DNA from: a virus | Length of the DNA stretch: 31,887 bases | Virus record (IMG/VR): IMGVR_UViG_3300025529_000004 | Span: 69,870 to 101,756 of that record | Direction: 5' to 3' (one strand) | Part shown: in pieces, positions 1 to 31,887 of the stretch | Numbering within the stretch: the stretch's first letter is position 1 | Layout of the letters: each line of letters starts with the position of its first letter | Program-made: the position numbers and the translations under genes | The notes under the pieces: model-generated | The model's database searches: none | The model's input: only the letters and a program-made list of their open reading frames with translations | Told to the model about the DNA's origin: nothing

Positions 1-180
1 ATCTTTAAAATGAATCTGACAAAAATGAAATCTGAATTAGAAAAAATAACAGCTAAACATGCTATTGATAAAGTTGTTGAAACGGCTAAGAAATCTGATT
101 TGTCTCAATCTAAATTAAATTTAATTAAAGACGTTTTTGGTGTAGATATTTTTGAAGAACTTGGTCAAGAGATTGTATAA
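1..180 (+). CDS. 3' end of a phage head-region protein (partial)
   Basis: Frame 1 is open from the window edge (IFKMNLTKMKSELEKITAKHAIDKVVETAKK...QEIV) to TAA at 178-180, just before the next RBS GGGGTG. Confidence 0.65.
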   Translation: MFKMNLTKMKSELEKITAKHAIDKVVETAKKSDLSQSKLNLIKDVFGVDIFEELGQEIV

Positions 181-196
181 AAATGGGGTGAACTAA

Positions 197-616
197 ATGA
201 CCCCTTATGATGAAATATTCATTTTGTTTCTAAGTAAAATTGAAGATTATGAATTAAAAAATGATTTGCAAACAGATCCAGATTTTGCAAAAGAAAAAAT
301 GTTAGATTGGCTAATAAGTGCTATTCCAAAATTCACCTATTGCACAAAAGATTTAAGTCAAAGAGATGATGCTAATCAAGCCTTCACAGAAACATTAACA
401 CAGATGGAAAAAGAAATACTTTCCACGTTAATGGTTGTTGAATATCTATCACCAAAGGTATTGCGCTCAGAATATTTTGAAACATATCTTGGCTCGAAAG
501 ATTTTGCCAACTATTCTCCTGCAAACCAATTGAAAGAAGTAAATAACTTGAAAAAATCAATAAAAGAAGAAGCCGAGTCTTTAATGATACAGTATTATTT
601 CATGCAGGATGTGTAA
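197..616 (+). CDS. Putative head-tail adaptor/head completion protein
   Basis: 139-aa helical ORF with RBS GGGGTG; first gene of the neck cluster. Confidence 0.55.
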   Translation: MTPYDEIFILFLSKIEDYELKNDLQTDPDFAKEKMLDWLISAIPKFTYCTKDLSQRDDANQAFTETLTQMEKEILSTLMVVEYLSPKVLRSEYFETYLGSKDFANYSPANQLKEVNNLKKSIKEEAESLMIQYYFMQDV

Positions 617-619
617 AGT

Positions 620-928
620 GTGAAAAAGAAAAATTATTTCGCCTATTTAATAGATCAATTTTACAAAGTTTTATGTTTATTTGAAGAAAAGAATTTAGGG
701 CTTACTACTTTTATTGATTCTCTTAGTTATGAAGTCTATGGTTTGCAATATAGAGTGAAAAACAGCGAAAGCCAAGTCATTATTGATTCATTATTAAATA
801 TTCTTGAACATCTATATGATGATAGTCTCCAAGCTGAATATGATTTAAAAATTATCAAAAGAGAAATCTTTCATTGTACAAGCTTAGTTGAAAAGATGCG
901 TGATAAAGAACTTGGTGATCAAAAATGA
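620..928 (+). CDS. Phage hypothetical protein (neck cluster)
   Basis: 102-aa ORF, GTG start, stop overlaps the next start (ATGA). Confidence 0.6.
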   Translation: MKKKNYFAYLIDQFYKVLCLFEEKNLGLTTFIDSLSYEVYGLQYRVKNSESQVIIDSLLNILEHLYDDSLQAEYDLKIIKREIFHCTSLVEKMRDKELGDQK

Positions 929-1584
929 ATTATATAGATAGATACATAAAGCGCTTAGAAGAACGTGGCACAACGTTACCGGAGGCATTGATTAACACAA
1001 ACAAAAATATTGTTGATAAAAATTTTGCTACATCGCCTTCTTATACTTCCATTTTATTAAATGGGGTTGATAGTGACGCCATAGTAAACAAATCAGATAA
1101 GCATGATGAAAAAGTGATTTTGTTCAGACCTAATACAAAAGTGTTTTTAGGGGATGAAATCACTATTGGTAAGAAAACATATTTACTTACTGAAGTTTTT
1201 GAAGATGCAATTTACGTTAAGGGAATAGGAAAATTATGTAATTCTACTTTCAGAGTTCTTTCAGGGAAGAAAAGGGTAATTATCGGTCAAAATGATCTGG
1301 GTAGACCAGAATATGACGATACATATGAAATTGATAAGTTGGTTCCGTGTATTGTGGAAGATAGGTATTTTTATACCAACATGGATGAGCAACTTCCTTT
1401 ACCAGAGGGAAGATTAATTATTTCTATGCAATATCAGGTTGCAGATAATCTCAAAATTGATTCTTTATTTGAGATGTACAACGAAACATACAAGATCACA
1501 GATATTAATTACACTTCAGTAATTGATAGTAAGGGAATAATGAGAATCATTGCTGAAAGGAAGGTGGATAAGCCTATGGGATGA
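925..1584 (+). CDS. Putative head-closure protein
   Basis: 219-aa beta-rich ORF ending ...YKITDINY...GIMRIIAER, typical of head-closure barrels; position. Confidence 0.5.
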   Translation: MNYIDRYIKRLEERGTTLPEALINTNKNIVDKNFATSPSYTSILLNGVDSDAIVNKSDKHDEKVILFRPNTKVFLGDEITIGKKTYLLTEVFEDAIYVKGIGKLCNSTFRVLSGKKRVIIGQNDLGRPEYDDTYEIDKLVPCIVEDRYFYTNMDEQLPLPEGRLIISMQYQVADNLKIDSLFEMYNETYKITDINYTSVIDSKGIMRIIAERKVDKPMG

Positions 1585-2069
1585 AAGGACAAATAGGTAC
1601 AATTTATAAATTATTTACAAACGACGAAACCCTTTTGAGATTACTATATTATCCACCTAAAACTACGAAACAACCAGATCCACTATCTGATACGCTTCCA
1701 AACATATTGGAGATGGAATTAGAAGAAAGATGGAATATAATCGATAATTCAATTGTACTTGGTTCTAAATCAGATGATTTAGCAACACAATCCATATGCA
1801 GACTTTATTTATATGCAGGAAGAAGAAGATCAATTTCCTATAACTATAAGATTGCTCGTCAGGAAATTATTATAGACATCTTTTCTCACAACTCTTTCGA
1901 AAAAGATCTGCGTTCCATGTGGATTTCCGATAGATTAAATACTTTGTTAATAGAAAACAGGTTAGTTGGAATCACTAAAATGGATTATGTAGGGGGAAAT
2001 CCAATTTCATCTCCGCCTAATTATATTGGTTATCGTCACATTTACGAATTTGAGGGACTGAAAAAATGA
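1581..2069 (+). CDS. Putative tail terminator/tail completion protein
   Basis: 162 aa; IIIDIFSH...RSMWISDRLNTLL...YRHIYEF pattern; position before the tail tube gene. Confidence 0.5.
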   Translation: MKGQIGTIYKLFTNDETLLRLLYYPPKTTKQPDPLSDTLPNILEMELEERWNIIDNSIVLGSKSDDLATQSICRLYLYAGRRRSISYNYKIARQEIIIDIFSHNSFEKDLRSMWISDRLNTLLIENRLVGITKMDYVGGNPISSPPNYIGYRHIYEFEGLKK

Positions 2070-2794
2070 GTATGGCAGATATTTTAGGAATGGCGACTTA
2101 TGTAGATGGAGTTGGAGATGTGCATCCAATTAAGGTAAAGGATTGGGATCTGTTTGAAAAAAATGCAAATGTATTACTATTAACTAAAAATCATTTGCCA
2201 TTAAATATTGAAGAAGATATCCCCTTACTTGACCGGATTGTAATTGGAATAAGAGATGAAGAATTGGTTGATTCTCTTTGTACGATTTTTAATTTGGTTC
2301 TTAAAAGTAATGATTTTCGAATTGATACAGATGGAAAAGATTATTTTTTTATAAACGAAAATAATCAAATAATCACCAATAAAACCTATGAAGAATTAAG
2401 ACGAGTAATTTTACGCCAAAATATCATCTTTGAACCAAAGGTTTACAAAGATAAACTTCTTCAACAATGGGCTGAGAAAGTATTAGAACACAGAAATAAA
2501 GAAGCTGCAAATATAACGATGGAAGATATGATTACTACTATAGCTGTATTAAGTGGTAAACATTATTGGGATATTGCAGAATATACAATCTATCAATTAA
2601 AAAGTGAGTTTCAAAGAATAAATAAAATTAAACAATATGAAACCACTTCTATTTTATATGCTAATCCATATGCTGCGGCTGATGTTAAGTTAGAACATTT
2701 TGCCGAGTGTTTAGAGTTATATGTAGATCCTTATAAGGGTGTATTTAAATCTACAGAAGGATCTAATATTAGCAAAGCATTTAAAGCGGATTAA
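2066..2794 (+). CDS. Phage tail-region protein (possible assembly chaperone)
   Basis: 242-aa ORF with C-terminal DIAEYTIYQL motif reminiscent of tail chaperones; coupled to the upstream gene. Confidence 0.5.
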   Translation: MSMADILGMATYVDGVGDVHPIKVKDWDLFEKNANVLLLTKNHLPLNIEEDIPLLDRIVIGIRDEELVDSLCTIFNLVLKSNDFRIDTDGKDYFFINENNQIITNKTYEELRRVILRQNIIFEPKVYKDKLLQQWAEKVLEHRNKEAANITMEDMITTIAVLSGKHYWDIAEYTIYQLKSEFQRINKIKQYETTSILYANPYAAADVKLEHFAECLELYVDPYKGVFKSTEGSNISKAFKAD

Positions 2795-2808
2795 CTGCCG
2801 CTTTAAAT
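2779..2808 (+). other. RNA hairpin over the stop codon, upstream of the tail tube gene
   Basis: ATTTAAAGCGG (2779-2789) / CCGCTTTAAAT (2798-2808): perfect 11-bp stem, 8-nt loop. Confidence 0.6.
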
Positions 2809-2845
2809 AAATTAATATAATACTAATTTTTAAGGAGGAAAAATA

Positions 2846-3595
2846 ATGGCTGTAATTGCAGACGTTTTTGATGTAATTCTTATTGATAATGATGGTGGTG
2901 TGGTGGGTACTACTACACTTCAAGACTCTAACATTGAAACTCAAGTAAAAGAGCAAGAAGTTCGTGGCGGTAGAGGTAATCAGCTTTACGGTACATTACA
3001 TTCTGACCGTGACATTAATATTAGCATGAATGATATTCAATTCAGATTTGATTGGTTAGCAAAACAACTTGGACAGGATATAAAAACTGGTGCTGGTAAA
3101 GCCTATGCAACTCCTAAATGGTATGAAGTAAAAGATGATGGAACCGGGGTTGCAGAAATTGATTTAGATAATACACCTTCTGCGGTTAATGAATTAGCGA
3201 TCTATACAGAGGATGGACAAAGAATTACTGGATTTACTGTAACTGGTAAAACAGTAAGTTTTGCAGGGGCATCACCAACTGTTAATGTAGGCGATGAAAT
3301 TGAAGTCCGTACATACGTTTATGATACTCCACCTGAAACACAAGAAATTGAAATTGATAACTCTGTTTTCGCCAAAGGTGTTAAAGCCATTTTAACAACT
3401 GTTGAAATTGATGAAAGTGAAGAAAGGGTAACTCATACGGTTCAATATGAATTCTATAAAGCTATTCCTACTGGTAACTTCACTATTAACACTGCTTCTG
3501 AACGTCAAGCACAAGCACATGCGTTTAACTTACGTGTAGTTAAACCTAAAGCTTCCAATGTTGTAGGTGCTATTCGCCGTATTCCAGTTGCCTAA
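2846..3595 (+). CDS. Major tail tube protein
   Basis: 249 aa, strong RBS AAGGAGG, VRGGRGN motif, beta-rich, followed by a terminator; no sheath gene nearby. Confidence 0.7.
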   Translation: MAVIADVFDVILIDNDGGVVGTTTLQDSNIETQVKEQEVRGGRGNQLYGTLHSDRDINISMNDIQFRFDWLAKQLGQDIKTGAGKAYATPKWYEVKDDGTGVAEIDLDNTPSAVNELAIYTEDGQRITGFTVTGKTVSFAGASPTVNVGDEIEVRTYVYDTPPETQEIEIDNSVFAKGVKAILTTVEIDESEERVTHTVQYEFYKAIPTGNFTINTASERQAQAHAFNLRVVKPKASNVVGAIRRIPVA

Positions 3596-3602
3596 TAAAA
3601 CT

Positions 3603-3634
3603 AGGGCAGATTGTTAGTCTGCCCTTCTTATTTT
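3603..3634 (+). terminator. Intrinsic terminator after the tail tube gene
   Basis: AGGGCAGA/TCTGCCCT stem followed by T-rich TCTTATTTT. Confidence 0.65.
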
Positions 3635-3660
3635 AAATTTGAGTACAAGGAGGATATAAA

Positions 3661-4194
3661 GTGGCTAAACAACAAAAGAAAAAGAGTACGACTTTGAAAC
3701 CATCAGATATTAAAAGAAGAAGTAAAGAAACGCAAGTAAAAGAAGTTTATACATTTGATGATGGAAAAACTTTAAAATATTATCCTGTTTTTGCAAACAC
3801 TAAAATAGAAGAATTGATTGAAGAATTAAGAGTGAAAATTGAATATATAGAAGAAAAAGGAATTGAACTTTCCGATAAAATGACTATGAATTATGTTTTA
3901 TTTTTGTGTATCAAGTATTTTACTGACTTAAATAAATATATACCTAATTCATTTGAAGAACAAATTGCGTTTATGAAAGAAATGGTTAATGCAGATTATT
4001 TTAGACCCATCGTAGAAAAAGCATTTGATCCCAAACAAATTTCTAAGGTACTCGATGAAATAGTGGATATCTTGAGTTCTTATTATACTGTTAAGAAAAT
4101 TTTCATGGATGCCCAAAAGAAATTTGAAACACTACAATTAAAAAATAAAGAAATATTAGGCGTGTTGAATCAAGAAAGTAATGATGTGAGTTGA
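3661..4194 (+). CDS. Putative tail assembly chaperone
   Basis: 177 aa, RBS AAGGAGG, GTG start, directly after the tube gene. Confidence 0.5.
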   Translation: MAKQQKKKSTTLKPSDIKRRSKETQVKEVYTFDDGKTLKYYPVFANTKIEELIEELRVKIEYIEEKGIELSDKMTMNYVLFLCIKYFTDLNKYIPNSFEEQIAFMKEMVNADYFRPIVEKAFDPKQISKVLDEIVDILSSYYTVKKIFMDAQKKFETLQLKNKEILGVLNQESNDVS

Positions 4195-4198
4195 TATC

Positions 4199-4693
4199 AT
4201 GCCACAATTTAAAAATCTCAAAGACTTAGAAAAATATTTAAATAATAAGGTTAAAGAATCAATGAAAGAAGTTGCTGAAACTATTCGAGATGTGGAACAA
4301 GAAACTATTGAAACGGAAGTTTATGACAAATATCGCCCTAATTCAGTTGATGGTGAACCTTGGATATATCAACGAAGACGAGAAAATGGTGGTTTAAAAG
4401 ATAGAAAAAATATGATTGAAAACGTTTATGAAACCGATAATGGTGTTGAAATGATCGTTGAAAACATCACTACTGGTTCAGATAATCATGAACGTATAGA
4501 TGATTTAATTGAATATGGTGATGGGGCTAACGGTAAACAGTATGATTACAAAAAGAATAGAGATGGTACTGCTTGGCAGTATCTTAGAGGTAGACCTTTC
4601 ACAAAAAGCACTGCTGAGGAACTAGAACGGTCAAAAAGACATGTTGAGACTTTAAAAAGGGAATTGCGTGATAGAGGGATTAGTGTTGAGTAG
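4199..4693 (+). CDS. HK97 gp10-like tail completion protein
   Basis: 164 aa; Y-x-RR...LIEYG...RPF motif arrangement of this family. Confidence 0.5.
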   Translation: MPQFKNLKDLEKYLNNKVKESMKEVAETIRDVEQETIETEVYDKYRPNSVDGEPWIYQRRRENGGLKDRKNMIENVYETDNGVEMIVENITTGSDNHERIDDLIEYGDGANGKQYDYKKNRDGTAWQYLRGRPFTKSTAEELERSKRHVETLKRELRDRGISVE

Positions 4694-4699
4694 AAATGG

Positions 4700-5692
4700 A
4701 TGGTGATGCTTTTGGGAAAAAGAAAATATGTTAAGTATGTAACACCTGAAAAATTAGAAAAAGTTAATCCCCAAAATAAAAAGTTGATAGAAAAATATTT
4801 TTCATATAAGAATATGAATCTTTCAGATGACACTAAGAAAAGCTACATGTCAGATTTTAATCAATGGCTCGTCTACATTATGGAAAATTATAATAATGAG
4901 TATATTTTAGATATTATTAAAAATGATGTTGATGACATGGTTGATTTGTTAGAGGACTATGTAGCTTTCTGCACTACGACATTCGGAAATAAAGAACGTA
5001 GAATTCAGAGGAGAGTAAGCAGTATAAGTTCTTTCTTTATATATTTACGCAGAAAAAGAAAGATTAAAGAAAACCCAATGGATTTTATCGAAAGACCTTC
5101 TGTCAAAGCTGGTGAAAAACCGCAAATTATTCAAACATTTTTATCTAAAGATCAAGTTGAGGAAATTCGAAGAAAGCTTGAGGAATTAGGAGATCTTCAA
5201 TTATATACATATTTTGAAGTTGCTTTAACTACAATGGCAAGAGTAAAAGCATTAAACAATATTAAATTAAATCAAATTAACTTTGAAGAAGGAATTATTG
5301 AACGAGTCATCGAGAAAGAAGGATATGAAGTTGACTTGTTCCCTTCTGAAAAAGGAATGGAATTGATTAAACAATGGATTGAATATCGTAAAGAAAATGG
5401 TATCGAATGTGAATATTTGTTTATTTCTAAACGTAATGGTCAATGGACTAAAGTTTCCAAAAATACAATGCAAATGAGCTGGATTAAAAAAATTGGGAAC
5501 TTAATTGGTATTCCTCATTTACATAGTCATGATTTGCGACATTCTTACAGCACACTTTTATACAATTCTGGAATGAAACTTGAAGATGTTCAAGATTTAT
5601 TGCACCACATGTCCCCTGATGTAACATTGAAACACTATATCAAAAAGGATGTCAATAAAATCAAAGATAATAAAAAGAAATTTGAAATATAG
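4700..5692 (+). CDS. Tyrosine recombinase (XerC/D-like; SPbeta YomM-like position)
   Basis: N-terminal SAM-like region (RRVSSISSFFIYL...ENP) and catalytic set R (TMARV), HDLRH, H (LHH), Y (TLKHY). Confidence 0.92.
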   Translation: MVMLLGKRKYVKYVTPEKLEKVNPQNKKLIEKYFSYKNMNLSDDTKKSYMSDFNQWLVYIMENYNNEYILDIIKNDVDDMVDLLEDYVAFCTTTFGNKERRIQRRVSSISSFFIYLRRKRKIKENPMDFIERPSVKAGEKPQIIQTFLSKDQVEEIRRKLEELGDLQLYTYFEVALTTMARVKALNNIKLNQINFEEGIIERVIEKEGYEVDLFPSEKGMELIKQWIEYRKENGIECEYLFISKRNGQWTKVSKNTMQMSWIKKIGNLIGIPHLHSHDLRHSYSTLLYNSGMKLEDVQDLLHHMSPDVTLKHYIKKDVNKIKDNKKKFEI

Positions 5693-5751
5693 AATCCTTT
5701 TGAATTTGACAGCTAATGAAATTTGGCTGTCAAGTTGAGATGGATTTTTTT
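5693..5751 (+). terminator. Long hairpin plus U-tract after the recombinase
   Basis: AATTTGACAGCTAA/TTGGCTGTCAAGTT stem (5703-5736), outer AATCC/GGATT pairing, then TTTTTTT. Confidence 0.6.
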
Positions 5752-5773
5752 AAATAAAATAAACCTTTTATTT
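5752..5773. promoter_or_regulatory. AAATAAAA-N6-TTTTATTT palindrome (copy 1)
   Basis: AAATAAAA TAAACC TTTTATTT; the same motif recurs at 25564-25587; candidate -10 TACAAT at 5789-5794. Confidence 0.4.
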
Positions 5774-5827
5774 GTGGTAAAAATCGGATACAATGGAAGT
5801 AAAATATAAAAACGGGGATGTGGTTTA

Positions 5828-6511
5828 GTGAAGATAAGACCAGAAGTTTGGTTTTTGATTTTTGTAGCCACTGAAATTTTTTCAATGTATATGGATAGCT
5901 TATATGGGGTATTGATTAGTTTTGTGTTTCTCGCTTTGTCCCTCAGCACTTATAAAAACAATAAAGAATTAGAAAAGCAAGATGCGGAAGAACAGGTTAA
6001 CAATATTTTAAAAAAGCATAATATAGAATGCGATGAGTTGTTTGTTGGAGTTGATAACTTATCGGCTATTGGTTTAGATAAAAAATATCAGAATGTGATC
6101 GTTTTAAAAAGACAATCGATTCATGATGGATTTAGAATGAAGTCTATAGCATTTAAAGACATTATAGAAGCAAAGGTTATAAAAGATGGTGTTACTGAAA
6201 TTAGCACTTCAAGAGCTTCACAAATAGGTGGGGCATTGGTCGGTGGGGTTCTTGCTGGTGGAGTTGGTGCAATAATTGGAGGTTCTGGAGCGACTCAATT
6301 TGCAGAAGAAAAACTTTCTAAACTAACGCTTCAATTGGTTATAAATGATTTGTCTGATCCGGTACATTCAATCAAATTTTTGAACAAAGCCGGTTGGGTA
6401 GATCCGCATAAACCAGAATACAAAGAAGCTGTTGAGAATTCATTAAGATGGCATAAAATGTTAGAAGTAATCATTAATCGAAATCAAATGGCTTATAATG
6501 GGAATGTTTAA
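5828..6511 (+). CDS. Membrane protein with glycine-zipper hairpin (moron, possible exclusion/lysogenic conversion factor)
   Basis: Hydrophobic N-terminus, IGGALVGGVLAGGVGAIIGG segment, terminators on both sides. Confidence 0.65.
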   Translation: MKIRPEVWFLIFVATEIFSMYMDSLYGVLISFVFLALSLSTYKNNKELEKQDAEEQVNNILKKHNIECDELFVGVDNLSAIGLDKKYQNVIVLKRQSIHDGFRMKSIAFKDIIEAKVIKDGVTEISTSRASQIGGALVGGVLAGGVGAIIGGSGATQFAEEKLSKLTLQLVINDLSDPVHSIKFLNKAGWVDPHKPEYKEAVENSLRWHKMLEVIINRNQMAYNGNV

Positions 6512-6541
6512 GAAGTGTCATTCATTGGCACTTCTTTTTTT
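6510..6541 (+). terminator. Intrinsic terminator between the moron and the tape measure gene
   Basis: AAGAAGTGTCA/TGGCACTTCTT stem followed by a run of T. Confidence 0.75.
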
Positions 6542-6570
6542 ATTTATTTTGAGAAAGGAAGTGTCAATGA

Positions 6571-9500
6571 ATGGATGAGTTAGGTATAAAGTTATCAGTT
6601 GGACTTGATAATAGTCCTAAATCTGTTGAAGATATCAATAAACAAATTCGAGAATTAGAAGGAAAAATAAATAAATTAAATATTAATCTGAACTTAAGTG
6701 GTTTAGATAAGATTCAAAATTTAAATATCGGTTTTGATGATAAAGAAATACAAAAACTTCAAAAACTGGTTGATAAAATACAAAAAAGTTTTAGTAGTGA
6801 ATTAAACAAATCCTTCAAGCAAATGAATGACAATGCAGATTCGTTAATAATGGATAATGTTAAAAATGAGATTGCGAGATACAGTAATCTACAAGATCGC
6901 ATAAAAGAAATTAAAAAAGATGCTAACAGTCTTTCTCAAATTACTGTTTCAACAAAAAAAGACATAGATGATATAGAAAGAGCAGTAATTAAATATAGAG
7001 ATGCTTTAGGAAGAACTATTACCGAAACATACAAATTAATTAATCAAGGTAAAAAAATTGACAGTTCAGACTCTTCTACTAAACCTGTAATGGAATGGGA
7101 GTTAGTCAGCAATAAAGCAATTGATAATGTTGAACAACAAGAAAAAGCAGAAGAGAGTTTGCGACAAAAAAGAGATCAATTGCTTAAACAGTTAAGAACA
7201 CTTGAATTACAAGGAAAAATTACTACTGAAACATTTAAGAAAATGTCAAATGCAATAGACACCAGAGATGATATCCAACAGTTAAATAAATTAAATAATA
7301 CAATAAAAATGCTGGACAGAAATGCTTCAAGGAAAATTAGTCCGGGCGAATTAATTGCTTCAGATAGTAGTTTGAAAGATTTAAATGGTGTAACTAGTAA
7401 GCAGCTAGAAGATATACTAAGAGCCAATCAAGCAATTGGTGATCAAAGAGTTCTCGCTTCTTCCTTGAATCGTGTAACAGGACAGTGGAGTTTAACGATT
7501 AAGGAAAATTCAAAAGAACAAAGAACATTAACTGGTACGATTAACACTGCTAATGGTGCAATATATAAACAAACTGACGCAATAAAGGATTTATCTGGTA
7601 GACATTTAGGTTTAGCAGAACAAATTGGCATAGCTATATCACGAACTTTCACATGGGCTACGGCTATGACAGGTTTCTATGGAACTATTCGTGGTATCCA
7701 AAACATGCTTCAAGAAGTTATTTCTATCGATCAAGCTATGACTGAATTGAAACGTGTAATGGATGCGACACCAAAACAGTACAACGAAATGTTGCAACAA
7801 TCAATTGAGTTGTCTAAACAACTAGGTAACAATGTTCATGATGTATTAGATTCATTGACAGAAGTTGCTCGTTCTTATGGAGATACATTGTCTCAAGCAG
7901 ATATGTTGAAACTAACGAAAACTAGTATATTAGCATCTAACGTTTCAGATTTAAGTCCTGCTCAAGCTATGAGTGACATGATTGGAGTCATGAATGCTTA
8001 TAAAATTTCTGCACAAGATAGTATTCAAATAATTGATAAATTAAACGAAGTTGACAACAACTATTCAGTTAGTACACAACAAATTGCTGATGCTATGCAA
8101 AAATCAGCTTCAGTAGCAAAAGTATACGGTGTTAGTTTAGATGAATTAATTGGTAACATTACAGCAATTGGATCAACAACTCAAGAATCTGGTGAACAAA
8201 TTGGTCGTGCATTAAAAACAATTTACTCAAGAATCACTACACTTGGACAAGCTAAAGATGCATTAGATTCAGTGGGCGTTTCCATTTATGACATGAATAA
8301 TCAAGTAAAACCTGTGTCAACCATTTTGGATGAATTGGCTAAAAAATGGAAAGGTTTAAGCGATGAACAACGACAAAATGTAGCAGTAAATGTTGCTGGA
8401 CGAGATCAATTAACGAGATTTTTGGCTTTAATGGAAAACTGGAATATGTCTATTAATGCAACAAAGACAAGTTTAAATTCAGCCGGAAGCGCAATGCAAG
8501 AAAATGAAAAGTATCTAAATTCTGCTCAAGCTAGAATTAATGAATTAAAGACTGCTTTCACTGAGTTATCTTTAGCAGTTGGGAAAGCATTTCTTACTGA
8601 CGGATTTATTGGTGCTGTTGAAATATTAAAAGGGATGGCAGAAGGTGGGGCAAAAGTAGCCAGTGTAGTAGGTGTACTTCCTATTATTTTTGGAACAGCT
8701 GGTGTTGCAGCTTATGCCCTTAGTAAAAATTTCAGAAAAGCCATAACTGAAATGTCTATATTTGAAATAATGTCAAAAGGATTAACAATTTCGACAACAG
8801 CTTTAGCAACAGCATTTAGAGGATTGGCCGTTGCAACTGGTGTAGGTTTAATATTTGCTGGTATTGGTTTTGCCGCAGAAAAATTAATTGCGCACTTCAC
8901 TGAAGCCAAGAAAAAAGAAGAAGAATTTCAACAAAAACAACAAGATATGATCGATTCTTTCAAAAGCCACGAAAAATCTATTGAAGATTTGGCTGATCAG
9001 TATGAAAGATATGAACAAAAAATCTCAAGTGGTCATTATGATGTTCAAGATCTTCAACAATTTAATGATATTAGAAGGCAATTAGCTAGTTTAATGCCTT
9101 CTTTGATTGTAGGCGAAGATGCCTACGGGAATAAAATTATTGGAACAAGTTCAAGTATAAAAGAGCAAATTAAATTATTAAAAGAACAAATCGAAACTCA
9201 AAAACAAGTTGATGCAATCAAAAAAGAAAAAGAAGTAAAAAAAGAATATGACGATGCAATAAAAAATTATAAAAAAGCACAAAGCAAGAAAGATGAACAA
9301 TGGGACGATTTCCTTTATGGTAGTCAAGGTATTCTTGGGAAAATTATTCCAAGTACAAGTAATAGTGGAATAATGAATGGTATTAAAACCATTGATGATT
9401 TAAATAAAAAACTTGATGAATATGAAAAGAAAAGACAAAAATTATTGGCTCAAGGAAAAGATTTAAATCCAATAGATAAACATACATACAATCTTTTAAA

Positions 9501-12500
9501 AGATCAAAAAGAACAAATGACAGAAATGACTGCCGAAGTACAAAAATCGAGTATATTACTTGGGCAAGCCGCAAAAGATTACATACAAAATATGATGCAA
9601 GCAGATAAAGCCACAAACAGCACAACAGATTCAATAGTTACAAGCTTTGCAACAATGGTGTCTTCTTCCGGTGCTAGTGCTGACAAAGTTAGAAAAACAT
9701 TGGATGATTTAGTCGGTTCATTAGATAGTAAAAAATTCAAATCAGCTTTTAATGGACTATCTGATGCAATTGATGAATACGATACGGCAGTTAGTAAAGG
9801 TTTGTCAGATAAAGAATTAAAAAAATATGCAGATAATGTAGAAAAACAATTTGATCGAGTTAAAAAAGTGCTGTTAGGTGTTGCAAAAACTCAATTAGGT
9901 GGTAACTCTAAAGCATACAAAGAATTAAACAATGAATTGAGCGCTCTTTTACCAAGTTTAATTGGTGTTGGAGACGAAAGTGATAAAGCAGCAGATAAAC
10001 AAGGAAAACTGTCTCAAAGTGTAGAGCTTTCTTCTGATGAAATTGTACGTAATGCTGTAGCAAATTACGAATCATCAAAAGCCATTGACACTAATACTAA
10101 AGCAACTGATGATAATACAAAATCAAAATATGACAATATGAGTGCAAATGAAATATTGACTCAAAAATATAATGAAACAGCAGATTCGGTTGCAGTATAC
10201 AATGGTTTGCTTGAAGATATGGCAAATGGAAAGAGATTGTCGGCAGCAGAAGCAATGGATCTAATTTCAAAAGAGTCAGATTTAGCTAGTGCAATTACGG
10301 TAGAAAATGGCGTAGTTAAAATCAACAAAGATGCTGTTACAAAATTAAGAGATGCAAAAATAGCTTCTTATCAAGACATGTTGAATGCTACTCAACAAGA
10401 AGCTATTAATACTGCCAACGCCACAATTAGCAACTTGCAAAATTATGGATTACAAATTCAAGCTATTGAAAATTTACAAGATGCTAAACGAAGATTGGCT
10501 GAATTAAGCGATTTAAGAGATATTGCAAACTCAGGTATGGGTGACTGGGGAACTAGGGATGAAGTCAATAAAGCATACGATCAAGTAAAGAGTGTCGTTG
10601 ATTTATATCAGAATGTTGAAAATCTAAAAAAATTAGCTTCACAATCATTAAAACAAGTTGGAACTGCCACAGATAAATCCACCAGAAGTACCAAAGAACA
10701 CACAAAAGCAGCTAAGAGTGATAAAGATGCTATTGATGAACAAACAAATTCATATAGAGAATTAACTGATATAACAGACAAATATAAAGTAGCACTTGAT
10801 AATGTAAACAATGCATTAGATCAACAAGAAAAACTTTATAATAAAATCCCTAAATGGCATGAACAGTATCGAATGGCACTTGATAAAGAAATTAAACTAT
10901 TACAACAAAAGAAAGCCTTATTACAAGAAGAAAGTGCAGAACTGAAAAATCAAATTGCCATCAATTCTACCCTTGTTGGTCAAGTTTATACTGGCTCTGG
11001 TTCGGTTTCAAGCAGTGGTGGAGGGACATATACAGGTAAATATGCAAGCTATATTAATGCCGCAGCTAAAAAATATGGTGTAGATCCGTTCTTAATTGCG
11101 GCAGTTATTCAACAAGAGTCAAGATTCAATCCTAGCGCTCATTCACCTGCCGGCGCAATGGGACTTATGCAATTAATGCCTTCAACAGCTAGAAGCTTGG
11201 GTGTTTCAAATGCGTACAACGCATATCAAAACATAATGGGTGGAACGAAGTATTTAAAACAATTATTAGACCAATTTCATTCTGTAAGTTTGGCATTAGC
11301 AGCGTATAATGCAGGCCCCGGTGCAGTAAGAAAATATGGTGGTATCCCGCCATATTCTGAAACGCAAAAATATGTAAAAGCTGTAACCGGATATTATAGC
11401 AGTTTTAGAGGATCTGCTGGAGGCTCTGTTTCTGTTTCAACCAGTTTAGGAGGTTCTGTTTTACCCGGTTGGGGTGGGCAAATTACTTCTGGTTATGGAA
11501 TGCGAAATGGAGTAATGCACAGAGGAATTGATATTGCAGGTTCAAAAGGACAAACATTAGCTTCTAATATTGCAGGTACAGTTGTATTTGCTGGCTATGG
11601 TACAAAAGGATCTGGCTATGGTGGATACGGAAATGTGGTTGCAATAAAGGATTCGTCTGGATATGTGCATGTATATGGTCATTTAAGTAAAGTTTTAGTT
11701 AAAAAAGGTGATAAAGTAAGTGTAGGTACAAAAATTGGTACGTTAGGAAGTTCAGGAGATGCTTCAGGTGTTCATTTACATTATGAAATTCGTAAAAATG
11801 GTCAACTTGGCAATACAATCAATCCGATTTCCTATGTAAACAAGGCGAAAAATACTTATGTAGATGCTGTTGCAGATACAGTAACCACTATAAATGATTT
11901 GCGTTCGCAATATAGTAGTGTACAAAGCGATATTGCAGGTATCAATGACCGATTAGAAGAGATTCGATATGAAAAAATTGAATCAACAATGGCTGTTTAT
12001 GAAAAAAGAATAAATGATGTACAAAATAAAATCGATACTATTGATAATAAATTAAAAAATTATGCTGAATATACGACTCAGTATAGACAATTACTTTATA
12101 ACAAATATAAAGATATTGGTTTACAAAGAAGACAAAACGCTTCTGAGATCGCTTATGTTAAATCTGTACTAAAGTCGGGCAAATTAAATTTAGCCAAATT
12201 ATATGAATACCAACAAAAATTAAATGATTTATTAAAACAAAGAGATGAATTATACGCTCAACAACAAGAAGTGTATGGGGAAATTGTTAATTCTACATTA
12301 TCAACTTATGAGAAAAGAATTAGCGATTTACAAAATCAAGTTGATGCATTAGATGCAAAATTAGGAAACTATGATCAATCTTCGCCTTCTTATAGAAATG
12401 TGCTTATTTCAAAAGAAAATGCTATTTATGGACAACGGAGACAAAACGCTTCAGAAATTGCCTATCTTCAATCTGTTCTAAAAGCAGGAAAGTTGACCAA

Positions 12501-14565
12501 TGAACAGTTAGCAGAGTATCGGCAAAAATTAAATGAATTATTAAAGCAAAGAGATGAGTTATTAAAAGCACAGCAAGAAGTTGGAGATGCCAAAGTTGAT
12601 TCTTACATTTCAGAAATGAACGACTTATTGGATAGATTAAATTCTGCTTTAACTTTATCCAGAAGTAAAATGGAAAGAATGAATAAAGAAAGCCATGAAT
12701 ATGCACAAACATTGGCTTATCAAAACAATGTTTTGCAAGAACAGATTGATGCTTTGAAAGCATATCAAAATGTATTGACCAAAGTATTAAAAACTGAAAC
12801 TTTATCAAGTGAAAAGAAAAAAGATCTTGAAAAAGAATTAAGTGACATTAATCAACAAATCGAAGACTTGACTAATGAACAATATGACATAAGAAGTGAT
12901 TTAGCAGATCAATATATAGATGTCATTAAATCAGCCATTCAAAAAGAACAAGAGTTAAAAACAAATGCTCTACAAAAAGAAATGGATGACTTGGAAAAAG
13001 CACATCAAGAAAAATTGGATATGTATGACAAAGATGTAGAAGCATTTGAAAAAGCAATAAATGAAAAGCTCGCTTTGATTGACGAACAATATGATGAAGA
13101 CATGTATAACAAAAATATGAACAATTTGTTAAAACAGCAAGCAGATATTCAAGGACAAATTGATGCTTTAATGTTAGATGATTCCTTAGAAGCCAAAGCA
13201 AAAAGAGCTGATTTACAAAAACAATTGCAAGATGTTCAAGATCAAATTGACCAAGCGCGCTATGATCGCGAAGTTGAATTAAGAAAGAAAAATTTACAAG
13301 ATCAACTGGATAGTTATAAAGAAGATATAGATGCGAAAAAAGATGCTGAGGATCAAAAATATGAAGATCAAAAGGATTCTTTACAAAAACAACTAGATGA
13401 ATGGAATTATTACTATAATGAATTATTAAATGACGAAAAATATTTTAATGATTTAAGGCAACAAATTTTGGACGGAAATTTAAAAGAAGCTCAAGAGAAA
13501 TTACAAGAGTATTTGGATCACTTTAAACAGTATAATCAAGATACAGTTAAAGAAATTCAATCAAGTTGGACAGAATTACAAAGTTTAATTGATAAAATTC
13601 AACATTTACAAGATACAGGTTCAACAGTTACAGACCCTAATAATGACGATAATTCAGGAATTTTAGATAGTGCAAAGAAATCTGATTGGGAACGCTATTT
13701 AGAAAATAAACGCCTAATGCAATTTGGAAACCCTACAGAAGAACGAAAAGAACAGCTCAAAGAAGAAAATGATATGCTTAGGACAAAATGGGGTTTTGAA
13801 GATGGAAGTTATCTTGATTTATTAAAAAAATATGAACCTGAAGAATACGAAAAACAAAGAAATGCAGCTTTTCAACAATATCTGACCAATAAAAGACTTG
13901 CTGAATTTAATGATCCAACCCCTGAACGTGCAGCACAATTAAAAAAAGAAAATGATAATTTAAGAAAACTTTGGGGATTTGATGATGGTTCGTATGTTGA
14001 ATTATTAAAAGAATATGATATTGATCGGTACAATAAGGAAAGATCTGCTGCTTGGCAAGAATATTTAAATAACAAGCGTTTAGCCGAAAAAAATCAACCT
14101 ACTCCAGAAAGAGCTGCTGAATTAAAAGCAGAGAATACAAAATTAAGACAAAAATGGGGATTCCCAGATGGTAGTTATGATAATCTGAAAAATTTAAAGA
14201 AATATCATGATGGTGGCATCATTGGTGGAAAAGGAAGTCGATTAGCTGAGGTATTAAATATATTGGCAAATAACAATCCTAATGAAGTAACAGTTAAAGC
14301 ATTGCTTGGAGAAGTGGCAATACCTGAGAAGAATATTCCAAATCTATTCAAAAATATTTCAAAAGCGATTCAATCTATGATAACAATACCTCAACCATCT
14401 TTAGTCAATTATCCTATTCAAAATATTAATGATAATGAGTCTGACAATGTTGGCATTAAAATTTTCTTTAATGTAGATAAGATGTATGCAACTCAAGAAG
14501 AAGCTGAAGACTTTACCACAAAAATAATGAATTCAATTAAGCGAAAAAGGGGTGGTCGGTTTTAA
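6571..14565 (+). CDS. cwlP: Tail tape measure protein with lytic transglycosylase and M23 peptidase domains (CwlP/YomI-like)
   Basis: 2664 aa; TP901-type tape-measure core (~7730-8500); SLT motifs QQES..GAMGLMQLMP..LAAYNAG (~11040-11390); M23 motifs HRGID..YGHL..HLHYE (~11480-11835); long coiled coils. Confidence 0.88.
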   Translation: MDELGIKLSVGLDNSPKSVEDINKQIRELEGKINKLNINLNLSGLDKIQNLNIGFDDKEIQKLQKLVDKIQKSFSSELNKSFKQMNDNADSLIMDNVKNEIARYSNLQDRIKEIKKDANSLSQITVSTKKDIDDIERAVIKYRDALGRTITETYKLINQGKKIDSSDSSTKPVMEWELVSNKAIDNVEQQEKAEESLRQKRDQLLKQLRTLELQGKITTETFKKMSNAIDTRDDIQQLNKLNNTIKMLDRNASRKISPGELIASDSSLKDLNGVTSKQLEDILRANQAIGDQRVLASSLNRVTGQWSLTIKENSKEQRTLTGTINTANGAIYKQTDAIKDLSGRHLGLAEQIGIAISRTFTWATAMTGFYGTIRGIQNMLQEVISIDQAMTELKRVMDATPKQYNEMLQQSIELSKQLGNNVHDVLDSLTEVARSYGDTLSQADMLKLTKTSILASNVSDLSPAQAMSDMIGVMNAYKISAQDSIQIIDKLNEVDNNYSVSTQQIADAMQKSASVAKVYGVSLDELIGNITAIGSTTQESGEQIGRALKTIYSRITTLGQAKDALDSVGVSIYDMNNQVKPVSTILDELAKKWKGLSDEQRQNVAVNVAGRDQLTRFLALMENWNMSINATKTSLNSAGSAMQENEKYLNSAQARINELKTAFTELSLAVGKAFLTDGFIGAVEILKGMAEGGAKVASVVGVLPIIFGTAGVAAYALSKNFRKAITEMSIFEIMSKGLTISTTALATAFRGLAVATGVGLIFAGIGFAAEKLIAHFTEAKKKEEEFQQKQQDMIDSFKSHEKSIEDLADQYERYEQKISSGHYDVQDLQQFNDIRRQLASLMPSLIVGEDAYGNKIIGTSSSIKEQIKLLKEQIETQKQVDAIKKEKEVKKEYDDAIKNYKKAQSKKDEQWDDFLYGSQGILGKIIPSTSNSGIMNGIKTIDDLNKKLDEYEKKRQKLLAQGKDLNPIDKHTYNLLKDQKEQMTEMTAEVQKSSILLGQAAKDYIQNMMQADKATNSTTDSIVTSFATMVSSSGASADKVRKTLDDLVGSLDSKKFKSAFNGLSDAIDEYDTAVSKGLSDKELKKYADNVEKQFDRVKKVLLGVAKTQLGGNSKAYKELNNELSALLPSLIGVGDESDKAADKQGKLSQSVELSSDEIVRNAVANYESSKAIDTNTKATDDNTKSKYDNMSANEILTQKYNETADSVAVYNGLLEDMANGKRLSAAEAMDLISKESDLASAITVENGVVKINKDAVTKLRDAKIASYQDMLNATQQEAINTANATISNLQNYGLQIQAIENLQDAKRRLAELSDLRDIANSGMGDWGTRDEVNKAYDQVKSVVDLYQNVENLKKLASQSLKQVGTATDKSTRSTKEHTKAAKSDKDAIDEQTNSYRELTDITDKYKVALDNVNNALDQQEKLYNKIPKWHEQYRMALDKEIKLLQQKKALLQEESAELKNQIAINSTLVGQVYTGSGSVSSSGGGTYTGKYASYINAAAKKYGVDPFLIAAVIQQESRFNPSAHSPAGAMGLMQLMPSTARSLGVSNAYNAYQNIMGGTKYLKQLLDQFHSVSLALAAYNAGPGAVRKYGGIPPYSETQKYVKAVTGYYSSFRGSAGGSVSVSTSLGGSVLPGWGGQITSGYGMRNGVMHRGIDIAGSKGQTLASNIAGTVVFAGYGTKGSGYGGYGNVVAIKDSSGYVHVYGHLSKVLVKKGDKVSVGTKIGTLGSSGDASGVHLHYEIRKNGQLGNTINPISYVNKAKNTYVDAVADTVTTINDLRSQYSSVQSDIAGINDRLEEIRYEKIESTMAVYEKRINDVQNKIDTIDNKLKNYAEYTTQYRQLLYNKYKDIGLQRRQNASEIAYVKSVLKSGKLNLAKLYEYQQKLNDLLKQRDELYAQQQEVYGEIVNSTLSTYEKRISDLQNQVDALDAKLGNYDQSSPSYRNVLISKENAIYGQRRQNASEIAYLQSVLKAGKLTNEQLAEYRQKLNELLKQRDELLKAQQEVGDAKVDSYISEMNDLLDRLNSALTLSRSKMERMNKESHEYAQTLAYQNNVLQEQIDALKAYQNVLTKVLKTETLSSEKKKDLEKELSDINQQIEDLTNEQYDIRSDLADQYIDVIKSAIQKEQELKTNALQKEMDDLEKAHQEKLDMYDKDVEAFEKAINEKLALIDEQYDEDMYNKNMNNLLKQQADIQGQIDALMLDDSLEAKAKRADLQKQLQDVQDQIDQARYDREVELRKKNLQDQLDSYKEDIDAKKDAEDQKYEDQKDSLQKQLDEWNYYYNELLNDEKYFNDLRQQILDGNLKEAQEKLQEYLDHFKQYNQDTVKEIQSSWTELQSLIDKIQHLQDTGSTVTDPNNDDNSGILDSAKKSDWERYLENKRLMQFGNPTEERKEQLKEENDMLRTKWGFEDGSYLDLLKKYEPEEYEKQRNAAFQQYLTNKRLAEFNDPTPERAAQLKKENDNLRKLWGFDDGSYVELLKEYDIDRYNKERSAAWQEYLNNKRLAEKNQPTPERAAELKAENTKLRQKWGFPDGSYDNLKNLKKYHDGGIIGGKGSRLAEVLNILANNNPNEVTVKALLGEVAIPEKNIPNLFKNISKAIQSMITIPQPSLVNYPIQNINDNESDNVGIKIFFNVDKMYATQEEAEDFTTKIMNSIKRKRGGRF
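11971..12900 (+). repeat. About 103-aa tandem repeats in the tape measure
   Basis: YEKRI...QRRQNASEIAY..SVLK.GKL...QKLN.LLKQRDEL occurs twice, 309 nt apart, plus a degenerate third copy. Confidence 0.8.
13678..14190 (+). repeat. Three 61-aa repeats near the tape-measure C-terminus
   Basis: YL.NKRL....PT.ER..QLK.EN..LR..WGF.DGSY starting at 13678, 13861 and 14044 (183-nt period). Confidence 0.9.
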
Positions 14566-15167
14566 TGCTTGAATCCCTAAATTTTTATTATGACGGTATT
14601 TATTCTGTTGATATGGGTGTCGTAAACGTAAGAGTATCAGGTGGTTTATTTGAGGAAACTTTTATTCCAAACAGAGAAATTAAAGAAACAAAAATTTCTA
14701 AAAGAGATAAGCCTTATTTTAACGGCTTATCTCTTTCTTCTTATTCTTTTGGATTAACACTTTTTTTCGAAGATGGTTTTGATGAAGATAAAAAACGAAA
14801 GGTAGCTAGGTGGTTAAATCAGGATTATTATAAAGAATTCATTTTTGAATCTAACCCTACACAGATATTTTACTGTATGCCTGAAGGAGAAATGAAAATT
14901 TATCACAATGGGAACGGGGAAGGTTATATAGATTTAACAATGAAATGTGACTCTCCTTATTCATATAGTCATGAGTTTATCCAAGAAAATTTAGAGTTTA
15001 CATACGATCAAAATCCTTATCTTTTTAATCATAATTTTTCTACTTATGTTGGTGGTACATATGAAAATACGGTAATTAAAGATGGTGCGTTAGAATTGGA
15101 CAAATTAGACTGCAAATGGAGTGAAATTTTTACTTCTACAGATAAGTGGGGTGACATCTTACTATGA
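14565..15167 (+). CDS. Distal tail protein (Dit), N-terminal part
   Basis: Directly after the tape measure; F.YDG..S.DMGV...RKVARWL...LTMKCDSPYSYS siphophage Dit pattern (YomH-like). Confidence 0.72.
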   Translation: MLESLNFYYDGIYSVDMGVVNVRVSGGLFEETFIPNREIKETKISKRDKPYFNGLSLSSYSFGLTLFFEDGFDEDKKRKVARWLNQDYYKEFIFESNPTQIFYCMPEGEMKIYHNGNGEGYIDLTMKCDSPYSYSHEFIQENLEFTYDQNPYLFNHNFSTYVGGTYENTVIKDGALELDKLDCKWSEIFTSTDKWGDILL

Positions 15168-15817
15168 AATCAACTGATAAAATGGGACTAAAAGTTATAG
15201 AAAATAGTGTTTATGATGAGTTTGCTGAAGAAATGTTGAATAGCTATAGTGATAATTTTAGTAAAATTGACGAATGGGTAGAAGGAAAAATTGATAATAT
15301 TGAAAATTTAGTATCAGGTCAATTATACAAAAAATCTGATCGAATGTTGAATATAAATCCGGATATCGGTAATTATGTTGGTTGGATCAATATAAGAGAA
15401 GGAATATTTGCAAAAAAATGGACAGCAAATACTGATTACAGCGTTGGTGATTTAGTAAGACCTAATTCTGATAATGGACATGTTTATCGTTGTGTTTCAA
15501 ATGGAAAATCCCAAAATATTGAACCTTTGTTCAATACAACTTCTTCTTCGCAAACGGTTGACTTAAGAAATGCAAACACATGGAATCCAGATCAAAGCTA
15601 TCAGGTTGAAGACATTGTTATTCCTACGAATGGGGCTGATACTTATTATTATAAATGTATTGTTTCAGGAACTTCTGGAGAGACAGAGCCAACATGGAAC
15701 AGTAATCAAGGAACTACAATAGTAGACGGTTCTGTAACATGGTTAGTAGAAAAAACAGCCAAATGGGAAGAATTTGGGACAGCTTGTTTATTTAGACCTT
15801 ATGGGAAAATAGAGTAG
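15164..15817 (+). CDS. Short fibre/adhesin with two CBM5/12-like modules
   Basis: N-terminal M..T..MGL...N.DNF.KID fibre-anchor-like motif; W.ANTDYSVGDLV.P..GHVYRC and W..DQSYQVEDIVIP..YYYKC...GTSG.TEPTW modules. Confidence 0.6.
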   Translation: MKSTDKMGLKVIENSVYDEFAEEMLNSYSDNFSKIDEWVEGKIDNIENLVSGQLYKKSDRMLNINPDIGNYVGWINIREGIFAKKWTANTDYSVGDLVRPNSDNGHVYRCVSNGKSQNIEPLFNTTSSSQTVDLRNANTWNPDQSYQVEDIVIPTNGADTYYYKCIVSGTSGETEPTWNSNQGTTIVDGSVTWLVEKTAKWEEFGTACLFRPYGKIE

Positions 15818-15827
15818 GTGTAGAAAT

Positions 15828-16466
15828 GTGAAAAAATGGTCAGAAATTCTAAAATCGTATGGAACATTCATTTCGGATGAAATTGACTTGTCTTCTAATT
15901 ATAACTACTATGTTTTTTTCTCTAATGATTATGTTAGCAACAGTGAGACAAAAGTTGAATTTTATCTTTCATTTTCGGATGATCAAGGGACAACTTGGGG
16001 TGATTGGAAATCACTTGATTTAAGTGTTCAAGATTTATTCGCTTTTTCTGATAATATAAGTAATTTAAAAATGAAATACATGATAAAATTATATTCAAAA
16101 CCAAATACACCATCACCATCAATTAATAATTTTAGTTTAAAAATTACACCATATTACAGCATTTCAAACTTAGGAGATGTGATTTGCAAACCTCAAATTT
16201 GGGTTAAAAAGTTAAACGGTGACGGAGATATTTATCTTAAAAACTCTACAACCAATCAAGAATTAATTTTAAAAAATTTAAAAAAAGACGAAGAAATTTT
16301 TATAGATTGTGATAATGAAGACTTAATTACATCTCTTCCATTAACGTATAGATTTGATGATCATAATGATGTTTTTTTAGAACTTGATATTGGAGAAAAT
16401 CTAATCACCGGATACGGTGATTTTTCTTTTGATATAAAGACACAATTCAAATATTTGCAAAGATAG
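15828..16466 (+). CDS. Distal tail protein (Dit), C-terminal part
   Basis: NLGDVICKPQI...IFIDCDNE...FLELDIGENLITGYG matches the C-terminal Dit domain pattern; RBS AGGTG, GTG start. Confidence 0.65.
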   Translation: MKKWSEILKSYGTFISDEIDLSSNYNYYVFFSNDYVSNSETKVEFYLSFSDDQGTTWGDWKSLDLSVQDLFAFSDNISNLKMKYMIKLYSKPNTPSPSINNFSLKITPYYSISNLGDVICKPQIWVKKLNGDGDIYLKNSTTNQELILKNLKKDEEIFIDCDNEDLITSLPLTYRFDDHNDVFLELDIGENLITGYGDFSFDIKTQFKYLQR

Positions 16467-16477
16467 GGGGTGAATAT

Positions 16478-19400
16478 ATGGAAACATTAAGAATTGGTGA
16501 GATAGATTATGGTAAAAAACCAGTAAAACCAGAATTGTTTTTATGTAAGAAAAGTAAAACTACAATAAAAAAATTGACAGAAGCCTATGAGATTAAATAT
16601 GGAGAAAAATTAGATGCATTAAATGAATTAAGCTTTAAAATTCCAGCAAAAATAGAAAAAAATCATGTGTTAATAGAGAATGAAAATATCAAAACAATAA
16701 AACACAGATACTTGTTTAAACTTAAACTAAATAATTATGTGGAATATTTTTTATATAATGAAGTGCAAAAAAGTGGAAGCGAAGATACAAATGAAGTTGA
16801 ATATCATGCCTTCAGCTTAGGATATGAATTAAATGATCGAATTATCAGAAGTTATAGTGAAATTTCTAAACCTTGTAGTGAACATTTGAGAAACATATTA
16901 TCAGAAACTAATTGGGAAGTTGGTTATATTGATTCTGAATTTGATCTTAAATACCGTACTTACGAAGTATCTTCACAAACTGTATTACAATGTGTAACTG
17001 AATTAGCCGAAAAATACAATGCAGTAATTAAATGGGATACGGTTAATCGAAAAATTAACTTTTTCCTTCCCGGTAACGTTGGTGTAAATAGAGGATTAAA
17101 ACTAAATTATAATAAATATTTAAAAAGCATAAATCAAGCAGAAAACTCAGAAGAAGTTATAACCAGACTTAAATTATATGGAAAAGATGAATTGAGTATT
17201 AGAGATATTTCCCCAACAGGACAAAATTATTTAGAAGATTTTTCGTATTATATGTATCCTTTTCAAAGAGATGAAAATAGAAATGTTATAGAACATTCTT
17301 ATTATATGAGTGATGAATTATGCCATCAATTATTAGACTATCGAGAACTAGTTGAAAGCAAAGAAGGAGAATTTAATTCATACTTACAACAGAAAAAAGA
17401 TTTAGAGTCAGAATTAGCAACTAAAGAAAATGAATTAAGCAATTTAAATATGGAAATGCAACAAATATTAGACTCATTAGATGTTGCAAATGCAACTGGC
17501 AATGTAAATGGTGAATATCATGATGACTTAGTTGATAAAAAAAATCAAAAACAAAATGAAATTGATGCAAAACAAAGTGAAATAGACGAAGTTCAAAATG
17601 CAATAAACGAAGTGGTCAACAATATAACAAATTTACGAGAAACTATAAAAACAGAAGCAAATTTTACTCAGGAAGCGTTGATTGAATTAAATGATTATAT
17701 TATAGAAAAAGAATATGTTAACGATAGCATTGTGGATGAAGAAGACCTATTAAATGAAGGACTCGAAGCTTTCAAAACTTATAAAGAACCCAAAATTTCC
17801 ATTAATATTGATATTGTAAATTTTTTAGATATTGTAGAATGTCAAAATGATTGGGATAAACTGGTTCTTGGTGACATAATTACTATACGTGTAGATGAAC
17901 TGGATCTGTATACACAGGCAAAAATAATTGAAATAAATTATGATTTTGAAAACTCCTCTATTAGTTTGACAATCGCAAACGAAAAAGCAATTGATGATAA
18001 TTTAAACGCATATATGAATATGCTTTATACATCATACAACGCTGCAACAGTTGTTAATATGGAGAAATTTAAATGGGATTTATCTTTGGAAAATAACGGA
18101 ATGATAAATCAGATTATTAATGACATATGGGACGCTAATAAAAGAGCAATTGAAGGTGGTTCTGAACAGCTAATTTCATTTAGTAATAGAGGAATTATTG
18201 TAAAAAGTATTACTGATCCAAATACATGGTTGGTTATTCAGAATGGAATTTTAGCTATTACAAACGATGGCGGAGATACATGGAAACATGCAATCACTTC
18301 TGAAGGTATTGTTGGAGAACGTTTATACGGAAAAATTATAATGGGCGTCAATTTAGCGATTGAAGATATCGATGGCATAATCAAATTTAGAGGAAGTAAA
18401 GGTCAAATTTTTGACAGAAATGGCAACGAAGTAATGAGATTAGGACTGGTTTCTGATCCTCCTGATGAAGATTGTTTCGGTTTGAAATTAGATAATGGAA
18501 AGCATCAAATATTTGTAGACACCCTTAATGGTTTTAAAATTAATAAAAAACAATTTGGTGAATGGGTTCCTGTGATGTACGCCGATTTAGACGGCAATTT
18601 TTGGGTAAAGGATTTTAAGGCAAAGAATTTAACCATAGAAGATGATGATGGTTATTTTAAATTTCAAGGAAATAAAGCGACTGTTTCAGATGGTTTTAAA
18701 GATGTAATGTGGTTAGGATATTTAGCTGACGAAGGCAATGATTTTGGCATTATTGTTAAAAATGACGTAAATGACATTTATATGACTCGAAATAGAGGCT
18801 TTGAGATCACTAGAGATGGCGTAACAAAATTTAAAGCAGATTTAGATGGTGGATTATACGCTGAAGATATTACAACCAAAAATATAAAAATAATCGATGG
18901 AGAATTAGGTGAAGGGATAGAATTTGACCAAATCACAGGAATAACCATAACAGGACAACATGGTGAAAAAATTTATTTGAATGCAAATGAAGGAATTAAA
19001 ATTGAGGTTAACGGGGATAAAAGATTTTGGATAGATACAGACGGAACATTAAGAGCAAAAAAATTAATAATTACTCCTGATAATGAAGAACAATTAGTTG
19101 AGTTACCAGATGGTTCTTTTATATCTGAGTTAACAGTTAACAGTTTAAGAAGTTTAAATAGCGTAAATCCTCAAGATCACGTCTACATAAAAGACAATTT
19201 TATTAAATTGGTTACAGGTATAGGAGATGCAACAGATGTTCCCAAATTTACTTTAGCTTTAGAGTCATCGGGTGGTTCTAGTTATCCTAAAATGACTTGG
19301 GGTGCTGGTGGTTTAACTGGAGGAACAGATATTGGATACATATATAAAGACAACAACGGTTTTTATTGGCAATACGTGGGCGAAGACGGTCAAACTCGTA

Positions 19401-19564
19401 AGATAAATTTAAATGATACAGTGTCAGATTCCATTTTGATTCAGTCTCCACATAATATTAGAGTGGCTGGAAATGTAGTTAGAATCGAAGTAGACAGTAA
19501 TAACTATATAGAAATTAGTAATACGGGTGTAAAAATCAGAGGAACTAGAATTGATTTAAACTAA
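16478..19564 (+). CDS. Tail-associated hub/spike protein (Tal, YomG-like)
   Basis: 1028 aa; prophage-tail N-terminal region (NELSFKIP...ITRLKLYGKD), coiled coil, LGDIITI motif, beta-repeat C-terminus ending VKIRGTRIDLN. Confidence 0.75.
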   Translation: METLRIGEIDYGKKPVKPELFLCKKSKTTIKKLTEAYEIKYGEKLDALNELSFKIPAKIEKNHVLIENENIKTIKHRYLFKLKLNNYVEYFLYNEVQKSGSEDTNEVEYHAFSLGYELNDRIIRSYSEISKPCSEHLRNILSETNWEVGYIDSEFDLKYRTYEVSSQTVLQCVTELAEKYNAVIKWDTVNRKINFFLPGNVGVNRGLKLNYNKYLKSINQAENSEEVITRLKLYGKDELSIRDISPTGQNYLEDFSYYMYPFQRDENRNVIEHSYYMSDELCHQLLDYRELVESKEGEFNSYLQQKKDLESELATKENELSNLNMEMQQILDSLDVANATGNVNGEYHDDLVDKKNQKQNEIDAKQSEIDEVQNAINEVVNNITNLRETIKTEANFTQEALIELNDYIIEKEYVNDSIVDEEDLLNEGLEAFKTYKEPKISINIDIVNFLDIVECQNDWDKLVLGDIITIRVDELDLYTQAKIIEINYDFENSSISLTIANEKAIDDNLNAYMNMLYTSYNAATVVNMEKFKWDLSLENNGMINQIINDIWDANKRAIEGGSEQLISFSNRGIIVKSITDPNTWLVIQNGILAITNDGGDTWKHAITSEGIVGERLYGKIIMGVNLAIEDIDGIIKFRGSKGQIFDRNGNEVMRLGLVSDPPDEDCFGLKLDNGKHQIFVDTLNGFKINKKQFGEWVPVMYADLDGNFWVKDFKAKNLTIEDDDGYFKFQGNKATVSDGFKDVMWLGYLADEGNDFGIIVKNDVNDIYMTRNRGFEITRDGVTKFKADLDGGLYAEDITTKNIKIIDGELGEGIEFDQITGITITGQHGEKIYLNANEGIKIEVNGDKRFWIDTDGTLRAKKLIITPDNEEQLVELPDGSFISELTVNSLRSLNSVNPQDHVYIKDNFIKLVTGIGDATDVPKFTLALESSGGSSYPKMTWGAGGLTGGTDIGYIYKDNNGFYWQYVGEDGQTRKINLNDTVSDSILIQSPHNIRVAGNVVRIEVDSNNYIEISNTGVKIRGTRIDLN

Positions 19565-19583
19565 TGTTGGGAGTGATATCATA

Positions 19584-19994
19584 ATGCCTAATGTAGCCAG
19601 AGTTGATGATAGCATTAACCCTTATACAACTAGTTCAAATCAATGTTACCAACCTTATTCATATTCGTGTAATTGTGACGAATATGGTTGCTCGACATGT
19701 ACGGGCTATTATTATTCTTCAGCAAGTGGAAGTGGGAAAATTAGTTCTGGTTCCAGTAATGTATTCGTTAATGGTAAAAAATTAGCTTATAAAAACTCAA
19801 CAACTAGTGAACAAGCTACCTGTCCAAGTGGATATAGTGGCAGTTCGAGTGGAAATGGGTCTGTAACTTCGGGTAGTGGAACTGTCTATGTCAACGGTAA
19901 CAATGTAGCGTTCAATGGTTCATCAGTAAGAACACATACCGGACAAAATAGTTCGATCAATAGTGGTTCTAATAATGTTTTTGTAGGAGGATAA
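19584..19994 (+). CDS. PAAR-like spike tip protein
   Basis: MPNVARVDD start; repeats SGSSNVFVNGKKLA, SGSGTVYVNGNNVA and SGSNNVFVGG; Cys/His residues; follows the spike gene. Confidence 0.75.
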   Translation: MPNVARVDDSINPYTTSSNQCYQPYSYSCNCDEYGCSTCTGYYYSSASGSGKISSGSSNVFVNGKKLAYKNSTTSEQATCPSGYSGSSSGNGSVTSGSGTVYVNGNNVAFNGSSVRTHTGQNSSINSGSNNVFVGG

Positions 19995-19998
19995 ATCT

Positions 19999-20325
19999 AT
20001 GGTCTTTCCACAGGATTTTTATTGTTATGATGATTTTGATGATATTCCAAATGAAGTCGTGAATCAAATGATCAATAATTTACTTCAAAAAGCAAAAGAT
20101 AATCCTCAAATGTCTGTATTAATTGACAAGTTGGGTAATACCGAAGTGATCATTTTTAAACAATATAGAGCCGATATTGACAATATGGCTTATAGAATTA
20201 TAGTGATGAAAAATCATTATGAATATATTGTGGAATTAGATAATGAGGAAACATTAACTTTTATCAATAAGGAAGAAGCTGAAAATTCCGAAGTGATTAA
20301 AAAGGGTTGTTTAGGATGTAATTAA
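19999..20325 (+). CDS. Hypothetical acidic protein with C-terminal CxxC
   Basis: 108 aa, RBS AGGAGG overlapping the end of the PAAR gene, ends KGCLGCN. Confidence 0.6.
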   Translation: MVFPQDFYCYDDFDDIPNEVVNQMINNLLQKAKDNPQMSVLIDKLGNTEVIIFKQYRADIDNMAYRIIVMKNHYEYIVELDNEETLTFINKEEAENSEVIKKGCLGCN

Positions 20326-20356
20326 AACAAAATTAAACAAATAAGGAGGTGATACA

Positions 20357-21502
20357 TTGGATACACCGAATTATTTAGGATTTCTAAATCCAATACATAT
20401 CACATGGAGAAAAGGAACATCTGATGACCCATATATTGATAGAATCGATTTTGCCACTGTCGTTAATCAAAGGGTTCAATTATTAGAAATTCCTGATAAA
20501 ACTTTCAGAGTAAGAATCAATGGTATGGTTGAAATAAATTATGACAATTTAAAAACAAAAGATATTTCACCTAACGAATTTTATGTAGATTACAGTAATG
20601 GATTTATTTTATTTCATCAGTCTATGGAAGGGAAAACACTGTCTATTAGCTATAAAGGGCGAGGGTTTATCGCTTATCCATCTGAAAGAATTTATCATTA
20701 TGATGAAAAAAATAATGTTACAGAAAGTCTATATAATATTATTGAGAATTCAAAAGACACTATACAAGAAACTTTAAACAAAATAAGCGATTATCAAGAA
20801 ATTAGAAATAATGTGGTCATCGCTATTAATAATGCCAATATCGCCACCAGCAATGCTAATAACTCTGCAAATGAAGCTTATATAGCAAGCGATTTAGCTA
20901 AAAAAGCATATGAAAGTACAAAGATTGTTTTTAAGCCCTATGTGCAAACATTCAACGATATACTAACAACATATCCCAATCCTGAATTTGGTTGGACGGT
21001 TCAAGTCTATGACTCAGGAATCAGGTATCGATTTGACGGTAAAGATTGGGTTCCTATTGATTTATTAGGCGGAAATATTCCAAAAGCGTCAGAATATGTA
21101 GATGGATTAATGTCAAAGGATGACTATCAAAAATTAAAATCATTCCCTGTCGAACTGAAGGACAGGGTTTTAGTTTTTGTTTTACCATCTTATCTTGGCA
21201 TTGGCGTTCAAGGGGTTTTGGGAAGATTCCCTTTTGACGGTGAAATTGTAAGTATACGAGCTTTTTGTGGAACAGCAGGGACTACGGACACTTTGATATC
21301 AATAGAAAAATCGACAGATTTGATAAATTGGACTTTGATATTATCAAATAACTTAAGAATCAAAGCTGGAAATAATTTTGATGATAATAGCTGTGTTGTT
21401 CAAACAACGGATGTATCTCAAGGAGACATTTTTAGAATCAATGTTCTTCAAAGTGGCGAAAACGCCAAAGATTTCACTATTGAAATTAAAATAAAAATAT
21501 AA
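20357..21502 (+). CDS. Baseplate/upper fibre adaptor protein (YomF-like)
   Basis: RKGTSDDPY...LLEIP...FYVDYSNG...TTYPNPEFGWTV...YRFDG, recalled as resembling SPbeta YomF; DGLMSKDDYQKL fibre repeat; RBS AAGGAGGT, TTG start. Confidence 0.6.
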   Translation: MDTPNYLGFLNPIHITWRKGTSDDPYIDRIDFATVVNQRVQLLEIPDKTFRVRINGMVEINYDNLKTKDISPNEFYVDYSNGFILFHQSMEGKTLSISYKGRGFIAYPSERIYHYDEKNNVTESLYNIIENSKDTIQETLNKISDYQEIRNNVVIAINNANIATSNANNSANEAYIASDLAKKAYESTKIVFKPYVQTFNDILTTYPNPEFGWTVQVYDSGIRYRFDGKDWVPIDLLGGNIPKASEYVDGLMSKDDYQKLKSFPVELKDRVLVFVLPSYLGIGVQGVLGRFPFDGEIVSIRAFCGTAGTTDTLISIEKSTDLINWTLILSNNLRIKAGNNFDDNSCVVQTTDVSQGDIFRINVLQSGENAKDFTIEIKIKI

Positions 21503-21522
21503 TAGAAAGGAAGATATTATTT

Positions 21523-22224
21523 ATGACACAACCAATTGTAGCTTGGTTTGATGCGACTGATACGGAAATTACGGGTGTATATAATTTTCAAACTATTGAT
21601 GCAGGAACAGCTTCACCTAATCACACATTTACGATCTGGAATAATAGAAGTGGAAATACCGATTTATCGAAAATGGAAGATGTAACAATTACTACAGTTG
21701 ATATGAATGGTGGAGATGGAGACACTGTTGGTCAAATTGTCCAAGCAGTTAAAGATAAATGGTTTTGGGTAAAAGTTGATTCTCTCAATGAAGTAAATTT
21801 TACTCAAATTGGTGGAAGTACGGCTAAAAAAGCTTTGGGTACAACAGGAACAACTAAAAACCCGAAAGAAGGAACTGCTACCAGTTGGACTGCCTCTCAC
21901 TCTTATTTGGTTGGAGATGTAGTTAAGCCAACAACCGCAAATGGTTATATTTACGAATGTACGCAAGCTGGAACTTCTGGTGCAACTCAACCAACTTGGC
22001 TTACTACAGAAGGGGCTAATATTGCAGATGGCACAGTACAATGGGTAGCTATTCCAATCAATAAGCAACCACAAACACAAGAAATTTTAGGAGTTGCAAA
22101 TGATGGAACTGAAGCTAATAGTGGAGCCAACTTTGTCAAAGTAACTATGTACGCAGATGTTCCACTTTCTGCAAGCGCAGGAAGAAATGATTTCAAACTT
22201 CGTGTAAGTTATAGATATGTATAA
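21523..22224 (+). CDS. Ig-like virion protein with inserted CBM5/12-like module
   Basis: NF.TIDAG..S..TFTIWNNR N-terminus; W.ASHSYLVGDVVKP..GYIYEC..AGTSG..QPTW insert; followed by a terminator. Confidence 0.55.
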   Translation: MTQPIVAWFDATDTEITGVYNFQTIDAGTASPNHTFTIWNNRSGNTDLSKMEDVTITTVDMNGGDGDTVGQIVQAVKDKWFWVKVDSLNEVNFTQIGGSTAKKALGTTGTTKNPKEGTATSWTASHSYLVGDVVKPTTANGYIYECTQAGTSGATQPTWLTTEGANIADGTVQWVAIPINKQPQTQEILGVANDGTEANSGANFVKVTMYADVPLSASAGRNDFKLRVSYRYV

Positions 22225-22247
22225 AGATTAATAAAACAGGGCGCTTT

Positions 22248-22282
22248 AAAAAGAGTGGGCAAATTATTGCTCACTCTTTTTT
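22248..22282 (+). terminator. Intrinsic terminator
   Basis: AAAAAGAGTGGGCAA/TTGCTCACTCTTTTT stem ending in a U-tract. Confidence 0.8.
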
Positions 22283-22324
22283 ATTATGAAATTTCAACCA
22301 CAATACAATGAGGGTGTGATTGAT

Positions 22325-22936
22325 GTGATTTTTCAGAATTACAATGGTTATTCTCCTGTAAAAGAACAAGACTTTATTTGGATGGCAGAATATGTTGATG
22401 GGAGTTATTTATCTGAATTTGATTTAATTACTCATAAATCAAACAGTTTTTATAGCATTGATAAAAATAAATTAATTCGATTTGGCTTACTGGGTCAAGG
22501 TATGAAGTTTTATTTCGAGGTCAATGGAGGCATTTTTAAATTAAATGGTCAAATTATCATGTTCAGTTATGTAGACACAGATGGAAAAGAGTATTTTCTA
22601 ACAGGTCAGAATAAACTGTATAACGATATTATTACGTACAAAGATGCTTACGCTGATGGAAATATGTTTATTAAAGGTAATGGATTATTAAAAACAACAA
22701 TAAGTCAATATAATTTTGGATATAAAACAAAATTTAATATAAATAATATGTCTTTTAATTTTCAGCCAATTTTTTGTTTACCATATAATAAACCAGCATT
22801 TATTGAACTAAAATTAGTTTCCAATAAAGATATGAATGGAAAATTGAGAATTTATCGTAGTGGCAGAATTATTGATGAGATTGATGCTCCACTTAAAGAA
22901 GGTTATGCTGGGTTTACTAAGTGGACTATTCGTTAG
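22325..22936 (+). CDS. Phage hypothetical protein (beta-rich)
   Basis: ORF track starts at 22286 immediately after the terminator; RBS GAGGGTG at 22310-22316 favours GTG at 22325. Confidence 0.6.
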   Translation: MIFQNYNGYSPVKEQDFIWMAEYVDGSYLSEFDLITHKSNSFYSIDKNKLIRFGLLGQGMKFYFEVNGGIFKLNGQIIMFSYVDTDGKEYFLTGQNKLYNDIITYKDAYADGNMFIKGNGLLKTTISQYNFGYKTKFNINNMSFNFQPIFCLPYNKPAFIELKLVSNKDMNGKLRIYRSGRIIDEIDAPLKEGYAGFTKWTIR

Positions 22937-22956
22937 TTTAAAAGGGTGAAGATAAT

Positions 22957-23535
22957 ATGACCACAATTATTGATATTGGTATTCCTATAGATTTAACGAA
23001 AGGTGTTTTTAATAATGTGGAAATTGTAAATGATAAATTACAACTTTCCGAAAGAGAAGTCTTGCCCAATGGTAAAAAAAGATATTATGAATTTGGCTTC
23101 TGGGAATCAGAAGTTATTGATTTGGTTGATGTATTTAAAGATTTCGATAAAATCGTGGCAAATATTATCAATAAAACAAATGATAAGATTACCATTTATA
23201 CAAGAACTTCGAGTGATGATTTGAGTTGGACAAATTATGTACCAATAAACCAAGATAACACGATTGCTTCTCCTATTGGTAGATATATTCAAATTAAAGT
23301 GACATTTACAGCAGGAGAAACAGATGAATTGATAATTGTTGATGACTTTAATAATGGAGATGAAGTAAAGTTTACACCGAATGAATTTGTATCATTTGAC
23401 GGGAAATTGGGCTTAAAGAAAGAGTACGAATATGACATGTTAAAAGACATTAATTGGACTGACGCTGGTACTTTGTTCAGGCAAGTCATTAAGAAGTCTA
23501 AACTGAAGAAAATCGATTCTATATCTATTGTGTGA
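22957..23535 (+). CDS. Virion appendage adaptor (beta-sandwich)
   Basis: G.FNNVEI...LQL...GFWESEVIDL...RTSSD..SW...RYIQIKVTF domain, similar to the Dit insertion domain. Confidence 0.55.
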   Translation: MTTIIDIGIPIDLTKGVFNNVEIVNDKLQLSEREVLPNGKKRYYEFGFWESEVIDLVDVFKDFDKIVANIINKTNDKITIYTRTSSDDLSWTNYVPINQDNTIASPIGRYIQIKVTFTAGETDELIIVDDFNNGDEVKFTPNEFVSFDGKLGLKKEYEYDMLKDINWTDAGTLFRQVIKKSKLKKIDSISIV

Positions 23536-23558
23536 GATTTATTGTGTGAGGTGATTAT

Positions 23559-24236
23559 ATGGCAGTACCAGCAACAACGGGTAAATTATGTACTACTATT
23601 CAAGAAATGGAGATAGGGGATTTTATATATGCCACAGTTGATTCTAGTGGAAATTGGGTATTCGGTGATACACTAGGGAAGCCTGAATTACCTGTGACGG
23701 CGGTGGCTGTTAACTCATCTAATAAAACTCATTGGAACTATTATTGGTATATGATAAAGGTAGACAAAGGATTTCTCATCAGTGATCGTGTTTGGTATCA
23801 TACTGTATCTTGGGATACTTTAAACGGTTGGAAGAATATTCAAGGTATAACTATTACATCAAATCAAGGAAATGGAATTATCCGTTCCCTTACAGGTGGA
23901 GTAGCATATGCAGATGTTAATGGAAATAAAGCTACTACAGATCAAGGCTTTGGTGCATGGCCTACAAACAATGAATGGGATAAGTATATAGTGAATTTTC
24001 CTATAGATAAAATACAAGAAGGAAAGACATTGGATGATGTGTTTCATTGGAGTGGTGTTTATTCGTGGTGTCAAGATACTACAGTAAATGGTTTAAATCT
24101 GAATAATGTGGCTTCAAATAATACATTTAGGGTTAATAGAGGTAATGGTTCAGCAAAATATTTTAATTATGCGGTATCTAATGGTTCATATAATATTGTT
24201 GGTTTTCGCCCAGTCTTTGAATATAAGGAGGTGTAA
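23559..24236 (+). CDS. C-type-lectin-fold (FGE/Mtd-like) putative receptor-binding protein
   Basis: LISDR..HTVSWDTLN...RSLTGG...NEWD...YSWCQ...RVNRG...GFRPVFE. Confidence 0.6.
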   Translation: MAVPATTGKLCTTIQEMEIGDFIYATVDSSGNWVFGDTLGKPELPVTAVAVNSSNKTHWNYYWYMIKVDKGFLISDRVWYHTVSWDTLNGWKNIQGITITSNQGNGIIRSLTGGVAYADVNGNKATTDQGFGAWPTNNEWDKYIVNFPIDKIQEGKTLDDVFHWSGVYSWCQDTTVNGLNLNNVASNNTFRVNRGNGSAKYFNYAVSNGSYNIVGFRPVFEYKEV

Positions 24237-24242
24237 AGATAA

Positions 24243-25559
24243 ATGCCTTTAACACTTAATAATGATTTAAAAAACTTAAAAGTAGGAGACTACTTTTGGT
24301 GTAAGTACATAGCGCCTACTTCTGGACAAGTAGGGATTTTCTCTGATTTAGCTACAAAAACAGATGCAGAAGTTACAGGGCTAGAAATACCCGTTGCCTC
24401 TAGTGCTACACCTAATGGATACTTTAGATTCATCATGGTGGAAGATTGGAACGGAAAGAAAAGGCTTGTCGCTGACAGAAATATTCAAAACAGTATTAGT
24501 TGGGATACTTTGAATAGTGCCGGTATAGCAAGTGGAAATGGTGTTTCAACATATATTGGCGATAGCATAATACCTCCCATGACATCAAATAACAGTAACG
24601 GAATTGAATTGACTCCATCTTCCGAACGAACAGCTTATTCAAATTATGCTTACAAAGCATTTGATGGTTCATTTTCTGATGGGTCTACGTCTGTGTGGTG
24701 TGTAAATTCGGGAACAAGTGGAGATATTCGAATAAAGTTATCTTCTGCTAGAATCGTATCGTCCATTACTATGAAATCAGCACTCGTTACCACGGGAACA
24801 TATGCAGTGAAAGACTGGCAATTCTTCGGTTCAAATGATGGAACAACATGGGATTTATTATCGTCAGGAACTCAACAAAATAATAATCAACTTCAAACGT
24901 ATTTTTTCAATAATCAAAATCCATATCTCTATTACAAAATATCAATTTTGAGTTCTTATGGCAGTATAGCAGGTATTGCAGAGCTTAAACTTTTTGAGAA
25001 TAATTGGAAAAACAGTTCATTTAATATGCGTCTTTTAACTGGTGGTGTCAATTCATCTGACACAGACAACGAATGGAATCGATATATTGTAAATAATACA
25101 TTAAACGGAACGATCATCGCAGGGGACAACAATGTGTGGAATTGGAGTGGGTTATACTCTTGGACAAGCACAACATCTGATTCTTCTTCAGGTAATAGGG
25201 TTGCAAGAGGTAGTAGTTCTGTATCTAATAGGACAACTATAGCAACATCTAACACTTCTGGTTTTCGCCCTATCTTGGAAATTGAATCACTATTAGCAAT
25301 AAGTTCATTAATTAATGTTAATGGTGAATATAAAACTTGGAATCAAAATAATAAGCAATGGGTTACTGTTTCAACAACAATGCCAACAAAACAAGTGTTC
25401 ACTGAACAAGGTATTGAAGATATAACTATTTTAAATAGAAAAATATCAGCGCTGCAACGCAGTATGAATGATAATGGTGCTTTAGGCAATGGAAGGGTAT
25501 TTAAAACAACCGTTGATTTACAAAAATATTTCGATATTAGAAACTTGAATGTGAATTAA
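24243..25559 (+). CDS. C-type-lectin-fold protein with inserted F5/8 (discoidin) domain
   Basis: Paralogue of the preceding gene (ADRNIQNSISWDTLN, RLLTGG, NEW, GFRP); discoidin motifs AYKAFDG, KDWQFFGSNDGTTW, YLYYKI, IAELKLF. Confidence 0.7.
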   Translation: MPLTLNNDLKNLKVGDYFWCKYIAPTSGQVGIFSDLATKTDAEVTGLEIPVASSATPNGYFRFIMVEDWNGKKRLVADRNIQNSISWDTLNSAGIASGNGVSTYIGDSIIPPMTSNNSNGIELTPSSERTAYSNYAYKAFDGSFSDGSTSVWCVNSGTSGDIRIKLSSARIVSSITMKSALVTTGTYAVKDWQFFGSNDGTTWDLLSSGTQQNNNQLQTYFFNNQNPYLYYKISILSSYGSIAGIAELKLFENNWKNSSFNMRLLTGGVNSSDTDNEWNRYIVNNTLNGTIIAGDNNVWNWSGLYSWTSTTSDSSSGNRVARGSSSVSNRTTIATSNTSGFRPILEIESLLAISSLINVNGEYKTWNQNNKQWVTVSTTMPTKQVFTEQGIEDITILNRKISALQRSMNDNGALGNGRVFKTTVDLQKYFDIRNLNVN

Positions 25560-25563
25560 ATAA

Positions 25564-25587
25564 TAAATAAAATATAGATTTTATTTA
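25564..25587. promoter_or_regulatory. TAAATAAAA-N6-TTTTATTTA palindrome (copy 2)
   Basis: Perfect 9-bp arms around TATAGA in the intergenic gap. Confidence 0.4.
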
Positions 25588-25665
25588 AAAATAGAGATAG
25601 GATTTTGCTTAAAAATCAATTAAAACAATATGATTTTTACACTTTAAAGATTGAGAGGTGAAAGG

Positions 25666-27069
25666 ATGTCGAATAACAAGATTTTAATTAAATCTGGAGA
25701 AGAATATAAAAAATATGACACAGCAACATCCTCATGGGTAACAGTAACCACTGCTACACCAAATGAATCAGATTATTTAAATGGTATAGATGTGTCTGAA
25801 TTAGGTTCAATTCCACAGTCTGCATGGCGACAATTATCTGGCGTTATTGAATTGTCATATTATACCGATGATCCAAATAAAACTTCTGCAAATTTGGGGA
25901 TTACTGCAAACTATTCTCCTTTAGATGAAATTGATGACGATTTTGAAATTGTTACTTGGTCTGGTGAGGTTGAAGAGAGTAAAAAAGTTGACATAACAGC
26001 TCTTCCAAAAGGACAATTACTTATTTCAAAAACCGATGTGAAAACATACGGAAAGTTGAGTTCAATTATTGTAAATAATATTACTCAAACTGGTTTGATA
26101 ATTGGAAATATCAGATTATTGTTGTCATTTGATGATGAAGTAACGTGGAAATCTCATAATGGGACAGATTGGATTACAGTTGATAAAAATAATTTAAATG
26201 ATGTTGCCAATAATGGATTGACACTTGACATATTGTCTACTTTGACAAGTGCTGATTTTGAGTCACAATTTATCGATGAGTATGTAAGAGTCGCTTATTA
26301 TATCGAAGAAGATATAAGAGGAACAGATATTGCACAAATTGATTCTGTTCAATTTGATAATAAAGCACCAACTGAAACGACAGAAATAAACAATATGGCT
26401 TTATACATTTTGAATACTAAATCAACGATTAACGTGACATTTAACGCCAACCAATTAGAAGGAGAAATTACGGATGATGATTCGGGAAGGGTACAATATC
26501 GAATAATTCTAAATGGCAGTCCTTATTATCCAACAGATGGATCATTTACACAATTACAACCATCACCCGTTGCTATCAACATAAAGCTTCAAAACAATGA
26601 AATTTTAATTGGACAAAATAATGTATTACGGATTGAATTTCAAGATTATTGGGGAAATGCTGACTATTGGGAAGCGCAATTTGTGGGAACTTATGCAGGA
26701 TTAATGTTTTCTGATCCGAATGGAGAATATTATACAACTGATTTAGGACAATTATTAAAATATATGGATTTTGGTGTTTTAGTTGCAGGACAGACTTCAT
26801 TGGAGAATGAAGTTGTTTTAACTAATAAATACGGTTATCCAATTGAAAATTTGAAAGTTAGAGCTATCAATAACTTGTCAACTAACGGAATTCAGTTAGA
26901 GTTGAGCAAAACTGATACACCATTCATTGCAAAAGATGAATTAACTTTTGACCAAGTTTTAAATCAAGATGAAATGGTGAATTTTTATGTTCGTTTGGCT
27001 ACTCAAATATCTGCTACTCCTGTGTCTAGTGGGACTTTTGAAATTAGAGCGAACGCTAAGAAGGTGTGA
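25666..27069 (+). CDS. Multidomain virion appendage protein
   Basis: RBS GAGGTG favours ATG at 25666; LLSFDDEVTW motif, Ig-like segment, C-terminal DFGVLVAGQTS domain. Confidence 0.6.
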   Translation: MSNNKILIKSGEEYKKYDTATSSWVTVTTATPNESDYLNGIDVSELGSIPQSAWRQLSGVIELSYYTDDPNKTSANLGITANYSPLDEIDDDFEIVTWSGEVEESKKVDITALPKGQLLISKTDVKTYGKLSSIIVNNITQTGLIIGNIRLLLSFDDEVTWKSHNGTDWITVDKNNLNDVANNGLTLDILSTLTSADFESQFIDEYVRVAYYIEEDIRGTDIAQIDSVQFDNKAPTETTEINNMALYILNTKSTINVTFNANQLEGEITDDDSGRVQYRIILNGSPYYPTDGSFTQLQPSPVAINIKLQNNEILIGQNNVLRIEFQDYWGNADYWEAQFVGTYAGLMFSDPNGEYYTTDLGQLLKYMDFGVLVAGQTSLENEVVLTNKYGYPIENLKVRAINNLSTNGIQLELSKTDTPFIAKDELTFDQVLNQDEMVNFYVRLATQISATPVSSGTFEIRANAKKV

Positions 27070-27101
27070 TCTCAATACAATGAGATAGGATGTGCTAATT
27101 T

Positions 27102-28907
27102 ATGGAAGATAAACAAGATTTGTTAGGAACTTTAGATGTTTCTCCTCATAATAGTTTTTACGTCAAATATAAACTATATCAAAAAGATAATAAAGATATT
27201 TCGGCAACCATTCAGCCAAGTTTTGTTGATAATAGTGAAAAAGATTTTTCTATTATTGTTAGTAGAAATGAAGATAAGGATGTTTCATCAACTTTAGATG
27301 TAAAGTATAAGGCACACAGCGAAGTTGTGGCAACTCTCCAACCTGTAAGCAGTAAATTTGTTGATTCAACCATTAATGTGAATCCTCATAATTCAATGTA
27401 TGCTATTGTAGACATTCTACAACCACCACTGCTTACCAAAGAATTTACAATTACAAAAGATGCAACTACTAGAAATGGAATAGCATATCAAACTCTTAAT
27501 TATGGCACTGAACCAACAATGATGACAGGATATAAAAATGGAGAAGAGTTTGAATCATATATTTCATTTGATTTTCAATTGCCACAACAAATGTTAATTC
27601 AAAATGCCTCATTAAAATTTTATTTTGTAGGGAATTTCCCTAATGATTTAAACATTAAACTATATTCTGTTGATAGAGAATGGTCAGAATATGGATTAAC
27701 TTATAAAAATAAACCACAACGACTGGAACTTGTTTCTGAATCATATACCGTTAATTATTCGGATCGAAGTATTAATTTTGATTTAAAAAATGAAATAAAC
27801 GCTCTTTACTCAAATCAAAAAACAACAAAGGGCTATGTTTTAGTTGTAGAAGATAATAATTCTGATAAATATATCAGTTTTTATACGAAAGAAAGTTTGA
27901 CTCCACCAAAATTAATTATTGACTATTACGATACTCAGATATTTAGCGCGGGTAGAGCGCAAGTTAATTCAACTTTGTTTGTGTATGGTGGAGGCATAGA
28001 AGAAATCGGGGCTACATTGAATGTTTACAGCGATAGAGGAAATCACGATTTACCGTCTACTTTGTATATCCATAAATATGATGTTCCTGTGTCAAAAGAT
28101 TTATCAATGAGTATTACTGTGTCAAGGAATGAAGTAAATAGTAGCCTTACTGTTTCACACAGAGATAAAAATGAGGCAATGATGACTGTAACAGTTGCGG
28201 AGAAATTGATCAATGACTTAATTTCAACGTTAAATGTGACAAGAACTGAAGTTAATTCTACATTTTATGTTAAATATCAAGACACAATAGATGCTAGTAT
28301 TACTGTGCAAAAATATGAAACTCAAGATATAAAATCAACAATTGCTGTCAATCGGAATTCTATTGATTCAAGCATTTTTGTTAAAGAAAAAAGTTATTTA
28401 AACTCTTCTATTACTGTGCAGAAAAATGAAGGTTCAGATATTTTCTCAACAATTATGGTTACTAGAGAATGTATTCCGGCAGCCATAATTATCAAAGAGA
28501 GAAATTACTTGAATTCTACTATAACTGTACAAAGACATGAAGATTCAAGCGTTTTGTCAACGATTACTGTCATAAGAGAAAGTGTTCCTGCAACAATTAC
28601 AGTAAAAGATAGAAATGACATCAATGCCACAATGTTCATATATCAAAATGATAAATCAGAAATTACATCTATATTAGATGTTAAGCGTGATTACATAAAT
28701 GGAACAATAATGGTAAATACCCCAAGTGATGTTGATAGCACAATGATAATAAGTAAGCCAGAAATTAAGGCAGAAATAGCAATAAGAGTAGAAGATGAAA
28801 ACAATTTAAATACTGTCATAAACATTAGAGCAAAAAATGCAAATGATTTATATTCTACGTTATTAGTAAATAGAAAAATAAATGGGGCGTATTATTACAT
28901 TATCTAA
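27102..28907 (+). CDS. DNRLRE/CBM96-like domain protein with beta-strand repeats
   Basis: KDAT..NYG...SYISFD...IQNASLKFY...WSEYGLTY...SFYTKES..PPKLIIDY; many 11-13-aa S-x-I-x-V repeats. Confidence 0.65.
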   Translation: MEDKQDLLGTLDVSPHNSFYVKYKLYQKDNKDISATIQPSFVDNSEKDFSIIVSRNEDKDVSSTLDVKYKAHSEVVATLQPVSSKFVDSTINVNPHNSMYAIVDILQPPLLTKEFTITKDATTRNGIAYQTLNYGTEPTMMTGYKNGEEFESYISFDFQLPQQMLIQNASLKFYFVGNFPNDLNIKLYSVDREWSEYGLTYKNKPQRLELVSESYTVNYSDRSINFDLKNEINALYSNQKTTKGYVLVVEDNNSDKYISFYTKESLTPPKLIIDYYDTQIFSAGRAQVNSTLFVYGGGIEEIGATLNVYSDRGNHDLPSTLYIHKYDVPVSKDLSMSITVSRNEVNSSLTVSHRDKNEAMMTVTVAEKLINDLISTLNVTRTEVNSTFYVKYQDTIDASITVQKYETQDIKSTIAVNRNSIDSSIFVKEKSYLNSSITVQKNEGSDIFSTIMVTRECIPAAIIIKERNYLNSTITVQRHEDSSVLSTITVIRESVPATITVKDRNDINATMFIYQNDKSEITSILDVKRDYINGTIMVNTPSDVDSTMIISKPEIKAEIAIRVEDENNLNTVINIRAKNANDLYSTLLVNRKINGAYYYII

Positions 28908-28923
28908 AATGGAGGAGACAAAA

Positions 28924-29346
28924 ATGAGAATTTATAATTATGAAATTGAACTGTTTGGTAAATTTTTAATGGAGTTAGAACTAAGAGGAAAAGAATCAAG
29001 AATGAGAACAAGACTAGTTAGGTTGTTGGACGAACATGTAAGATTAATTAATCAAGAAAGATTCGAAATAATTGATACCTATGCAAAAAAAGATGATAAC
29101 GGTGAAATTGAGTTTCAAGAAGTAGACGGACAAAAAATGTTTAAGATCAAAGATATGGAGAACTACAAAAAAGAAATGGAAGAATTGATGAACGAGGTTT
29201 TTGTGATTGATGAAACCGAAGAAAGAAAAGAAATGTTGACTACAGTAGCTAATGCTGTATTAAACTGTGATATGTTGTTTAAAGGTGAAAAGGCACTTCA
29301 ATATGATAGATGGTGCGAAATTGTAGAACAAATTAGTTATGAATAA
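28924..29346 (+). CDS. DUF1617-like phage protein
   Basis: RBS GGAGGAG before ATG at 28924; L.LRGKESRMRTR motif. Confidence 0.55.
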   Translation: MRIYNYEIELFGKFLMELELRGKESRMRTRLVRLLDEHVRLINQERFEIIDTYAKKDDNGEIEFQEVDGQKMFKIKDMENYKKEMEELMNEVFVIDETEERKEMLTTVANAVLNCDMLFKGEKALQYDRWCEIVEQISYE

Positions 29347-29382
29347 AAACGAAATTAAAATAATAAAAGGATGTGTTTTAGT

Positions 29383-29550
29383 ATGAGTGAGCTTAAAGAA
29401 ATTTATGTACTGATTTTAAGAAAATATGATGGTGGAGAAGTTGTTGAAACCATTGCAAGTAGAGAAGAATTTTCTTCCTTCCAAATTGAAGCTTGGTTAA
29501 ATCATTATGATGCTGATTATGCAACTGTGGTCAAAGAATATCACAGATAA
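29383..29550 (+). CDS. Small hypothetical protein, 55 aa (not in ORF track)
   Basis: RBS AAAGGA; MSELKEIYVLILRKYDGGEVVETIASREEFSSFQIEAWLNHYDADYATVVKEYHR*; fills the gap between two genes. Confidence 0.65.
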   Translation: MSELKEIYVLILRKYDGGEVVETIASREEFSSFQIEAWLNHYDADYATVVKEYHR

Positions 29551-29607
29551 GAATAAATGAGAGCAACAAGGAGGAGAAAATTTATATGTCGTGGAGTGGT
29601 GGCTTTT

Positions 29608-30018
29608 ATGGAAATGGGAGACTTGCAAGAAAGAATTGGGAAAGTAGAAGAAAGGGTCATAAGCCTTGAAAAAAGGATGACTGACTCTGAACAGAGAGTG
29701 ATGAACTTGGAGATGAAGAATGAGTCATTGATTAAATTAACTGCTGTTTTGGAGAAACAGGTGGAGTTGAATGAAAAACAAAATGCTGAACTAATGAATC
29801 AATTAAACAAGTTTTCTGATACCTTGTCTGATGTTAATAAAAATTTGACCAAATTAAATGAAAATCAAGACCAATTAAGCAAAAGAGTTGGGGACATTGA
29901 AGAAACGCTTAATGACAATAAAATCGACATTCCAAATTTGATAACCAAAATTATCATAACTGCTATCTGCACTCTTGCAGTTGGATATATTACTATCCAA
30001 TTTGGAATTAAAAAATAA
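29608..30018 (+). CDS. XhlA-like coiled-coil membrane lysis protein
   Basis: RBS GGAGTGG before ATG at 29608; long coiled coil plus one C-terminal TM helix; precedes the holin and lysin. Confidence 0.6.
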   Translation: MEMGDLQERIGKVEERVISLEKRMTDSEQRVMNLEMKNESLIKLTAVLEKQVELNEKQNAELMNQLNKFSDTLSDVNKNLTKLNENQDQLSKRVGDIEETLNDNKIDIPNLITKIIITAICTLAVGYITIQFGIKK

Positions 30019-30038
30019 AATAAAGGGGTTGTTTAAGA

Positions 30039-30227
30039 ATGGTAAACAAAAAAGATTGGGTTGTATTATTAGCTGGTTTTTTGGGTGCTTTAAAACTTTT
30101 TCTTTCTTCTGCATTTGGGGTTGAAATTCCTCAAGATGCAATTGATTCGTTTGTAGATATGGTTTCCTTTGGTGCTGATTTGTATGCAACTTATGTAATT
30201 ACTAAAAAAGTTAAGAATCAAAAATAA
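30039..30227 (+). CDS. Holin
   Basis: 62 aa, hydrophobic helices, basic C-terminus, directly upstream of the endolysin. Confidence 0.65.
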   Translation: MVNKKDWVVLLAGFLGALKLFLSSAFGVEIPQDAIDSFVDMVSFGADLYATYVITKKVKNQK

Positions 30228-30262
30228 ATTAAAATAATACACAGAAAGGAGTAATAATTAAT

Positions 30263-31123
30263 ATGGGTAAGATTGTTGACCTGTCACATCATCAACCATC
30301 TAATAAAATAAATTGGTCTAAAGCAAGTAAAGAAATTGATTTAACAATTATTCGTGTTCAATACGGCTCAAAAACAGAAGATAGAGAGCATAAAAATCAT
30401 GTTGCCAACTGTAAGAAATACAACATTCCCTATGGTCATTATGCTTATGGATGTTTTGTGTCTGTTAATGATGCAATAAAAGAAGCAAATGATTTCCTTA
30501 ATCGTATCGATAAAGACGCTAAATTTCTTGCGCTAGACGTTGAAGATGATACGGTTAAGGCTTGTGGCACTCAAAATCTTGCAGCAGCTAGTCAAGCATT
30601 TATTGATACTTGTAAAAAAGCAGGTTATAAAGTAGGTTTTTATACTTCGCATGAACTTTATAATAAGTATGGTCTTAATAAGGTGAAAGCCGATTTCTTA
30701 TGGCTACCTAGGTATGGTAAGGATAATGGAACACCTGATTTAAAGCCTGATTACCCATGTGATCTTTGGCAATATAGCCAAAAATGTAAAGTATCATGGT
30801 ATGACGGTCTTGTTGATTTGAATTTGCTCAATGGTTCTAAACCACTGGAATGGTTTACGGGCAAACAGGTGCAAGTTGCAAATACAGCAGTAAATACACA
30901 AAATACTACGAAAAATGGAGGAATCAGAATGTATCAACCATCAAATTCTGAATTAATGAATGCCACTTTAAGAGTTTTGAGCCGATTATCTCAAAAAGAT
31001 CCAAACGGAATTAGCAAAGATTGGTACACTAAGGCTCAAAAAGGTGAAATTCCTTTAGATGATGTTGTTGGATTGCTTTATGTTGCTTTAGATCGTGAAT
31101 TGATTCAAGGATCAAATAAGTAA
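30263..31123 (+). CDS. Endolysin, GH25 muramidase
   Basis: IVDLSHHQ, GHYAY, LDVE, LWLPRYG, LWQYS, VDLN motifs. Confidence 0.92.
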   Translation: MGKIVDLSHHQPSNKINWSKASKEIDLTIIRVQYGSKTEDREHKNHVANCKKYNIPYGHYAYGCFVSVNDAIKEANDFLNRIDKDAKFLALDVEDDTVKACGTQNLAAASQAFIDTCKKAGYKVGFYTSHELYNKYGLNKVKADFLWLPRYGKDNGTPDLKPDYPCDLWQYSQKCKVSWYDGLVDLNLLNGSKPLEWFTGKQVQVANTAVNTQNTTKNGGIRMYQPSNSELMNATLRVLSRLSQKDPNGISKDWYTKAQKGEIPLDDVVGLLYVALDRELIQGSNK

Positions 31124-31138
31124 TTGTTACATACATAT

Positions 31139-31167
31139 AGCCCACTGGATTAACTTTCCGGTGGGCT
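31139..31167. terminator. Hairpin between convergent genes
   Basis: AGCCCACTGGA/TCCGGTGGGCT stem; weak U-tract. Confidence 0.6.
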
Positions 31168-31204
31168 TACAAAAGCTATAATTCTAATGCAATTTTCACT
31201 GAAA

Positions 31205-31375
31205 ATGTTACCCTAAAAAATTTAAGAAATCTTATTATATCAACGTTTTATCATCTCTCTGCTAACATCAAGATAATTTACTGATGTCACCCTAAAATAA
31301 TTAGGAAAACCAATAATATTAGGCTTTTCTCCTCCCTTCTGTCATTTTGAATTTTTGTTTTGTGTCACCCTAAAA
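31205..31375. repeat. Three direct repeats TGTYACCCTAAAA with 78-79 bp period
   Basis: Copies at 31206, 31285 and 31363; the first two extend to 33/45 identity. Confidence 0.85.
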
Positions 31376-31678
31376 TCAATATTTGATGAAATTTTTTCCA
31401 AATACAATTGGTTCATCGTCTTTTAGGTAAATTGTGAATAAGAGCTTGTCCTCCACTTCTATTCTTTCCACTTTGTTTTTGATTTCATCGTCAGTTAATT
31501 GAAAATCATATCGTTTGTTTATGGTGTTTTTTAGGAAATCCTCTTCTATTGGTATTCTTTTACATTCGCCATAATTATCATATCGTGAGCAAACATAAAC
31601 TCGTCTATTCCTATCTTTACGAGCTTTGAAATTCCCTCCACAGTGGAGACATTTTATCTTCTTGGAAAATAAAGGCAT
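31376..31678 (-). CDS. Stand-alone recombinase zinc beta-ribbon domain protein
   Basis: LFSKKIKCLHCGGNF...YVCSRY..YGEC..IPIEEDFL matches the zinc-ribbon domain of large serine recombinases; RBS GGGAGTG; no catalytic domain. Confidence 0.75.
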   Translation of the reverse strand: MPLFSKKIKCLHCGGNFKARKDRNRRVYVCSRYDNYGECKRIPIEEDFLKNTINKRYDFQLTDDEIKNKVERIEVEDKLLFTIYLKDDEPIVFGKNFIKY

Positions 31679-31702
31679 TAATAATCACTCCCTGATAAAT
31701 TG

Positions 31703-31711
31703 ATTATATCA
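31703..31711 (-). promoter_or_regulatory. Extended -10 promoter (TGnTATAAT) for the zinc-ribbon gene
   Basis: Minus strand reads TGATATAAT, ending 25 nt upstream of the ATG at 31678. Confidence 0.55.
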
Positions 31712-31714
31712 GAG

Positions 31715-31765
31715 AAACGTTGATACAATAAGGTTTTTATATGTATACAAGTTTTACATGACACC
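31715..31765 (-). other. Putative attachment junction (host 5' gene arm joined to phage arm)
   Basis: yyaL-like similarity stops after the CAT GTA codons (to 31755); followed by AAACTTGTATACATATAAAAACCTTATTGTATCAACGTTT. Confidence 0.7.
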
Positions 31766-31887
31766 AATGACATGTTGAATAGCCGATACTAACGAATACT
31801 GGCTTATTTTCAGATTTAGCCTTTTCAAATGCTTCATTTCCCCATGGATACCAATCTACAGGATTGTAGGCATGCTGCAATAGGTAA
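31737..31887 (-). pseudogene. yyaL: 5' fragment of thioredoxin-domain protein YyaL/SPATA20 (DUF255), interrupted by the prophage
   Basis: Minus strand [44 protein letters not shown] then KLVYI*; the family normally continues M..ESF. Confidence 0.88.

Follow-up and report, generated by a model that had tools for sequence, protein, structure and literature searches.

A stand-alone DNA-binding domain of large serine integrases, conserved with a repeat array behind its gene: a candidate local regulator in phages

Close to one end of the 31,887-nt stretch of viral DNA analysed here (the window, which is the final 31.9 kb of an IMG/VR record of 101.7 kb with a rated completeness of 66%), an intact 100-aa reading frame with cysteines at C10, C13, C30 and C39 is found on the minus strand (31376..31678). 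Judged from its predicted fold, the product, hereafter the Zn protein, is a complete DBD2/zinc ribbon of a large serine integrase minus the coiled coil, and it is one intact representative of a large, hitherto undescribed family of ~100-aa proteins. Reading from the sequences, and with somewhat less than even confidence, we propose that an integrase DNA-binding domain has been domesticated here and that it binds the array of repeats downstream of its own gene, where the recombination module borders on the lysis/late module.

The protein and its predicted fold

Residues 3-55 of the 100-aa protein match the Pfam family Zn_ribbon_recom (PF13408) with an E-value of 4.2e-10 and a score of 40.3 bits, which passes the gathering cut-off of 25.3 bits. 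A sequence-profile search of the PDB with the same protein gave zero matches. An AlphaFold model, built with nine relatives as input (pLDDT 85.9), had the LI integrase as its closest structure (4kis_D; Z 8.1, rmsd 3.3, 88 aligned residues, chain 265-455), and the Bxb1, PhiC31 and SPbeta integrases were also matched through DBD2 (Z 7.7-4.8; Foldseek, VIA). All of the top 20 structure matches are to an integrase DBD2, and the next ones, which are unrelated, fall below Z 3. The stretch of the model aligned to integrase DBD2 covers residues 1-89, closing strands included. The ~88 residues are spread over integrase chain spans of 190-230, with 100-140 chain residues skipped, and the site of the coiled coil holds just two short helices (46-57 and 63-69). 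This spread indicates that the Zn protein corresponds to a whole DBD2 in which the two short helices replace the coiled coil.

The features that make up the whole enzyme, namely the resolvase domain, DBD1 and the coiled coil, are absent. The charge is unevenly distributed, with a pI of 9.8 for the basic N-terminal half, which holds the zinc ribbon, and a pI of 4.5 for the acidic C-terminal half. Pfam, structure and charge together place the product as a stand-alone DBD2/zinc-ribbon protein. A preliminary description, made from the letters alone, had claimed a small protein with a zinc ribbon and a closing beta segment and with neither a catalytic domain nor a long coiled coil; the Pfam match and the structural alignment confirm it on both points.

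Family size and selection

A phmmer search returned 123 matches among 1.84 billion representatives, 102 of which are 85-135 aa long, and a word-indexed search returned eight relatives, 100-105 aa long, with identities of 49-98%. C10, C13, C30 and C39 are invariant, all four being kept across the family. The dN/dS ratio is 0.03 between the window gene and its 98%-identical copy in locus L008 (dS 0.29) and 0.08-0.22 in most of the deeper pairs with finite dS; one pair gave 0.48, with dS saturated. Two isolated phages, Geobacillus virus E3 and Psychrobacillus phage Perkons, also encode homologues. Scans of viral and species genomes with the family alignment recovered mostly the DBD2 of integrases and one true relative, in Virgibacillus, which was also the single genome with a match among 401 genomes of its order. 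A literature search for stand-alone proteins of this zinc-ribbon domain found no paper. One protein, P0114 (315 aa), has the N-terminal domain of a pyrimidine nucleoside phosphorylase fused to a Zn-family domain and probably derives from a deletion across a phosphorylase-Zn gene pair like those of E3 and L008.

A gene with a single integrase domain, positioned at a module border, might be taken for the decaying remnant of an integrase gene. This is extremely improbable in view of the dN/dS of 0.03, the 102 of 123 relatives that fall within 85-135 aa with the four Cys all present, and the homologues in two sequenced isolates. A survey for intact homologues, with dN/dS, had been suggested as a check; by length and dN/dS the gene proved intact, which refutes the remnant outcome. 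The description of the product as an integrase-derived zinc-ribbon protein, intact and under purifying selection, thus stands on the Pfam match, the fold and the dN/dS.

The yyaL' joint and the start signals of the gene

Upstream of the Zn gene, the window ends in an N-terminal fragment of yyaL (DUF255/thioredoxin-like; PF03190, E 5.7e-24), here yyaL', which lies at 31737..31887 on the minus strand and is broken after CHWCHV. The YyaL/DUF255 homology stops at ~31755-31760, which leaves 77-82 bp between the yyaL'/phage joint and the ATG of the Zn gene; the earlier estimate of less than 80 bp was close to the mark. The record ends 130 bp into yyaL'. In a relative, L007, a yyaL' piece that includes the start codon sits between the integrase and the Zn gene, and the window's yyaL', core and arm match this piece at 67% in an alignment that also covers ~40 non-coding bases in the arm, from which we take the att type to be common to the two. 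Since the record stops within yyaL' and L007 carries a phage-borne yyaL', the joint of the window could be an attL, or else an attP that has captured part of yyaL'. The 28-nt arm beside the joint had zero matches in an exact search of viral and metagenome contigs. The L007 piece (L007:5318-5590) consists of a 60-codon yyaL N-terminal part, a CHWCH core and the arm, in inverted orientation relative to the window, and is interrupted by a 31-nt hairpin-like insert containing a stop; it may be a captured fragment of the target gene or an assembly chimera.

No Resolvase (PF00239) or Recombinase (PF07508) domain was found in the whole 101.7-kb record, so the phage's own integrase presumably lies outside it. 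Upstream of the long tail gene, the window encodes a 330-aa protein of the tyrosine-recombinase family (4700-5692, plus strand; PF00589, E 3.8e-27), which may act as a second recombinase or as a regulator of the MrpR kind.

The Zn gene had been described as having its own promoter and ribosome-binding site. The second part stands, with a Shine-Dalgarno-like GGGAG 9 nt before the ATG (31688..31692, minus strand). As to the promoter, an extended -10 element, TGATATAAT (31703..31711, minus strand), is a putative candidate, and a similar TGnTATAAT is located upstream of the Zn gene in L004. However, the -35 is weak and the element is not among the promoters listed by our promoter scan, for which reasons an own promoter is plausible at best. 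A sigma-70-like promoter on the opposite strand (31700-31729, plus strand; TTGATT, 18 nt, TACAAT, with TG) is antisense to yyaL' and directed outward across the joint. The Zn gene is also bracketed by a 22-nt inverted repeat that is 91% complementary. One arm (31227..31248) contains the -10-like box of the second unit of the array described below, and the other, upstream of the gene (31715..31736), overlaps the outward sigma-70-like promoter. At the far end of the array, after the endolysin stop, there is a hairpin with no T run on either strand (31139..31167).

Gene neighbourhood in relatives and lysogens

Synteny around the Zn gene was seen in E3, Perkons, L007, L008, L010, L028, L029, L030, L043 and L044. 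In free phages and uninterrupted loci, the Zn gene is found behind a large serine integrase on the same strand. It follows directly in L010, L029, L030 and L043, after a pyrimidine nucleoside phosphorylase in E3, L008 and L042, after one small ORF in Perkons, and after the yyaL' piece in L007. The integrase is divergent from the Zn gene in L028, and in L044 a tyrosine integrase and HTH genes take the place of the serine integrase. The gene downstream is convergent in every locus and usually belongs to a lysis cassette. The Zn gene therefore has a fixed place on the map, behind a recombination module (serine integrase, integrase plus metabolic gene, or tyrosine integrase) or behind host DNA across an att site. 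In L009, the Zn gene begins 15 bp after the end of a full-length asparaginase gene (L009:96-1693), and the opposite strand upstream carries a separate Asparaginase_C fragment; these may be phage cargo or mark a host border.

In the lysogens L004 and L019, the Zn gene is the first gene inside the prophage. In L004 it follows comGA-comGB-comGC'. The SPbeta-like prophage here (L004:9523-10312; also L005 and L006) sits behind comGA-comGB and a 54-aa comGC, and by analogy looks like a competence-gene insertion of the kind made by Listeria comK phages. The complete lysogen Virgibacillus profundi P3-H5 (L019:9881-10040, L024:5861-6150) carries a ~166-kb prophage between tpx and its terminator, beside ytxK. 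At one end of this prophage, the Zn gene comes after tpx; at the other, 166 kb away, is the sole gene in the genome with a recombinase domain, which encodes a large serine integrase and reads outward towards ytxK. Both ends have the 11-bp core TAAGTAAATAT, and the tpx terminator has ended up at the far end. From these ends, the order in the excised phage is deduced to be integrase, attP, Zn gene. The crossover falls ~27 bp before the start of the Zn gene, so in this lysogen the gene can be transcribed from the host side only. The preliminary description had drawn a parallel with the geometry of SPbeta. The opposite placement in V. profundi agrees with it; L030, on the other hand, is an integrated prophage in a complete chromosome in which the integrase and the Zn gene are still adjacent, so the att site is not always between them.

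A conserved repeat array behind the gene

On the strand of the Zn gene, three direct repeats (A-boxes) follow its stop codon. The first, TAGGGTGAC (31364..31372, minus strand), has a GGG core starting 5 nt past the stop codon; the second, again TAGGGTGAC (31286..31294, minus strand), comes 78 nt later, and the third, TAGGGTAAC (31207..31215, minus strand), 79 nt after that. A GGGAGGAG box sits between copies 1 and 2 and a TTGATATAAT box between copies 2 and 3. The pattern TAGGGTRAC occurs three times in the window, each time in the array, against 0.09 expected, and a looser pattern finds the array plus one stray match across the 101-kb record. An SPBRE-type global operator was ruled out, the motif being confined to a single array in 101 kb.

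All 15 loci have two or three direct 8-mer copies with the core GGGYNRC on the Zn-gene strand, down to a protein identity of 31%. The first copy is 3-5 nt past the stop codon in 10/15 loci and within 36 nt in 14/15, with L029 (95 nt) as the exception, and later copies mostly follow at intervals of 78-112 nt. The core is GGGTGAC in most loci, GGGTAAC in L009, GGGCGAC in Virgibacillus and L044, GGGTCGC in L027 and L030, GGGCAAC in L042 and GGGTCAC in L043. Between copies there is a purine box (GGGAGG or GGGAAGAGG) ~35-45 nt past the repeat, followed by a TTGATATAAT-like (TGATATAAT-like) box. A conserved cis motif is thus linked to the Zn gene in 15/15 loci, as expected of a DNA-binding regulator with a cis array. 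The motif is absent from the integrase ends of SPbeta, which have no Zn gene. The repeats around the gene had been called att-like; they are real, but the conserved array follows the Zn gene whatever the att site, and the att-like label does not hold. A possible pac site was another reading that was set aside. In the genome records of E3 and Perkons, the array lies mid-record; in relatives of SPbeta, packaging has been reported to start near yonR/yonP (10.1101/2021.11.22.469490).

RNAalifold found zero consensus pairs in the array units of 11 loci, and an Rfam search of window positions 30900-31887 gave zero matches. For want of a common RNA fold and of an Rfam match, the array is read as a DNA element, and an RNA-structure reading was dropped.

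A one-residue code, relating position 22 of the protein to the repeat core, was promising on 11 loci and failed on new ones: position 22 is E or D where the core is GGGTGAC, yet L044 has E with GGGGCGAC, and two Zn proteins with Q at this position have different array cores. A scan of IMG/VR for two copies of TTAGGGTGAC spaced 65-95 nt apart gave 10 loci, none of which (0/10) had a Zn-family ORF. Most of these are unrelated 12-bp tandem iterons of other phages, and for this reason the scan is silent on the link between protein and array. For example, L031, L033-L036, L039 and L040 are unrelated viral contigs with 3-5 TAGGGTGAC copies at 12-bp spacing beside repressor-like genes. These 12-bp arrays appear, from sequence comparison, to be iterons or operators of another phage group, with the common 9-mer being coincidental.

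Is the Zn protein an RDF or integrase cofactor?

The preliminary description favoured an RDF or a competitor at the att arms, that is, a free DBD2 that would bind the integrase, its RDF or the att arms and so set the direction of recombination. Several observations are in keeping with this. Nine loci with visible upstream DNA have the Zn gene beside that of a large serine integrase, and the geometry in Virgibacillus is integrase-attP-Zn gene. All the neighbouring integrases have long coiled coils and hence would require an RDF, and known RDFs have no common fold (PMC11795197). In addition, the serine recombinases P0113 and P0117 have a second domain, similar to the Zn protein, fused at the C-terminus; against this, these recombinases are of a different class, have no coiled coil and occur in tandem pairs.

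Co-variation with the integrase is missing, however. The neighbouring integrases are ~25-30% identical to one another (one pair 49%) and the Zn proteins 33-68%; in L007 and L008, for example, the Zn proteins are 68% identical and the integrases 27%. The correlation between Zn-protein and integrase distances is not significant (Spearman rho 0.32, p 0.10). The clearest case is the window phage and L008, in which the DNA is 95.6% identical from the ATG of the Zn gene onwards, over 10 kb, with zero homology upstream of the ATG. L008 has the integrase, the nucleoside phosphorylase and then the Zn gene after a 16-bp gap with no att, and its first 10 kb (gyrase-integrase-phosphorylase) are absent from the record of the window. 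By alignment, then, the recombination module is swapped and the Zn gene has stayed with the backbone, a 98%-identical protein being paired with a different module. Exchange of recombination units has been documented among relatives of SPbeta (10.1101/2021.11.22.469490), and an RDF would be inherited or exchanged with the integrase and att as one unit; the Zn gene is not. Nor does an RDF role suit the homologue that is beside a tyrosine integrase in L044.

From locus to locus, the att arms (yyaL, comGC, tpx terminator) show no relation to one another, whereas the protein is conserved; such a protein is not expected to read them as a competitor, and that part of the earlier proposal finds no support. 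Transcription points the same way: in L008, E3 and L029 a gap of 16-52 bp separates the Zn gene from the same-strand gene before it in the integrase unit, and the Zn gene is probably co-transcribed with the integrase, in which case an RDF made in this way would oppose integration.

There are also rival candidates. Small ORFs of 43-81 aa are found before the integrase (L008:6433-6564, L010:7645-7890, L029:551-766, L007:3550-3717), and in L008, L010 and L029 the ORF is directly behind a Holliday-junction resolvase gene, the place that sprB has after yotM in SPbeta. Two of them are acidic, like SprB and CD1234. A PHROGs search with the small ORFs in the SprB position gave no family match. By position, they are better RDF candidates than the Zn protein. 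Altogether, we regard an RDF or cofactor role as unlikely, and the Zn protein is more likely to be a local DNA-binding regulator than an excision factor. The comparison is a warning that position by itself is a poor guide to an RDF: in these phages, swaps of the integrase module leave the gene on the attP side with the backbone.

Proposed function

In the mechanism that we tentatively prefer, the Zn protein would have retained the sequence reading of DBD2 and lost catalysis and synapsis. It would bind the array as its own cis element and act as a local transcription regulator or barrier, at the site where transcription coming from the integrase operon or an interrupted host gene runs into the end of the late/lysis operon. 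The Zn gene would then be part of the phage backbone, outside the exchangeable integrase-att-RDF unit, and not the cognate RDF. The link between protein and array is drawn from their co-location and joint conservation, and common descent of the gene and its 3' flank could explain this co-conservation in part. Other points also count against array binding. Binding sites of a regulator downstream of its own gene are unusual. The identical 9-mer in phages with no Zn protein belongs to unrelated 12-bp tandem iterons. In addition, a recombinase gene is almost always next door, which hints at a tie to recombination left out of the array-binding model.

A second possibility, less probable but worth serious consideration, is that the protein has a role independent of the array, for example as an RNA-binding translational regulator like Com of Mu, in targeting of host DNA or in counter-defence. 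The array would then be a separate, linked cis element, made up of promoters, terminators or sites for another phage protein. Small zinc-ribbon regulators exist in phages (Com, Ogr/Delta). A residue-to-base code simple enough to detect was not found in the sequences compared. The boxes between the repeats resemble extended -10 promoters and are aimed at the convergent gene, with no conserved product. On the other side, the fold is that of one particular domain, the DBD2 with which integrases read DNA, the first repeat is at most 36 nt from the stop codon in 14/15 loci over a range of 31-98% protein identity, and zero RNA structure was detected with RNAalifold or Rfam.

The gene and array might also form a portable boundary element, which we consider improbable. 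In this case the Zn protein would be made from transcription entering across att and would act as a roadblock by binding the repeats behind its own stop codon. The source would be the integrase operon in the free phage or the interrupted yyaL, comG or tpx in the lysogen, and the late/lysis operon would be shielded in proportion to the incoming transcription.

Comparison with known systems

The nearest known structures are the DBD2 of large serine integrases (LI/A118, 4KIS and 6DNW; Bxb1; PhiC31; SprA of SPbeta), with which the Zn protein has in common the fold over residues 1-89, the four-Cys zinc ribbon, the closing beta strands and the basic DNA-facing half. Unlike these enzymes, it has no catalytic domain, DBD1 or coiled coil and is a free protein of 100 aa, conserved independently of the neighbouring integrase. 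Serine integrases are major tools of genome engineering, and DBD2 decides which att half-site is read. If our proposal is true, a natural, free and strongly conserved DBD2 with a candidate cognate DNA motif would be a minimal system for studying sequence reading. In P0113 and P0117, which have two tandem zinc ribbons and no coiled coil, the second, C-terminal domain matches residues 3-87 of the Zn protein and is therefore a possible source of such a domain. There the domain is built into a complete recombinase, and these enzymes come as tandem pairs in other mobile elements; as evidence that the Zn protein is now linked to recombination, the match is weak.

SprB and other RDFs resemble the Zn protein in place, being beside attP and the integrase when excised and opposite the integrase in the lysogen. 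The Zn protein has no sequence similarity to SprB and is basic, not acidic; it also differs in having neither co-variation nor joint exchange with the integrase and in occurring beside a tyrosine integrase. P2 Ogr, P4 Delta and Mu Com are also small Cys4 proteins from temperate phages, with nucleic acid as their target; none of them gave a sequence or structural match to the Zn protein, and the likeness is a lead at most.

The closest parallel in concept is MrpR (YopR) of SPbeta, in which a tyrosine-recombinase fold has turned into a repressor that binds SPBRE repeats (PMC10516654). By analogy, both would be recombinase parts that no longer recombine, with a possible regulatory role on repeats in a large siphophage of Bacillota. 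The Zn protein differs in its serine-integrase DBD2 fold, in having a single local array as opposed to genome-wide repeats, and in a function that is inferred. If that function is correct, large phages of Bacillota would offer two instances of a recombinase part taken over for regulation, MrpR of SPbeta being the first.
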